Source of the DNA: a virus
Virus record (IMG/VR): IMGVR_UViG_3300042465_003746
Coordinates: 23,414 to 87,413 of that record
DNA: 64,000 nucleotides
Reading direction: 5' to 3' (one strand)
Shown: in pieces, positions 1 through 64,000 of the stretch
Layout: every line of letters begins with the position of its first letter
Numbering within the stretch: position 1 is the first letter of the stretch
Program-made: the position numbers and the translations under genes
The notes under the pieces: model-generated
What the model saw: only the letters and a program-made list of their open reading frames with translations
Told to the model about the DNA's origin: nothing
Databases searched by the model: none

Positions 1-317
1 ACATCAGTATTTAATTTTAATCTTTTTGCAATAAACTCATAAGTCTTCTTATCACTAAGAGAACAAGTCTTTGTTAATTGAAAACCTTCTTCTCCATTAG
101 CTTTACGCAAATAGATATGAGCACCGTCTCCTGTAAATCCGAAACTAATTCTATCTTCTCCTTGAATACCTAATAATTCTTGAGTAGCTCTATTGAAAGT
201 AAACTTACGACCTGCTCCTTTCTCTACGATTGCAGACATTGTTACTACAGCAGTTGAATACTTCTCTTCTCTTCTTTTTCTTTGTGCAGGAACTTCTCCC
301 CAAATAATGTTTTCCAT
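1..317 (-). CDS. Hypothetical protein, partial (3' end outside window)
   Basis: ATG at 317 after an A-rich leader; reads MENIIWGEVPAQRKRREEKYSTAVV... open to the window edge; absent from the ORF track because truncated. Confidence 0.75.
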   Translation of the reverse strand, partial: MENIIWGEVPAQRKRREEKYSTAVVTMSAIVEKGAGRKFTFNRATQELLGIQGEDRISFGFTGDGAHIYLRKANGEEGFQLTKTCSLSDKKTYEFIAKRLKLNTD

Positions 318-331
318 GTTTTTACTTTTTT

Positions 332-1006
332 TTAAATTGAATAATAATCTCTAATTGCATCATTTACTATAACTAAATCATTAGCAATAGTGTTTTCCTC
401 GAACATCTCCAATGGAGTTTTACAAGTATCAGAACCTGATGACACAGTTCTAAATACATGTTGATTCGGTTGTCCAGGTGTTTTAATAATCTCTGCATAA
501 AGTACGATAGTACTAAATGATTCAGGCACAAAACGCTCAAGCATCTTGCCCTGTACGCCTATACGCTCACTTGCAAAACCTGCTTCATCATAATGAATAT
601 CTGGATGTGCAAATAAATAAACTATAATGTCCTCCCGCATTGTATCATTAATATAATTAATAAGGTCATACTGCGCTGCGGCCATCTTAGTCCATTTGTC
701 GAATCCTTTCTCTGCTCTAAATGAAGGATTCATAATAGCATCAGTCATAATTCTTGACCAAGTATCTATTATTATTGTTTTAACTTGTGGTAATGCGTTT
801 ACTTTACTTAAAGTTGCGATTACAATGTTTACATCAGAAGTCTTACGATAATTCCGTTTATCTTCATTGTATTTCAAGTTAAATTGCTTAAACGGAAGAG
901 CCTTTTGATCCGTATTAATAATAACTGTTTCGTCAGGATTTAGGTTCCGTAACGAGGTAGATTTCCCCATCCCTGATCTTCCGACCACGAATATTAATTG
1001 AGCCAT
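332..1006 (-). CDS. AAA-family P-loop NTPase (AAA_24/Sak4-like)
   Basis: Walker A GRSGMGKST, Walker B IIIDT, C-terminal TCKTP motif; in the replication module. Confidence 0.85.
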   Translation of the reverse strand: MAQLIFVVGRSGMGKSTSLRNLNPDETVIINTDQKALPFKQFNLKYNEDKRNYRKTSDVNIVIATLSKVNALPQVKTIIIDTWSRIMTDAIMNPSFRAEKGFDKWTKMAAAQYDLINYINDTMREDIIVYLFAHPDIHYDEAGFASERIGVQGKMLERFVPESFSTIVLYAEIIKTPGQPNQHVFRTVSSGSDTCKTPLEMFEENTIANDLVIVNDAIRDYYSI

Positions 1007-1037
1007 AAATAAATTGTTTTTGATTGTTTATACCTAA

Positions 1038-1045
1038 TAAAGATA
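1038..1045 (-). promoter_or_regulatory. Bacteroidota sigma70 -7-like box (TATCTTTA)
   Basis: One mismatch to TAnnTTTG, intergenic, about 30 nt upstream of the ATPase start. Confidence 0.5.
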
Positions 1046-1051
1046 CGAAAT

Positions 1052-1315
1052 TTAACTAAATTGTGCAACTTCTTCTACTACTTTTATAGACCCAGCATCC
1101 CTGTTTATTGCTAGCCATTCTTTGGCTCTACTGACATCATCGTCTGTATGCTGTGGTTCTTTAAGTAGTTCAAAGTAAATACCTTTAGTATCTATTTGTA
1201 CTTTATAAAATAATACTTTTCTTGCTTGTTCAGCAGCTTCTTCATAATCTAATGAAGGAATTCTTCCAGCAATACCATCAGGTTTGCCCCATTGTTCATA
1301 CATTACTCTCGTCAT
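1052..1315 (-). CDS. Hypothetical protein
   Basis: 87 aa ORF, ATGA-coupled to the upstream gene. Confidence 0.65.
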   Translation of the reverse strand: MTRVMYEQWGKPDGIAGRIPSLDYEEAAEQARKVLFYKVQIDTKGIYFELLKEPQHTDDDVSRAKEWLAINRDAGSIKVVEEVAQFS

Positions 1316-1635
1316 GATAAATCTTGTATTTGTTTCTTTACTTCATCTTGTTTCTGCCCCTTTCTTTTCTTGTAACTAACTCCTCTTAAATGAGGGTGTT
1401 CTTCTTGTACTTTACGTGAGGCTCTTCCAAAAGAATCTAAGTAAGGAATTACACGCTGTTCCATATCTTTTAGAGAATCTTTAAATGATCTACTAGTATC
1501 ATACCCTATTTCCAAGAGATAATGATAATACAATCTTTCATTGGAATCTCTGAGTTCAGGATGAATACTTAACTTATTTTTTACCCATTCATACTTGTCC
1601 TTTATCATTGTGTAAAGTTTTATAATATTCATCAA
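1312..1635 (-). CDS. Hypothetical phage protein
   Basis: 107 aa ORF (probable start near 1608), HPELRDSNERL...RASRKVQEEHPHLRG. Confidence 0.7.
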   Translation of the reverse strand: MMNIIKLYTMIKDKYEWVKNKLSIHPELRDSNERLYYHYLLEIGYDTSRSFKDSLKDMEQRVIPYLDSFGRASRKVQEEHPHLRGVSYKKRKGQKQDEVKKQIQDLS

Positions 1636-2677
1636 TCCTCCTTAATTCCTCTGGTTTACCTTGTATCTCTTCTGCTTTAGGTAATTGATAATAACCCCCA
1701 ATCTCTCCTATAAAAAGAAAGCTTGCTAAAAGATTTACATCACCATCTCTATTCTTACATAGTTTAGCTAATCTGTAACGATTCTTATACTTAGTAATAT
1801 CAAATCCTAGGCACTTATCTACTCCAAAATAAAAAGGAGCAGCTAGTCCTATAACAGTATTTGCATCTTCGGCAAGATTAGAGGTATTCTTAATATCACT
1901 CAGCATCGGCATCCAGTTTTCATTCTCTCGTCTATCCATTTGTTCCGAAGACCTATTGATTTGCACAATAGGCACAGGACTAAAATTGAACATATTACGA
2001 AAGAATACTAACGTTTTAGAGATTTTATCAATCGCCTCTTTTAAACTCCCATATTTTCCTAAGTCTACTAGTCCTACGTGGTCTATTACTATTAAAGTTA
2101 TTAAACTAGGATTATTAGGGACATAATCGACAATTAAACCGTCATCATTTCTAATGACTTTGCCTCTATTTTCTGCATACCCTATTAAATCTTTGTATAA
2201 GAAATCAGGATTCAAACTACTACGATAATGAAGATACTTATTTTGAATTTCTTGCATCTTCTCTTCGTAATAGGGAATTAGTTCTTCTACTTCAGGTCTA
2301 ATAGTTAGATTACCTCTTGATAATATCTCGTCCAAAGAAGTTAATATACCGTGCTCTCGCCAAATTAAACCTGCAATATGCTTGGCAATTTGATTCTCAG
2401 GAGGTATTTCTAGAGAATAATAAATAATCTCTACATCATGAATGTAGTTAGGATTAGCTTGTAAAAATTCTATAGCCCCATAAACATAAGCAGAATTAAC
2501 AAAACTAGTTTTACCTACACCTGGACCTGCAAAAATTAAATCATAGCGACCTTGTTGAATATTCTTAACATGATTACTTAAGGTAGTAAAACCTTGAAAA
2601 GGGATACCTGTATTTAAACCTTGTTTACCTCTGTTAATATTATTCTTTAGTCTGTCCCAATACCGTATTTTTGCCAT
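1589..2677 (-). CDS. dnaB: DnaB-like replicative helicase
   Basis: Walker A AGPGVGKTS, YSLE, Walker B LIVIDH, QINR, KNRDG. Confidence 0.88.
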   Translation of the reverse strand: MAKIRYWDRLKNNINRGKQGLNTGIPFQGFTTLSNHVKNIQQGRYDLIFAGPGVGKTSFVNSAYVYGAIEFLQANPNYIHDVEIIYYSLEIPPENQIAKHIAGLIWREHGILTSLDEILSRGNLTIRPEVEELIPYYEEKMQEIQNKYLHYRSSLNPDFLYKDLIGYAENRGKVIRNDDGLIVDYVPNNPSLITLIVIDHVGLVDLGKYGSLKEAIDKISKTLVFFRNMFNFSPVPIVQINRSSEQMDRRENENWMPMLSDIKNTSNLAEDANTVIGLAAPFYFGVDKCLGFDITKYKNRYRLAKLCKNRDGDVNLLASFLFIGEIGGYYQLPKAEEIQGKPEELRRIDEYYKTLHNDKGQV

Positions 2678-2960
2678 TTTGTAAAATTTTAGTTACTGTT
2701 TCTATTTCTTCTAGAATATCTTGTGAATTTTGTCTAGTTAACCAAGTAATATTAGATCTTAAAACTATAATAGCATACTGAGGATCATAATTTTCAACAG
2801 TTCTTCCATTTAATAAATCTAAAGATTTTTCAAGAGAATCTAGTTTAGGCTGTAACATATTACATAATTGATAAATGTTCTTTCCCAGTTTAAGTAAATG
2901 AGTTAAATTAGCAAAATCTTTTTTAAAAACAGAAATACTAAATTCTAATGAATTTTCCAT
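2640..2960 (-). CDS. Hypothetical protein
   Basis: 106 aa ORF within the operon. Confidence 0.6.
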   Translation of the reverse strand: MENSLEFSISVFKKDFANLTHLLKLGKNIYQLCNMLQPKLDSLEKSLDLLNGRTVENYDPQYAIIVLRSNITWLTRQNSQDILEEIETVTKILQNGKNTVLGQTKE

Positions 2961-2970
2961 AAATATTTAA

Positions 2971-3537
2971 TTAAATTGTGTCATTATTCCATTCTTTTTC
3001 TTCTGTACCTCCTTCTTGGATAAATACACTCCATTGCTCCCACATACTATTATTCATTACTGTTTCCATATTGGGTAAAAAGGATAGTTTATTAGCTCTC
3101 TTTTGCTGCGCTATAAAGGCTTCAATAGATGCTACAGCTAATTCGTGTTGTTCCGTAGTTTTAACTCTTGCTAAGTACTTCTTTTCATGCTTTTCTGCTA
3201 TTTGTGTAGTAGGACCTGCTGCTCTAAGAACTCTAGGGCCAACCTTTACAGGATAACAATTATAGAATTCCCAGAAATTAATAACATCACTACGTATTTC
3301 AAATAGTTTTTCTACTGCTTTATTACTCACAATAGTTTCAGTGAATTTTACAGTATGATGACTTAATATATACCCAGTAGTTACTATTAGTTTATTTCTA
3401 AGATTTATAGAATTAGTCTTACCAAATATTTCTGCAATATTATCAAACTTCTTATAATATAAAAGCTGTAACATCACTAGAGCATCAGGAGATAACCCAG
3501 ACTTTTTAAGTAAAGCTAAGTTTAGTTTTATATCCAT
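2971..3537 (-). CDS. Putative replication initiator / helicase-loader-like protein
   Basis: C-terminal FWEFYNCYPVKVG...LPNMETVMNNSMWEQW resembles phage replisome-organiser C-domains; between two helicases. Confidence 0.55.
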   Translation of the reverse strand: MDIKLNLALLKKSGLSPDALVMLQLLYYKKFDNIAEIFGKTNSINLRNKLIVTTGYILSHHTVKFTETIVSNKAVEKLFEIRSDVINFWEFYNCYPVKVGPRVLRAAGPTTQIAEKHEKKYLARVKTTEQHELAVASIEAFIAQQKRANKLSFLPNMETVMNNSMWEQWSVFIQEGGTEEKEWNNDTI

Positions 3538-4616
3538 TTAATTTTAGTTTTTTCAAATCCCTGTAAAGCAGATGCCATCCAAATCTCGTCTTGTGTGCCT
3601 TTAAGATATACTATGTAAATCTTAGCCTTAGACTTTCCTTGGAGATTCATTGCTCTCATGGTTTGCTGAATACATAGACTTTCTACGCTTTTCAACTGAT
3701 TAAATACTGCTACTTTTAAATTAGGAATAGTAATGCCCATAGATATCATAGAAATTACAGATAATTTATTAATAGTTCCATTCTTGAAGTCCTCCAAAGA
3801 AGATTTATTAGCATTGCTATGATAACAACCTTCACCAATTTGATTAGCGATTTCTTGTCTACCTGTAAATACTAAACATCTACCCATCTTTGGGTCATCA
3901 ACTATTGCTTTAGTTGCTGCTACTTTACTTCTAGAATTATAAATAATACCTGTTCTCTTAGACATTAAAAATCGTAAGTTTTTATACTTACCCTGAACTA
4001 CATCTCTTTTATATCTACTATCCCAATAAGAATAAGCTTCTAACTCTGTTTGGTTAAATGGAGCAGCTTCTGTGCCTGCTAGAACATATTTGTCTGTATC
4101 ATCCAAAGGAACCCCTACACATATTATCTCATAGTCAGCAATAATTTTATCTTTAATAGCTTGTGCAAAAGTATAAGTATAAAAAGGCACTAAGCTTAGT
4201 ATATTACCTAGATTAAATTCATCTTGCTGTGTTAAAGTTCCCGTTAGTCCTAGAATTCTAGAACCTTTTATTTGACGTTTACGTAATTCTGCTAATACTT
4301 TTAGATTATAACTATGACATTCATCTGCTATAATTAGATTATAAGTGTCTTTGTTCTTCTTTAAACTATTACTCCATACATATTCTACTTCAATATTGTC
4401 TACTAAATTCCAAGTAACTATTTCTCTTTTCCAATCTTCTAGAATAGACAATTGGGGTGCCATTATTAGCACCTTAATTGTCTTATCTACAGTATTCAAT
4501 GCGTCAATTGTTATCTTGCATTTACCGACACGAGGACTTACAAAAAGAATTCCATTAAACCGATTTAGTACTACAGCATCACTTGCTTCTTTTTGTATTT
4601 TCTCTCGTTTCTTCAT
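3528..4616 (-). CDS. Superfamily 2 (DExH) helicase
   Basis: SPRVGKC motif I, IIADECH motif II, LGLTGT motif III, QQTMRAMN motif VI-like. Confidence 0.85.
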   Translation of the reverse strand: MKKREKIQKEASDAVVLNRFNGILFVSPRVGKCKITIDALNTVDKTIKVLIMAPQLSILEDWKREIVTWNLVDNIEVEYVWSNSLKKNKDTYNLIIADECHSYNLKVLAELRKRQIKGSRILGLTGTLTQQDEFNLGNILSLVPFYTYTFAQAIKDKIIADYEIICVGVPLDDTDKYVLAGTEAAPFNQTELEAYSYWDSRYKRDVVQGKYKNLRFLMSKRTGIIYNSRSKVAATKAIVDDPKMGRCLVFTGRQEIANQIGEGCYHSNANKSSLEDFKNGTINKLSVISMISMGITIPNLKVAVFNQLKSVESLCIQQTMRAMNLQGKSKAKIYIVYLKGTQDEIWMASALQGFEKTKIKWI

Positions 4617-5041
4617 AGTGTTATTAATTTATAATCTGTTTTTTGCTTCCAACCTTGTAGATGTATATCAGAAGGAACCCATTTTAATAAAGGCATCGGA
4701 TGTCTATTATTCTCTAGCCATTCTTCATAGTTTTCCTTAATAACTTTTACTACTTCTGAGTCACTAGTAATTTTAAACAGGTGCAATATTGCACCATGAG
4801 ATCTAGATATTACTCTACCAATCTCTGCATAAGATAATCCTTTATCAAATAATGCATGAGCAGTTACTTTTCTCATTTCTACTAAATAACTATTTTGATA
4901 TCTAGCATTTAATGCAAAATAATTCCTTAAAGGCGTTAAACTTTCTAGTAATTGAATCTCTTTTTTTAATCTTTCAATTCTATCTTCAAAAGATTCTTCT
5001 TTAAACATTTTCTTACTTCCTACTTTCATTAGTGTTGCCAT
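4613..5041 (-). CDS. HTH DNA-binding protein
   Basis: GLSYAEIGRVISRSHGAILH helix-turn-helix. Confidence 0.6.
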   Translation of the reverse strand: MATLMKVGSKKMFKEESFEDRIERLKKEIQLLESLTPLRNYFALNARYQNSYLVEMRKVTAHALFDKGLSYAEIGRVISRSHGAILHLFKITSDSEVVKVIKENYEEWLENNRHPMPLLKWVPSDIHLQGWKQKTDYKLITL

Positions 5042-7038
5042 TTATGAGTTATCATTGGTTCAGCTTTAAGTTTTACTACTTTGCAAAACACATCACCTGC
5101 TCTTTCCATACAATCTTGTAATACTTCCGCCATACCTTTAGCCATTTCTTCTGGACATTCTACTAACCACTCATCGTGAACTACATTAGGTAGTTTTACT
5201 TTGAATATTAGATCATTATCCGCTAGATACTTAAAGAAATATATACCAGCAAGTTTAGTTATATCAGCACTACTACCTTGAACAGGATAATTTAGAGACA
5301 TTCTTTCAATATCTCCACGCTTCATAAAATACTCTCGAACTTTTGGCTTAAAATGGGTCTTAAAGATACTAGAATCCATTGACTTTTCCAACTTATAACT
5401 GTCCCAAAATCCCTCAGTTTCATAAATTTCTTTATGAAGTTTTTGAAATTCTTCAAAGAAAGGAATAAAGCATTTTCTTCCACTAATATTATTAAATTGG
5501 ATATATCCTAATTCTATTGCTCTTTTCTTTTCTACCTTAAAATAGTTAGCTAATCCAGGAAATGCTTTAAAATAAGCCTTATAGACTGCTTCACCCTCTT
5601 CCATAGATATATTTAGATTCTGAGCAATAGTTATACCTGTACCGCCATAATTTATAGCAAAACCTGCACCTTTAGCAATCTGTCTTTTACTTTTATGATT
5701 ATTCTTTATCTCATCTAGACTTAAATCTCCTAACTCAGGAAATATCTTCGATGCGATAAACGAGTGCATATCCCCAAGACCTTTAGAATAAAATTCAAGT
5801 AAATCTTTGTCCAAAGATTTATTGGCCAATACTATCTGTTCTTGCCCACTGTAATCGCTTACTATTAGCACGTTGCCCTTCTCCGCTTGGAAGCAACTTC
5901 TAGTTCTACTATCAGCAGGTATATTTTGCATATTAGGCATTTGAGGCATACCCTTTTTAGGAGCTCCTTTCTGACCGCTAGACAGCCTGCCTGTGTTCAT
6001 AATTTGTGTATAGTTACTATGAATTCTTCCTGTTACAGAGCTTATATATTTAAACCAATTCTCACCATAAGTACTAACTACTTTTTGATGCTCAGTATAT
6101 TCTATATAAGTAGAAATAATAGTATGTTTCTTCTTTTGTGGGCCTAAGACTTTCTTGTCTACAGAATCTTTCATCATTCCCGTTAGTTTATCCTTAGTCA
6201 GCGTATCAACGCCTAAAGACTGCATAAAAGGAATAACTTGCTTAGAAGAAGCCCAATTAATTTTACAAGTAATACCCTCGTCAAATAAAGACAATTGATT
6301 ATTTACAAACTTTGGATAAGTATCTGCATTATCTAATATAAATTGATCTAATTGTTTTTTAACAACATCTAAATCTTTTAAATCTTCTGTGCACTTACTT
6401 TGCCAATCTTGACTATTCATAAACATACCACAATACTCTATATATGCTAACACACATACAAATTGATTATCTAAAGAAGCAGTTTTGTGTAATTGCTTTT
6501 CTTGAAGAGCAACTTCTTGTTTCCTTTTAACCTGATGAAGATATTTAACATCATCAGCAGCATATTTAATAACTCTTGTAGTCAATCCCTCTCTATGGAT
6601 ATTTCCTCTAATAGTTTTATCTAACTCTATTTTACAATATCTGTAAACTACAGCGTCTAACGATCTTCTAATAGTATCAATACCAGTAGTGAGAATTCTT
6701 TCTACTAAAAAAGTATCAAATATTTTCATAGGTACAATTTGATAATAATATAGGAACCTAAGATCAAATTTAGCATTGTGCATTATTAACACTTTGCTCT
6801 CTAATAATTCTTTATACAACTTAGGATTTACAGTAAGACAATCTATTACATATTGTTTACTTTCATCACCTAATTGCATACTTAGTAAATCCTTTGTGAA
6901 AGGATCCATTCCTCTAGTTTCTGTATCAAATCCTATAACATCTAAATCCTTTAAGTATTCTATTGACTCCTCTACAGTAGCCATAGAATAGCCAGAAGGA
7001 ATAAATAATTCCTTCTGACCAGTAACTAAATAAATCAT
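5029..7038 (-). CDS. polA: Family A DNA polymerase with 3'-5' exonuclease
   Basis: Exo motifs DTET, HNAKFD, YAADD; polymerase motifs TGRLSS, PNMQNIP, DYSGQE, RQIAKGAGFAINYG, NYPVQG, VHDE. Confidence 0.96.
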   Translation of the reverse strand: MIYLVTGQKELFIPSGYSMATVEESIEYLKDLDVIGFDTETRGMDPFTKDLLSMQLGDESKQYVIDCLTVNPKLYKELLESKVLIMHNAKFDLRFLYYYQIVPMKIFDTFLVERILTTGIDTIRRSLDAVVYRYCKIELDKTIRGNIHREGLTTRVIKYAADDVKYLHQVKRKQEVALQEKQLHKTASLDNQFVCVLAYIEYCGMFMNSQDWQSKCTEDLKDLDVVKKQLDQFILDNADTYPKFVNNQLSLFDEGITCKINWASSKQVIPFMQSLGVDTLTKDKLTGMMKDSVDKKVLGPQKKKHTIISTYIEYTEHQKVVSTYGENWFKYISSVTGRIHSNYTQIMNTGRLSSGQKGAPKKGMPQMPNMQNIPADSRTRSCFQAEKGNVLIVSDYSGQEQIVLANKSLDKDLLEFYSKGLGDMHSFIASKIFPELGDLSLDEIKNNHKSKRQIAKGAGFAINYGGTGITIAQNLNISMEEGEAVYKAYFKAFPGLANYFKVEKKRAIELGYIQFNNISGRKCFIPFFEEFQKLHKEIYETEGFWDSYKLEKSMDSSIFKTHFKPKVREYFMKRGDIERMSLNYPVQGSSADITKLAGIYFFKYLADNDLIFKVKLPNVVHDEWLVECPEEMAKGMAEVLQDCMERAGDVFCKVVKLKAEPMITHKWQH

Positions 7039-7175
7039 TCTCCCTCTTCGTTATTTTTTGTAATAATTATACGATTAACTCTAGTAGCTAAAAAAGATTT
7101 AAACCATGCTCTACTATAAGGCACGGTAGCTAAAGCAAGTCTGCCTAATACTAATTTTCTAGGAAATCTGCGCAT
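7035..7175 (-). CDS. Small hypothetical protein (46 aa)
   Basis: MRRFPRKLVLGRLAL...NEEGE; TGA overlaps the polymerase ATG; fills the gap in the operon. Confidence 0.5.
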   Translation of the reverse strand: MRRFPRKLVLGRLALATVPYSRAWFKSFLATRVNRIIITKNNEEGE

Positions 7176-7377
7176 AACTCTCTTGTCTTATTAATACTCT
7201 TAAACAAGCTTTTGCTGACTTTTCATTATCATACACACATACATTGCCTTTCTTTGATTCAGCAATACTCTTAGTAGTTTTATCTCCCCAAAATTTCCAG
7301 AAAGGCTTAACAATTGGTTCTACTACCATCACGATAAATTTACCGTCTAATTCTTCAATTAAAAATTCTCTTTTCAT
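7159..7377 (-). CDS. Hypothetical protein
   Basis: 72 aa ORF with A-rich leader. Confidence 0.65.
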   Translation of the reverse strand: MKREFLIEELDGKFIVMVVEPIVKPFWKFWGDKTTKSIAESKKGNVCVYDNEKSAKACLRVLIRQESYAQIS

Positions 7378-7397
7378 CTTCTTTTTTTATTTGTTTA

Positions 7398-7613
7398 TTA
7401 CTTGTTTAAATTCTTAAGATCGTGTTCTTTCATAGAACATACAAACTCTACCTCTGTAGTAGCTGGCAATAGAAAGTTCTCATTATTATCAGTCTCGCAT
7501 ACTGCGTCTAGTGACTCTATATAATAAAAGTTAAATTCTTCTTTAAGCTTACCGTTTACTTCAAATCCTTCTATTCTTACTCTAGAATATCTAGGTATTT
7601 CAAATAGTGTCAT
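7398..7613 (-). CDS. Hypothetical protein
   Basis: 71 aa ORF, ATGA-coupled. Confidence 0.65.
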   Translation of the reverse strand: MTLFEIPRYSRVRIEGFEVNGKLKEEFNFYYIESLDAVCETDNNENFLLPATTEVEFVCSMKEHDLKNLNK

Positions 7614-7804
7614 AACTCTTTTCTACTTTTAGGTTTAATTACTAAGTGTTTGTCTACTTGTTTATCAAGTATTTGTGTTACTCTATCAACATAAGTTACT
7701 TCTACTTCTCCTTTTGCTAACATAGATAAAGCTATTTCCTCAAATTCATTTTCAGGAATATGTACAAACTTTATTGTACCGTTCATTATTATTTCTGTCT
7801 TCAT
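7610..7804 (-). CDS. Hypothetical protein
   Basis: 64 aa ORF in the tandem array. Confidence 0.65.
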   Translation of the reverse strand: MKTEIIMNGTIKFVHIPENEFEEIALSMLAKGEVEVTYVDRVTQILDKQVDKHLVIKPKSRKEL

Positions 7805-7806
7805 AA

Positions 7807-7962
7807 TTATTTTCTTTTACTTGTAATACTTATAAATAGTATTCCTGTTAATAAAAATCCAATTCCACCAAATATTTTTGATGAGTTATTAGCTCCATTC
7901 ATAGCTAAATATATTGACAATGCTGCTAAAATTGTAAATGCTATTATAAATAAATATTTCAT
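7807..7962 (-). CDS. Small two-TM membrane protein (51 aa)
   Basis: MKYLFIIAFTILAALSIYLAMNG...IFGGIGFLLTGILFISITSKRK; fills the gap exactly. Confidence 0.65.
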   Translation of the reverse strand: MKYLFIIAFTILAALSIYLAMNGANNSSKIFGGIGFLLTGILFISITSKRK

Positions 7963-7965
7963 ATC

Positions 7966-8466
7966 TTACTTTTTAAGTATTAAACATCCTGATGAGTCAA
8001 GTTTTGGTTCAGGCACTGCGTATATGTTAGACATATCAATCACAACATCTATTTCTTTTGGTTGTTGAAGGGATTGGATAAGTTGTTGAAAAAATGTTGC
8101 ACCACTCTTACCATCTTCATAACCTACATAATATGCTTTCCTTATATCTTCCAAAGTAAACACCTTGTCTTTATTCAACTCCATTGCTTTGTTGAAGCCT
8201 GCCTCAAAATCTCTAACAGATTCTTTTTCCCATTCTTGCATCACCATACCTCCGTATGTATTTCGTACAATTTCTTTTGAATGCTCTATACCTAATGAGT
8301 GAACATCAACTACTCCAAATAGTTCATCACAGTTTTGTTTGGATAGTTTATAACATCCTTTTGTTTTACCAAAATACCATTCATCTGTGGTGGCAAATGT
8401 GGTTCCATCATTATTTGCAATAAAATAAAAATCAGGTTCTGAATGTTTAATTAGTTTTGCTTTCAT
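7966..8466 (-). CDS. Hypothetical phage protein
   Basis: 166 aa ORF starting MKAKLIK. Confidence 0.75.
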   Translation of the reverse strand: MKAKLIKHSEPDFYFIANNDGTTFATTDEWYFGKTKGCYKLSKQNCDELFGVVDVHSLGIEHSKEIVRNTYGGMVMQEWEKESVRDFEAGFNKAMELNKDKVFTLEDIRKAYYVGYEDGKSGATFFQQLIQSLQQPKEIDVVIDMSNIYAVPEPKLDSSGCLILKK

Positions 8467-8626
8467 TTTCTAAAAGTTTATTTAGTTCTTTATAAATACC
8501 TGCTGCTGTTATAATTGCAACAATAGTATTTGATACCCATACAGGAAAAGGATTATGATACAACCATATACCAAATACTATTGAAATTGCTAAGTATATT
8601 AATTTCTTAATTAGTTTTGCTTTCAT
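8447..8626 (-). CDS. Small two-TM membrane protein (59 aa)
   Basis: Probable start MKAKLIKKLIYLAISIVFGIW at 8626, directly after the upstream stop. Confidence 0.65.
   Translation of the reverse strand: MKAKLIKKLIYLAISIVFGIWLYHNPFPVWVSNTIVAIITAAGIYKELNKLLENESKTN
8447..8626. repeat. 20 bp perfect direct repeat TTAATTAGTTTTGCTTTCAT (8447-8466, 8607-8626)
   Basis: Identical sequences encoding MKAKLI(K) at the start of two adjacent genes. Confidence 0.9.
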
Positions 8627-8627
8627 C

Positions 8628-8819
8628 TTATTCTGATTTAAAGGTTTCATTATAGTATTGTTCTGCTCTACCCATATTAGGGTCAAAGTTTGTTCCCATA
8701 GAATCATAGACTGCTTTCATTATCTGTTGCTTCTCCATTTCTTTGGCTTTTTCAAAATACCAACCATTATCTACTAAATCAATATCTAATTGTTTTTCTA
8801 ACCATTCTACTGCTGTCAT
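8628..8819 (-). CDS. Small hypothetical protein (AKEMEKQQI...EQYYNE type)
   Basis: 63 aa; paralogous to 8858..9049. Confidence 0.75.
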   Translation of the reverse strand: MTAVEWLEKQLDIDLVDNGWYFEKAKEMEKQQIMKAVYDSMGTNFDPNMGRAEQYYNETFKSE

Positions 8820-8857
8820 AATTTTAGTTTTTTTTAAATGTTATACTTTTCTGTTGT

Positions 8858-9049
8858 TCAATTATTATACTTTTCTGTTTTTTTTAAAAATTCATTATAA
8901 TATTGTTCACTTGTCATCATTGATATATGACTTGTTTCATAAGCATCTATTATCTGTTGCTTAAATAACTCATTAGCTTCTGCTATATCTGAGCTATGAA
9001 GTATTCCATTCTCTGCTAGTCTTTTTACTAGTAAATCTATTGGTGTCAT
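8858..9049 (-). CDS. Small hypothetical protein, paralog of 8628..8819
   Basis: Shares KQQI..A...EQYYNE. Confidence 0.75.
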   Translation of the reverse strand: MTPIDLLVKRLAENGILHSSDIAEANELFKQQIIDAYETSHISMMTSEQYYNEFLKKTEKYNN

Positions 9050-9432
9050 AGTTCTGATATTTTTAGTTCTTCATTAGTCAATGCAAAATATAGATTCTGA
9101 AGTTGGTGGACGTGTTTTTCACCAAGTGATAAAAGTTGAATACTTCCTTTTTTTTCACCATCATAAAAGGATTCTAAACATAACATTTTAGAATTAATAT
9201 TATATGTAAAACAGTCAGAATCAGCTAAATTATCATAATCAAAATACAATCTAAACCAATTATGATTACCTTTCTCAAACCCAAACTTTAAAAGCCATTC
9301 TTCTGTTAGTGGGATTGGTTCGCAATAAACGGCTACATAATCTATTTCATGACCATATTTAATCTGATTAAATGGATTATCGATAGACATGTTTTTATAC
9401 CAATTATTAATCCTTAATTCTGCTGCTGTCAT
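9046..9432 (-). CDS. Hypothetical phage protein (YopX-like family)
   Basis: EPIPLTEEWLLKFGF and HVHQLQNLYFALTNEEL motifs. Confidence 0.7.
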   Translation of the reverse strand: MTAAELRINNWYKNMSIDNPFNQIKYGHEIDYVAVYCEPIPLTEEWLLKFGFEKGNHNWFRLYFDYDNLADSDCFTYNINSKMLCLESFYDGEKKGSIQLLSLGEKHVHQLQNLYFALTNEELKISEL

Positions 9433-9689
9433 AATTTTCTTATTTTATGATTAAAAATATCATCTAAGTAATCACTTCTAAAGGACATACCTCCTATTTC
9501 ATGGTCAGCTGGAGACTCAATTACATGGTCCTGCTTTACTTTAAATTCTGGAAATACATCTTTAAATATAGCTACTGAGTCACGTACCATAGACGGTGCG
9601 TATGTATGTCTTCCATGTGCATATCTTGCAGCCATCCATAAGATATTCTCAATAGCTGACTGAAGTTTTTTTTCATCTGATTTTTTCAT
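9429..9689 (-). CDS. Hypothetical protein
   Basis: 86 aa, MAARYAHGRHTYAPSMV. Confidence 0.7.
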   Translation of the reverse strand: MKKSDEKKLQSAIENILWMAARYAHGRHTYAPSMVRDSVAIFKDVFPEFKVKQDHVIESPADHEIGGMSFRSDYLDDIFNHKIRKL

Positions 9690-9801
9690 AATCTTTTTGT
9701 TTAATTATTACTGCTTAATCGGTTTTAATCCGTTTATGTGTGATTTTGTTTACATTAAGCGGTTTACTGTAACCTAGTATATCTATTTGTTAATGTCAAC
9801 A

Positions 9802-10089
9802 CTATAATACATCTTTTTTAAATTTAGGACTACATCCCATCATGATTGTAAACCTGAACGACTGCTTCAAAAAACTTCTATTAATCTTGTACATCTTAAT
9901 AGTGTCTGCCACTATCTTCTCAAACACGTCCTCGTCTATCTCGTAGTCCAAAAACGGTATGACCTTCTGTCTTTGTTCATTAGTAGTAGCGTTTTCTAAT
10001 AACTCATCAAAAGATGCAGGAGGAGTTGCATTTGCAAACAACTCCCTATAACAATGCATCATTGCTTTATCAATGTTTTTATTTGTCAT
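9802..10089 (-). CDS. Hypothetical protein
   Basis: 95 aa ORF in operon. Confidence 0.7.
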   Translation of the reverse strand: MTNKNIDKAMMHCYRELFANATPPASFDELLENATTNEQRQKVIPFLDYEIDEDVFEKIVADTIKMYKINRSFLKQSFRFTIMMGCSPKFKKDVL

Positions 10090-10288
10090 CTGTAATATCT
10101 TTTAATTTATTCCATATAGATTCTGCATTTTCTCCCCAATACATTTCACATGTAAATACACCGTCTTTTATCTCAAAAGGAGGCTCAAAGAAATAACTTT
10201 GTATAAATTCACTAGCTTTTGCTGTAAATCTATAGCACTTTTCTTTTACTGGGCAGTCCTTGCCCGAACAACATGTTATATCTGCCAT
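10079..10288 (-). CDS. Small Cys-rich protein
   Basis: MADITCCSGKDCPVKEKCYRF...CEMYW. Confidence 0.7.
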   Translation of the reverse strand: MADITCCSGKDCPVKEKCYRFTAKASEFIQSYFFEPPFEIKDGVFTCEMYWGENAESIWNKLKDITDDK

Positions 10289-10308
10289 ATTATTTTTTTA
10301 TTTAAGTT

Positions 10309-10422
10309 TTATAAACATATAAAGGCAAACACTGTTATACCTATACAAGATGCTATACATCCTATAAACATTCCTATAAATAATCCATTATAGAAAGCAT
10401 TCTTAAGTTTTACTTCTTCCAT
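10309..10422 (-). CDS. Small membrane protein
   Basis: Probable start MEEVKLKNAFYNGLFIGMFIGC...; single TM; start approximate. Confidence 0.5.
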   Translation of the reverse strand: MEEVKLKNAFYNGLFIGMFIGCIASCIGITVFAFICL

Positions 10423-10468
10423 ATTTTCATTATAAATTAATGATATTAATAATAAATATAGATTATCC

Positions 10469-10969
10469 TTAACCATTAAGGATAATCTTTTTAAGTAATT
10501 CCACATATCTTTTATCTTCTGCATAATTCTTAGTTAAATAATTAAAATATTGTTCTTTAGTTTTTAATTTAGAAAGATAAGTAGATTGGTACAATGCATA
10601 ATCTATTACAGATTGTTTCCAGGATTTATATCTAGCATGTCCTAAATACTCTCCTATTGCTGTTGTAGCTCTTCTTCTAGCTTTCTTCATTCCAAATAGA
10701 TTATTACCTATTGTAAAAGATTTTGATTTAAAGTGTCCAGTTTCTAAAACTGCTTGAGCAAATACTATTTCATAGTGTTTAATATTTAACTCTTGTAAAA
10801 ATGCTAATAATTTAGCTTCACTAAATCGTTCTTCAATAGTAGGTAAGATAATAGTATTAGTCTTAGTTTCTACTATTTTTACAGGGTCTCTACTTATCGT
10901 AGCTGCCATAATAACTGTTGCAAATGCAATACCTCCAAATGCTATTAACAATCTCCTAAAAGGTTCCAT
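10469..10969 (-). CDS. Membrane-anchored GH73/glucosaminidase-like hydrolase
   Basis: N-terminal TM; AQAVLETG catalytic Glu, NNLFGMK, YKSWKQSVIDY, NYAEDKRY. Confidence 0.8.
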   Translation of the reverse strand: MEPFRRLLIAFGGIAFATVIMAATISRDPVKIVETKTNTIILPTIEERFSEAKLLAFLQELNIKHYEIVFAQAVLETGHFKSKSFTIGNNLFGMKKARRRATTAIGEYLGHARYKSWKQSVIDYALYQSTYLSKLKTKEQYFNYLTKNYAEDKRYVELLKKIILNG

Positions 10970-10999
10970 AATGTATAATTTTAGTTAATAAAAAAGATA

Positions 11000-11089
11000 G
11001 TGGGATACTCCTCTCCCACCGTGAGCTTACCTATCTTCTAACCATAAACGAATGAATGAAATACTCCTCTTTCACAACGAGCTTACCTA
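11000..11089 (-). ncRNA. Tandem pair of covarying hairpin motifs (candidate cis-regulatory RNA)
   Basis: TAGGTAAGCTC-N3-GTGGGA-GAGGAGTA-TCCCAC and TAGGTAAGCTC-N3-GTGAAA-GAGGAGTA-TTTCAT. Confidence 0.6.
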
Positions 11090-11123
11090 ATGACGTATTT
11101 AAAAAATAACTAAAAGTTATTCG

Positions 11124-11240
11124 TGGTTAGGGTGCGACTCGAACGCACGACCTATTGGCAAGACTAAATGTATATCCTCAGGCAATTACCCCTTACTTTT
11201 TACCGCTTACCAATCGAGCCACCAACTGCTCTACCTAACC
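11124..11240 (-). tRNA. tRNA-like RNA with the anticodon loop replaced by a 43 nt insertion (no assignable anticodon)
   Basis: Acceptor GGTTAGG/CCTAACC+A, D arm GAGC-AGTTGGTG-GCTC, variable AGGTC, T arm GTGCG-TTCGAGT-CGCAC, anticodon stem extended to 9 bp. Confidence 0.75.
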
Positions 11241-11315
11241 AAACACTAGTCTTTCCTAGTAGTCAACATGGATATTTTGTGTACAATTCAGGACTCTCAT
11301 GCTCTTCCTTAGTTG

Positions 11316-11420
11316 TAGTCGGACAGGATTCGAACCTGCACAGTAGTTCTCCGAGGTTGTATTTATAATCAGAACTACTTTAATTATCACCCTAAGCGTC
11401 TACCATTCCGCCACCTGACT
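11316..11420 (-). tRNA. tRNA-like RNA (class II, Leu-type D arm) with degenerate anticodon arm and enlarged variable arm
   Basis: AGTCAGG-TG-GCGGAATGGTAGACGC, T arm GCAGG-TTCGAAT-CCTGT, 3' CCGACT-A; 9 bp AGTAGTTCT/AGAACTACT stem. Confidence 0.7.
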
Positions 11421-11426
11421 AAAAAA

Positions 11427-11516
11427 ACACACTCTTAAGCATTCTACTCCCAGCTACGAGGAATTGTATCTTACTTAGCCCATCTCACCGCTGTGTGGGT
11501 ACTTAAGTTTATGTGT
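11427..11516 (-). ncRNA. Candidate three-way-junction RNA
   Basis: ACACAT/GTGTGT and CTTAAGTA/TGCTTAAG closing stems; inner CCCA/TGGG and TTCC/GGGA hairpins; T tract follows. Confidence 0.45.
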
Positions 11517-11618
11517 CTTGAGGTTAAGAACTCCTCAGTGTTGTAAGAATCTATAGCATATCTTCATTACTTATGTTCGATTTCCTTTCTCAAGGGAACA
11601 ACAACTCTTTTAATAACA

Positions 11619-11791
11619 TACCCTGTCAGCCCAAGCAGCTGAATATTAGACTTAGCATTAAAGGGTTGTCCTAATATCCTTCCATAAACAACTCCACTCT
11701 TGGTTGTGGATTCTAACTTTCTTTAGACTCTTGCTTACGTAGGGCCCTATAGTTTTTCAATATTAGCTATTTGTTTGCTTCAAGCAGGGTA
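11619..11791 (-). ncRNA. Candidate ~173 nt rod-like structured RNA
   Basis: Nested TACCCTG/CAGGGTA, AAGCA/TGCTT, AGCT/AGCT, AATATT/AATATT, AGCA/TGCT, TAAAG/CTTTA with two apical hairpins. Confidence 0.5.
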
Positions 11792-11934
11792 ATATTTTAT
11801 ACTGTGCCAAAACTATACATAAAGTTTACTTTTGGCTGGTTATAAATAGATAAAGTGCCTGATCCATGTACTACTGTGGGCACTTTTAGTTTATTTAGTT
11901 ACACTTCATGGTCATCTACTTACAATGTTTAAAT

Positions 11935-12204
11935 TTAATAAAAAGGATTACTTTGTCCTAATTGTCTAAAATATTTCTCTCTACGAGACATTAAATCATA
12001 ATCATTTTCTTCTATTAAACTATTATAATAGCACATTGTTTCATATTGCTCTATATCTTCTACTAGACATATTACAGGAAAATGTTCAGTTATTAAGTCA
12101 GCCATCTCTTGGTTATCTTTAGGCTTATAATCTAAATGTATAGTGCGTAAATACAGTCCTATGTCTAACATAGTTACTCTAGGTTTTGCTTGAATATCTT
12201 GCAT
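11935..12204 (-). CDS. Hypothetical protein
   Basis: 89 aa ORF with A-rich leader. Confidence 0.7.
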   Translation of the reverse strand: MQDIQAKPRVTMLDIGLYLRTIHLDYKPKDNQEMADLITEHFPVICLVEDIEQYETMCYYNSLIEENDYDLMSRREKYFRQLGQSNPFY

Positions 12205-12255
12205 AATGTATTTATTTAAAGTTCAAAACGTCAAATTTTTTAGTAATTCCTAAAA

Positions 12256-12290
12256 GAAAAAAAAGGGAAATAGCTGTAAAACTATTTCCC
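12256..12290 (-). terminator. Rho-independent terminator
   Basis: GGGAAATAGT...GCTATTTCCC followed by a long T tract, just after the 172 aa gene. Confidence 0.85.
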
Positions 12291-12310
12291 AATTTCTAAT
12301 CTTTAAAAGA

Positions 12311-12829
12311 TTATGCTCCTAAAGCATCTGCAATAGCAGATGAAGCATCTGTATTAAGAGCTAAACGAGTTGTATCTGTTAATAATACATGCTTAGGCTC
12401 TCCAATAACTACTGCAGTATTTACATAAATATACATACCATTGCTCATAATGAAATCACCATCTTTACCTGCTCTTTTAGCACGAGTTTCGAAGTTTGCA
12501 ACATCATAATCACTACCTTTAACGGTTTCTGTAATTTGAAGATTTAATGAACGATCATCACCTGTGATTTTAGGATCAATCATATTGATTTCCAATTCTT
12601 CACCTTCAGCTAAAAAGGTTGTATCAATTCCAAACTGCAATTGTACATCACTTGGTTGTGCAGATAACCAAGAATAACGAGGCTTAGATTGATTAAATCT
12701 TTCATCAGAAGCATTCAAGATACCCAACAAACCTGTTGGAGTTTTTCCTGTTTCTACTATTTGAGAAAAAGTTAATTGAACTTTTCCACCTTTAATTCCT
12801 TTTGCTGATACTAATGTTACTTTTTTCAT
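12311..12829 (-). CDS. Hypothetical protein
   Basis: 172 aa ORF with its own terminator. Confidence 0.8.
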   Translation of the reverse strand: MKKVTLVSAKGIKGGKVQLTFSQIVETGKTPTGLLGILNASDERFNQSKPRYSWLSAQPSDVQLQFGIDTTFLAEGEELEINMIDPKITGDDRSLNLQITETVKGSDYDVANFETRAKRAGKDGDFIMSNGMYIYVNTAVVIGEPKHVLLTDTTRLALNTDASSAIADALGA

Positions 12830-13069
12830 AATAATTTGTTTTAAAATAGTTAAAATATTTACTTATATATCTCCTATAATACAGACTTTTAAAGTCTAAG
12901 AATTAATAGCCTAGGATAAACTATTAGTCTTTTATTAAATAAACCTAATTATTGTGTAATTGCCTTTTTACTGCCTAGCGGCAAACAATTATCTATGTAT
13001 GTAAGCTTGTGTTAAGTAAATAAAATAGCGGTACTCTATCCACAATTTCCCGCTATTTTCCCTTAAACT

Positions 13070-13477
13070 TTATCTTGCAAATGGTCTAAATAAGAACATT
13101 TTTGTGTCATAATCATATAATACAGATAATCCATCTGTACTATTAAAATCGGAAGTTACTGTAAATGCATTTTTAATGCTAGAAACATTTCCTGGTTCAA
13201 TATATATTAGTTTCCATTTATCAGTTATTGGATCAATGAAAGTAACAATATATTGATTGTTTATAGGTAAAGTTATTTCATACTTTGTAGAAGATAACTT
13301 CACCATAGATACTTCTTTTTCTAGCCACCAACCTACAAAGGTTGTGTCTTCATAGATAGCTCTTCTAAGTTCTACTTTTACATTATAAGCATCTTTCATA
13401 TAAGAAGTAAACTTAATGCTTTGTGATTGTACCAATTGACTAACCGTCAATAGTATTACTAAGATAGATAGTCTCAT
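13070..13477 (-). CDS. Secreted/periplasmic protein
   Basis: Signal peptide MRLSILVILLTVSQLVQS followed by Gln; beta-rich mature part. Confidence 0.7.
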   Translation of the reverse strand: MRLSILVILLTVSQLVQSQSIKFTSYMKDAYNVKVELRRAIYEDTTFVGWWLEKEVSMVKLSSTKYEITLPINNQYIVTFIDPITDKWKLIYIEPGNVSSIKNAFTVTSDFNSTDGLSVLYDYDTKMFLFRPFAR

Positions 13478-13505
13478 GATATTTAAATTTAAGGTTTAAT
13501 ATTAT

Positions 13506-13772
13506 TTATTGATATTCTAGTGTATAAGCTATAGCCTTCATAGCAAGCTTAGAGTTAAGAGTTCTAGGAACTCTTTTAATTAATTCTTTAAAGTCTTCAG
13601 TTAAGTTAACTACTGAGTATTTAGACTTATCAGGTTGAGCATCGTAATGCTGTTGATAAGTATAGTCAAGGATAATATCCTCGTTATTTTTAGGTCCATC
13701 AGTAAATATTACTAATGTCATTCCGTCTTCACATTTTACTGTTACTCGGTATAGTGCAATATCTTCCATCAT
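13506..13772 (-). CDS. Hypothetical protein (88 aa)
   Basis: Probable start MMEDIAL at 13772, preceded by a TATATTTA box at 13792-13799. Confidence 0.65.
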   Translation of the reverse strand: MMEDIALYRVTVKCEDGMTLVIFTDGPKNNEDIILDYTYQQHYDAQPDKSKYSVVNLTEDFKELIKRVPRTLNSKLAMKAIAYTLEYQ

Positions 13773-13854
13773 CTTTAGTTTTAATAAAGAATAAATATAC
13801 ATAATAAAGAACTCCTGTAATAATTTACAAGAGTTCTTTTCAGATCTATAAGAT

Positions 13855-14073
13855 CTATCGTGCAATATTGTGATTATAACAATTGTTTCTGTTGAACATT
13901 TTGTTAAACTTAATTGTACGATGTTGTTTTTTACCATGTTTCTTATAATTGAAACCTTTCTTTATCTTAAAGCTATGAGTCTTTGTAGAGCCTTTTTTAC
14001 TTGGCCATCCATCATTTCCTACTACAGTGTAGCTCATAACAAGCATTACTATAACTGCTATTACTCTTTTCAT
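13855..14073 (-). CDS. Small basic protein with signal peptide/TM
   Basis: MKRVIAVIVMLVMSYTVVG then a Lys-rich tail. Confidence 0.65.
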   Translation of the reverse strand: MKRVIAVIVMLVMSYTVVGNDGWPSKKGSTKTHSFKIKKGFNYKKHGKKQHRTIKFNKMFNRNNCYNHNIAR

Positions 14074-14100
14074 ATATTTGTTTTTAAGTTTTAAGTAAAT

Positions 14101-14131
14101 AACCCCACATAAAGCTATAATATGTGGGGTT
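14101..14131. terminator. Intergenic stem-loop (terminator or processing site)
   Basis: AACCCCACATA...TATGTGGGGTT inverted repeat. Confidence 0.55.
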
Positions 14132-14204
14132 TATGATCTATAAGATCGACTATTAGACTACGAAAGGTATAAGATTATCCTTGTGCCTATTTGTATGCGT
14201 AAGC

Positions 14205-14360
14205 TTAATCTTCCTTGGCAATAATAATAGTGCCAATGGCTCCTAAAGAACCTACTAATATCATTGTGCTACCGTGAGTATTACCTCCCAGTGTTAATAT
14301 AGCTCCTATTAATAAGACTATTGTACACAATACTCCTATTAAAAACAATTTATTTGTCAT
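14205..14360 (-). CDS. Small two-TM membrane protein (51 aa)
   Basis: MTNKLFLIGVLCTIVLLIGAILTLGG...ILVGSLGAIGTIIIAKED; ATGA-coupled. Confidence 0.65.
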   Translation of the reverse strand: MTNKLFLIGVLCTIVLLIGAILTLGGNTHGSTMILVGSLGAIGTIIIAKED

Positions 14361-14443
14361 AATTTTTCTATTAAGATGATGGTTAATATTATAATTGCTA
14401 TTGTGTATAAGTAGAACATACCTATACTTGCTGAACGTTTCAT
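14357..14443 (-). CDS. Single-TM microprotein (28 aa)
   Basis: MKRSASIGMFYLYTIAIIILTIILIEKL; leader nearly identical to that of 14678..14863. Confidence 0.55.
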   Translation of the reverse strand: MKRSASIGMFYLYTIAIIILTIILIEKL

Positions 14444-14677
14444 AAGTATATTTTTAAGTTTAAAAATACATAAGCAAACTATTAAAAGCTTATGTGTGCA
14501 TCCTACTGTATTGGTAGTCTTTCCTCTCTTATTACTAAGTTTAAGGCGATGCTTTTCTACTAAGATGATTAGTCTTTTTTAGCTAATAGATAGCGGCAAT
14601 ACACAGAATGTTAAGTGTATGCATTTAGTCAGTTATTATAGAGAATCACTCATACTGACAGAAGTATTTTTAATAGA

Positions 14678-14863
14678 TTACTCTCCTGTATTACTTTCCA
14701 TTGCAGCTACATCAGCATCAATAGACATTTGTAGTTCTTCATTTAAACTACAAAGAGCAACTATTGCTCCTTGGTAAAAGGGATCATAAGGATCAGCTTT
14801 CTGATACATAGATATTCTTGCATCAATCATAGCGACAAGATCTATTTTATGAGTATTCTCCAT
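14678..14863 (-). CDS. Hypothetical protein
   Basis: 61 aa ORF with A-rich leader. Confidence 0.65.
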   Translation of the reverse strand: MENTHKIDLVAMIDARISMYQKADPYDPFYQGAIVALCSLNEELQMSIDADVAAMESNTGE

Positions 14864-14934
14864 AAGTATAGTTTTAAGTTAATTATTAATCCCTCTGCCT
14901 TGTAGCTCTAATTATTTTGTTATATATTTGTATT

Positions 14935-15402
14935 ATGAAACAATTCAGAAATACACAATACTATGTTACTGATAAACAAGAAGTTTATAATGTAACAACA
15001 AAAAGATATGTAAAGCCTTATCTTGCATCTAATGGAAAGAATCCTAACAAGAAATACTTAGCGGTTGGTTTGTATATTGATGGTAAAAGAAAGAATATTC
15101 TTTACCATAGATTAATTGCCGAAGTACATATGCCCAATACTCTTAATTTACCACAGATAAATCACATTGATGGAGATATATATAACAATTCTATTTCTAA
15201 TTTAGAATGGTGTAGTGCTTCTATAAATAACATTCATGCTATTAGAACAGGACTAAGACCTACTAAATTAAATATGGAGAAAGCTAATGAGATTAGATCT
15301 TTATTAGCTAGTGGTCATACTATAAATGAAGTATGTAAAATTTACAATGTTGGTAGAACTATTGTCTCTAAAATAAGAGATAACATTTCTTGGAAAATAT
15401 AA
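14935..15402 (+). CDS. HNH homing endonuclease with C-terminal HTH
   Basis: YHRLIAEVHM, QINHIDGDIYNNSISNLEW; antisense to neighbours; ATG 14935 follows a TATATTTG box (14923-14930). Confidence 0.9.
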   Translation: MKQFRNTQYYVTDKQEVYNVTTKRYVKPYLASNGKNPNKKYLAVGLYIDGKRKNILYHRLIAEVHMPNTLNLPQINHIDGDIYNNSISNLEWCSASINNIHAIRTGLRPTKLNMEKANEIRSLLASGHTINEVCKIYNVGRTIVSKIRDNISWKI

Positions 15403-15505
15403 TGCACCCCAGTTGTAATAGCTCTATTGGCTAAATGAAAGCATAAGTTCATATACAATCAATATTACAACTGCTCACCCTTGGGAAGTGAGTTGTGGTG
15501 CATTA
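15400..15505 (-). ncRNA. Twister-like structured RNA (3' GAGGGA strand displaced to 14890-14898)
   Basis: TAA-TGCA-CC, P4 CTCAC/GTGAG with loop TTCCCAAGG, P5 CAGTTGTAATA/TATTACAACTG, TGCA. Confidence 0.5.
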
Positions 15506-15543
15506 AGTGAATAGTTTGTATACTTATTCAGGTATATTAAATT

Positions 15544-15573
15544 AAGCCATACCCTATTTAAAGGGTATGACTT
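15544..15573. terminator. Intergenic stem-loop
   Basis: AAGCCATACCCT...AGGGTATGACTT inverted repeat. Confidence 0.5.
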
Positions 15574-15760
15574 ATCAATGCTTTAAGCATTCTCGTTACG
15601 TAACCATTCAAGGCTAGTAACTACTCCATTAACTATACACATAACTGAAAATCAATTAGTTAAGTAATAAAATAAGTACGTCACGTGTACTAACGTTGCT
15701 ATATTCACCGAGAGAGTGAAGGTATATTCACCGAAGGACTGCACCGCAAAGCGGTGACCC

Positions 15761-16039
15761 TTAAAGGATCACTGCTTTGAAGTAGTTGCTGTCAGGCTTA
15801 GCCTCGAATGCTACTCTGTCTGAGTAGTCATCACCCATTGGCAATGCAGTTTGTACTGCTTCCAATGTGTGTTCACTCTTCATGAACAGAGATGCATAAG
15901 AACTGCCACAAGCTAAGCCGTTAAGCTCTTTGTCTTTGCGGAAGACAACTAGCACACGCGGTTCGAACTCGCCAGTCATCTTATCGTCAGCCCAAACTGG
16001 GCACTCAACTGTCTTAATTTGGTGGATTGAAATTTTCAT
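15761..16039 (-). CDS. Hypothetical protein, first gene of the leftward arm
   Basis: 92 aa ORF, locally higher GC, followed by a CACCGC-AAA-GCGGTG hairpin. Confidence 0.7.
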   Translation of the reverse strand: MKISIHQIKTVECPVWADDKMTGEFEPRVLVVFRKDKELNGLACGSSYASLFMKSEHTLEAVQTALPMGDDYSDRVAFEAKPDSNYFKAVIL

Positions 16040-16659
16040 AGTCTAAAGTTTAAAGGCGGGATGTGTTCCCCGTCCAAGATTTAGTGGGGGTTGTTGACTG
16101 TGGTGCTAACCACAAGATCGAATTTCTAATAAAAAATAATATAATAAAAAATAAAAAATAATACCATATATTACTTTGCACTAGATTTACTTTGTTTTAC
16201 TTAAAAACTATATTAGTAAGCATCATAAACTAGGAACATAAATAAAGGGATATAAAGGGGGGGTATAATTTAATACTCCATAGGGTATGAAGTTTGTTAA
16301 GAGAATAAAAAATAAAAATATAATTATAATTATAAATAAGGATGTACAATGCACATATCTAGTAGAATAGATATATGCATCTACGTTGTAGATTTATCTA
16401 TACTATACTTTAAAAAGATAATTACTTTCTTATCAACTAGTTACAACTTTTTACTATAGGTCCTCGGTGGCTACTAATATACCTACAGCTATAGTAGTGG
16501 CATACCTCTAGGGGTATGTTCATACTATACCTAGAGCTATAGTAAGCCTCATAACTATAATATTTTACAATGTCAAGCATTTATTAATATTTATTTTACA
16601 TCTACTATTTGTGAATAATATTATGTAATTTAGCGGCAACCAAACAATTCCCTCTCAAT
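16040..16659. other. Divergent control region (candidate origin / genome-end region)
   Basis: Strand switch; GC-rich hairpins, very AT-rich tract, IHF-consensus site, 19 bp direct repeats and a palindrome. Confidence 0.55.
16478..16544. repeat. 19 bp direct repeats TATACCTA(C/G)AGCTATAGTA flanking palindrome CATACC-TCTAGG-GGTATG
   Basis: Copies at 16478-16496 and 16526-16544, one mismatch. Confidence 0.85.
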
Positions 16660-17442
16660 ATGAAGACCGTAAGAAAAAGAATGTTTTACGATATTGAAGT
16701 ATCCTATTTTATCATCAGTGCATGGCGACTAGGATATAACCTTTCAATACAACCTCACCAAATTATTAAATACCCTGAAGTAATATGTATCTCCTGGAAG
16801 TGGGAAGGAGAAGATGAAGTCCATAATTTAAGATGGGACGAGAACCAAAGTGATAAGACTCTCATAGAAGATTTTATAAAGGAACTAAACAAAGCAAATC
16901 AAATAGTAGCACACAACGGAGATAGATTCGATTTAAAATGGTTAAGAACTAGGGCTATTCTACATGGCCTATATATGGCTCCTAGATATGAAACTATAGA
17001 TACCCTTAAAATAGCTAAGTCACAATTTAACTTTGCCTCTAATAAACTTGACGAGTTAGGTAAATTCTTAGGACTAGGACAAAAGATTCATACAGATTAT
17101 TCTCTATGGGATAAAATATGTCAAGAGAAGTCAGAAGAAGCCCTAAACGATATGGTTACTTACTGCGATCAAGATGTTAAATTACTTGAAAAGATATATG
17201 AGAAACTAAGACCTTACGCTAAAACACAATTCAACTACGGTAAACTTTACGGTGATGACAATTGGGCATGTCCAGAATGCGGTTCCCTAAAAGTACGAGT
17301 TAACAAGTCATATACTACTCCTATGGGAGTAAGAAGATATTATCTACGATGTCTAACTAAATCATGCAGCACTAACTTCCCTGTAAGCAACAGAACCTAT
17401 CTTAAAATGATGGAGTGGAAGATTAAATCAGATAACATCTAA
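16660..17442 (+). CDS. DEDD/RNase H-fold 3'-5' exonuclease with C-terminal Zn ribbon
   Basis: FYDIE, AHNGDRFD, YCDQDV; CPECGS...CLTKSC. Confidence 0.85.
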   Translation: MKTVRKRMFYDIEVSYFIISAWRLGYNLSIQPHQIIKYPEVICISWKWEGEDEVHNLRWDENQSDKTLIEDFIKELNKANQIVAHNGDRFDLKWLRTRAILHGLYMAPRYETIDTLKIAKSQFNFASNKLDELGKFLGLGQKIHTDYSLWDKICQEKSEEALNDMVTYCDQDVKLLEKIYEKLRPYAKTQFNYGKLYGDDNWACPECGSLKVRVNKSYTTPMGVRRYYLRCLTKSCSTNFPVSNRTYLKMMEWKIKSDNI

Positions 17443-17516
17443 ACCCTTTTTAAATATTTTAACTATAAAATTTGGATAGTAACTTATTAATATTGATATT
17501 TGTACTATCAAATTTG

Positions 17517-17524
17517 TATATTTG
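17517..17524 (+). promoter_or_regulatory. Bacteroidota -7 box TATATTTG
   Basis: Exact TAnnTTTG upstream of the wHTH gene. Confidence 0.65.
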
Positions 17525-17555
17525 CATGTTTAGTAGAAATAAAAAAGGAAGAAAA

Positions 17556-17828
17556 ATGGTAATGGTTTACTTAGATACAAAGGATAGTATTCTTTTAAAA
17601 TCTAATGACAGAACATTTCATGTGTTGTATTATATATTACGTCAAACTAATTTTGAAACTAATCTTTGGTATTCAGATAAGATTAACAAAACTTATATAA
17701 TGAACAAACTCGGTATATCTGTACCTGGTTTAGACAAGCACATAGCTTCCCTAAAGGAAAGAGAATTTATTAGACCTGCCGAAGTTAGGGGGAGGTATAG
17801 AATTAATTTAGAATTACTATCGACATAA
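17556..17828 (+). CDS. Winged-helix DNA-binding protein (RepL-like)
   Basis: IMNKLGISVPGLDKHIASLKEREFI...RGRYRIN; start uncertain (17526-17562). Confidence 0.7.
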   Translation: MVMVYLDTKDSILLKSNDRTFHVLYYILRQTNFETNLWYSDKINKTYIMNKLGISVPGLDKHIASLKEREFIRPAEVRGRYRINLELLST

Positions 17829-17839
17829 GCTACTGAGGA

Positions 17840-18043
17840 ATGAAAGTTGGAGAATTCATATCGGATGACTTAGACATATTATTTAAAAAGGAACAGAGAT
17901 TTGCGAATCAATTTGAGTACTACTGTAAAGAACACAATAAGATATTCAGTACTCAGATTTGTTTGACAGCCGCAAATCCTGTTTTATTCATCTTACAAAT
18001 TATAATAAAAAATGGGAACAACGGAGAAATTAAAAGTAGCTAA
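17840..18043 (+). CDS. Hypothetical protein
   Basis: 67 aa ORF in operon. Confidence 0.55.
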   Translation: MKVGEFISDDLDILFKKEQRFANQFEYYCKEHNKIFSTQICLTAANPVLFILQIIIKNGNNGEIKSS

Positions 18044-18398
18044 GGAAATCTTAGCAATGGCATTTTTAGGAGCAACTGACAAAGCAATTGCTGAAGGATT
18101 ACAGTTTAAGTATTCTTCTTATTCAGTAGAAGACGGAGAAAACAAAGGTTGGGTAGTAGATATCATAGTTAAAGAAGCAGGTTATAGTGAAAGAACTATA
18201 CAGCAACTTAAGTACAATTGGCCTACTAACATAGACCCTAAGAATATGGAGTATCATGTTATACTTGATACTATTTCAGCTCTTACACAAGGGGCATTAA
18301 CAATGTGGTACGAGGTAGCTAAGATGTTATCTACTGATGAAGGTTTACAAAAAGCAATTATAGATGAAACAAAGAAAGGTAATATCCCTTCCTACTAA
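18012..18398 (+). CDS. Hypothetical protein
   Basis: 128 aa ORF in operon. Confidence 0.7.
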   Translation: MGTTEKLKVAKEILAMAFLGATDKAIAEGLQFKYSSYSVEDGENKGWVVDIIVKEAGYSERTIQQLKYNWPTNIDPKNMEYHVILDTISALTQGALTMWYEVAKMLSTDEGLQKAIIDETKKGNIPSY

Positions 18399-18984
18399 TA
18401 GTAGTAAGATATATCGTCAGATTCTTGCATTCATGAATTTTATGCTGAATCTAACACCGCAAGAACGAGATGTATTAGCAGAGATTATTAAGCTAGACAA
18501 TGAATACGAAGCTCTTCCACCAGAGAAGAGAGCTAAGTTTATTTTATCTACAGACATGCGTAAGGAAATAAGAGAAACTCTTAACATAGAAGAGAAACAG
18601 TTTAATGTTATTATATCTAGACTTAAGAGTGATAAGAAATTCTTTATGGGCAAACCCTTACTAGATGATAAAAATATAATTCATCCTCAATTACGGTTTA
18701 AAGCTGATGAAGAAGGATTTCAATTTGAAGTAAATCTTATCATGACTACTATTACCCCAACTACAGGTAAATTTGATAAATTTGTTGATACTCTTCATGA
18801 AGAGATGGGTAATAAAATTATTGAAAAGTATGCTGACGAAACGACATTTGCTACTAAAGAATTAGACACAGCAATGGAACATGCTAAAGCTGCAGTTAAT
18901 GCGTCTAGAGATATAGATGCTTCTAAAGCAAAAGTAATAGAAGAGGAAGATTGGGGAATTGAAATAGAACTACCTAATGACTAG
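18364..18984 (+). CDS. Putative HTH DNA-binding protein
   Basis: LTPQERDVLAEI...RKEIRETLNIEEKQFNVIISRLK. Confidence 0.6.
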   Translation: MKQRKVISLPTNSSKIYRQILAFMNFMLNLTPQERDVLAEIIKLDNEYEALPPEKRAKFILSTDMRKEIRETLNIEEKQFNVIISRLKSDKKFFMGKPLLDDKNIIHPQLRFKADEEGFQFEVNLIMTTITPTTGKFDKFVDTLHEEMGNKIIEKYADETTFATKELDTAMEHAKAAVNASRDIDASKAKVIEEEDWGIEIELPND

Positions 18985-19267
18985 TCAACGAGAGATACTA
19001 TTAAAGGTTGCAAAAAAACATGGAATTAATATAGGCCAAGCAGAAGAGATATGGAATTTAATAGGAAATAAAATTGCAGAAGTAATAGGTGATTTAGATA
19101 AAAAAACAAATGACCTATATGATGCAGATAAATTTCACATAATTCATATAGATAATTTTGGTAAATTTATTCCTAATAAAAATAAAATAAGACATGCTAA
19201 TCATTGTCTAAAATTAAAATTAAAACAAAATGGAAGTAAACATAACACTACCGATATTGAAGAATGA
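18977..19267 (+). CDS. HU/IHF-like protein
   Basis: EILLKVAKKHGINIGQAEEI...IHIDNFGKF. Confidence 0.65.
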   Translation: MTSQREILLKVAKKHGINIGQAEEIWNLIGNKIAEVIGDLDKKTNDLYDADKFHIIHIDNFGKFIPNKNKIRHANHCLKLKLKQNGSKHNTTDIEE

Positions 19268-19430
19268 CAAAGAAGTTAGTACAACTTTTTACTACATAGT
19301 TGCCATATCTGCAGGTGAAGCTAATACCTCTACTATTTATACTAATGGCCAAGAGTTTACTTGTACAATAGCTTCAGGAGAACTTTGGAATAAAATAAGA
19401 GAGAATAATGCGAGCATTACACGAAAATAA
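19230..19430 (+). CDS. Hypothetical protein
   Basis: 66 aa ORF in operon. Confidence 0.55.
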   Translation: MEVNITLPILKNDKEVSTTFYYIVAISAGEANTSTIYTNGQEFTCTIASGELWNKIRENNASITRK

Positions 19431-19929
19431 TTATTGGGATATAAACCCTGAATTAGTAATACTAGATGAGTTTAATAAATTCTATACTAAGGATAAATCT
19501 AAGGGCAAAGAAGATAGCTCAAGGATTTTATGGAGTATATACTATGCATATAGCCCCGATTCTAAATTCTTTAATTACCCTAATAAGTTAGATGTTCTTG
19601 CTAGAGATTTCTTAAAAGACCCTAAGTTTAAATGGGAAAGCATTAAAGATATAGTAGGAGCTTTTAGAAATTTAGTACTTACTGATGTAGAAAGATCTCT
19701 AGTAAATTGGAACGAGATAATGGTACTTAGAGATAATTCCCTAAAAGATTTATACAAAGAAGCCATAGAAGCAAAAGATACTGACGAGTTAGTAAAAATA
19801 GATAAGATGCTAAGTAATACTCCTAAAATGTTCGAAGATTACAAGAAGATTAAAAGAGATTACGAAGAAGAAAAAACTACTAAGAAAGGTAAATCAATTA
19901 AATCACTATCAGATAGCGGAGAGATATAA
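19408..19929 (+). CDS. Hypothetical protein, candidate terminase small subunit
   Basis: Helical 173 aa protein upstream of TerL; function inferred from position only. Confidence 0.5.
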   Translation: MRALHENNYWDINPELVILDEFNKFYTKDKSKGKEDSSRILWSIYYAYSPDSKFFNYPNKLDVLARDFLKDPKFKWESIKDIVGAFRNLVLTDVERSLVNWNEIMVLRDNSLKDLYKEAIEAKDTDELVKIDKMLSNTPKMFEDYKKIKRDYEEEKTTKKGKSIKSLSDSGEI

Positions 19930-20300
19930 TGATAAATAAAAAACCTTTAACAGAATTACAATTAAATAAATTAGGGTTTTTACCTTATACACAAATTAAA
20001 AATGAACATCGTTATACGTTTTATAATCCTGTATTAGAAGTGGCATTTAATATAAATTATTTTAGTGGATTTAATTATCATAATGAAGAAGATAGAAAAA
20101 ATACAGAAATAATAATTTATGTAAATCCTGATAAATTTTTATATCTTGTTATTTGGAAACATAAGGATATTTCTATTGTAAATTATTTAGTATGTGGTTA
20201 TGCAAAAGAAATATTATATTATGGAAGAATTTTTAATAAATCTATTTTAAATTCTATTAATATAGGAAAACAGTTTAAATATAAAAAAGATTTAATTTAA
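19929..20300 (+). CDS. Hypothetical protein (very AT-rich)
   Basis: 123 aa ORF, TAATG-coupled. Confidence 0.55.
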   Translation: MINKKPLTELQLNKLGFLPYTQIKNEHRYTFYNPVLEVAFNINYFSGFNYHNEEDRKNTEIIIYVNPDKFLYLVIWKHKDISIVNYLVCGYAKEILYYGRIFNKSILNSINIGKQFKYKKDLI

Positions 20301-20549
20301 ATGGAACACACTTGGGAAAAATATAAAGCAATTCTTACAGGAATAGGAAATACTTTACTAAAAAATAAAGCAATTGAAGATGTAGCTGCTGACCGTAAAA
20401 AAATATGTGATAGCTGTCCAAGTAAAAAAAGAAACTGTGCTCCAATGATTGGTGAATGCTGTGGAGTATGTGGATGTTCTTTAAGTTTTAAGACAAGAGT
20501 ACTAACAGAGAAATGCCCTAGTAATAAGTGGCCAGCTTTAGAAGAATAA
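20301..20549 (+). CDS. Cys-rich Zn-binding protein
   Basis: CDSCP...CCGVCGC...KCPSNKW. Confidence 0.7.
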   Translation: MEHTWEKYKAILTGIGNTLLKNKAIEDVAADRKKICDSCPSKKRNCAPMIGECCGVCGCSLSFKTRVLTEKCPSNKWPALEE

Positions 20550-20550
20550 T

Positions 20551-20841
20551 ATGAGCACAGGGATAAATTATTATTATTTACAAGAAATAATAAATGGAGA
20601 ATTAGTAATAGATTTTATAAAGACTGATCCATGGTGGAAAAAATATATATTAGAAATAGTAGTTCCATTTAATACTTTTAAAGGTAGGGAAGACTTTTTA
20701 AAAAATAGATATTTTTATTTTAGTGATGGAGAATTTAAAGGCACTAAAACTAAAAGTTCTAAAATAAAAAAAATGAAAATAGTAGACTACTTAGAATTAC
20801 ATAATACTGAAGTAGAGAAACCTATTATAAATATATTTTAG
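20551..20841 (+). CDS. Hypothetical protein (very AT-rich)
   Basis: 96 aa ORF directly before TerL. Confidence 0.55.
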   Translation: MSTGINYYYLQEIINGELVIDFIKTDPWWKKYILEIVVPFNTFKGREDFLKNRYFYFSDGEFKGTKTKSSKIKKMKIVDYLELHNTEVEKPIINIF

Positions 20842-20842
20842 T

Positions 20843-23020
20843 ATGATAGTAAACAATTCTAATTTCCGACTTAAAGATATCCCTAATTTTCACCCTGAAT
20901 TAGAGTACTATGAACGTGTAGGATTTTGGAAAGAAGAGAAACGTAAATGTATAGAAGGATATTGGTCATCGGGAAAGTGGATGCCAGGCCCTTTATACTA
21001 CTATGTAAACTTTCATAATATACAATTTGAAGATGAAACTTCAGTAGCTCAAGCATTTGGCTTGCCGTTTCTACGAGATATAGATTGGGAGTTATTTTTT
21101 ATATATGAAGAGTGTAGAGGGTTCTCAGGCTTTAGTGACGATAAGAAATTTACATGTGATAGAAAGTACGGTCCTGAAAAAGAACTAAGTATAAAACTAC
21201 AAAGAATTACAAAAGCAGAATCAGAATCTAAAATTTATATAACAGCTAGAGAATATCTAAGAAAGAATCACGGTAAATCCCTAGGGAAGCCTCTATACAA
21301 AAATGCTTCTCAACATTTTATGTCTATACAGGCACGGGGATCGGGTAAGAGTTACTCTACTTCAGCAATAGTTGCCCATAACTTTCTATTTGATGGTTCA
21401 ACAGATTATGATGACTACGTAGAAAGAAGAAAGCTAAAACAATATACTTCATCTGAAAGTATTATTGGGGCAATTGATACCAAGTATACTATGCCATTAG
21501 TGGATAAAGTAAAGATTGCTCTAGAATTATTACCTGGAACATTTACAATGGGCGATGATATCTATCCGTCACCTTTAGCAGCAGAGTTCTCAGGTTCACT
21601 GCAAGCTAATAAGTTTATTACTTCAGATTTATCTAAATCTAAACTATACCACAGAACCTTTAAAGATAACCCACTAGCAGCCAATGGTACTCGTCCTAAT
21701 ATAGTAGCACTAGATGAAGTTGGTTTCATGTATAATATAAAGGAATCTTGGGGAGCCATTGAAGCAACACAAGCATCTAAAGCTAAAAAGAATCTAGTTA
21801 TATGGGCACTAGGAACAGGGGGACTTGTTTCAGGTAGAGCTGCACTATATGCAGAAAGTATCTTTAGAAATCCTTCTGAATATAACTGCGTAGAGTTTGA
21901 AGATGTATTTGAACACAGAGGAAAGATAGGATACTTTGTTCCTTATTCATTAACAATGAATGAGTTTAAGAAGAATGCTAACAAGGACACAGATTTAGAA
22001 TTAGCTAGAATGTTTATAGAAAATAAACGACAAATAGCTAAGAAATCATCTGACCCTACTGTATATCAAACAGAGATTATTAACGGACCTATGGTTCCGA
22101 GTGAAGCATTCTTAGTATTAGAAGGAGCATTCTTCCCTACGTTACAACTTAAAGAACAACTAGCTGAAGTAGAAGGAGGTAAGTATAAAAAATATATGGA
22201 AGCTTCTTTTAAGGGACACATTAGTTTTAATGAAAAGAATGAGCCAGAGTTTTACACTCAACAAGATGCTCTACCTATAAGAAGTTTTCCACTAGGAAAG
22301 AACGATGAGAAAAAAGGTTGCATAGAAGTTTGGGTAAAACCCCAAAGAAATGACGAAGGAGTTATACCAAGAGGAACTTATATAGCAGGAATAGATGTCG
22401 TTGACAAAGATAAGTCAACTACTGATTCCTTGCCATCTATAGTTGTAATGAATAGGTACACTCGACAAATAGTAGCTGAATACACAGGTAGAACTACTGA
22501 GGCCAAAGATTTCTACGAAATATGTAGAAAGCTGTTGTTATATTTTAATGCAATAGGGATGTATGAGAAAAACCTTATTGGTCTTTATAATTACTTTGAT
22601 CAAAATAAGTGTACTTACTTGCTAGCAGATACTCCTTATCAATTAAGAAGTACTGATACATATAAAGCAGGTACTAACACTTCTAAAGGTATTAACGCTT
22701 CTGGTACAATTAATGCTGAAGCTAGAAGTATGATTAAATCTTGGCTACAAGAAAGAATATCTACTAATTCTGAAACAAGAGTTTACGAAACAATCTATTC
22801 TCCTGCTATGTTAACAGAGTTAGTGATGTGGAATCCTAGTGGTAACTTTGACCGTGTATCCTCACTAGGGATGCTAATGTGGTTAGACGCTACAATGTTC
22901 AAAGAAGCTACACAAAGAGTAGTAGAAACTAAAGGTTTTATGGAGAATCCCTATTGGGCAGAGATGGGTGTATTAAAAAAGAAACCTGTAGGAACCATTA
23001 ATTCCAATTTTTATCCATAA
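20843..23020 (+). CDS. terL: Terminase large subunit
   Basis: QARGSGKS Walker A, ALDEVG Walker B, GTGG, nuclease AGID and GNFDRVSS. Confidence 0.95.
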   Translation: MIVNNSNFRLKDIPNFHPELEYYERVGFWKEEKRKCIEGYWSSGKWMPGPLYYYVNFHNIQFEDETSVAQAFGLPFLRDIDWELFFIYEECRGFSGFSDDKKFTCDRKYGPEKELSIKLQRITKAESESKIYITAREYLRKNHGKSLGKPLYKNASQHFMSIQARGSGKSYSTSAIVAHNFLFDGSTDYDDYVERRKLKQYTSSESIIGAIDTKYTMPLVDKVKIALELLPGTFTMGDDIYPSPLAAEFSGSLQANKFITSDLSKSKLYHRTFKDNPLAANGTRPNIVALDEVGFMYNIKESWGAIEATQASKAKKNLVIWALGTGGLVSGRAALYAESIFRNPSEYNCVEFEDVFEHRGKIGYFVPYSLTMNEFKKNANKDTDLELARMFIENKRQIAKKSSDPTVYQTEIINGPMVPSEAFLVLEGAFFPTLQLKEQLAEVEGGKYKKYMEASFKGHISFNEKNEPEFYTQQDALPIRSFPLGKNDEKKGCIEVWVKPQRNDEGVIPRGTYIAGIDVVDKDKSTTDSLPSIVVMNRYTRQIVAEYTGRTTEAKDFYEICRKLLLYFNAIGMYEKNLIGLYNYFDQNKCTYLLADTPYQLRSTDTYKAGTNTSKGINASGTINAEARSMIKSWLQERISTNSETRVYETIYSPAMLTELVMWNPSGNFDRVSSLGMLMWLDATMFKEATQRVVETKGFMENPYWAEMGVLKKKPVGTINSNFYP

Positions 23021-23025
23021 ATTTG
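23018..23025 (+). promoter_or_regulatory. -7 box TAAATTTG upstream of portal
   Basis: Exact TAnnTTTG, 21 nt before ATG. Confidence 0.5.
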
Positions 23026-23046
23026 TATCTTAAATAAATTATTACT

Positions 23047-25476
23047 ATGAGTTCTCCAGTTAAAATGCAAGGATATATTAGTTTCCCTAGACAGAAACTA
23101 CCTGATTCTAAAAAAGATGACAATTGGTTTAAAAAGAATATGGACTTTGCAGAGCATTTATTAACCTCTGATGTAAACCTACGTTCTAACTTTAAGAATA
23201 AAAAAGCTAACTATAATCTAAGAGCTAATATAATTAACGTCAAGGATTTTGAAAAATTTATTAATCCTGATAATTTAGACCTAGAATCCCTTCCTGCATC
23301 TTTTCAGCATATAGGAATAGAGAATTCTAAGATTAATTTATTACTTGGAGAATATTCTAAAAGAAAAAAAGAATTTAAAGCATATATCTCAGCTAACGAT
23401 AAAGACGGTATCTCTAGAAAAGAAGAACAATTAATGGAGCAAATTACTTCAGAAATAACTTCTATGATTAAGAGTACTTCTATTTCTGAAGAAGAAATTA
23501 AGAAACGATTAGAGCAATTAAATAAGTATCAAACTTATGATTTCCAAGATATCGCAGAAATAACTGCTAATAAAATCCTTAAGAAAGAATACAAAGAAGG
23601 AGACTTCGATTTTACTTTCCTACGTACTTTTGAAGACCTACTAGTTGGGGGCGAGGAAATAATGTATTGTGGAGTACTTGGGGGTAACCCAGTAATGAGA
23701 CGAGTAAATCCAATGAATCTATATACAATGGGGGGTAACTCTATGTATATTGAAGATGCAGATATTATTGTTGAATACGGATATAAATCAGTAGGGCAGA
23801 TAATAGATGATTATTGGGAAGAACTTTCTGAAGACGATGTAGATTTCTTAGAAAGAGGTAAGTCTGATGCTTCTGCAGGAGGCGGTGGTATAGGATTAAA
23901 TAGAGATGTATCTGTTTATGATTACTACGGAGAACAAGGAGCCTTAAGTATTTTCCATCCTAATGAGATGGGGACTAGAACTTTCTCAGGAGCTTTTGAT
24001 ACTTATGGAAACGTAAGAGTACTTAAAGTATGTTGGAGATCAAGAAGAAAGATTGGTGAATTAACTTTCTTTGATGATGAAGGACAAGAACAAAAAGATT
24101 GGGTTCCTGAAGATTACAAAGTTAATAAAGACTTAGGTGAAACAGTAAAATGGATATGGGTAAATGAGTGGATGGAAGGTACTAAAATTGCTGACCACGT
24201 TTACACACTAATGCGTCCTGTACCTTATGCTAGTAAATCTATAGTTAATAAATCCAAAGGAACTCCTCCTTACGTAGGAAGTGTGAATTCAACAAATGAT
24301 TACAAAGTACAATCATTGATGGATATTATGAAGCCAATGAGTTACTCTTATGATATTGCTTATTACAAAAGAGAATTAGCTATTGCTACTTATAAAGGTT
24401 CTTTCACTGCACTTAATTCTTCACTGGTGCCTTCAGGATGGGACCCAAAAGAGTGGATGCGATATGTTACTATAAACAAATTTGCTTGGCTAGACCCAAC
24501 TAATGAAATACTTAAAGGGCCTTCTCAAGGTAAATCAGCAGGAGCTTTCAACACACTTACAGCTCAACAAATACAAGTAGGAGATCCAAATGAAATAGGT
24601 ATGTATACTAATCTGATGTTGGACATAGAAAATACTCTAGGTAAATTAGCAGGTGTAACAGGAGCCAGAGAAGGACAAATAGAAAATAGAGAAGCAGTAG
24701 GAAATGTAGAGAGAGAAGTTGCACAGACTAATCATATCACTGAGAAGTGGTTTGCTATAGATGCTAACTTCCGTAAAAGAGTTCTTACTAAGTTCCTAGA
24801 ATGTTGTAAATACTCTTATAAGAAAAATCCTAAGAAAGGACAGTTCTTGTTAGATGATATGGGGCAAGTAATGATTAATAATTTTGATGAATTTGTTGCA
24901 ACTGAATATGACTTACATGTATCTAATGCTACAGCAGATACGCAGTTATACAATGACCTAAGATCTTTAGCACAAGCAGCTATCCAAAATGGCCAAGCTA
25001 CTATTGCAGACTTAGCAGCAATATCACAATCAGAATCTGTACAAGAAGTTGCTAGAAGACTTGATGATTCAGCTAGAAAAATCAAAGAGCAAAATGATGC
25101 GATGCAAGAAAAACAACTTGCTGCACAACAGGAAAATGCTCAAATGCAAATGAAAGAGAAACAGGATACCCGTGCATTTGAAGCAGGTGAAGCAGAAAAA
25201 GATAGAGATCTTAAACGAGAAGAAATCGCTTCCAAAGAAAGAATGCATGAACTAGGTCAATTATCTACTCACGTTAGAGAGATAGAAGGCAGAGAAGATA
25301 TGGACACAGATAGTAACGGTGTGGGAGATTATTTAGATATCAAACGTACAGAAGTTGACGAAGAATATAAACAAAATCAAATTAGATTAGGAGAAGCTAA
25401 ACTAGCTGAACAAATAAGATCTAATACTGCTAAAGAGAAAATAGCTAAAGAAAAAGGAAATAACCCAACTAAATAA
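23047..25476 (+). CDS. Portal protein
   Basis: 809 aa after TerL; RVLKVCWRSRRKIG, WIWVNEWMEG, C-terminal coiled coil with DTDSNGVGD; crAss-like synteny. Confidence 0.9.
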   Translation: MSSPVKMQGYISFPRQKLPDSKKDDNWFKKNMDFAEHLLTSDVNLRSNFKNKKANYNLRANIINVKDFEKFINPDNLDLESLPASFQHIGIENSKINLLLGEYSKRKKEFKAYISANDKDGISRKEEQLMEQITSEITSMIKSTSISEEEIKKRLEQLNKYQTYDFQDIAEITANKILKKEYKEGDFDFTFLRTFEDLLVGGEEIMYCGVLGGNPVMRRVNPMNLYTMGGNSMYIEDADIIVEYGYKSVGQIIDDYWEELSEDDVDFLERGKSDASAGGGGIGLNRDVSVYDYYGEQGALSIFHPNEMGTRTFSGAFDTYGNVRVLKVCWRSRRKIGELTFFDDEGQEQKDWVPEDYKVNKDLGETVKWIWVNEWMEGTKIADHVYTLMRPVPYASKSIVNKSKGTPPYVGSVNSTNDYKVQSLMDIMKPMSYSYDIAYYKRELAIATYKGSFTALNSSLVPSGWDPKEWMRYVTINKFAWLDPTNEILKGPSQGKSAGAFNTLTAQQIQVGDPNEIGMYTNLMLDIENTLGKLAGVTGAREGQIENREAVGNVEREVAQTNHITEKWFAIDANFRKRVLTKFLECCKYSYKKNPKKGQFLLDDMGQVMINNFDEFVATEYDLHVSNATADTQLYNDLRSLAQAAIQNGQATIADLAAISQSESVQEVARRLDDSARKIKEQNDAMQEKQLAAQQENAQMQMKEKQDTRAFEAGEAEKDRDLKREEIASKERMHELGQLSTHVREIEGREDMDTDSNGVGDYLDIKRTEVDEEYKQNQIRLGEAKLAEQIRSNTAKEKIAKEKGNNPTK

Positions 25477-25565
25477 AGCTATAGCCCTATAGAAGAAATG
25501 ATAAAAAATATATAGGCTATTTATAAAAATTATTTTAATATTGTAACCAAATAACGACAGCAAAT

Positions 25566-26753
25566 ATGAGTGAAGAAACTAATGACCTATTTGAAGGACT
25601 TCAAATAATGTCACCAGCTGAGTTAAATTCAGCTATAGAATCTAAAAATGAAAGTGAAGAACCTTCACAAAGAAAAGAGGAGGAAGAGGAAGAAGAAGAG
25701 TTTACTCTTAATCCTGTAGAAGCAGAAAGAGGAGATGATGAAACTACTAGAGAGAATAGAGTAGTTGCAGAAAAAACTGAAAAAAATACTAATTCTAACG
25801 AGAATAGGAATGAAGTAGTTTATAAAGCCTTAATGAAGGAACTAGTTACCGCAGGAGTTTTAACCATTGAAGAAATGGAAAAACTAGATGAGATGCCAGG
25901 AACCTTTGATTCAATTAAGGAATTAGTAAACAAAACAGTTGAAACAAATTTTAAAGCTAAAGAGAGCAATTGGAAAAGTAATATGTCTTCTGCAAAGAAA
26001 AGATTTTTAGAAATCGAAGATGCATTTGATGAAACTGACCAAGCAATCTTAATGGCACAGAGATTAGAGTTCTTTGATACAGTAAGTATAGATGCAGTTA
26101 AAGCTGATGTAGGTTTGCAAAAACAAATCTATTATGAGCAACTAAAAGCTAAAAACTTCTCAGATGCAGATGCACTAGAAGCAATTGAAGATGCAGAAGC
26201 TATTAATAAATTAGAGGAAAAGTCTTTAAAAGCAATTCCTGAATTAAAGGCAATGTCTCAACATGTAGTTAGTGAGTCTAGAAATAATAAAGAATTAAAA
26301 ACTAAGGCAGAACAAAAAGCTCAAATGGATGCTTTTGAAAACTTACTTGGACATATAGATACAAGAGAATTTTTTATCGATGGTTTAAATTTAAATAAAA
26401 TTGCTAAAGATAAATTAAAAAGTAACATAGTAAATCCTGTTTACACAGACCCTAAATCAGGCAAAGAGTTTAACAGTTTAATGTATAAACAACAAAGAAA
26501 TCCAGTAGAGTTTGAAATGTTGATTAATTACTATGATACTATGGGATTGTTTAACTTAGATAAGGAGGGTAAATTTAAACCCGATATTGCTAAGTTAAAA
26601 GCAGTCGCTAAAACAGCAGCTATTAATGAATTAGATAAAGTAATAGCAGCAGAAGAACAAAGAGGCGTAGGTAGAAATACATCTGTAGAAACCTCTAAGA
26701 AAACAGAAGGGATTTTAAGCATGCTTGAAAAAGCAACTGGAAATAATAAATAA
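25566..26753 (+). CDS. Putative capsid scaffolding protein
   Basis: Acidic low-complexity N-terminus, helical body, between portal and MCP. Confidence 0.7.
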   Translation: MSEETNDLFEGLQIMSPAELNSAIESKNESEEPSQRKEEEEEEEEFTLNPVEAERGDDETTRENRVVAEKTEKNTNSNENRNEVVYKALMKELVTAGVLTIEEMEKLDEMPGTFDSIKELVNKTVETNFKAKESNWKSNMSSAKKRFLEIEDAFDETDQAILMAQRLEFFDTVSIDAVKADVGLQKQIYYEQLKAKNFSDADALEAIEDAEAINKLEEKSLKAIPELKAMSQHVVSESRNNKELKTKAEQKAQMDAFENLLGHIDTREFFIDGLNLNKIAKDKLKSNIVNPVYTDPKSGKEFNSLMYKQQRNPVEFEMLINYYDTMGLFNLDKEGKFKPDIAKLKAVAKTAAINELDKVIAAEEQRGVGRNTSVETSKKTEGILSMLEKATGNNK

Positions 26754-26789
26754 AAATAATTCGTCTAACAAATTAATTAAAAACAAAAA

Positions 26790-28301
26790 ATGGCTCAATT
26801 ACTTCCATTACAACGGTATGAAGCTAAAGACTACAATGGTTTGGTTACTGATAACCACTTCCATTCTTTGTATCAACAAAAACCTCAGTTGATTAGTAAT
26901 GTGATTAAACAAATCTACAAAACTAACCTACAAGGTAAATTACGTGAATTCGTAGATCGTTTTCCTGTTAAAGAAGTAGAACAAGAAAATGGTTTCTACA
27001 ACTGGATGTTGCAAGGACAACATGATAAAAATCTTCCTCTAGTAGATGCTGAAACTATTGACGGACGTACTATCTCTGCAGGGACTTTCCCAGCAAACGT
27101 TGGTGCTAACGGAGAACGTTTCTATTTAGTATTTGACGAGCCTTTGTTCGAAGAAACTAACGTATTACGTGGAGAAGTTGATGATTATCATTTGTTGGTT
27201 AAGAAATCGATGGACGCAGGTTCTCGTTACAAAGTTGAAGTTGAATTAGTAACTGATAACTCTAATAAGACTATTCCTTCTGAGGAATTGACTATTGGTT
27301 CTCGTTGGTCTAAATTCTACTCTCTTTCTCCTTCTACATTATCTTACCAAGGTGCTAAGCCTTATTTCACTTCTCCTTGGAGAATGGAAAATCGTCCTTC
27401 TACATTACGTATGGAGTATGAAGTTGCAGGTAACACAATCAACAAAGGTAAGAACGAACCATTAGAGTTTGGATTCTCTTACAAAGGACAACAAGAATCT
27501 ATCTGGGTAAATTACCAAGATTTGGTAGCTCACCACCAGTGTGAAGAAATGTTTGCTCGTATGTTGATGTACGGTAAGAAAAACTGGACAGCTGACCACA
27601 AATATTTGAACAAAGATGACAAAACGAAATATGCTATCGAATCAGGTGCAGGTTTCTTTGAGCAAATTGCTCCATCTAACGTTCACTACTACAACTCTTA
27701 TGACCTTGATTGGCATTTAGAATTGTTATTAGATATGGGTGTTGGTAAAATTGAAAGAGGTAAGCGTGTAATTCACTTGTTAACAGGAGAATTTGGTGCT
27801 ATTGAAATCTCTAAGCAAATCCAAGCTAAATCTGGAACAGGTAAGTTTACTGTAATCTCTGACAAATTCTTAATGTCTAATACAGACGCTGGGAACCTAG
27901 GTGGTAAAAACACTAAAGGATTGATGGAGCCACAGTGGAACGTGTACGAATGGTACAATGGTGTTGTTATCAAAGTTGAAATCGTTGATTTCTTCGATGA
28001 TGATGTATACTTCCCACAACGTCACCCAGATGGAAAAGGTATCGTAGAATCTCACAGAATCCTTGCTTTGGATTATGGAGACAATGCAGGTATCTACCGT
28101 GTTAAACCAAAAGGAGTTCCTGATTATAATTGGGCTTATATCCCAGGTATGAGAGACCCGTTCTCTCCAGCAGGAAAAGGTTCACCTAAAATGGTTGCAT
28201 CACGTGTTGACGGTTATGAAGTACATTTCCAGAAATGGGGTGGATTAATGATTGAAGACCCTACAAAAGTAGTTGACCTACGTCTTTCAGTAGAAAGATA
28301 A
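26790..28301 (+). CDS. Major capsid protein
   Basis: 503 aa, strong codon bias, IESGAGFFEQI, YIPGMRDPF; terminator follows. Confidence 0.9.
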   Translation: MAQLLPLQRYEAKDYNGLVTDNHFHSLYQQKPQLISNVIKQIYKTNLQGKLREFVDRFPVKEVEQENGFYNWMLQGQHDKNLPLVDAETIDGRTISAGTFPANVGANGERFYLVFDEPLFEETNVLRGEVDDYHLLVKKSMDAGSRYKVEVELVTDNSNKTIPSEELTIGSRWSKFYSLSPSTLSYQGAKPYFTSPWRMENRPSTLRMEYEVAGNTINKGKNEPLEFGFSYKGQQESIWVNYQDLVAHHQCEEMFARMLMYGKKNWTADHKYLNKDDKTKYAIESGAGFFEQIAPSNVHYYNSYDLDWHLELLLDMGVGKIERGKRVIHLLTGEFGAIEISKQIQAKSGTGKFTVISDKFLMSNTDAGNLGGKNTKGLMEPQWNVYEWYNGVVIKVEIVDFFDDDVYFPQRHPDGKGIVESHRILALDYGDNAGIYRVKPKGVPDYNWAYIPGMRDPFSPAGKGSPKMVASRVDGYEVHFQKWGGLMIEDPTKVVDLRLSVER

Positions 28302-28318
28302 CCTACTATACAAAATGA

Positions 28319-28354
28319 TCCCCTCGGAGTTGAACGCCTCGAGGGGACATTTTT
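28319..28354 (+). terminator. Rho-independent terminator after MCP
   Basis: TCCCCTCG...CGAGGGGA then CATTTTT. Confidence 0.8.
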
Positions 28355-28384
28355 AATAAAGAGAATTAACAAACGACAGCAATA

Positions 28385-29323
28385 ATGGAGACAGCAGAAA
28401 AAGAAAAAGTAGTTTTCGGTACATTTTTACAAGATAGAATTGTAGCCGTAAAGCCAGTAGAATCAGGGGGTAAATGGAGTACCTTATTAGTTGCAAATCA
28501 GGATAACAAAAAAGATCCTTTTTTATACAACAAAGCAAAACGAAGCTACCAAGTTCCACTTAACAGTGAGCAAAGAGGCGGAGGAGTAAAAGTAGTTCTA
28601 GACGATCAAAAGAGAGTTAGAATTCAAAAATACATGGAGTCCTTTCCTAATGGAATGACTCAAAAAGAGTTCTTTGAAAAAGAATTAGGAGTAGATTTAA
28701 ACCCTACACTTAAAGCAGAAGATAACTTCTGGAGAACAGATAGAAGAGGTAGAGTAGTATTAACTAAAGAAGGTACTACATTAAATCTTAATCATTCTCT
28801 AGATATGTTAAAGTATCTTATATTATTAGCTAATAAGATGTTAGTATCTCCTTCTTATGATGAAAGAGTATTAAAAGCAACTTACGAGTTTATGATTGTA
28901 GATGAGAGCAAAGTAACAGTTAAGAAATTGGCCGAAGCTAGCGTTAAAGCTAATGCATACATTAAGTTTGCAGAAGTTACTAATAGCAAGAAATCAACCA
29001 TTGGATTTATCAAATCTCTTGGAAGAACTATACCTGCAACTGCTACAGAAGATTGGTTGAAAAACGAAGTATTAAATATTGTGGATAGTAATCCTGAATA
29101 TTTCTTAGAGATTGTTAATCACCCACAATACAATGAAAGAATTTTTGTACAAGAATCAGTAGAAGCTGGTGCAATTATCCGTAAAGGAGAAAAGAGATAT
29201 ACTCTTGATAATGGTTCAGAATTAGGTGACCTTACAGATGTTGTAAATTACTTATTAAACCCTGACAATCAAGAAGTAAAAATGAGAATAAAAGGAAAAA
29301 TTGATTTAGCAAAACGTAACTAA
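28385..29323 (+). CDS. Conserved crAss-like capsid-module protein
   Basis: 312 aa directly after MCP; synteny. Confidence 0.7.
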   Translation: METAEKEKVVFGTFLQDRIVAVKPVESGGKWSTLLVANQDNKKDPFLYNKAKRSYQVPLNSEQRGGGVKVVLDDQKRVRIQKYMESFPNGMTQKEFFEKELGVDLNPTLKAEDNFWRTDRRGRVVLTKEGTTLNLNHSLDMLKYLILLANKMLVSPSYDERVLKATYEFMIVDESKVTVKKLAEASVKANAYIKFAEVTNSKKSTIGFIKSLGRTIPATATEDWLKNEVLNIVDSNPEYFLEIVNHPQYNERIFVQESVEAGAIIRKGEKRYTLDNGSELGDLTDVVNYLLNPDNQEVKMRIKGKIDLAKRN

Positions 29324-29325
29324 TT

Positions 29326-30090
29326 ATGACTGCAAACCAAATGGCCGATGCATTAGAATTAAAACTAGACAGAAGTGATAGTTTTGGTTCTCCTGGATAT
29401 GAAGATTTTGAATTATCTTCTGTCTTAAGTGAGGCTAATGAATTGTATGTTAAAAAGTACTTTGATGAATTAAACAACAGAAAGGGTAAAGGCTTTCAAG
29501 AAACAGAGATTAGGGACCAAGGTTTGGGAGCGTTAATAAAAGACGCTCCTTCTCTAATTCCTTCAACTTCACAAGTCGGTATAATAGTTAATACCGATGT
29601 AGTAGGAAAGTTCTTTGACTTACCACGTGACCACATGTATACTATTTACGAAGAATGTATAATAGATAAAACAACATGTGGAACAACAAGTAATATAGTA
29701 GCTTATGTTATACCAATAGCTCATACAGAAATGCAGAGATTTAGTTGGAGTAAATATAAGAAACCTTTTTATAGAATTTCAGGGGACTCAAGAGTATGGA
29801 GATCTGAATTTTCTAGACAAGTAACAGGAATTAACCCAGCAACACCTGCAACTGCAAAAAGACACGAAATGTTTACAGACGGTACTTTTAACATTAACAC
29901 TTATCATATGCGTTATGTTAAAAATCCTGAAGCAATTGTAGTAGACAGAGATACTCCTGCTAATCAACGTAACTGCGAGTTAGATAATTCTACTCACATA
30001 GTTATAATAGACATAGCAATGAGTTTAATGTCTGATAGAATAAGAGAACAAAGAATGCAAAACATAGAGCAATTTAAAGAGCTCGAATAA
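29326..30090 (+). CDS. Head-tail connector (ring) protein
   Basis: PGYEDFELSSVLSEA, RYVKNP, CELDNSTHIVIIDIA; synteny. Confidence 0.7.
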   Translation: MTANQMADALELKLDRSDSFGSPGYEDFELSSVLSEANELYVKKYFDELNNRKGKGFQETEIRDQGLGALIKDAPSLIPSTSQVGIIVNTDVVGKFFDLPRDHMYTIYEECIIDKTTCGTTSNIVAYVIPIAHTEMQRFSWSKYKKPFYRISGDSRVWRSEFSRQVTGINPATPATAKRHEMFTDGTFNINTYHMRYVKNPEAIVVDRDTPANQRNCELDNSTHIVIIDIAMSLMSDRIREQRMQNIEQFKELE

Positions 30091-30121
30091 ATAATAATTA
30101 TTAATTATAAAACAAACAGAA

Positions 30122-31459
30122 ATGTTAAGAAAAGCAAACAACGTATTCAGCGTTTTACTGAATGATGCTTCTAAGTTAACTTCAGCTTTGCCAGCAACAA
30201 CTGCAGGGGTAGTTGTAACTGATGCAAATCTTGAAGCAGGTGCTATTGTTGTAACTGATTTAGGGCTACAAAGATTAAGTGCTGCAGAATATACTGCATT
30301 AGCAAATGGTGACCAATTTCTTGTAGTGCAAGGAAAAGGTGTTGGACAGCCTCTTATGAAGTCTCCAGTATTAACTAAAGGTAAGATCAAATTGACTGCA
30401 GCTCGTTTTAAAGCAGCTGTTCAACAAGTTACTACAATTGGTTATAATGGAACAACAGGAGCTCTTCCTGTAGCTAATTCAACTGATTTCTGGATCAAAA
30501 TCCGTAAGCGTGATAATGATGCAGCTAACCGTTCTCAACCAATGAGTTTATTTGCAGGACCTGTTCGTACAGACCTTACAGGTACTCAAGCAGAACTTGC
30601 TACTTTACTTGTAACTAGTGGAGCAAGAAACTTTAAAGATGAGCCTGCAAATGGTTATCTAAAATTTGAAATGATTTGTGATAATGCAGGCGCAGCTTCT
30701 ACAGCAGCTTCAGGAACTATCACTTTTACTAATGGTTCTAGAGTTATTACAACTTCTGGAGTTACTCCAGCAACTGATTACCCAATAGGGTCATTTATTA
30801 GAATTGGAACTACAGTAACTTCTCCAGTATACAAAGTAGCAGCTGTTAGCAATGCTTTGCAGACAATTACTTTAACATCTGCTTATACAGGAACAACAGG
30901 TACTTTAACTGTTACTAACCATCAATTTATAACTGCAGTTTTAGCAGCAGCAGCTAATTTTGGAATTACTATAACAGGTAAAGCAGCTCCATTTAATGTT
31001 AATACATTCCGTGATTATTATGCTAACCGTTTTACTGCAACTTTCTCTGATTCTAGTACTTTAAATACACCTACAATGGGAGCTCGTAATGGTAATGGAG
31101 TATGGCAACAAGTTGCTATGGACGAGTACATGAACTATGGTTTTGAAGGTCAAAATAATCAGTTGGCTACTCCAGCATTAAATCGTGATCAAGTAGTTAA
31201 AATCCCTGGTGTAGGAACTGCAACAGCATTAACTTCTAAATATTGCGCTTTAAACATTGCTTGGGAAGAATCTCTTTCAGGACTTGTTTCTATGGCAGGT
31301 GGAAAAGGTAATGTAGTAGTTTACATTAATCTTACAGATAGTTCAGGTTTAGGAAAAATTTCTACTCCAACAACTACTACAGGAAATGAATTCATCACAG
31401 TATTTGGAGGTCCTACTGCTTTTGGCGTAGCTGCCCTTACAGATTTGGATGAAATTTAA
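30122..31459 (+). CDS. Abundant structural protein (auxiliary capsid-like)
   Basis: 445 aa Thr/Ala/Gly-rich, MCP-like codon bias, own terminator. Confidence 0.65.
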   Translation: MLRKANNVFSVLLNDASKLTSALPATTAGVVVTDANLEAGAIVVTDLGLQRLSAAEYTALANGDQFLVVQGKGVGQPLMKSPVLTKGKIKLTAARFKAAVQQVTTIGYNGTTGALPVANSTDFWIKIRKRDNDAANRSQPMSLFAGPVRTDLTGTQAELATLLVTSGARNFKDEPANGYLKFEMICDNAGAASTAASGTITFTNGSRVITTSGVTPATDYPIGSFIRIGTTVTSPVYKVAAVSNALQTITLTSAYTGTTGTLTVTNHQFITAVLAAAANFGITITGKAAPFNVNTFRDYYANRFTATFSDSSTLNTPTMGARNGNGVWQQVAMDEYMNYGFEGQNNQLATPALNRDQVVKIPGVGTATALTSKYCALNIAWEESLSGLVSMAGGKGNVVVYINLTDSSGLGKISTPTTTTGNEFITVFGGPTAFGVAALTDLDEI

Positions 31460-31479
31460 TTTGTAATTCTCCAACCCTC

Positions 31480-31535
31480 AGTAGCCTGCCACACATTTGC
31501 TGTCAACAAAAGTGGTGGGCTACTATATTTTTTTT
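31480..31535 (+). terminator. Terminator hairpin with 19 nt loop
   Basis: 13 bp AGTAGCCTGCCAC/GTGGTGGGCTACT then a T tract. Confidence 0.8.
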
Positions 31536-31536
31536 G

Positions 31537-31544
31537 TATCTTTG
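31537..31544 (+). promoter_or_regulatory. -7 box TATCTTTG
   Basis: Exact TAnnTTTG directly after the terminator. Confidence 0.7.
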
Positions 31545-31564
31545 ACAAACTTTAAATTACTTCT

Positions 31565-32377
31565 ATGTCTTTAGTTCCTAAAATATCTCTTACTTTAAGT
31601 AATAAATGTAACAAAGTAACCCTTAATGAGGAAACTAGTGCTTACTCTTTAACTAATACAGGAGGATGGGGAGGTCCTAATATAGATACTTCAGATATAG
31701 ATGTAGCAACTGTAAATGTTTTTCCATTTACTTATAGTTCTTTAACTAACGCTGTAGGTCTAGGAGATATCTCAGGAGTTATATTTACTGATACTACACA
31801 TCTTTCAGGAATATTTACAGTAGGACAAACTTTAACGGGAATAGGAGTAACTCCAGGAACTGTTATTACAGCTTTACTAACAGGCACAGGGGCTAACAAT
31901 GGAGGTACTTATCAAGTAAGTATTTCACAAACAGTAACCACTACTCCAATCACAGGAGCTAGTGTTTTAGCACAATTTATATTAAAGAATTCTACTATTG
32001 ATGTATACCCAAGTTTAACGCCAGCTCCTTTTATTGCTATATCAGAAGCTAATTGGGCACAGCCTGATGGTGTTTACCAAGTTATATATTCTGTAACATC
32101 AGGAGTAACTGAATATAAAAATGCTACACAACACGAACTATTCTTATGCAATCTATGTAATTGTAAAGATAGACTTGTTGTAGCTTTAATTGATGCATGT
32201 GATTCTATCACTGTAAAGAAATTAAAAGACCAAGTAGATCAAATGGAAATCTTTATCTACGGAATACAATCTGCATTTGCTTGCGGAGATTTTGATACTG
32301 CTGAAGCTATACTTACTGCAGCAACTACTTATTGTCAAACAATTGTCGACTGTGGCTGCGGCTGCGGAGGCTGCTAA
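31565..32377 (+). CDS. Tail hub-like structural protein, Cys-rich C-terminus
   Basis: PDGVYQVIY, LCNLCNC, ends DCGCGCGGC. Confidence 0.6.
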   Translation: MSLVPKISLTLSNKCNKVTLNEETSAYSLTNTGGWGGPNIDTSDIDVATVNVFPFTYSSLTNAVGLGDISGVIFTDTTHLSGIFTVGQTLTGIGVTPGTVITALLTGTGANNGGTYQVSISQTVTTTPITGASVLAQFILKNSTIDVYPSLTPAPFIAISEANWAQPDGVYQVIYSVTSGVTEYKNATQHELFLCNLCNCKDRLVVALIDACDSITVKKLKDQVDQMEIFIYGIQSAFACGDFDTAEAILTAATTYCQTIVDCGCGCGGC

Positions 32378-32387
32378 TATAATTATT

Positions 32388-32888
32388 ATGTGCGGATGTA
32401 AAGACTGTCAAGGTATAACACTATTAAAAGGTACAGATGGAAACGGTATTGTTTCTATTACTGATAATGGTGATGGTACGTTAACTATTTTATATACAGA
32501 TGGCACTATATATATTACTCCTAATTTTACGGGACCTCAAGGAGAACAAGGTGTTCAAGGAATACAAGGTCCAGCGGGAGTTAATGCCTTTAAATTTACC
32601 CAGCAATTTACAATGGTTGAAGGTAGTTCAGTAACTATTGCAAGAAGTGCTTTAACAACTTGTGGAGTTATACCATTAGGTTGTTTAGGACGTAGTACAA
32701 GTGCTTCTTTGATGGATTTACATATACAAATATGGACATCAAATGCAGAAGTGGTTACTACTACTTGGGCTAGAGAAGATGTTAATAATACTTTTTCTAT
32801 AACAATTAACGATGTAACAGGATTAATTACTATTACTAGAGTAGTAGGAAGTATAGACTTATATGTACGAGTAGTAATATTAGCTTAA
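32388..32888 (+). CDS. Short collagen-repeat fibre protein
   Basis: Start MCGCKDCQG; GPQGEQGVQGIQGPAG; paralog of the next gene. Confidence 0.7.
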   Translation: MCGCKDCQGITLLKGTDGNGIVSITDNGDGTLTILYTDGTIYITPNFTGPQGEQGVQGIQGPAGVNAFKFTQQFTMVEGSSVTIARSALTTCGVIPLGCLGRSTSASLMDLHIQIWTSNAEVVTTTWAREDVNNTFSITINDVTGLITITRVVGSIDLYVRVVILA

Positions 32889-32909
32889 TTAATATAAATA
32901 ATTAAAAAT

Positions 32910-33521
32910 ATGTGTGGTTGTAAAAATTGTCAAGGTATTACTTTTTTAACAGGAATCGATGGAAGAGGAATAGTAAGTATTACTGCTCAAGAAGACGGTA
33001 CTTTTATTTATTTATACACAGATGGTACAACATACACTAGTCCTGATTTAACGGGCCCAGCAGGTCCAGCAGGAGTAAGTAACTTTGTTTTGTTTAATGA
33101 AATGCCTATACAGTTTGATATTGAAATGCCAGGAGGATATCCTTTTATTTCAGGTACAACTTATTCGGTAGCTGCAGGAGTTTTACAAGAAGTAGCTCCT
33201 TTAACTTTAACAGTTATAGAAGCAGGTAATTATATTGTAAATGCAGAAGTAGTTTTTGATGCAGGAAGTCCTACTCCTAAATGGCTAGGATATGAAATTA
33301 GAGTAAATGGAATAGTAGTTCCTTTTACAACAAGATCAATTAGAATTACAGGAGGAACTCCTGCCGATGTTATAGGATCTTATTCAGTAAATGCAGAAAT
33401 AGTAGGACTTTCTACAGGAGATACTATTTCATTTTGGGCAGCAAATATAGATGATAATCCTCCTCTAACTACTTTTGGTATTTTAATATTAGGTGGGTCA
33501 ATGACTGCAAGAAGTTACTAA
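32910..33521 (+). CDS. Short fibre protein with C1q/BclA-like C-domain
   Basis: MCGCKNCQG, GPAGPAG, AGNYIVNAEV...LSTGDTISFW. Confidence 0.7.
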   Translation: MCGCKNCQGITFLTGIDGRGIVSITAQEDGTFIYLYTDGTTYTSPDLTGPAGPAGVSNFVLFNEMPIQFDIEMPGGYPFISGTTYSVAAGVLQEVAPLTLTVIEAGNYIVNAEVVFDAGSPTPKWLGYEIRVNGIVVPFTTRSIRITGGTPADVIGSYSVNAEIVGLSTGDTISFWAANIDDNPPLTTFGILILGGSMTARSY

Positions 33522-33574
33522 AAACTATTTAAAAAAAATATAATATATAATATTAAAAAAATAACTTTGTATAA

Positions 33575-34177
33575 ATGGGATGTCCTAACGAAATATTATT
33601 TGGATTTAGTATGCTGGGGAAACCTGATATTGTAATAGGACCTTATGCTATAACTCCTACGGGAACTTATAATGGACAATCTTTTTATACTTGGTTTGAT
33701 GTAGATGCAGGTGTTGATTTTATATTAAGATGGGATATTACAAATAATCGTTGGGAATTAGGTGTACCTAATTTACCTTATTCAGATTTCGAACTTCAAG
33801 CTTATTTAGCTTACGATCTTTTTATAGAATGCCCATTAGACCCAACACAACCTTTTAAATGGGAAGTAGTAAGTGGAGAGTTATTTGATTATAATACTTC
33901 TTTTGGAGACCCTATTCCTGTAGAAGGATTAACTCCTGAACAAGAATGTTATCCTATATTAGTTTGGAATACACAATGTGAGTTTGCCCAAGCAACTTTA
34001 AAGTATGTACAACAAATGCAGTTTGGAATATTTTGTTGTGAGACATTAGATAAATTAAAAAATAAATATAGAGCTCTAGAAATACTCAACTGTTATGATG
34101 TTAGAGATATTCCTAATAATACAACAGATTATAATGCTCTAACATATCAACAAATTAAAAACTTATTAAATAGTTAA
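33575..34177 (+). CDS. Tail structural protein
   Basis: 200 aa in tail module, preceded by TAACTTTG at 33562-33569. Confidence 0.6.
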   Translation: MGCPNEILFGFSMLGKPDIVIGPYAITPTGTYNGQSFYTWFDVDAGVDFILRWDITNNRWELGVPNLPYSDFELQAYLAYDLFIECPLDPTQPFKWEVVSGELFDYNTSFGDPIPVEGLTPEQECYPILVWNTQCEFAQATLKYVQQMQFGIFCCETLDKLKNKYRALEILNCYDVRDIPNNTTDYNALTYQQIKNLLNS

Positions 34178-34179
34178 TC

Positions 34180-34776
34180 ATGGAAATTGAAAAAAAATTC
34201 ACTAGAGAAGCTAATGCTGCAACAAGTACTACTGTAGATTTATTCGTAGATAAATCAACTAAAGAATTAAAATTCTTAGATTATTATAAACAAGAAACTA
34301 TTTTAGCTGAAAAAGCTATTTATAAAGTAGTTTCTGGATATATTACTCAAGAAGATGTTGTTCTCAATGGTGGGGAATTAATAGTAGGACATACATATTT
34401 TATTTCTGACTATATAGAAGGGGATGATTTTACTAACGTAGGAGCAGACTTAAATGAGGCAGGAATAACTTTTGTAGCTACAGGAACACTTCCAACAGAT
34501 TGGACTAATAGTAGTAGCCTTATTGCTGCAGAAGAATCTTTACCTATTTTAACTATTTTTGAAAATACTTTAGGACCTATTGCTGCAGGTTGGGATCGAG
34601 GGGATTCTTATATTGCTAGTAATGAATTATTTACTAGAGATAAAACTTGGAAAACCCCCGATGTAGCTAACGGTGCTTATTTAAATTACCACGGTTCTTC
34701 TAGAATTAATATTTATACTACTGTAGAGGGGATTCTAGGAAGAGGATGTTCTTTCGAAATTAGAGTTTACAATTAA
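34180..34776 (+). CDS. Tail structural protein
   Basis: 198 aa, ends SFEIRVYN. Confidence 0.6.
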   Translation: MEIEKKFTREANAATSTTVDLFVDKSTKELKFLDYYKQETILAEKAIYKVVSGYITQEDVVLNGGELIVGHTYFISDYIEGDDFTNVGADLNEAGITFVATGTLPTDWTNSSSLIAAEESLPILTIFENTLGPIAAGWDRGDSYIASNELFTRDKTWKTPDVANGAYLNYHGSSRINIYTTVEGILGRGCSFEIRVYN

Positions 34777-34788
34777 AAAATTTAAGTT

Positions 34789-35136
34789 ATGTCACAAAAA
34801 CACGTAGCCATAGTCGGGCACAATAATACGCAAGCACAGGTAACTGGTCAAAATGAGTTACTTGTAAAAGTAAATAACATACCACCAGCAACAATGGTAG
34901 CAGCAGGAGTTGCTAAAACAACTACTATAGCTCGTCCTACAAATTCAGGAACAGTTGCTGCGGGAGCTAGTGCTGTTTCTATAGCTAATGTAGGAGCAGC
35001 AAGTGGTACAGTAAAAACAATTACATTAAAAGCAGGAGAAACTGTTAACTTTGATGGAGGAGCAGTTAATAATACTTTAGATGCTATTGCCTACAATGCA
35101 ACAGGTACTGAGTTCTTAATTATAACTATTTTATAA
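34789..35136 (+). CDS. Small structural protein
   Basis: 115 aa Ala/Thr/Val-rich. Confidence 0.6.
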   Translation: MSQKHVAIVGHNNTQAQVTGQNELLVKVNNIPPATMVAAGVAKTTTIARPTNSGTVAAGASAVSIANVGAASGTVKTITLKAGETVNFDGGAVNNTLDAIAYNATGTEFLIITIL

Positions 35137-35687
35137 TGTCTACGCATATAGACATATCCCCTAATTTAAGTGGCTTCGGTAGAGGACTATTTGCTCAAAC
35201 TGCATTAGGAACTGCAATTACTAATACTATTGTAGAAACATCTCTTGTAGGACCTGGTGTAGGCACAATGACAGTTCCTGCTAATACATTTAAAGTAGGA
35301 GATAGTTTTGTCGCTAAAATGTGTGGTAATTTATCGTGTGCAAATAATGAAACAATACATATTAGAATCAAATCTGATGGTCTTACTATAGCAGATGCAG
35401 GTGTTTTTCAAATGAAAATAACAACTAATAAATTCTTTGAACTTACTTTAGATTTTACAGTTACTAAAATAGGTGTAGCAGGAGTTGCTGAGTTATTTAC
35501 AAATGGTCAATATAGTTATAATCATAATGCTGCGGGAGAAATAGCTGGAAATAATTTTGCTTTAATTACTACTACTATATTTGATACTACTGTATTAAAT
35601 ACTTTATCAATAACAGCTCAATGGGGATTAGAAAAAACAGCAAATAAAATTCAATCACAGAACTTTGTTCTACAAAAAGTATATTAA
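35136..35687 (+). CDS. Tail structural protein
   Basis: 183 aa beta-rich, TAATG-coupled. Confidence 0.6.
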   Translation: MSTHIDISPNLSGFGRGLFAQTALGTAITNTIVETSLVGPGVGTMTVPANTFKVGDSFVAKMCGNLSCANNETIHIRIKSDGLTIADAGVFQMKITTNKFFELTLDFTVTKIGVAGVAELFTNGQYSYNHNAAGEIAGNNFALITTTIFDTTVLNTLSITAQWGLEKTANKIQSQNFVLQKVY

Positions 35688-37081
35688 TGAGCACTCAAAT
35701 TCAAATAGCATCAAAGGCAACACCCGCAGGAATAACGGGACAAATTCAGTTTAATAATGCGGGTGCATTTGGAGCAGATTCATCTTTATTTTGGGATAAT
35801 ACAAATAAACGTTTAGGAATAGGAGCAAACTCCAATTCTCCTTCAGCTGCTTTACAAGTAAGAACAAATGTAAATACAGCACACGATGTATTTAATTTGC
35901 AGAATGGTTTATATGGAGACCCATTATTTAGAGTTAGAGATAATGCGACAGGCAGCGCAGCAAGTACTTGTTCTTTTTTTATGAATGGTCGAATTTATGG
36001 TGGTAATTCAACTTTAACATTTAAAGAATTTGATTTAGGTGGCTATGGTTTGGGAGCAAGTTATGGAGATGCTGCTAGCAATGGAGTGTGGTTAAATAAT
36101 CAAGGAAATATAGGCGATGGAGTTGGCTCATCTGTAATATCAGTAAGTTCAAATGTTTACATAAATTTACAAACAACTAAAAAGTATAAATTTGAAGCTC
36201 AAACTGGTAACTTTGGTATTGGTAATGTAGGAACTTTAGGAGCTAGACTAGACGTAAGAGCCCAAGGTGCGTTAAGTACTGATATAGCATTTAGGGTTAG
36301 GAATAGTGCTGATACTGCAAATATAATAAGTGCAAACGGAAGAGGTGATGTATTTATAGGTCTTAATGCAGGACGAATAACAACTGGTATTAATAATACA
36401 TTTGTTGGTATTCAATCAGGTTTTTCTAACATAACTGGTCAAGAAAATACTGCGATTGGTACAAATGCAGGATTCGCAAATTTAGGCTCATATAATACGT
36501 ATTTAGGAGTTTCAGCAGGGCAAAATGGAACAACTGCAACGGGTTGCACCTTTATAGGCTATAATGCAGGGCAAAGTTCTAATGCTCAATATGGAGTTTT
36601 TATTGGTTATTCAGCAAGCACAACGGGAGGAAATGGAACGGTAGCAATAGGATATAATGCAGGAGCAGGAACGGGGGTTCACAATCTTTCATTAGGTCAA
36701 TCCTCAGGTGTAGGAATGACAACGGGAAATTATAACACACATTTAGGTTATAGAAGTGTAGCGAGTGGTATTACAACGGGAAACTATAATAATTTATTAG
36801 GTAGCGACATAGTTGTCGGGGCAGTTTCAAACAATGCAGTACTAGCTGATAATCAAGGAAATCAAGCTATTAGAAAAGATGCTAATCATAATGTTTTATT
36901 AGGAAAAGAAGTAGCACTTGCAACTAATGCAACAAATGGATTTGCTTATTTTCCTACGTGTGCGGGTATTCCAACGGGTGTTCCTGCTGCGAGTTTTACG
37001 GGTAAAGCACCAATAGTAATAGATTCAACAAATAATAAAATGTACATTTACACAAACGCTGCTTGGGTGGCTTTAAACTAA
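35687..37081 (+). CDS. Tail fibre/spike (candidate receptor-binding protein)
   Basis: GQIQFNNAGAFG, WDNTNKRLGIG, repeated NTxxGxxAG beta-roll units. Confidence 0.8.
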   Translation: MSTQIQIASKATPAGITGQIQFNNAGAFGADSSLFWDNTNKRLGIGANSNSPSAALQVRTNVNTAHDVFNLQNGLYGDPLFRVRDNATGSAASTCSFFMNGRIYGGNSTLTFKEFDLGGYGLGASYGDAASNGVWLNNQGNIGDGVGSSVISVSSNVYINLQTTKKYKFEAQTGNFGIGNVGTLGARLDVRAQGALSTDIAFRVRNSADTANIISANGRGDVFIGLNAGRITTGINNTFVGIQSGFSNITGQENTAIGTNAGFANLGSYNTYLGVSAGQNGTTATGCTFIGYNAGQSSNAQYGVFIGYSASTTGGNGTVAIGYNAGAGTGVHNLSLGQSSGVGMTTGNYNTHLGYRSVASGITTGNYNNLLGSDIVVGAVSNNAVLADNQGNQAIRKDANHNVLLGKEVALATNATNGFAYFPTCAGIPTGVPAASFTGKAPIVIDSTNNKMYIYTNAAWVALN

Positions 37082-37085
37082 AATT

Positions 37086-37397
37086 ATGGCAATTTTAATA
37101 AAATCAAACAAAGACAAGAGTATCACAATTTCAGGTACTGAGTTAACTTTAGAAAGCATTTATGCACGACTTGAATTTGCAGCGAGAGCAGACGGTAAAA
37201 CACTTGAAATAGCAGTTGTAACATACGCAAGTCAAGCAACGTATGAAAGCAACCAGCCTATCTTTACAGATGTTCAACAAGGTAGTTTTACAGTTGAGAT
37301 TTTAGATACGGAATTACAAGATATCAACGCTGCTAATAAGTACGCAAGTTTAGCATTTGAGCAACTAGGCTACACAACTGAAATTATACCAGTATAA
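37086..37397 (+). CDS. Fibre-associated protein/chaperone
   Basis: 103 aa directly after the fibre, similar codon style. Confidence 0.5.
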   Translation: MAILIKSNKDKSITISGTELTLESIYARLEFAARADGKTLEIAVVTYASQATYESNQPIFTDVQQGSFTVEILDTELQDINAANKYASLAFEQLGYTTEIIPV

Positions 37398-37399
37398 AA

Positions 37400-37837
37400 A
37401 TGAAAAAGTTAATTTACATAATAGCACTAATTGCTTTAGTTATTTCTTGTACTCCACAGAGAAGATTAGAAAGATTACTTAGAAAACATCCTGAGCTTAC
37501 TTCTATTGACTCTATTATTATTCATGATACTATTAGAGTAATAGTTCCTGAAGTACGTGTAGATACTATTGTAACACTAGAACAATTATATGATACAGTT
37601 TACTTAGAGCAAGAACAGCTTAAAGTAAAAGTGTGGATGGATAAATATCATAAAGTTTATATCCAAGGTAAATGTGATACTGTGTATATTGATAAAGTAG
37701 TTACTAGAAAAATACCAATAAGAATCTACGAAAAAACACCACTGTGGAAAAAAATCCTAAACTGGATTTTTGCACTACTATTAATTGTTACTGTCTGCGT
37801 AACATTATATAAGGTAATTAAATCAAAACTTTTTTAA
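37400..37837 (+). CDS. Putative unimolecular spanin
   Basis: Lipobox LVISC plus C-terminal TM; next to holin and endolysin. Confidence 0.7.
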   Translation: MKKLIYIIALIALVISCTPQRRLERLLRKHPELTSIDSIIIHDTIRVIVPEVRVDTIVTLEQLYDTVYLEQEQLKVKVWMDKYHKVYIQGKCDTVYIDKVVTRKIPIRIYEKTPLWKKILNWIFALLLIVTVCVTLYKVIKSKLF

Positions 37838-37838
37838 A

Positions 37839-38276
37839 ATGAAAAATTACCTAACCACTCACATCATGATTATTTTTAAAGTACTATTAGTATTTTTTGC
37901 ACCCATTTACGGAATTATAATATTAGTAGCCCTGTCAACTATTATAGACACAGGGTTTGGTTTCTGGAAAGCTAAAAAGTTAAAACAAGACATAACATCT
38001 AAAAAATGGAGATTTGGTTTTGTACCTAAAATATTAAGTTATATAGCAGCAGTAATGCTTACTTATGCATCTGACTTTTTTATAATCAATGAACTAACTA
38101 AAATGATTATTAGTGTAGAATTTTTATCTACCAAATTAATAGCTTTAATTCTTATAAGTATAGAAGTTAAAAGTATGGATGAATCATTTGTAAAAGTTAA
38201 AGGTTGGTCATTTTTAGAAAAGATTACAGGAATGCTTAGGAAAGCTAAAGACATTAAAAAAGAAATAGAAGCATGA
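37839..38276 (+). CDS. Holin
   Basis: Multi-TM, IDTGFGFWKA, IEVKSMDE, basic C-terminus. Confidence 0.8.
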   Translation: MKNYLTTHIMIIFKVLLVFFAPIYGIIILVALSTIIDTGFGFWKAKKLKQDITSKKWRFGFVPKILSYIAAVMLTYASDFFIINELTKMIISVEFLSTKLIALILISIEVKSMDESFVKVKGWSFLEKITGMLRKAKDIKKEIEA

Positions 38277-38842
38277 GTTTAACAGAAAAATATATAGAGT
38301 TTACAAAGCGTTGGGAAGGGGGATTATCTAGAGATAAGGCTGACAGCGCATCTAAGAATCCTTGTCCTACTCCTTATAAAGGTTTAGGAGGTTATCATAC
38401 TAACATTGGAATTACTTACGCAGTATGGAAAAACATGTATGGTAGTGCAAATGATGCAAGATTCTTTGCTATGAATAATGAAGATTGGTTTAATGTATTT
38501 AAAACACTTTATTGGAATACAGTAAGAGCTTCAGAGTATACTTCACAAAATGTTGCAATATTTGTGACAGGTATGGCGTGGGGAAGTGGTAAGAAACAAG
38601 CAGTAACTTCTTTACAACAAGCAATTCTTAACTGTGGTATTAAAGTAGATAAAGATGGGGTACTTGGTAATAAAACTATTGCTGCAGCTAATAGTATTCC
38701 ACCACAAGTATTGTTTGATGCATTAACTACAGAGAGAGAAAGATTCTTTAGATATATAGGAAGACCAGGGAGTAAGAATGCTAAGTTCCTTAAAGGTTGG
38801 TTAAATAGATTAGCAGATTATAAAAAAACATTTAGACCATGA
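38273..38842 (+). CDS. Endolysin, GH108 with peptidoglycan-binding domain
   Basis: WEGG, TNIGIT, DGVLGNKT, KFLKGWLNR. Confidence 0.88.
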   Translation: MSLTEKYIEFTKRWEGGLSRDKADSASKNPCPTPYKGLGGYHTNIGITYAVWKNMYGSANDARFFAMNNEDWFNVFKTLYWNTVRASEYTSQNVAIFVTGMAWGSGKKQAVTSLQQAILNCGIKVDKDGVLGNKTIAAANSIPPQVLFDALTTERERFFRYIGRPGSKNAKFLKGWLNRLADYKKTFRP

Positions 38843-38997
38843 AATTTAGAAACAATTGGAGAATAAAACATAAGCAATGGGATAAATTATCTATTCGAGT
38901 TAGAGTAGGTAAATTAGATATCTTAACTGTTGAAGTAGATAAATCTAAATCTTTCTACATGCTTACCGTGTGTAATTTTACTATTAAAAATAGATAA
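38839..38997 (+). CDS. Small hypothetical protein (52 aa)
   Basis: MKFRNNWRIKHKQWDKLSIRVRVG...; ATGA-coupled to the endolysin. Confidence 0.65.
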   Translation: MKFRNNWRIKHKQWDKLSIRVRVGKLDILTVEVDKSKSFYMLTVCNFTIKNR

Positions 38998-38999
38998 TT

Positions 39000-39140
39000 A
39001 TGGCAAGAGTTAAAGAAGGTGGAATAGGTCGCATGTCTGCTACTAAGATATCTAGACCTAACATTCATGCTAAAACTAAGACTTCAAAATCTAAGACTTC
39101 TAAAAATTATAAGAAGGGCTACGGTGGGCAAGGTCGTTAA
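39000..39140 (+). CDS. Small basic protein (46 aa)
   Basis: MARVKEGG...SKNYKKGYGGQGR. Confidence 0.7.
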   Translation: MARVKEGGIGRMSATKISRPNIHAKTKTSKSKTSKNYKKGYGGQGR

Positions 39141-39155
39141 TTAATAAATTTAGTG

Positions 39156-39163
39156 TATCTTTG
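39156..39163 (+). promoter_or_regulatory. -7 box TATCTTTG
   Basis: Exact TAnnTTTG, 5 nt before ATG. Confidence 0.7.
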
Positions 39164-39168
39164 TTATT

Positions 39169-39909
39169 ATGTTATCACTACAGGATTTACAAGCACAAAT
39201 AGATGAAGCTCTTGCGATTAACTCCATAGAGTCATCTTACTCATATGAGTTTTACACAGACTTAATTAATGAGCAGAGATCTTTATGGCTAAGAAATGAG
39301 TATAACAAAAATAGAAGTATTGACCCTTACGTAGTTCAAGACTTAAATTGTCTAGAATTAGAAATAGTAAGTCCTATTGATTGTTGTATAACCGTTCCTA
39401 CTGGGTGCCAAGTACTACGAACTAAAAAGAAAATACCTAATACTATTGAATTCTTTTTTAATAAAGGAATAGTTACAGTTGGGCCTGCTGACATAATGCA
39501 ACCTAGATTTCTTTTAATAGATTATTCTAGAGTTCCCTATGTAGGCAACGGAAGAACAACTAAGAATTCTATATATGCTTTCTTATACGGAGGCTATATG
39601 TATGTTACTAGTAAAAATTCTAGTAGTATGATGATGAAATATCTTACTATTAGAGGAATTTTTGAAGACCCTACATCTTTAGGAGACTTTATGAATTGTC
39701 AAACTAATAATAGTTGTTGGTCGCCATCAGACCCTTATCCAATAAATCAATGGATGTGGGCATATATTAAACCTTATATATTACAACAGTTGATTCAGAA
39801 AGGAAGTTTTCCATATGATAATGCTAATAACGCACAAGATCAAAGAACAGATTCTCCAAGCCAAGGAGGTGGAGGAGGACCACAACAACAACAAGGTGGA
39901 AAACAATAA
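39169..39909 (+). CDS. Tail ring protein
   Basis: LRTKKKIPN, IRGIFEDP; crAss-like synteny before IHF-like, ring and muzzle genes. Confidence 0.7.
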   Translation: MLSLQDLQAQIDEALAINSIESSYSYEFYTDLINEQRSLWLRNEYNKNRSIDPYVVQDLNCLELEIVSPIDCCITVPTGCQVLRTKKKIPNTIEFFFNKGIVTVGPADIMQPRFLLIDYSRVPYVGNGRTTKNSIYAFLYGGYMYVTSKNSSSMMMKYLTIRGIFEDPTSLGDFMNCQTNNSCWSPSDPYPINQWMWAYIKPYILQQLIQKGSFPYDNANNAQDQRTDSPSQGGGGGPQQQQGGKQ

Positions 39910-40438
39910 TACATATTTAAAAAGAGGCAAAGGAAGATTGGCAGGTGGAGTTAAAAAAGCTGCTTTTTTTTCTTTTTATAAAAAGAATGCAAAAGAAACT
40001 GTAATTGATCAAGTAACTTACAATGCTTTTATAAAAGATTTATTAGAAACTTATAGTACAGCAATTGTAGAAACAGGATTAGAATTAAAAATTACTAAAG
40101 TAGGAAAATTAAGAATACGCAGTAGTCATCTTAATTTTTTTAAAGCAAATGGAGAAAGATCTAAAAGTCTTAAACCAAATTGGAAAGCAACTTGGGAATT
40201 TTGGTTAACTAAATACCCAGGATTAACTAGAGATGAGATTGTAAATACAACTAATAAAAGAGTTATATATCATGAAAATGAACATACGGATCAAGAATTC
40301 TATGAGCATTATTGGGATAAAATAACTTCTAATTTAAAATTTAAGAGTTTTTATATTTTTAAAGCTTCTAGACAATACTCTAGATTAATAGCTAAGACAG
40401 TAAAAGACCCTAACAGAAAAGTATTTTATTATGGATAA
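39815..40438 (+). CDS. IHF-like protein of the tail module
   Basis: LELKITKVGKLRIR, YHENEHTD, FKASRQYSR; start uncertain (possibly GTG near 39895). Confidence 0.65.
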   Translation: MIMLITHKIKEQILQAKEVEEDHNNNKVENNNTYLKRGKGRLAGGVKKAAFFSFYKKNAKETVIDQVTYNAFIKDLLETYSTAIVETGLELKITKVGKLRIRSSHLNFFKANGERSKSLKPNWKATWEFWLTKYPGLTRDEIVNTTNKRVIYHENEHTDQEFYEHYWDKITSNLKFKSFYIFKASRQYSRLIAKTVKDPNRKVFYYG

Positions 40439-40709
40439 CGAAGCAATGGAAAACGAAGGTTCTTCTAAAGGAGTAGAATCAGTAGTAAAGATAACTCGTA
40501 AGGAGTTTGAGGACGGTAGTCATGAAGAAACTAAAGTAGAGCAAGTAGACGGAGGCTTTATCAAAACTATCTGTAAAAGATATAAAGATAAAGACGGATG
40601 CTGGCAATATTCAGATGAAAAGTCTGTAAGTGTAGAAGACCCAAACAAAGATATTTCTTCTGGAGGTATCGCAAGTAGATTAGAGAGCATACTTAAAAAC
40701 TTAGAATAA
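40431..40709 (+). CDS. Hypothetical protein
   Basis: 92 aa coupled ORF. Confidence 0.65.
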   Translation: MDNEAMENEGSSKGVESVVKITRKEFEDGSHEETKVEQVDGGFIKTICKRYKDKDGCWQYSDEKSVSVEDPNKDISSGGIASRLESILKNLE

Positions 40710-41548
40710 TGTACGCAGGAAAGACCGTTTCATATAAAGCAATCCTTGATAAATGTATCAGGGATTTTGGCTTTAACTATGATATCCATGAAGAAGAAGG
40801 GGTTGAATGGTTAGCAGAATTTATGGCTCACACTAACGTAGGTGTGACTATGGAGGAGAATATTGCTTATATTGAAATATGTGACGGACGAGGTGACCTA
40901 CCATTTGACTTATACAAAATAGGACAAGTGGCTCATATTACTGGTGTTCAAACTATTGAAGAAGCAGAATGTGGAGCAGGTAAAATGTATCCAATGCGTT
41001 GGAAGACTGACTACTTTCACAAAAGATATCATCGTGATGAAAGAGATTATACTACTGAGTCTCGTGAAACTTACACAGTTGGCCAAGGATACATTTTCCC
41101 ATCAATGAATGACGGTATACTTGCAATGTCTTATTCGGCCATTCCTACAGACGATTGTGGCTATCCTACTATTCCTGCAGAACAACAATGGTTAGAAGCA
41201 GGAGCACATTATATTGCACATAAAATAGCTAGAAAACTTTGGATACGCAACGAATTAGCTGCCGATAAATTCCAAATTATAGAAAGAGATAGAGATTGGT
41301 ATTTTGCTCAAGCAGTAAATCATGCTAAACAATGGCATAACGTAGATGAAGCAGAAAGTGTTAAGAATAGTGTAGTAAGAACTATTCCTGATATACAAGC
41401 TCACGCTTCTTTCTTTGCTAATATGCAGTTACCTGAACAACGTAAATTTAGACCAAAAGCAGGAGTCGCTCTTGTGTCTACAATAAATGTATTAACATCA
41501 AATGGCCAAGGCCCTAATCCAGCAACTGTAATACCATCTAATACATAA
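40709..41548 (+). CDS. Tail tubular/ring protein
   Basis: GRGDLPFDL, YSAIPTDDCGYPTIP; directly before muzzle. Confidence 0.75.
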   Translation: MYAGKTVSYKAILDKCIRDFGFNYDIHEEEGVEWLAEFMAHTNVGVTMEENIAYIEICDGRGDLPFDLYKIGQVAHITGVQTIEEAECGAGKMYPMRWKTDYFHKRYHRDERDYTTESRETYTVGQGYIFPSMNDGILAMSYSAIPTDDCGYPTIPAEQQWLEAGAHYIAHKIARKLWIRNELAADKFQIIERDRDWYFAQAVNHAKQWHNVDEAESVKNSVVRTIPDIQAHASFFANMQLPEQRKFRPKAGVALVSTINVLTSNGQGPNPATVIPSNT

Positions 41549-41550
41549 TA

Positions 41551-44500
41551 ATGGAAAGACAAATTAATGCATATCAAGGGATAAATAAGGATGCTGGATA
41601 TGATAGCATCCCTAATACTCATTACGTTAATGCCGTAGATATTAGAATAACTACGACTACGGGAGAATCTATGGGGTCTTTTACTAACATTAAAGGAAAT
41701 GTAGAATCTTTTTCTATACCACAAATAGGCGTAGGATTATCAGAAATAATTGGTTATACTACAATAAGAGATAAGATTATTTTATTTGTAGCAGATGACT
41801 CAGGCATTGGAGGTTGGATTTATTTAGTAAAATATGACCCTGCTACTAGAATAGTGGACACTGCCATATATCCAGAATTATTATATACGGCTCCAGAATT
41901 AAATTTTAATAAAACACAGCCTATAGAAGCTATAGGAAGATTTGAATCAGAGTGTATTCAAAGAGTTTATTGGACAGATTACGAGAATTACTTAAGATCA
42001 ATTAATATTGCTGACCCTAACATTCTTACCTTTGACCCTAACATAATAGATATTTTTCCTGCTGTAACTTACCAACAACCTTTATTAACAGCTATTTTAG
42101 GAAGTGGAAGTTTATTAGTAGGAGAATACCAAGTTGCATATTTACTACGCACAGAAGATGGAAAAGAAACATTAGTTTCTCCTCCAAGTAACTTAATACA
42201 TCTTACAGATACTTCTGAAGCCTTAGTACAATCTGCCCAATATCGAGGAAATATTAAAGGAACTAATTCTGGAAAAGCTATTCAAATAACTATAGATACT
42301 AGTGCTTACGTAGGAGTTTTTAAAGAGATGGATATTATTTCTGTATTTCACGAAGACTTAGGAGGTACACCAGAAGTTACTTATATAGAAACTAAAGATG
42401 TAGTAGGAAGTTCTTTAGAATTTACTATAACAGGAAATGAAACAGGTAGTTATCCTATTGAATTTTTTACTTATACTCTAAAGAATTACCCTTTTAAAAC
42501 TTGTAAAACTCTTACACAAAAAGATAATTCATTAGTAGTAGCTAATATTAAAGCATCTACTTTTGATTTACAAGCATTAATTCCAGGAATCTTTGATGCA
42601 AAAACTAAAAGATATAACTATTTAGGTAATGATTGGAATACTGAGAATCCCGTAGGACCAGTTAAAACAGAATTAGATTTAGCATTTAATACTAATTATA
42701 ATTTAGATGCTCATTGGGATTCTGATTGGCAGGTAAACGAACAATATAAATATCAATCTGACGGAATTACCTTGGGAGGAGAAGGTCCTAATATTAGTTA
42801 TAAATTTCATTTAGAGAAATTTACTGTAGATGGGAATAATACTGAAGTAGGATTTGCTAATATATCTAATATACCAGATTATTTTTCTCATGATTTACAA
42901 GATGGTTATAATTACAATAATACTACTTACCCCAACAACGCCTCACCTTTTATTTCAGGATTACTAAGAGGATACAAGCGTGGGGAAACTTATAGATTTG
43001 GTATAATCTTTTATAACGTAAAAGGAGAAGCTTCTTTTGTTGAATATATAGGAGATATTAAATTCCCTGATATTTCTGAACAAGATGGAGATATTAATGC
43101 ATCAGGTTCTGAGTATTGGCCATTAAGTACTCAAAGTGGATTAGACACTATAGCATATTCTATGGGAATAGAATTTACATTTAATTTTCCTCCAGAATTA
43201 GTAGATATTGTTACTAGCTATCAAGTAGTAAGACTTAAAAGAAATATAGAAGATACTAGAAGACTTACTCAAGGAATTGTAAAGCCTTTTTGGTATAATC
43301 CTATAACAGAGCCTGGAGCAAGTATGAATATTGACTTACGAGTTAATAATAGTCATAATGTTTATCATTTAATGCCTGTATATCCTCAAGATGATGGTGC
43401 AGGATATATTTTAGCATTTTTAAATCCAGGAACATTTAATACATTAAATAATAGTGTACATGGAGATTATCAAGATTACCTTATACAACCAGAATGTTTA
43501 GGATATTATTCTCCCGAAATAAGTTATGATTTTAATACAGTAAAAGATGTAGCTACTAATTTTACTACAGCTCCTTGTTTATTAATTACAGGAGCATATA
43601 ATAAATTTGATTTACAAATTTATGACGATACTCCCGATAAAAATTTAAGTGCAATAGATTTATCGGAACACTGCATAGATAAAAGAAATATCGCTAGAAG
43701 TACTATTCCCGTTAGTTTTAACAGCATAGAAAATATTAGAAAATGGAAAACTAATAAATATATGAGCATGCCTCATAGTACACAATATGGAAAAAATACT
43801 CCTGAATGTGCTATGACAATTGCTACAGATGTTTGGTTACGAAACTATTATGCTGCAGATAACTTTAGTATAGGGGGAGCAGGGATGGATTCTGATTTAA
43901 ATAATCCAGAATTAAATCCAACAACTGCTCAAGGTAAATCTATTATTTTTAAAGGAGGTAGTAGTATAATAGGAGATATAGAAGGAATTACTGTAGACCC
44001 TATAACAGGTATTCCTGTGCCTATGGGACCTTCTACAAATTATTTTAATACTCCTAATACAGTAGTCACATTAGATTTAAGTAAATTACCTGATAGTATC
44101 CCTATTATAGATACATTAACACCTAAATTAGAAATTTATGGAGGATTTGATCAATCTGTTTTAGAGACAAATATATTTCAAATAACTTCTCCTGTAATAG
44201 ATATAAGTCAAACAAATCCTAGAGTATTTGGTGGAGATATTTTCTTAAACATGGTGACTATGCAAACTGGTACTATGGAATTAGCTACTAGTTTTTATGA
44301 AAATCCAACAAGAGATTATCGTTCTAATTCCTCTAGAACAGAATTATATGTGATGGAATCTACTATAAACATAGATTTAGCACATGGTACTACCCTTAAG
44401 ACAGGAGTTAGATATTTAGAAACAGGAGTTGAAGAAGTGGTGTTACGCCAAGAAACTAATAACACTGATTTTGGTTATGGTGTAGGAACTGCTATGTATG

Positions 44501-45855
44501 CTTATAATACTGTATATTCTAGAGAGAGTGAAGATTTAGCTTTTGGAGTTAGTCCCCTAGATAATACCAATTGTGGAGGTAATGATATTAGAGCTTATTT
44601 ATCCAAAGTAAAAATTAATGGAGAACTTATAGATTCCTGGACGAAGTTCGGAAGTAATGATTACTATGATGTAGATGACTACGGTCCCATTAATAAAATA
44701 CTTAACTGGAAGGATTTAGTATATTTCATACAAGATAAAGGAGTAGGGACTTATGCAATTAACCCTAGAGCTCTTACTACTAGTACTGATGGAGTTCCTA
44801 CACAATTAGGGGCAGGACAAGGATTTGGAAAACATTTATATATTTCTAAAGAACACGGTAGTATTCATCAATATGGAGTTAAGGCAACTAATACTGCTAT
44901 TTATTTCTTTGATGCAATTCATAGAAAATTATTTAGTATAGGAGTTGGAGCAAGGGGAGAATCAGGATTAGTTCCTTTATCAGAAAAAGGAATCCATAGT
45001 TTTCTTCAAACTTTACCTGAAGCAGTTTTTAGTAGAAAAGCTGATGGAGGAGATAATCCTATTTTAAGAAAAGGAATTTCAATAGGAAGAGATAAAATAA
45101 ATGATGAAATATTATTTACTTTCTTAGGAACAGGTATAGCTAGAACACTTGAATTAGAAACTACATATTTAGTAGGAGAAATTGTACTTGTTTATATTAC
45201 GGGAGTTTATTATATAGTAACTAATGAATTTACTACAGGAGAAGACCCTTTTACAGCAATAGGACAATTAGTTGCTAATAGTGATAAATTATCAGATTTA
45301 ACCTCTCCTTATAATAGTACAATAGTTTATGATGAATTATTATCTGAATTTTCTTCTATGTATTCTGCAACTCCTCAAATATGGATAGACAACGGAGATA
45401 TATTAATGACTCCTGGACCTATTAATAGCGGAGGTGATCTTAATGTTTATACTCATAATATAGGAAATTGGGGAGAATTTTATGGAGATATTAAAGAAGC
45501 TTCTATTACTTTAGTAATTAATCCCAATGCAGATATAAATAAAGTCTTAAGAACTTTAGAATATAATTCTATTGTTAGAGACAATAATAAAATAGTAGAT
45601 AGGGCAGCAACTATTACTGCTTTTAGAATTCAAAATCAAACTCAAGATACAGGAATTATTCCTTTTTCTTCGGGAAGAATTAAAAGAAAATTTGATAAGT
45701 GGAGAGTTAAAATCCCTAGAGATATAACTACTACTAGTCAAAAGGGAAGATTGAGAAGTTCTTATTTTGTTATAACTTTATACTTTGATAATACTTCTAA
45801 CAAAGAACTTATAATGAATAAGTTAATGTCTTACTACGATGTACAAATGTTCTAA
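41551..45855 (+). CDS. Tail muzzle/stabilisation protein
   Basis: 1434 aa; NIKGN, VYWTD, GYKRGETYRFGI, FGGDIF, KRKFDKWR. Confidence 0.85.
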   Translation: MERQINAYQGINKDAGYDSIPNTHYVNAVDIRITTTTGESMGSFTNIKGNVESFSIPQIGVGLSEIIGYTTIRDKIILFVADDSGIGGWIYLVKYDPATRIVDTAIYPELLYTAPELNFNKTQPIEAIGRFESECIQRVYWTDYENYLRSINIADPNILTFDPNIIDIFPAVTYQQPLLTAILGSGSLLVGEYQVAYLLRTEDGKETLVSPPSNLIHLTDTSEALVQSAQYRGNIKGTNSGKAIQITIDTSAYVGVFKEMDIISVFHEDLGGTPEVTYIETKDVVGSSLEFTITGNETGSYPIEFFTYTLKNYPFKTCKTLTQKDNSLVVANIKASTFDLQALIPGIFDAKTKRYNYLGNDWNTENPVGPVKTELDLAFNTNYNLDAHWDSDWQVNEQYKYQSDGITLGGEGPNISYKFHLEKFTVDGNNTEVGFANISNIPDYFSHDLQDGYNYNNTTYPNNASPFISGLLRGYKRGETYRFGIIFYNVKGEASFVEYIGDIKFPDISEQDGDINASGSEYWPLSTQSGLDTIAYSMGIEFTFNFPPELVDIVTSYQVVRLKRNIEDTRRLTQGIVKPFWYNPITEPGASMNIDLRVNNSHNVYHLMPVYPQDDGAGYILAFLNPGTFNTLNNSVHGDYQDYLIQPECLGYYSPEISYDFNTVKDVATNFTTAPCLLITGAYNKFDLQIYDDTPDKNLSAIDLSEHCIDKRNIARSTIPVSFNSIENIRKWKTNKYMSMPHSTQYGKNTPECAMTIATDVWLRNYYAADNFSIGGAGMDSDLNNPELNPTTAQGKSIIFKGGSSIIGDIEGITVDPITGIPVPMGPSTNYFNTPNTVVTLDLSKLPDSIPIIDTLTPKLEIYGGFDQSVLETNIFQITSPVIDISQTNPRVFGGDIFLNMVTMQTGTMELATSFYENPTRDYRSNSSRTELYVMESTINIDLAHGTTLKTGVRYLETGVEEVVLRQETNNTDFGYGVGTAMYAYNTVYSRESEDLAFGVSPLDNTNCGGNDIRAYLSKVKINGELIDSWTKFGSNDYYDVDDYGPINKILNWKDLVYFIQDKGVGTYAINPRALTTSTDGVPTQLGAGQGFGKHLYISKEHGSIHQYGVKATNTAIYFFDAIHRKLFSIGVGARGESGLVPLSEKGIHSFLQTLPEAVFSRKADGGDNPILRKGISIGRDKINDEILFTFLGTGIARTLELETTYLVGEIVLVYITGVYYIVTNEFTTGEDPFTAIGQLVANSDKLSDLTSPYNSTIVYDELLSEFSSMYSATPQIWIDNGDILMTPGPINSGGDLNVYTHNIGNWGEFYGDIKEASITLVINPNADINKVLRTLEYNSIVRDNNKIVDRAATITAFRIQNQTQDTGIIPFSSGRIKRKFDKWRVKIPRDITTTSQKGRLRSSYFVITLYFDNTSNKELIMNKLMSYYDVQMF

Positions 45856-48440
45856 TGGAAAAGAAACCTAAAAATATACCGAGCCCTTATAACTTCCCAG
45901 GTACTCCAATCTTTAGAGATACTACTGCTCTTCCATTTGCAGCAGGAGGTCCTCTCAACGATAGAGATATTAATGGTAAATTATTAAATAGTGCTTACGC
46001 TAGTCCTTTAGGGAATATGTTTAAGTATGGAGGATTTGGTGAAGACCAAGGAACATTTGATTATGCTAGAAGTAATTATGCATCTCAGCCAGGAAATTCA
46101 TATAAAGACGGAGGACCTGTTAATAATAGTGGTCCTAGAGTAGATTCTACTCCTTCTTTATCTGATTACCAAATGAAAGCAAAAATGGCTTATGAAGCAG
46201 CTATGGGGAATAAAGCTGCTCAAAGAATGCTATCGTTAAACCCTAAGACTTACGATTTTGGTAACGGTGATTACGGAACTCACTATATGAGTTCAATAGA
46301 TAATTATGCAGTTCCTGAATTACAAGATAAAGGAGAAACTCAACTAACTAATGTTGGAGCATTTCCTCCTCCTAGTGATGAAGATTTTAAATTTCAAACT
46401 CCTGAAGAAGCTGATTATTTTGCTACTCATTATAAAACAGTAGCTCCTATGATGACTAGACAATATAAAGATGGAGGACAGTTCCAAGGTAATTACTCAT
46501 TACCTGAAGATAGTTACCGTCAAGGAGGAAATAATTTACACGATAGTGTATATGCTTCTTCTCCTCAGCAATACCCTGCTGTGTATAATTTAGGAGGTAA
46601 TTTAAATGATAGACAACAAATGTATATGCCCCTTGACCATGTTACTCGTAACGGTGGAAGTATATTATCAATGTCCAATACTCCACAAATAGAAGGAGAA
46701 GGAAAAGACTTAGTATACGAAGGAGGAGGTACTCTATATACTTATGCAGGAAGACCAGGTGCTAAATACCAAAAAGACTCCCAAGGAAATTGGTTAATAA
46801 ACACAAATGAAGGAAAAGAATTTACTCCTATAAAAGACCCAACAGGAAAGAGGGCTGCTTTATTAAATAAACAAGCTACTGTTTATAGAGATCCTAATAA
46901 ATATAAAAAAACTTACGATCCTTTACTAGATAATCCATCTATTGCAGCAGATAATACAAGAGATGTAACTGCAGATAAAGCATTAGCAGCTGTACAAAAT
47001 GCAGCCTATATGGCATCTCCTGAATATAAAGCAAAACAAAAAGCTGAAAAGGAAGCTCAAGCTAAATTTGAAAAAGAACAGTGGGCTAACTATAATAAAA
47101 TGTCTCTTGGTGAAAAAGTATTAGATAGAACTAATGCTGCTTTAAATCAACCTTTATTAATGGCATCAAATGCTTTAATGGGAGAGCAAGCTTATATACC
47201 AGGAATGGCAGAAGGATTAGGAGGAGAGGGTATTAATTATGATAAATATTTAAAAGCTACTGGACAATCTAGAGGATTAAGTGTTAATGATGTATTTAAT
47301 ACAGTTAACCCTGGTAATTGGGGAGGACATGCAGGAAGAGAATATGGTGAAGGTAATTATGCACAAGGAGCAACAGAATTAGGTTTAGGTTTATTAGGAT
47401 TAAAAGGTGCTCCATTAATGGGAAATCAACTAGCAAAAAGTTCTGCTAATAAATTAATAAACATAGAAAAAAAATTACCACAGTCTTCTTTTATAAATGA
47501 AATCATAGCAAGTAAAACTCCTGGTAGACAAGAAACATTACGAGAAGCTGAAAATTGGACAAAAGATTGGGTAAACCATCCTGCTACTCAAGAAAAAATT
47601 ATTAATAGTTATAAAGAAGGTTTAAAGTTACCTAATGAACATTCTGTATTTGGTAAAGTTGCAGATTCACCGACTGCTAAACATAACTTAGAAGAAGCAA
47701 TTAAATTTTCTAGTGGATATGATCCTTCAGGAAGATTACAAGAATATCCTTTATTAAATCAATTTGTAGAATATCCACAGTTAAATAACCCTAATATTCA
47801 TAAAGGAAATTTAGGAGTTAATTATACTCATCACGATACCCCTGGAGAATTTATAAAAATTGAAAATTCTTTTATTCCAAATGGACCTTTTTCTCCTCCC
47901 CCTGCTCCTTCGTTTGATCCTAGTTATCCTAATGCATTAGCCACTACACCTGCTTTTAACAGACACGGTACTTGGGTTTCAAGAACTTTAAGTCCAGAAA
48001 ACCGTTTAAGTACAGGAGTACATGAATTAGGACATGATTGGTTAAAAGCAAAAACTTTAAAATTAACAGATCAAGAAAAAGTTATTAAAGATGCCATAGA
48101 CTATGATCGTATTAATGCTCTTAAAAAAGAATATCCAGATAATAACGAATATTTCGATTATCTAGCAAAACCCACAGAAGTACATGCAAGACTAATGGAA
48201 GCTAGAAAATATTTTAATTTATCTCCTAATGACGTTATAAGTCCTGAACAAGCTGACGATATGTTAAATGAAATATATCATGGTCGAACACCTATAGATG
48301 AATATTTTCCCCAGGTAATAAAAGATTCTGAAGCAGCTGCTAAATTATTTAATAAAGCTTGGGGAGTAGTTCCTGCAGCAGGTGTAGCAGGAGGAGCAGC
48401 TTTAGCAAATCCTTGGCAGGAAAAACCTAAGGGATTATAA
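45855..48440 (+). CDS. Virion cargo protein with x-x-GG repeats and C-terminal zincin domain
   Basis: About eight aromatic-x-x-GG-type motifs; VHELGH...EVHAR. Confidence 0.7.
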   Translation: MEKKPKNIPSPYNFPGTPIFRDTTALPFAAGGPLNDRDINGKLLNSAYASPLGNMFKYGGFGEDQGTFDYARSNYASQPGNSYKDGGPVNNSGPRVDSTPSLSDYQMKAKMAYEAAMGNKAAQRMLSLNPKTYDFGNGDYGTHYMSSIDNYAVPELQDKGETQLTNVGAFPPPSDEDFKFQTPEEADYFATHYKTVAPMMTRQYKDGGQFQGNYSLPEDSYRQGGNNLHDSVYASSPQQYPAVYNLGGNLNDRQQMYMPLDHVTRNGGSILSMSNTPQIEGEGKDLVYEGGGTLYTYAGRPGAKYQKDSQGNWLINTNEGKEFTPIKDPTGKRAALLNKQATVYRDPNKYKKTYDPLLDNPSIAADNTRDVTADKALAAVQNAAYMASPEYKAKQKAEKEAQAKFEKEQWANYNKMSLGEKVLDRTNAALNQPLLMASNALMGEQAYIPGMAEGLGGEGINYDKYLKATGQSRGLSVNDVFNTVNPGNWGGHAGREYGEGNYAQGATELGLGLLGLKGAPLMGNQLAKSSANKLINIEKKLPQSSFINEIIASKTPGRQETLREAENWTKDWVNHPATQEKIINSYKEGLKLPNEHSVFGKVADSPTAKHNLEEAIKFSSGYDPSGRLQEYPLLNQFVEYPQLNNPNIHKGNLGVNYTHHDTPGEFIKIENSFIPNGPFSPPPAPSFDPSYPNALATTPAFNRHGTWVSRTLSPENRLSTGVHELGHDWLKAKTLKLTDQEKVIKDAIDYDRINALKKEYPDNNEYFDYLAKPTEVHARLMEARKYFNLSPNDVISPEQADDMLNEIYHGRTPIDEYFPQVIKDSEAAAKLFNKAWGVVPAAGVAGGAALANPWQEKPKGL

Positions 48441-48466
48441 TATTAAAAAAAATAAATAAAAAATTG

Positions 48467-48474
48467 TATCTTTA
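48467..48474 (+). promoter_or_regulatory. -7-like box TATCTTTA
   Basis: Intergenic, one mismatch to consensus. Confidence 0.55.
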
Positions 48475-48491
48475 CACATAAATTTACCTAT

Positions 48492-51400
48492 ATGCCTAAT
48501 GATTTAACTTACGGTGATATTCCTCCACAAATACAGCAGTATCTAGCAAGACCTGGTGTTAATAAGGAAAAAGCTATGCAATGGTTTAGCTTAGGAATAT
48601 CTGAACCTCAAACTTATAACCAAGCTAAGTTATTAGCAGAGGCTGTAGGTAATTCTCCTGAGCAAGCTAAAGTAGTTGCAGGACAATGGCAATTTGAATC
48701 TGGAGGAGGTGCTCATATGGGAGCTAATCATAATTACTTTGGAATACAAGCTCATACTCAAGCTGTTAGAGATAGATTAATTGCTAGAGGTATTAATGTA
48801 GGAGTAGGCGCTCTTACAGATACACCTGAAGTACGTGATGGAAAAAAAGTAAATACTAAGAATAAATTTATGGAGTTTGATAATGCCTTTGACGGTTTTC
48901 AAGCTCATAGAGTATTTTTAGAAACAAATCCTATATATGAAAAAGCTTTAGCAGCACCTAGTGCTAAAGAATTTGCTTTAGGATTACAGAATGCAGGATA
49001 CGCTACAGCAAAAGATTACGGAAGTAATCTTTATAATAACTTTGTATTACCTAAAGAAAAGAGTCCTATGTCAGGAGACAAGAGACCTTCTAGTTTAGGT
49101 AAAACAGTATCTAAAGTAAAGTTAGGAACATCTACAGAAGATCAAATTCCTGAGATAGTTCCTGCTTTACCTACTAGACCAATAGAACAAATAGAAACAA
49201 ATACACTTGGGATTAGACCAGAAATTTCAACTAGTCCCGCACAAACTAATTATATACCTACTAATTCTGCACCGATAGTGATGCCTGCAAGTGAAGCCAT
49301 GCAAATGGGAGCACCTAAAGGATGGTTCGGTAGTGGTAAATCAACTTTTAATGCTATGGGAGGATCTCTAAATAACGCAGGTTTTAATGCATTGCCTCAA
49401 GAAGTGCAAAATAAAATTAGAACTAATATGAATAATAAACGTTTTGCGGAAGGAGGTCCAATGGGACAACTTACTGAATTTAATGCAGGAGGTTCTCATG
49501 AAGAAAGTCCTTTAGGAGGAATACCTCAAGGACAAGCTCCTGACGGAGGTATGAATTTAGTAGAACAAGGAGAAACTAAATTAAATGCTGACAATTATAT
49601 ATTTTCTAAGACTTTAAAAATAGATAGTGAGACTGCAAAACAATTTAATCTTAAACCTACTTTTGTAGGTAAAGATTTTGCTGAAGCTTCTAAAATTGCT
49701 AATAGAAAAGATTCTCGTAGAGAAAATGATACTATAGAAGAAGCTGCTATTCAAAGAGATTTAGATAATCTAATGAATGCTCAAGAAGCATTTAAACAAA
49801 AATTAGTAGAAGAGAAATTAGCAGAAATCCAATCTCTTGACCCTAATGCTTTAGCACAAATAGCACAATCTTATCAACCTCAAGGAATGCCTCCTCAAGG
49901 TATGGAGCAAGGTATGGGGCAAGAGCAAATGCCTCAAGGGCAACCATCTCCTGAAGAAATGGCTATGATGCAACAGCAACAAGGACAAGGTCAAGGACAA
50001 CCTCCTATGGATCCTGCAATGATGCAACAAATGATGGCACAGCAACAAGGTGCTCCGCAAATGCCTATGCAATACGGAGGCCCTATGTCGTACAAGTGCG
50101 GTGGAGGAATGTACGAATACGGTGGAGATTTATCTAGACAGTTTTATGATGGAGGGACTATGTCAGGTTCTAATTTTGGAAATGGGTATGCTACATTAAA
50201 TAATCCTTATGCACAGAATAATGGATTAAATGGTCCTGCTAACAATGGTTTAAATACACAAGGTTTTGGTAGTCCAGGAGTAAGTGAACAAGCACCTGAA
50301 GCAATGGAAAATCCTGCAGCAGGATTAACAGGAAATCAGTATGCACAAATAGGATCAGCTTTAGTAGGAGGTGCTACACAAACTTATAATAACTTTAATG
50401 ACCCTAATGCTTCTATAAGAACTAAATCCGAATCTTTAGACGGAGCTGTTCAAGGAGTTGCTGGAGCTATTAACCCTATTGTAGGAACAGCTATTGCAGC
50501 AGGTAATATGATTGGTAAACCAATTAGAACAAGTTTAGAAAAAACAGATGAACAAGGTAATTTAGAAAATAAATCAGGTGCTCAAGCAGGAGCAATTGTA
50601 GGAAGTTTCTTTGACCCTGTTAAAGCAATAATGACTAGATCAAGTTATAAAGGAGGTTGGACAGACTTTTCAGGTAAAGGATATGTAAATGCTTTAGAAG
50701 CAGAAGCAAAGAAAAACATTGCAGATCAAAAAGCCGCAGAAGAATCATATAATACACAACAATTAGCTTTACAAAAACAACAACAAGATGCTATTAATAG
50801 TGCTATTCAAGCAGGTATAGCAGGTGCTCAAAAGCAAGATGATAGTAATTCTAATTTTGCTAAGTATGGTGGACACCAATTCCCTATGTTAACTCCTAGA
50901 TATAAAGATAATGCAGGACCTATGGGACAAGACTTAGGTAACCTATATGCAGATGGCGGAATATTAGACGGTCCTGGAGATCCTCCTAAAGCAGCAGCAA
51001 CTACCATTGCTCCTGATATTACAACTCCTCCTATTGCTCCTGTAATTACTCCTCCAAAATATTCAGCTCCTCCTATTGCTACTTATAATCCTACATTGTC
51101 TAGTACATATGGAAAAGAATATGCTCAGAATTTAAAACAATTTACGGACAACCCTATAGATCCAAAAACAGGTGCTCCTTATCAAGGTTCAGGAGGTGGT
51201 GACGCAGGATCTCCTACAGGAACAGGTGGAGATTATCATCCATTAACTCCTGCCCAAAGAGCTGCAGCAATTAAAGATTTAGAAGGATATGGTACTGCAG
51301 ATTTACGTCCAGATATTTTAGAACGATATTTAAGTCTTAAAAATGATAAACCTTACTTTGTAAATGAATACGGAGATAAATTTTTAAGCAAACCGTATGA

Positions 51401-52751
51401 TTTACGAGATTATAAAACGCCTTCTGAGGAAAGTTTAGCAAGTATGTACCCATATATGCCCCCTTCTTCTGCTTCATCTACGCCTCCTCCACATTTGTAT
51501 TTATCTGCAAATACAGGACAACCTGTTTATGACATAAATGCTGCAGGACAAAAAGAAGCTAGAGTAATGCCTACAGGATCTCTAGGTCCTAGACAATATG
51601 CTAATTACTTAGAAGAAGCAGCTAACTCGCCTGAAGCAATTGCACAGAGAGCAGATGTTGATGCCAGAAGCAATGCTAATATACAAAGATTTGCTACAGA
51701 AGGAACTCCTGCAAAAGAAACTCCTCAACAACAAAATATAAGAGAAAAAGCAGAGTTTCAAGCAAAGAATCAACAATATGCAAGAGAGCTTAAAATGAAA
51801 AGACAAGGAACTCCTAATCAATATGCTATGGGAGGTAATATGAATCACTACTTTGATGGTATATCAGGTCCTTCTCAAATGGAAACTACAGGAGGAATGA
51901 ATGATGAAAATTATGATTGGACAGCTGATTACAATAGAAGAATGAGTCAAGCAGCTAATACTCCTCCTACATTTACATCAGATTTTCCTTCTATGTATCA
52001 AGGAAATACAGGTTTAACTACAGGTATTGAAGGTAATCCTAGTGCAGAATATTTTGCACAAAGAGCTCAAGCAGCTCAAGCAGCTCAAGGATTAAATACT
52101 CCTATAGAAGGATTTAAAACTGATCAAGATAAAACAAACATTAAGTCTGAACATAAAGAAGGTTTAGGAGACTTTGCTGCTAATATGGCTCCTATTGCTT
52201 ACAATGCTTATCAAGGTTGGTTAGCTAAAAACATGGCTTTACCTGAAAATATGGCATATCATTATGACCCTTACTTACAAAATATTAATTCTCAATTAAG
52301 AGATGCTGATAAAATGGGAGCACAGGCATATGCTTCTTTAAGAAATATGGGTAATCCAGGAGCAATCGCTGCTAACTTAGGAAATATAACTCATGAACTT
52401 GCTTTAGCAAAAGCTAAGATAAGAGAAGCTAAAGAAAATGCGGATAACTTATCTAAGACTGAAGCTGCTAAATACAATGATAAGAGCCTTAAAGATGCTA
52501 AGTTGATGAAATATCAATTAGAAGCGCAGATGAAAAATGCTAGAGAAGAATCTCGAAAAGAATCTTTAAAAGGTATACAGGATTATATCAATAATAAAAC
52601 TGCTAATGAAATAGCAGGTGATTATAATGCTATGGCAGGTGAAGGTAATTATAGTTATAAGAACGTACCTTACCTACAAGGATTACAGAGAACATTTGCT
52701 GCATCACAAGCTGCAAAAGACAAGAAAAAAGAAGACAATAAAACAGTATAA
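48492..52751 (+). CDS. Virion cargo/ejection protein with N-terminal GH73 muramidase
   Basis: QWQFESG, NYFGIQA, AGYATAKDY; GGSHEESPLGGIPQG domain; Gln/Met-rich low-complexity tract; GG motifs. Confidence 0.75.
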   Translation: MPNDLTYGDIPPQIQQYLARPGVNKEKAMQWFSLGISEPQTYNQAKLLAEAVGNSPEQAKVVAGQWQFESGGGAHMGANHNYFGIQAHTQAVRDRLIARGINVGVGALTDTPEVRDGKKVNTKNKFMEFDNAFDGFQAHRVFLETNPIYEKALAAPSAKEFALGLQNAGYATAKDYGSNLYNNFVLPKEKSPMSGDKRPSSLGKTVSKVKLGTSTEDQIPEIVPALPTRPIEQIETNTLGIRPEISTSPAQTNYIPTNSAPIVMPASEAMQMGAPKGWFGSGKSTFNAMGGSLNNAGFNALPQEVQNKIRTNMNNKRFAEGGPMGQLTEFNAGGSHEESPLGGIPQGQAPDGGMNLVEQGETKLNADNYIFSKTLKIDSETAKQFNLKPTFVGKDFAEASKIANRKDSRRENDTIEEAAIQRDLDNLMNAQEAFKQKLVEEKLAEIQSLDPNALAQIAQSYQPQGMPPQGMEQGMGQEQMPQGQPSPEEMAMMQQQQGQGQGQPPMDPAMMQQMMAQQQGAPQMPMQYGGPMSYKCGGGMYEYGGDLSRQFYDGGTMSGSNFGNGYATLNNPYAQNNGLNGPANNGLNTQGFGSPGVSEQAPEAMENPAAGLTGNQYAQIGSALVGGATQTYNNFNDPNASIRTKSESLDGAVQGVAGAINPIVGTAIAAGNMIGKPIRTSLEKTDEQGNLENKSGAQAGAIVGSFFDPVKAIMTRSSYKGGWTDFSGKGYVNALEAEAKKNIADQKAAEESYNTQQLALQKQQQDAINSAIQAGIAGAQKQDDSNSNFAKYGGHQFPMLTPRYKDNAGPMGQDLGNLYADGGILDGPGDPPKAAATTIAPDITTPPIAPVITPPKYSAPPIATYNPTLSSTYGKEYAQNLKQFTDNPIDPKTGAPYQGSGGGDAGSPTGTGGDYHPLTPAQRAAAIKDLEGYGTADLRPDILERYLSLKNDKPYFVNEYGDKFLSKPYDLRDYKTPSEESLASMYPYMPPSSASSTPPPHLYLSANTGQPVYDINAAGQKEARVMPTGSLGPRQYANYLEEAANSPEAIAQRADVDARSNANIQRFATEGTPAKETPQQQNIREKAEFQAKNQQYARELKMKRQGTPNQYAMGGNMNHYFDGISGPSQMETTGGMNDENYDWTADYNRRMSQAANTPPTFTSDFPSMYQGNTGLTTGIEGNPSAEYFAQRAQAAQAAQGLNTPIEGFKTDQDKTNIKSEHKEGLGDFAANMAPIAYNAYQGWLAKNMALPENMAYHYDPYLQNINSQLRDADKMGAQAYASLRNMGNPGAIAANLGNITHELALAKAKIREAKENADNLSKTEAAKYNDKSLKDAKLMKYQLEAQMKNAREESRKESLKGIQDYINNKTANEIAGDYNAMAGEGNYSYKNVPYLQGLQRTFAASQAAKDKKKEDNKTV

Positions 52752-52753
52752 TT

Positions 52754-55567
52754 ATGATAACTCCATATTCTACACCATTAAAAACTGAATATAAGCCTCT
52801 AGGATTAGAGGCTTTTGCTCAACCTTTATCACAAATGTCTGAGAAATTAGAAACAGCAAAAAGTCTTGCTGCTAATGCAGATTTTGAAATGAGTAGATTA
52901 AATCAAGATGACCCACGGAGTAAAGAATTAATGGAGTTACTAGAGAAGAAAAGAAATGAAATAGCTACTAATCTTAATACTTCTAAAAACTATCGTCAAG
53001 CTACTCAGCAAATTGCTGACTTAAACAAAATGTTTAATAAAGACCCTGAATTACAATCTGTAAAAAGTAATTACGAAGGTTATAAAAAGATGGAAGCCGA
53101 GCATAAAGCTATGGTAGAAAAAGGCACTATATCACAAAAAGATATGGACGTTTGGAAAATGAAAACTTTAGGGGAATTTAAAGGAACAAACTACAATCCA
53201 GAGAATAAAGATTATACTGCCATAAGTTTACAACCTCGTTCTAAAAATATGGAAGAGGATATGCGTAAAGAATCTTTAGAGTTAGCCAGAATGGCTGTAG
53301 CACAACAGAAATCTGATTTTGGGGATTACATAGAAACTTCTCCTGGAGTAAAGACTCGTGTAGAAACTACTTTAGAGCATAGAAACTTAGAACAAGTAGC
53401 GGGAGAAATCCAACGTATGTTAGCTACTTCTGATAAGTATAAAGATTGGGTACAAGAAGATGCTGATTTTACTTTTTACGCTAATTCCCAAGGACCTAAA
53501 GGACAAGAATTCCAAGAAGGGGTCTTAGAAGGAACAGTAGGGATATTAAAGAATCAAATTGCTAATGCACCTGACCCTAAAAAAGCAGCAGAACTTAATG
53601 CGCAGTTAAATCAAACTATGGCAGAAATAGCGCAAGCTAAAGAAACTGGTACTAGTAGTAATTTAGCTGAAAAATATTATAAGAATGCTGCTTATAATAA
53701 GTTTGGACAATTAGGAATGGCAGCATCTGACTTAGTAGATTTTGCAAAACTAGGACAAAAAGAAGTTGAGAAAATAGATGAGGCTGCTAAAGCTGGACAT
53801 GCTGCTGGAGTTAAGAAGTTAGAGGAAATGACTCCTTTAACAGCTAATATAACTAGTGCAACTATTCAACCAGGTATAAGTGTATCTGGTTCCCCTACAT
53901 CTTCTGCAGAAGAAGAAGCAGCTTATTTATGGAATCAAAATACTAAAGAAAGATTAAATGGTACTTCAGCAGATGAAGTTTCTATTTTAAAAAATATTCC
54001 TAAAATAGATGAAATTTCTGGTTATAATGATGTTAGAGATGCTACTAAAGATATTCATTTAATAGATCTTGGATTAGGTCAATTAGAAAAAGGAATGAAA
54101 GAAGTAGAGGATAATATAAAACTTAAACAAATTGAATTAGGTAAAGCAACTACTTCTGAAGATAAGCAATTAATAGCTCATGAAATAGATGGACTAAAAA
54201 AGAAAAAAGAAGGAGTGCATTTATCTTTAGTAAATGAAGGAAAAACTTTAGAAAATATTATAGAAAGAGATGTAGCCAATGACCCAGAATTTAAGGAATT
54301 ATGGACTACTACTGCTAAAAAAGATGTTAGAACATTCTTAGATTTATTAGAAAAAGGTAACTTAGAATATTTAAAAAATGCTAGTGGAAGTATAATAAAT
54401 CCTAATCGTAAGTTAGACCCATTATCTCCTGAAGGACAATTAGCAATAGAAGCTAAAGGAAAGGGCTTAATTACTGCTGACATGATAGAACTACCTTTAA
54501 TATATGGTAAAGAGGTTCCAAAAAATAAATTAGTTACATTCTCAGAAAAATTAATAAAAAATTATAACTGGAATTTAGATGCACAATTGGCATCTGCAAC
54601 TACTCCGTTAGAAATAAACGGGGATAAATCTTTAGATACTTACACAGGAGGGGCCGTAACTATTTTAGATGGCTATATAAAAAATAATCAAGGAGGTAAA
54701 TCTAGAGTAGAACGAGTTACTATGAGCCCTCTTACTGGAAAAACTACTAAAAATCTAGAACAACAAGATTTTGATTTATCTGCTTATAATCCAGTATGGC
54801 ATTATGCAGGAGTTAATCAAAATGAAGAACCTGTAGTTCGTTATGTATTAGATAGAAAATTCCAAGATGTAGCAACTGCTAATAGTTATATAGCCTCTCA
54901 AGTAAGAACTCAAAAAGGATATGCAGAAACTGTTGCTGTGAATGCAGGAGAAGTTGCTGCTTGGAAAAAAGCAAATCCTACTGATTTATATATAGCTGTA
55001 CCTGGTATATCTAATAGTGCTACTATTGCAGTGCCTGCAGAAAAAAATTATGTAGAATATTCTAAAACTGCTCTTGCAATAGGAAGTGATAAGTTTATGG
55101 AAAATGTCGATAATTATGCAAAAATTGGATTAATATCTAATCCTGATAGAAGAAAAGGTTATTCAGAGATGGCAGCTATATTACAAGATGCTATAGAAAA
55201 TAAACACACTACTACAGAAATTATTCAAGGACCTGCAGCTTATAAAGAAAATTTAGGAAAAGACGGAAGACCTGATGGAACTTCTTCAGGATTTGTATTA
55301 ACATATAAACCAGAAGGAGATAATTTAGTAATGACTATTAATAAAGTTACTCTTAATACAGCTAACAGTACTCCTACATATGAATTTGTCGGTAGAAAAA
55401 CTTTAAATCCTGGAGGTAATCTTCCTACTCAGTTATACTCTATAGATTTAATTTATGGAACAGGTGCAGAAAGAGATTTAGTACATGAAACATCTAATTG
55501 GGAAGAACGTGTTTTTGTACCTGCATTTACAAATCCAGCAGCAGCATTACAAGGACTTTCTAAGTAA
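52754..55567 (+). CDS. Virion cargo/ejection protein
   Basis: 937 aa helical; synteny. Confidence 0.65.
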   Translation: MITPYSTPLKTEYKPLGLEAFAQPLSQMSEKLETAKSLAANADFEMSRLNQDDPRSKELMELLEKKRNEIATNLNTSKNYRQATQQIADLNKMFNKDPELQSVKSNYEGYKKMEAEHKAMVEKGTISQKDMDVWKMKTLGEFKGTNYNPENKDYTAISLQPRSKNMEEDMRKESLELARMAVAQQKSDFGDYIETSPGVKTRVETTLEHRNLEQVAGEIQRMLATSDKYKDWVQEDADFTFYANSQGPKGQEFQEGVLEGTVGILKNQIANAPDPKKAAELNAQLNQTMAEIAQAKETGTSSNLAEKYYKNAAYNKFGQLGMAASDLVDFAKLGQKEVEKIDEAAKAGHAAGVKKLEEMTPLTANITSATIQPGISVSGSPTSSAEEEAAYLWNQNTKERLNGTSADEVSILKNIPKIDEISGYNDVRDATKDIHLIDLGLGQLEKGMKEVEDNIKLKQIELGKATTSEDKQLIAHEIDGLKKKKEGVHLSLVNEGKTLENIIERDVANDPEFKELWTTTAKKDVRTFLDLLEKGNLEYLKNASGSIINPNRKLDPLSPEGQLAIEAKGKGLITADMIELPLIYGKEVPKNKLVTFSEKLIKNYNWNLDAQLASATTPLEINGDKSLDTYTGGAVTILDGYIKNNQGGKSRVERVTMSPLTGKTTKNLEQQDFDLSAYNPVWHYAGVNQNEEPVVRYVLDRKFQDVATANSYIASQVRTQKGYAETVAVNAGEVAAWKKANPTDLYIAVPGISNSATIAVPAEKNYVEYSKTALAIGSDKFMENVDNYAKIGLISNPDRRKGYSEMAAILQDAIENKHTTTEIIQGPAAYKENLGKDGRPDGTSSGFVLTYKPEGDNLVMTINKVTLNTANSTPTYEFVGRKTLNPGGNLPTQLYSIDLIYGTGAERDLVHETSNWEERVFVPAFTNPAAALQGLSK

Positions 55568-55588
55568 GTAGTATAATAAAATTTTAAG

Positions 55589-55596
55589 TATCTTTG
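55589..55596 (+). promoter_or_regulatory. -7 box TATCTTTG
   Basis: Exact TAnnTTTG, intergenic. Confidence 0.7.
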
Positions 55597-55612
55597 AATA
55601 ATAAAATATTTT

Positions 55613-58600
55613 ATGGAAGAAGAAGAAAAACCAGTTAAATTAAAAGGAGTAGATACTGGAAAAGAAGGAGGAACTTATTCTATTTTACCTGTTTCTAAAC
55701 CTTCCGATGTCTATAAAATACCTAAAACTGAAGAACAAGCCTTTGCTCAAAAATTAGGAAATATAGCAGAAATTACTACAAATTCTATTGCAGGAACTGA
55801 TTTTAATGTAGACCCTAGAGCAGCTATGCTCTATACTCCTATAGATTTAGCAGCAGGAATTAGAGACCCTAATGAAAGAGCTAAATTTCTAAACGAACAT
55901 GGTTCTCGCATGGTTAAATTGATGGGTCAAGATCAATATGGTATTAGATTTAATCATGAAATAAAAGATTATGCAGCCTATAAAGAAAAATTATACGATA
56001 AACGTGTAGATAAATTCTTAGATGATTTAGATGAAGGTCAAAGTTTTTTAGCTGAGGCAGGTAATACTGCAACTAAATTAATTGGAAATCTTGCAGTAAA
56101 TATAGCGGGTATTTTGCCTGTAGTATATGGTATGGGAAAAGGGTTATTTACTTGGGATGCTCAAAATATTTATAATAATGGGATGTTTGATGCATGGGAA
56201 ACCATGGAAGAAGAAATCAATAACAAATTTGCAGTATACGGAGGTTCTGATTATGATTTAAATGAAGACGGAAGTCAGAAAGGATTCTTCTCTAGATTTG
56301 TATCACATCCAATGAAATCTTTAAATAAAGATATTGCTCCCGCAATTTCTTTTATTGCAGGAGCTATTATCACAGAAATGATAGCTGCTCCCCTAGGAGT
56401 AGTAACAGGAGGTACTTCTGTAGTAGCAGCCACAGCTAAATTAGGAGCACAGGCTACTAGATTATTTGCAAGAGGTGCGGGGGAAGTAGGAGCATTAGGA
56501 GTAAAAGGAACTAATTTATTATTACCTAAAGGAATGAAAATCCTAAGAGGATTAGATAAGTTAGACGATGCTGCTAATATGACAAAGATAACTGATTTAT
56601 CAGCTAAATATAGAGCTACTTTAGGAACAGCTACTTCTATGGTAAGAAGTGCAGGTTATGAATCTTCTTTAATAGCTAGAGATACTTATGATAGTACTTT
56701 AGAAAGTTTATTAGCAAATCATGCTGCATTAAATGCTGAACCTCCTACAGAATCAGAAATGGCTTTGTATAAACAAAAAGCAGGTGATGCTTCTGAGTAT
56801 GCATGGTTTACTAATATTCCGTTAGTAGGCTTTTCTAATATGATGCAATTTCCTAAGATATTTGCAGGAGGATATAAAGTTAATCAAGCATTGTCTAGAT
56901 TAAGTCCTTTAAAATCTACAGGAACTATAATTAATAAAGAAGGACAAAGACAGGCTCGATCAGAAGTACTCGGTAAATGGGGTCGTACAGCTGCAGTTGG
57001 TGGAGCAATGTTAAAGTCAGGAGTTACAGAAGGATTTGAAGAATTTTCTCAAGGAGTTCTTGAACATGGATTAGCTGATTACTATACTGCAAAATATACT
57101 AAGAATTCTAGAGAAACTTCTATAGGTTTACTATCAGCTATGAATACTGCTGCTAGAAACTACGCAGGCTCAACTGAGGGACAAGATTCAATGACTATTG
57201 GGTTCTTAATGGGGATGGTGGGGTTACGTCTTCCTATGAGAATTAATAAAGAATCAGGTAAGTTAGAGAGAGGTTGGGCATCTTATGGAGGAGCTAGAGA
57301 AGCTCGTAAAGAACTTAAACAAAAATGGGCCCAAGATGCAGTAAATGCAGAGTACCTGAATACTAATTCTACGCAAGATGCACTAAAGTCCAACTATGAT
57401 AACATGGCTCGTGGGGTAACTACCCAAGAAGACCAAGATGCTGCTTTAGCTAAAGGAGATAAGTTTGGATTTAAGAATTCCGAGCATTCTTCAATGCACT
57501 CCTTTGTATCTACAAGGATACAACTAGGTTTATCAGATACTATTTTTCAAGATTTAGATGCATTCCAAGCTTTACCTCTTGCTAACTTTAATGATCAATT
57601 TGCTACTAAAGGAGTAAAAGATTTTACTGAAGAAACTCGGAAAGAATCTCTTGATAAAGTTAGAGTAGAGACAGAAAATGTTATAACAGCTACTAGAGAA
57701 GTAGAATCATTATTTAATGATACTAAAGTATTAGTAGATTTATTTTCAAAAGATTATAAAGGATTACAAGATCCTAAGAACATAACAGGAGCTCTAAAAG
57801 AGCAAATGATTTATTTACATTCAGCTAATAAAAACTTTAGTGAAAGAGAGAAATCTCTGGAGTCAGAAGTTCAAGACTTGACTGATGGTAAAATCAATCC
57901 TACTGTATTTAGAAATATTATAGGAAGAATTACAGGAGTAAGAAAAGATGATGGCAGTGCAGAGATGATTACTTCTGCTAAAGAATTGTACAAAGCTGCT
58001 ATGCAAGATTGGAAGTCAGAAGACCCAGTTGGATATAATCAACACTCTAAAGAAGTTGCTCCTATTTTACAAGATTTAATAAAGATAAAAGTAAAGAGAG
58101 CACAATTAAGTACGTTATATAATGTACTATTTACTAAATCGGGTGCAGAGAAATTTGGTAAATTTTACGAATTACTAGAGGAGCACTATGTAGGAGAGGC
58201 TCATAAACAAGTATTAGAACAAATTGCTAATGCTACTAAAAACTCTAAGACAGCTGCTAGAACTACTAAAAATTCTATGGATGAGAAGTCTATTACTGGT
58301 GATACTCCTATTGTAAATGCACAAACTAAGAGAGAAGCAGATTTAGCAGATGCAGAAGTATCTGCAATGATTAATGCAAGTTCTCCTCAAGATGCTTCTC
58401 AAGTAGCAGATTTAAATTCTTTAATTCCCTTAGTCAGTCCTACTGAAATTTTAAAAATACTTGAAGATAAACCAGGATTATTTGCAGCAATAAGAAAAAG
58501 TTTATTAGACAAAGGCATTGTTATAGGAGATACTGTTTCTGAAGTAAGAGAAAATCTAGTAGAGGATCCTAAAATAGGTGCAGCAATTGTTGCAGAATTT

Positions 58601-59485
58601 GCTAAGTTGATGTCCGCTAATTCTTCAGAAGAATCTGTTAAAGACCCAAGTCTAGATTTTGCAGATGAACAAGATGCTTCTCAACCTAATCCTGTACCTC
58701 AAGATGAGTTAACTTTAGAACAACAGTTAGAACAATCTTTAAATAAATTAGAAAGAACTTTTGCACCTAAACAACAAGTAAATCCTACAGCAATTATAGG
58801 AGTAACTCACCATAAAGAAATAAAAGGTGGAAAACTTTTAAGAGACCCTAAAACAGGAAAATTTATTAAAAAAATAACTGACCAACCTGTAGATAATGCA
58901 TTATTAAATTCTCCTGAGTTTTTATCTAATGCAGAATTAAAAGCTGAGTTTAAATATGTACAGTTTAAATTAGAGGAAACTATTCCTTGGAAAGATTCTA
59001 AAGGCAACACTGTAGAAATAACAGATGCCAATACTAGAATAGGTGCATACCATAATGGTATATTCTTAATGGATTTACCTGCTTTTACAGCAGGTATGCC
59101 GCTAAATTTTTTAGCACTCAGAAAAGCTATTATAGCTCAAGAAACTGGGGTTATAGAAGAAGCTCCTACGGTAAATATCCAAGAGCAAATAGAAATTAAA
59201 AAGAATCAACTAGAAGAGTTAGATGCTAAATACGTAAGAGATCAACAAGCGATAGAAGATAAGTTTGCTAAAACAGGCTTTATGAAAACAATGTTTGGAG
59301 ATCCTGCAGCTAGAGTAAATGCTGACTATGCATTAGAACTAGAATATGAAGAAGCTAAAGAAAAACTTACTAATGAACTAGTTGCTTTAAAAAATCCTGT
59401 AGTATCAGAAAGAGAAGCACTTATTGCGCAGTATTTAAAAACAATTGCAGAACAAGCAGAAATTAATACACAAGGTTGTAAATAA
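55613..59485 (+). CDS. Large virion cargo protein with hydrophobic segments
   Basis: 1290 aa; Gly/Ala-rich hydrophobic helices, TEGFEEFSQG. Confidence 0.7.
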   Translation: MEEEEKPVKLKGVDTGKEGGTYSILPVSKPSDVYKIPKTEEQAFAQKLGNIAEITTNSIAGTDFNVDPRAAMLYTPIDLAAGIRDPNERAKFLNEHGSRMVKLMGQDQYGIRFNHEIKDYAAYKEKLYDKRVDKFLDDLDEGQSFLAEAGNTATKLIGNLAVNIAGILPVVYGMGKGLFTWDAQNIYNNGMFDAWETMEEEINNKFAVYGGSDYDLNEDGSQKGFFSRFVSHPMKSLNKDIAPAISFIAGAIITEMIAAPLGVVTGGTSVVAATAKLGAQATRLFARGAGEVGALGVKGTNLLLPKGMKILRGLDKLDDAANMTKITDLSAKYRATLGTATSMVRSAGYESSLIARDTYDSTLESLLANHAALNAEPPTESEMALYKQKAGDASEYAWFTNIPLVGFSNMMQFPKIFAGGYKVNQALSRLSPLKSTGTIINKEGQRQARSEVLGKWGRTAAVGGAMLKSGVTEGFEEFSQGVLEHGLADYYTAKYTKNSRETSIGLLSAMNTAARNYAGSTEGQDSMTIGFLMGMVGLRLPMRINKESGKLERGWASYGGAREARKELKQKWAQDAVNAEYLNTNSTQDALKSNYDNMARGVTTQEDQDAALAKGDKFGFKNSEHSSMHSFVSTRIQLGLSDTIFQDLDAFQALPLANFNDQFATKGVKDFTEETRKESLDKVRVETENVITATREVESLFNDTKVLVDLFSKDYKGLQDPKNITGALKEQMIYLHSANKNFSEREKSLESEVQDLTDGKINPTVFRNIIGRITGVRKDDGSAEMITSAKELYKAAMQDWKSEDPVGYNQHSKEVAPILQDLIKIKVKRAQLSTLYNVLFTKSGAEKFGKFYELLEEHYVGEAHKQVLEQIANATKNSKTAARTTKNSMDEKSITGDTPIVNAQTKREADLADAEVSAMINASSPQDASQVADLNSLIPLVSPTEILKILEDKPGLFAAIRKSLLDKGIVIGDTVSEVRENLVEDPKIGAAIVAEFAKLMSANSSEESVKDPSLDFADEQDASQPNPVPQDELTLEQQLEQSLNKLERTFAPKQQVNPTAIIGVTHHKEIKGGKLLRDPKTGKFIKKITDQPVDNALLNSPEFLSNAELKAEFKYVQFKLEETIPWKDSKGNTVEITDANTRIGAYHNGIFLMDLPAFTAGMPLNFLALRKAIIAQETGVIEEAPTVNIQEQIEIKKNQLEELDAKYVRDQQAIEDKFAKTGFMKTMFGDPAARVNADYALELEYEEAKEKLTNELVALKNPVVSEREALIAQYLKTIAEQAEINTQGCK

Positions 59486-59496
59486 AATAAATAACA

Positions 59497-59970
59497 ATGG
59501 AAAATTTATTAAGTGAAATAGAACAAAAAGAATTAAACAAGTTTGGTTTACTAGAACTAACTGCTTCTCAGAATTATTTACATCTTAGTAATAGGATGAA
59601 AACTTTAGGTTACTTTGGGGCTGAAAAGTTTTTCTTAAGTGAGGCTAACAGTGAAAGAGATCACTATGGTAAAATTGAAAAATTTGCTAATGATTTAGGA
59701 GGAGAAGTATCAGTAGAATCTTTGGAAAAAGTAACCAGCACTGTTGCTAATATTAAAGAAGCATTGGAACATGCTTATCAGATGGAAAAAGATTTAATGA
59801 TGGAGTATGAGAAAGCGGCAATACGCACTGACTTATCATTAAAAGTTGTACTTTTGTTGCAAGACTTCACAACACATCAAGTAGGAGCAGTAGGTGAATA
59901 TGGAGATTTACTTGCTAGACTAGCTCTTACTGACAATATGTTGTTGTTTGATCAAGAACTTGGTAATTAA
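59497..59970 (+). CDS. Ferritin-like protein
   Basis: ELTASQNY, ERDH, AYQME, HQ ferroxidase-type pattern; 157 aa. Confidence 0.85.
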   Translation: MENLLSEIEQKELNKFGLLELTASQNYLHLSNRMKTLGYFGAEKFFLSEANSERDHYGKIEKFANDLGGEVSVESLEKVTSTVANIKEALEHAYQMEKDLMMEYEKAAIRTDLSLKVVLLLQDFTTHQVGAVGEYGDLLARLALTDNMLLFDQELGN

Positions 59971-59981
59971 AAAATTAAATT

Positions 59982-62900
59982 ATGGCTTGTCAATATTGGT
60001 ACAATGACGCTTGGCGTTCTGAAGAAGAATTCAAACAAATTTTAAATAACGGATTACTAGATACTTTAATTAAGGACAAGAAAGTTAAAATTCCTGGATT
60101 AAAAGCTAATGCTAAAAAAGTTAAAGAATTTGCTAAAGCAGGAATCAAGAAACAGCCAATACAACTACGTATTTTAAGTAAAATACAATCTAGAATTAAT
60201 AACGATAGAGAAGCAGGTACTCTAGCATTTGTTAATGCTAATCCCGTAGAGATACTTAAGAAAGCCAATGCTGAAAGAAAAGCTAGGAATCCTAAAGCTA
60301 AAGACATTCCTTTTACAATTGTTATTAAAGTAGCAGGAATAATTAAAGTAGGTAGGCCGACTAAAACTAATGAAAAAATTAGAAAAGAACTATTAGCATC
60401 TAGTGTAAATATTGAGAAGAATCTTAAGGAAGGTATTCCATATATGTTAGTGCCTTCTGCTTATGGATTATATCCTATACAGATGAAGTCTCACGCTATT
60501 AAAGATACTATTGCATTTCCTTTACTGCAGAATGCTGTTAAAGCTTTAGCTAAATCTGAATTAGGAGATTTCCAAAGTAACAGAAGAAATATAGAAAAGT
60601 TACTCTACCAAACTACCGTAGATATGAAAGACGGCAAATTTGTAGTAACTCGCATTGACCCTAAAACAAAAAAGGCTATACCTTCTACTTTTAGTACAGC
60701 TGAAGAAACTAGTGCTTACTTAGGAAATCTACTTTATAGATGTGACTATGAGAAGATAAACTCTATGTATCTAGGAGAAGACTATAATAGCAAATTGGCT
60801 AAAGTAGGAGCAATCTCTACAGATTTATTTAGTGAGGACGGTAACTTTTTTAACTCTAGTTCTTTTGTTATAGAAGCTTATCAACTTTCTGAAGAAGATA
60901 AACGTACCTTAGAAATAGTAATGGAGAAAGAAATGCCTAATACAGAGGCTACTATAACTTTTTCTGAAGCAGTTGCTGCTAATAAAACAGCTGCTCCTAA
61001 ATCTACTACTAACAAAAAAGATGAAGGGCCTATATTTAATACCCCAATTAACGAAGTAAACGCTGCAATGAATGCAGTTGCTGGGCAAGTTACTAAAGAC
61101 ATTGAATTAGGCACAGGTTCTTACTCTATAGCAAGAGTAATTGCTACTATTAAAGATGGTGTAGTTTCTATAGATTCTATACAAATGATTTCTAAGGTTA
61201 AAAGAAAAAATGCAAATGATAAAATTACAGCTTCTCCTACTACAATAAGTAATACAGAAAAGCAAGCTGCTACTAAAGCATTTTTTGAATTAGATGACAT
61301 TAAAGCAGTTAAAGTAAAAGTAACACCTACTTCCACAGCTCCCGCAACTACTAATTGGGCCTCTCTTGTTGCAGCGGCAACTTCTGGGGGAGAGTTAGAT
61401 ACTATTATAGATCAAATGGATAAAGCAGGTGTTAAACCTTCTCCTGATTTATTTATGGAAATTTCTGTACAAAGAGAAGTACTTCCTAAAGCAACTCCTA
61501 CATCTACAGCAGGTTCTGTTATCAAAAATGCCCTTAAACAAATGGCAGATTTAGCGGCAACTGAAAAGATGGAAGAAGCCCCTGCTGCAGAAGAATTAGA
61601 TACTTTATCAGACATGATTGCTAATTCTAAAGTAATTATAGCAGAAGACCCTATAGCTACTACAGAAGAAGCTCCCGAAGAAGATTTTGGGGATATGTTT
61701 GACGATGAAGTAGGTTTAATAGGTAAGTCTTTAGAAGATGACCCTAACGCAGATAAAGTTGCTTTTAGATTAACTCCTAAAGTTGATGGAACTAAATGGA
61801 ATAGACAGGAAGAATTAAATAAATTAAAAGAAATAATTGGTAATAAGAATAGAAAGCAAAAAGGTAAAATAAGAATCTTTAAAAATATTGAAGATCTGCA
61901 GAATTATCTACCTGCAGAAACTTACGAAATGCTTTTAGAAGCTCGTAGAAACGGTAAAGAACTTCACGGTTTATTTACAGAAGCAGCTTTATACTTAAGT
62001 GCTAATGCTGATGCAGGCACTACTTACCACGAAGCTTTCCATATTATATTTACACTTGCCCTACCTTTAGAAACTAGAGTTAAGATTTTAAATGAAGCAT
62101 TAGAAAAATATGGAGACGAATTACCATTAGTAAAGTTTAAGAATAAAAAAGGAGAAGAAGAAGTAAGATTCCCTACTTTCATAGAAATAGAAGAATTACT
62201 TGCTGATAAGTTTATGGACTACGTTCAGTCTAAAGAAGCTGATAAATTTGGAGATAAGGACTTTGAATTTACTACTTTGGGAAAAACTTTTAAAGGATTA
62301 TATAGAATGCTTGAAGTATTTTTTAATCCAGGAAGAAGAATTGATATAGACCAATTATTTGAAGATATTAATTTAGGAGTATACAAACATTCTGTTAATT
62401 TCAAGAATACTAGTCTTCCTACTCAAATTAAATTTAGACAAACTGATTATAAATATGATAATGGAGAAGAAGAGCGTCAATCTTTTGTGTATATGCAAAC
62501 TAGGATGGACGATATCTTTAATGTCTATAGAGGAAAAAATATAGAAAACGAGTTAAAAACTGAGAGAGAAATTATTAGTGAGATGGGCGTAGATATGTTC
62601 TACACGTTACTTTTAAGTAACATCTATGCAGATGCTCGACTTAATATGAATAACAGTGCAGGACCTTATATAATGAAGTTGTATTCTGTATTAACTAATA
62701 AAGGAGAAGCAGCTTCTACAGTTGAAATAGATAGCCAAGTTCTTAAACAGTTTAACAGACCAACAGATTTACTAGAAAGATTTAATCATTCATTAGTTAA
62801 CCGTGGCTTACATATGGACTACAAAGGAGTTCGTAATGTTGAAAATAATTTATTAGAGGATGATACTAATCCAATGGAAACTAATGAAGAAAACACAAAA

Positions 62901-64000
62901 GCCGAAGCATGGATGAAGGGAAGTATAGAAATGGACCCTAAAGACAGCATGAGTCAGAGACTTAAAAGTTTCTTTGCTACTATTCCTAAATTTACTTCTA
63001 GTAGAAAAAATGCTAAACCTTTAGTAAACTCTTTTAATGTACAAGAAACTGAAAATGCTAATGAAGTATTTGGGTATTTAATTTCTAGAATCTCAGATAG
63101 CACTTCTTCAGTAGAAGATATGATGGATAAGTTAAATGCTTTAGCTAATAAAAAGCCTTACATCAATCACATTATTAATAAGTTAAACCAAGACCCTATT
63201 CTTAAATCAGAATTATGGTTAGCTATAGGACAAAAACATTATGCTACATTCTCTTTTGCTTATGAAAAAGATGGAGAATATACTATTGTTAATTCTAATA
63301 GAAAATCTGTAGAGAATATAATTAGAGATACTTTAATTGGAGAGTTTTTAGTTCAAGGTAATCCTTTATTTAATAAAGATAAAACTGGAAAAACTAATTT
63401 TGAAGATATTAATCATGAAAAAGTAGATGAATTATTTGAAGCATTAACTGCTAAGAAATTACAAGGAACATCTATTTCAAATGCTGTAGATAAAAAAGAA
63501 ACAGCAGCTTTATTTTTTAGGACTTTAGAAGAAATTTTAAATAAAGCAAACATCAACATTAGTGCTGATGATATAGCAACTGTATGGAATCCTGAATCAG
63601 GAAATGCTTCTTGGAAAAATGTAGAAAATTTAATAGATACTTTAATTAAAATTACAGAAGAATTAGCTACAGATAAGAATCCTTTCTTAGCAATGAAACC
63701 CGATGAAGATATCGTTAATAAGAAAATCAAAGGAAATAAAAACTCTATTGAAAAATTAGGTAGATTATTACAACCTGCATTAGAAAGAGAAGTAGTATCT
63801 TCTTTTAGAAATATAGAAGGCAAGACTGTGTATAATTTAATGCTAGCTAATTTCCTTAGTAAGCAAGTTAATAAATTTAAGAATCCAGAATTACTACAAG
63901 AATATTTAGAAGAAGTTGCAGGTGATAATTTAATAAGCAATTTGCCATTCTTAAAGGATTTATCCAATGATGACTCTTATGTTAATGGTTTATTAGAAAT
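59982..64000 (+). CDS. Giant virion cargo protein with zincin motif, partial; probable virion RNA polymerase module
   Basis: MACQYWYNDAWRSEEEF...; in-frame HEAFH at 62028-62042; open at the window end; RNAP catalytic motif not seen here, so that role is from synteny only. Confidence 0.75.
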   Translation, partial: MACQYWYNDAWRSEEEFKQILNNGLLDTLIKDKKVKIPGLKANAKKVKEFAKAGIKKQPIQLRILSKIQSRINNDREAGTLAFVNANPVEILKKANAERKARNPKAKDIPFTIVIKVAGIIKVGRPTKTNEKIRKELLASSVNIEKNLKEGIPYMLVPSAYGLYPIQMKSHAIKDTIAFPLLQNAVKALAKSELGDFQSNRRNIEKLLYQTTVDMKDGKFVVTRIDPKTKKAIPSTFSTAEETSAYLGNLLYRCDYEKINSMYLGEDYNSKLAKVGAISTDLFSEDGNFFNSSSFVIEAYQLSEEDKRTLEIVMEKEMPNTEATITFSEAVAANKTAAPKSTTNKKDEGPIFNTPINEVNAAMNAVAGQVTKDIELGTGSYSIARVIATIKDGVVSIDSIQMISKVKRKNANDKITASPTTISNTEKQAATKAFFELDDIKAVKVKVTPTSTAPATTNWASLVAAATSGGELDTIIDQMDKAGVKPSPDLFMEISVQREVLPKATPTSTAGSVIKNALKQMADLAATEKMEEAPAAEELDTLSDMIANSKVIIAEDPIATTEEAPEEDFGDMFDDEVGLIGKSLEDDPNADKVAFRLTPKVDGTKWNRQEELNKLKEIIGNKNRKQKGKIRIFKNIEDLQNYLPAETYEMLLEARRNGKELHGLFTEAALYLSANADAGTTYHEAFHIIFTLALPLETRVKILNEALEKYGDELPLVKFKNKKGEEEVRFPTFIEIEELLADKFMDYVQSKEADKFGDKDFEFTTLGKTFKGLYRMLEVFFNPGRRIDIDQLFEDINLGVYKHSVNFKNTSLPTQIKFRQTDYKYDNGEEERQSFVYMQTRMDDIFNVYRGKNIENELKTEREIISEMGVDMFYTLLLSNIYADARLNMNNSAGPYIMKLYSVLTNKGEAASTVEIDSQVLKQFNRPTDLLERFNHSLVNRGLHMDYKGVRNVENNLLEDDTNPMETNEENTKAEAWMKGSIEMDPKDSMSQRLKSFFATIPKFTSSRKNAKPLVNSFNVQETENANEVFGYLISRISDSTSSVEDMMDKLNALANKKPYINHIINKLNQDPILKSELWLAIGQKHYATFSFAYEKDGEYTIVNSNRKSVENIIRDTLIGEFLVQGNPLFNKDKTGKTNFEDINHEKVDELFEALTAKKLQGTSISNAVDKKETAALFFRTLEEILNKANINISADDIATVWNPESGNASWKNVENLIDTLIKITEELATDKNPFLAMKPDEDIVNKKIKGNKNSIEKLGRLLQPALEREVVSSFRNIEGKTVYNLMLANFLSKQVNKFKNPELLQEYLEEVAGDNLISNLPFLKDLSNDDSYVNGLLE

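Follow-up and report, generated by a model that had tools for sequence, protein, structure and literature searches.

Does the HNH endonuclease gene at this locus interrupt a self-cleaving RNA and, if so, has the RNA been disabled or turned into a long-range switch? Our analysis of the window (the whole 64 000-nt stretch of DNA under study) identified a single copy of a structured RNA that is conserved among uncultured lake phages. We favour, with a probability of about 0.68, a twister-like phage RNA that was split and inactivated by a mobile, I-HmuI-like HNH cassette, and whose intact form is predicted to be self-cleaving.

Layout of the split element

The element lies on the minus strand and is broken into two parts. 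The 5' three-quarters of the conserved RNA (15505-15410) comprises the UAA, P2, P4 with loop UUCCCAAGG and a long P5, and the 3' core, GCAGAGGG (14898-14891), lies on the far side of an antisense HNH gene (14935-15402, plus strand). The features, in coordinates of the window, are listed below.

15503..15505, minus: UAA, the N-A-A triplet; the predicted scissile bond corresponds to 15505/15504
15499..15502 and 15497..15498, minus: UGCA and CC, respectively
15498..15502, minus: P2 5' strand UGCAC, which forms five pairs in the family
15493..15497, minus: C plus linker ACAA, joining P2 and P4; the C is the sole remaining candidate for a T2 contact
15474..15492, minus: P4 hairpin, CUCAC (15492-15488) with GUGAG (15478-15474)
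15479..15487, minus: loop L4, UUCCCAAGG, with CCC (15485-15483) as the T1 5' strand
15410..15473, minus: P5, an inverted repeat of CAGUUGUAAU (15473-15464) with AUUACAACUG (15419-15410) and a variable interior
15400..15409, minus: left junction GGGUGCAUUA, made up of the P2 3' strand and of bases from the cassette that form the clamp with UAAUGCACC
14935..15402, plus: HNH endonuclease gene, 155 aa including the initiator Met, with its ATG at 14935
14899..14934, minus: right end of the cassette, upstream of the HNH start, including UAGAGCUACAAG
14891..14898, minus: displaced 3' core GCAGAGGG, holding part of the P2 3' strand, the conserved G-A and, as T1 partner, GGG
14864..14890, minus: 27-nt leader from the element to the next start codon, homologous to the leader of an HNH-free relative (L003)
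14678..14863, minus: downstream ORF of 61 aa without a family match

The minus-strand features on which a preliminary description of this DNA was built (UAA, UGCA, CC, P4 and its loop, P5 and the distal GCAGAGGG) are all present where it had placed them, and it had rightly called P1 poor: P2 and P4 are present in the window copy, and P1 retains three of five pairs, which are non-contiguous. On the other strand, the UUA within GGGUGCAUUA reads as the HNH stop codon (15400-15402). At this junction UGCA is followed by UUAUA and not by the conserved G, which is thus displaced, and UAGAGCUACAAG precedes the distal GCAGAGGG. The GGG of T1 (14893-14891) lies ~590 nt along the RNA from the loop CCC (15485-15483), leaving T1 without a local partner strand.

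The local RNA fold reached -36.1 kcal/mol (z = -4.4), a value equalled by none of 200 shuffles, and a covariance model built from other contigs only scored the window copy at 73.3 bits (E ~1e-16). No second copy of the element was found in the window or in the 87-kb record, the other match (12.1 bits, E 0.8) being the region of the distal remnant. A tRNA scan of the window found none.

A twister-like RNA family in lake phages

Scanning IMG/VR with the P4/loop 20-mer identified at least 119 stretches that carry it. Among the matches listed, CTGAGTGCAGAGGG (≤2 mismatches)/contiguous CUGAGUGCAGAGGG was present 35-188 nt downstream in 112 of 121 occurrences, a total that takes in the window's own record and two occurrences cut by the end of the locus. 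The HNH-free alleles with contiguous UGCAGAGGG that the preliminary description called for therefore exist. One relative (L003), whose neighbouring gene shares 70% identity with that of the window, carries an intact element at the syntenic place without an HNH gene. Two further loci (L041 and L064) match the window copy at 100% identity over 97 nt (15506-15410), P5 interior included, and then continue AGUGCAGAGGG/AGTGCAGAGGG; this intact copy scored 99.1 bits with the same covariance model, compared to 73.3 for the window. An ORF starts within 60 nt in 39 of the 110 distinct downstream contexts of the family. All 24 sequencing runs listed for this sequence were lake or freshwater metagenome DNA, with no RNA run among them. 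A blastn search of the intact element (the L039 copy) against GenBank phages gave no match, and an exact 24-mer scan of GTDB genomes found only four MAG contigs and was uninformative on the host.

The family covaries as a folded RNA. Among 111 copies, 92.5% of cells were paired, compared to 84.3% in shuffles and 31.7-45.5% when partners were slid, in alignments (A2 and A3) fitted to the P2, P4 and P5 of a model that contains no P1, T1, T2 or fifth P2 pair. Compensatory changes were present in 25 of 29 pairs across 91 distinct copies: five of five in P4 (99.6% paired), nine of ten in P5, three of five in P2 (98% paired; for example, pair 19-254 with CG 80 and UA 9, and pair 21-251 with CG 57 and UA 31) and five of five in P1 (79% paired), with slid controls for P1, P2 and P4 at 28-47%. 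T1 occurs as CCC/GGG, CAC/GUG (35 rows) and CCA/UGG (9 rows); in the distinct copies its middle pair is CG in 51 and AU in 35, and its third pair CG in 78 and AU in 9. GAGUG was found in all 26 copies having a CAC loop and a recognisable 3' core. The G-U pairs fix the minus strand as the RNA strand.

The A after the predicted cleavage site is conserved in 91/91 rows of A3 and 110/111 of A2, the G after P2 in 88/91 and 107/111 rows, the linker C in 90/91 and the next A in 91/91. The G-A that follows P2 is nearly invariant, as is AAGG in the loop. This invariance is partly circular, because many of the conserved columns were fixed by the search patterns. Position N-1 is U, C or A, the linker is otherwise variable (ATAA, ACAA, ATT, AAT), and P5 is hypervariable in length (35-188 nt span to the 3' core) while the frame is nearly invariant. 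The CC/GG interaction that had been read as T2 is compatible with the alignment but gains no support from covariation: it is 99% paired, but its changes are C-to-U wobbles only, and the second C and both G are invariant. The first C covaries not with the loop but with the G before the 3' UGCA (CG 57, UA 31), behaving as a fifth P2 pair. Whole elements recur in differing flanks. In one paralogous class P5 and the 3' core are retained but the L4 loop is missing, and catalysis may therefore not be the only or the original role of the family.

Judged from its sequence, the lake-phage RNA is built like a type-P1 twister self-cleaving ribozyme that carries the long, optional P5 arm. Its L4 loop ends GG, whereas the twister loop ends GC. 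Twister, reportedly described by Roth et al. in 2014, and the lake-phage RNA share the order P1, N-A site, P2, P4 with a CCC-AAG loop, P5, P2 3' strand and G-A-GGG. In both, T1 joins the loop CCC to the 3' GGG, and in the lake-phage family it does so with covariation; the A 3' of the site and the G after P2 are invariant, N-1 is variable, and P1 is short and imperfect in many copies. PMC11662667 lists the conserved A at the N-A site and the conserved G 3' of P2 for general acid/base catalysis, PMC5408937 leaves N-1 free to vary, and P1 is called dispensable in the reviews (PMC5408937, PMC6154101, PMC11662667). In contrast, P3 is absent from the lake-phage family and P5 is always present, whereas 78% of annotated twisters have a P3 and 1% a P5 (PMC6154101). 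Further differences are that T2 is unsupported, with the base expected to start it serving as the fifth P2 pair, and that the core shows almost no sequence variation in over 100 phage contigs.

Searched against Rfam, the window matched no twister, intron or other credible family; the listed matches were to microRNA, snoRNA and lncRNA models and lay far below their gathering scores. Intact copies likewise gave no match to the twister families RF03160, RF03154 and RF02684 (L003 at E≤10, 11 loci at gathering score), nor did a short-P5 copy (L028) and a 62-nt minimal copy (L118) at E≤10, the latter having only the twister-like core. RF03160 alone gave no match on five records at E≤10. Support for the earlier label of twister-like comes from the architecture, from covariation in P1, P2, P4, P5 and T1 and from the conserved positions, but the Rfam twister models score no copy.

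These results must be weighed against a structured but non-catalytic phage RNA, which we consider unlikely yet take as the strongest alternative. Under this explanation the element would be a scaffold or leader formed by a three-way junction, and its function would be to display a variable P5 'cargo' arm, to shield a 5' end or to bind a protein; the likeness to twister would be convergent or vestigial, and the HNH insertion would still be a homing event that broke it. The silence of Rfam, the unsupported T2 and the paralogous class that dispenses with the L4 loop are all consistent with such a role, as are the hypervariable P5 interior (35-188 nt) within a nearly invariant frame and the recurrence of whole elements in differing flanks. 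However, T1 covaries exactly as twister requires, and the invariant positions coincide with the twister active site (the A that follows the scissile bond, the G-A beyond P2 and AAG in the loop). The 62-nt copy, moreover, is the twister-like core alone. N-1 varies, as it does in twister according to PMC5408937.

The HNH cassette and its insertion site

The HNH ORF proposed in the preliminary description proved to be a real gene. Its product matches Pfam HNH_3 (5.3e-7, 29.6 bits against a cut-off of 24.8), a C-terminal helix-turn-helix, HTH_7 (1.7e-9), and the HNH families of PHROG (PHROG 59 at 6.5e-36), and its best solved relative is the homing endonuclease I-HmuI (PDB 1U3E, 7.3e-6, residues 7-121). 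The ORF is intact in eight copies and is under purifying selection, with a dN/dS of 0.07-0.33 in 28 of 28 pairs. When 13900-16700 was compared with GenBank phages by blastn, the only match was to 109 nt of the HNH gene, in three records.

Relatives of the HNH gene with 83-93% identity occupy the same site in L126, L127/L136 and L137-L142. Counting the window, nine contexts show the right junction, and eight the left. The right junction, TTAGAGCTACAAGGCAGAG, is invariant in 9/9; the left junction reads CAACTG(A/G)GGTG(C/T)ATTA or a near variant in HNH relatives, with GGTGCATTA in five of the eight visible left junctions and near variants in two more. GCAGAGGG is kept in 8/9 contexts and the flanks diverge directly after it; the odd context (L127/L136) has GAGAG in its place, together with a decayed 5' half. 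In all, the 5' half is decayed or deleted in three of the eight HNH-bearing host copies. A scan of IMG/VR for more HNH cassettes with the right-junction 18-mer returned only two contigs that were already known.

The cassette thus shows presence/absence polymorphism at one precise site, which is disrupted where occupied, and the same insertion site is used in non-orthologous target copies. The earlier proposal, invasion of a twister-like RNA gene by an HNH gene of the homing type, is supported by the HNH-free alleles and by the cassette itself, which has the same junctions in eight other flank contexts whose P4, P5 interiors and outer flanks all differ. Where intact copies (for example L019, L046 and L041) read GAGCTATTACAACTGAGTGCAGAGGG, the right end of the cassette carries UAGAGCUACAAG, which reads like the decayed P5 3' strand of an ancestral host copy. 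The sequence once described as a degenerate repeat of the P5 3' strand is present, but it belongs to the cassette, where it is invariant throughout the nine contexts, and is not a local duplication. The homology on the right side amounts to ~8 nt, and long-arm double-strand-break homing is no obvious account of the spread of the cassette to new copies. We infer that the HNH protein cuts or nicks the intact DNA site, with ACAACTGAGTGCAGAGGG as the putative target.

Three other origins were examined and rejected. An assembly chimera is contradicted by contigs of other lake runs, which span both junctions without differences (X2 record 7, 14891-15477; X3 record 9, 14600-15009); no contig of lake runs X2-X5 bridges an HNH-free form of the same phage. 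A group I or II intron would need a core, and Rfam found none (E≤10 in 13500-17000; gathering score in the whole window); the ORF is also antisense to the host RNA. For an HNH-associated RNA of the IscB/HEARO type there was no Rfam match, and the small 155-aa protein is I-HmuI-like.

For the nuclease, a close known system is I-HmuI of Bacillus phage SPO1, with which the protein shares an HNH_3 catalytic domain followed by a DNA-binding helix-turn-helix. Together with other phage HNH homing endonucleases, they also share presence or absence at one precise site in highly conserved sequence, a disrupted occupied site that would give self-immunity, and an ORF under purifying selection. I-HmuI is encoded within a group I intron that splices itself out of a protein-gene transcript, which restores the host gene product. 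In contrast, the lake-phage HNH gene has no intron core, is antisense to its host RNA and sits in a small ribozyme-like RNA gene that is left split. The endonuclease ORFs in peripheral loops of group I and II introns are likewise homing endonuclease genes inside a catalytic-RNA gene; they lie on the sense strand in a loop that the fold tolerates, and the ribozyme renders the insertion harmless. The lake-phage ORF, by contrast, lies on the other strand, between a P2 strand and the active-site G and T1 strand, and folding predicts that the RNA is caught in an inactive helix.

A broader proposal, which we regard as improbable, is that lake phages have a modular RNA-cassette system whose fixed ends are the twister-like cores. 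Whole units, each a core with its P5 cargo, would be exchanged between genomes, tandem copies could be cut to unit-length RNAs, and the nearly invariant, multi-copy core would also serve as a landing pad for selfish DNA. Two insert sites are counted under this proposal, one for the HNH cassette in the 3' core and one for a separate ~150-nt insert in loop L4. In its boldest form, the split copy may re-form as a two-piece ribozyme when the HNH mRNA pairs with the clamp strand; if this is true, a selfish gene would control the processing of the host message.

Fate of the split copy and its implications

Returning to the favoured account of a ribozyme inactivated by insertion, the intact RNA is ordered as P1, N-A-A, a 5-bp P2, the C-A linker, P4 with UUCCCAAGG, P5, an A and the P2 3' strand, followed by G-A, the GGG that pairs with the loop CCC as T1, and the P1 3' strand. 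Intact copies probably cleave the phage transcript just 5' of the element, often ~30-45 nt before the next start codon. The insertion of the ~510-bp cassette, in antisense orientation, has separated the UGCA of the P2 3' strand from the conserved G-A-GGG and moved the presumed catalytic G and the T1 partner ~500 nt away, and the GGUGCAUUA that it brought zips the cleavage-site strand UAAUGCACC into a 9-bp helix. The target site being split, the genome would be immune to its own nuclease.

Thermodynamic folding bears on this helix and on the fate of the copy. Cassette-borne GGUGCAUUA pairs with UAAUGCACC at p≥0.99, and the alternative 9-bp stem closed by the UUA of the HNH stop codon, which had been noticed before, is present in the minimum-free-energy fold (15505-15497 with 15400-15408). 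The distal P2 pairing has p ~1e-5, and forcing the clamp strand open costs 9.0 kcal/mol. Between the two fates first suggested for this RNA, these values favour disablement over the switch. With its G and T1 partner displaced and the clamp imported, the window copy is, on this modelling, most likely a disabled ribozyme.

The reading of the split copy as a working two-part ribozyme or switch is very doubtful. It supposes that the cassette supplies its own GCAGAGGG and that opening of the clamp allows pairing across ~500 nt and cleavage, possibly triggered by the HNH mRNA pairing with the antisense stretch, which would couple HNH expression to processing of the downstream mRNA. When the clamp strand is forced to be unpaired, the best partner of the 5' UGC is indeed the distal GCA (14896-14898), yet the same computation puts that pairing at the low probability and 9 kcal/mol cost given above, the distal P2 would hold only three pairs, and the local clamp is transcribed ~500 nt sooner. 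Retention of GCAGAGGG in 8/9 HNH contexts, with the lone GAGAG context also having a decayed 5' half, would fit a working second piece, but it is equally explained as the leftover half of the target site, and decayed or deleted host 5' halves beside an intact cassette (3/8) are expected if the ribozyme was lost after insertion. Conservation at the level of DNA, with the two cores as recombination or protein-binding sites that bracket exchangeable cassettes, the HNH gene being one, has a negligible probability: it would suit nearly invariant cores around unrelated interiors, the same element in differing flanks and the contigs of four lake runs that stack up over 15465-15506 alone and differ to either side of it, but in five helices and a pseudoknot Watson-Crick and G-U pairing is maintained by compensatory changes, G-U pairs function on one strand only, and the HNH gene sits inside the 3' core and does not replace the P5 interior between the cores.

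Homing endonuclease genes are known in self-splicing introns, in inteins and between genes. In the literature searched on phage twisters and on homing endonucleases with ribozymes, supplements aside, we found no published case of such a gene in the core of a small self-cleaving ribozyme. Our study draws attention to a large twister-like family that the Rfam models miss; it occurs in more than 100 contigs of uncultured phages and, as its natural variants span P1, P2, P4, P5 and T1, is ready for cleavage assays. The case also shows that conservation of an RNA sequence has a price, in that an invariant ribozyme core can become a homing site present in many copies; the literature searched does not discuss this. 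L041 and the window form a natural pair of alleles that are identical up to the junction, and their comparison would reveal the use of the ribozyme to the phage.

The split RNA in the window

The window is a portion of an 87-kb IMG/VR virus record, whose tailed-phage origin was indicated by terminase, portal, major head protein and DNA polymerase genes (PHROGs) and whose DNA was seen again in lake-water metagenomes. Between position 1 and about 16100 the genes lie on the minus strand, and the sole opposite ORF of that block is an HNH gene with homing endonuclease I-HmuI (1U3E, E 7.3e-6) as its closest solved relative. Reading of the sequence recovered every feature of the split twister-like RNA given in the preliminary description, on the minus strand and immediately 3' of this ORF.

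Features of the split element
15505-15503, minus strand: UAA, then UGCA and CC, then a linker
3' of the linker, minus strand: P4 hairpin CUCAC-UUCCCAAGG-GUGAG
After P4, minus strand: P5, a 10-bp stem CAGUUGUAAU / AUUACAACUG enclosing a 44-nt interior
15409-15400, minus strand: GGGUGCAUUA, with UUA the HNH stop codon on the opposite strand
14935-15402, plus strand: HNH gene (Pfam HNH_3 and C-terminal HTH_7; PHROG HNH families)
14898-14891, minus strand: displaced GCAGAGGG, beyond the ORF and 27 nt ahead of the next minus-strand start codon

The insert parts UGCA from G-A-GGG, and the local part of the RNA folded at -36.1 kcal/mol (z = -4.4). An Rfam search at the split element gave no credible family, neither twister nor intron, no tRNA genes were found there or in the window, and the record holds no second copy of the element. 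Contigs of other lake runs crossed both junctions without difference, and an assembly artefact was therefore ruled out. Dozens of lake-run contigs matched 15465-15506 alone and were unlike the window on either side, which fits a conserved core common to many phages.

The alternative 9-bp stem proposed over the cleavage-site triplet was reproduced in the fold of a 646-nt minus-strand RNA, in which 15505-15497 paired with 15400-15408 (p of at least 0.99); this local clamp is P2 extended by cassette-supplied bases. The earlier suggestion had been that the RNA was either disabled or turned into a long-range switch. The folding model favours the former, and the window's copy is most likely disabled, because the clamp is transcribed about 500 nt ahead of the distal core and its pairing exceeds that with the distal GCA (p about 1e-5 in the same fold). 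A switch is very improbable: the 5' UGC did pair with the distal GCA once the clamp strand was forced to be single-stranded, but at a cost of 9.0 kcal/mol.

An HNH cassette at the 3' core

Comparison of sequences across contigs indicates that the HNH gene moves as a cassette and is directed at the 3' core (part of the P2 3' strand, G-A and GGG). Uninterrupted alleles were found; L numbers denote IMG/VR and metagenome loci. L003, located via a neighbouring 92-aa gene (70 % identity), lacks an HNH gene in the syntenic position, and its RNA is contiguous (...AUAUUACAACUGAGUGCAGAGGGAUUUUUAAUUAACUUAAAA...) and followed by a leader homologous to the window's. An additional 69-aa ORF (L003:4525-4734), absent from the window, lies between its terminator region and the element. 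A 20-mer over P4 and its loop occurred in at least 119 IMG/VR stretches; among the matches listed, the window's own record included, CTGAGTGCAGAGGG (≤2 mismatches) followed 35-188 nt downstream in 112 of 121 occurrences. The other nine among these matches were the window itself, two in which the locus end was reached first (L023, L097), two with a 1-nt insertion (L007, L095), one sequence in three copies with a 2-nt deletion (L016, L068, L116) and one with a replaced 3' core (L061). L041 and L064 were 100 % identical to window 15506-15410, after which they read AGTGCAGAGGGATT versus GGGTGCATTATATTTT in the window, and so supply the anticipated HNH-free allele with contiguous UGCAGAGGG, identical up to the junction.

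Relatives of the HNH protein (83-93 % identity) were encoded by two IMG/VR contigs (L126, L127) and seven metagenome contigs (L136-L142), of which L136 duplicates L127 and L142 shows the right side only. The right junction read ...AATA(A/G)TTAGAGCTACAAGGCAGAG(G/A)G in 9/9 contexts, with complete divergence straight afterwards. On the left, visible in eight, the P5 3' strand was followed by (A/G)GGTGCATTA in five contexts, GGTGTATTA or GGGTGTATTA in two and GTGGATTA in one, and then by the ORF end. The ORF was open in 8/8 complete copies, with a dN/dS of 0.07-0.33 in 28/28 pairs.

Host copies carrying the cassette
Window: 5' half intact, P4 CUCAC
L126: 5' half intact, P4 CCUGA, P2 UGUA
L137, L138, L140: large insert in the P4 terminal loop (L4)
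L127/L136, L139: 5' half without the L4 loop
L141: P4-P5 deleted

Homology to the right of the cassette spans only about 8 nt, and classical long-arm homing therefore does not account for its reaching new copies. What was described as a degenerate P5 3'-strand repeat (UAGAGCUACAAG) is present, but it recurs in all nine HNH contexts and belongs to the cassette. An ancestral host copy of the GAGCUAUUACAACUG type, a type still found intact in L019, L046 and L041, seems to have left it behind as a decayed 3' half. In the two HNH-bearing contigs with a visible intact neighbour copy, the 3' core of that neighbour departed from the usual form: L012 has UACA, and L135 differs in the P5 3' strand. At n=2, target immunity is no more than hinted at.

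Structure of the RNA family and its relation to twister

A first alignment of 33 non-redundant short-P5 copies, taken from the 112 intact occurrences (≤62 nt between cores), was used to build a covariance model encoding P2, P4 and P5 only. The model scored the window at 73.3 bits and, at E≤0.1, gave 117 further matches in 100 sources; many of these were a source's second or third copy, tandem or nearby, with different stems. In a second alignment (111 copies), 92.5 % of cells were paired versus 84.3 % in shuffles and 31.7-45.5 % with slid partners, and 22/29 pairs showed compensatory change. In a third, mixed set (99 matches, 91 distinct), compensatory change was seen in 5/5 pairs of P4, with at least eight different stems, and 9/10 of P5, although pair counts for P2, P4 and P5 are biased towards the model. 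P1 and pseudoknots T1 and T2 lie outside it and their counts are therefore unfitted: 5/5 P1 pairs were compensatory (79 % paired), and T1 showed CG 51 / AU 35 at its middle pair and CG 78 / AU 9 at its third. An extra scan for a non-C at the middle of loop CCC yielded 119 stretches, 51 with a pairing P4; GAGUG was present in all 26 of these with a recognisable 3' core, and CAC therefore pairs with GUG. Directly 3' of the predicted scissile bond an A was invariant, and G-A after the P2 3' strand and loop AAGG were nearly so, partly as imposed by the search patterns; the base 5' of the bond was variable. A minimal copy (L118, about 62 nt) contains the core elements only, in the order perfect 5-bp P1, AAA, P2, P4/L4, 3-bp P5, G-A-GGG and P1 3' strand, with a terminator-like hairpin after it.

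Taken together, the alignments indicate that the family is a structured RNA of twister architecture. Passages on twister in PMC5408937 and PMC6154101 describe three essential stems, optional P0/P3/P5, two pseudoknots, a cleavage site whose A is conserved and whose N is less so, a conserved G at the P2 base and a dispensable P1; the lake-phage features agree with these and with working criteria in PMC11662667. Rfam twister models gave no score for L003, for eleven loci at the gathering score, or for L028 and L118 at E≤10; RF03160 run alone on five records at E≤10 likewise gave none. The CC/GG T2 pairing put forward earlier is compatible with the alignment but drew no support from covariation (CG 58, UG 32). 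Instead, the first C covaries cleanly with the G before the 3' UGCA (CG 57, UA 31), which gives P2 a fifth pair and leaves at most 1-2 invariant pairs to T2. We therefore call the RNA twister-like, or a variant of the twister type, a putative rather than confirmed member. A NAR 2019 review places bacterial twisters near phage genes and describes their role as unknown. Full-text searches of main articles found no paper on phage twister variants or on small ribozymes that harbour endonuclease genes.

Context and modularity of intact copies

In 39/110 distinct downstream contexts an ORF (≥40 aa) begins ≤60 nt past GAGGG, with a cluster at 30-46 nt, and a terminator-like hairpin is frequent upstream. 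Predicted cleavage would split the upstream message from the downstream mRNA, which would then begin with a compact 5'-OH structure. In the window a direct repeat at 15700-15741 (TATATTCACCGA twice in plus-strand orientation, GGTGAATATA in the minus) lies in the 360 nt of non-coding DNA that follow the 92-aa gene, and the terminator-like hairpin (15574-15543) comes after it; the repeat is kept in L003 at about 4300-4335. Another recurrent hairpin, GGTCCATATRCCTTAAGGACY, lies directly 5' of many copies (L047, L059, L072, L075, L096, L108, L007, L065). A tmRNA gene (L051:885-1274, minus strand, 59.9 bits) was present in one element-bearing phage contig and tRNA genes in several others.

Elements with identical P5 interiors occur in different flanks, and P5 interiors are otherwise unrelated; the P5 arm may have a function of its own. 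Whole elements, P5 interior included, were also unchanged in unrelated flanks (window 15506-15410 = L041:343-439 = L064; L007/L051/L059/L081; L039/L075/L086), so that the element acts as a module, bounded by UAAUGCACC and GAGGG, that can be exchanged. A second kind of insertion, of about 140-160 nt within L4, has GTRGATATRAAGACTTC as its first bases, directly 3' of the 5' strand of P4, and invariably (T)TAATCAG as its last, just before (C/T)TCCCAAGG; it could represent an additional RNA domain or a second mobile element. A paralogous class, probably of non-catalytic relatives, has P5 and the UGCAGAGGG 3' core in common with the family, and a plain short hairpin replaces P4/L4; some of its copies also carry an upstream CCUC able to pair with GAGG.

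L4 inserts and paralogous copies
L127, about 1283-1450, minus strand: L4 insert
L137, L138 and L140 host copies: L4 insert
L024:8429-8579; L013:2411-2589; L009:7435-7641: L4 insert
L015:425-503, L072:5474-5701 and L072:6011-6164, minus strand: paralogous class
L066:528-641, plus strand: paralogous class

Tandem copies were seen at L028:2083-2196 (minus strand), L020:9192-9547 (plus strand), L010 near 4753 and L012 contig 2038-2386, the next UAAUGCACC lying a few bases past GAGGG; predicted cleavage at each copy would free unit-length RNAs.
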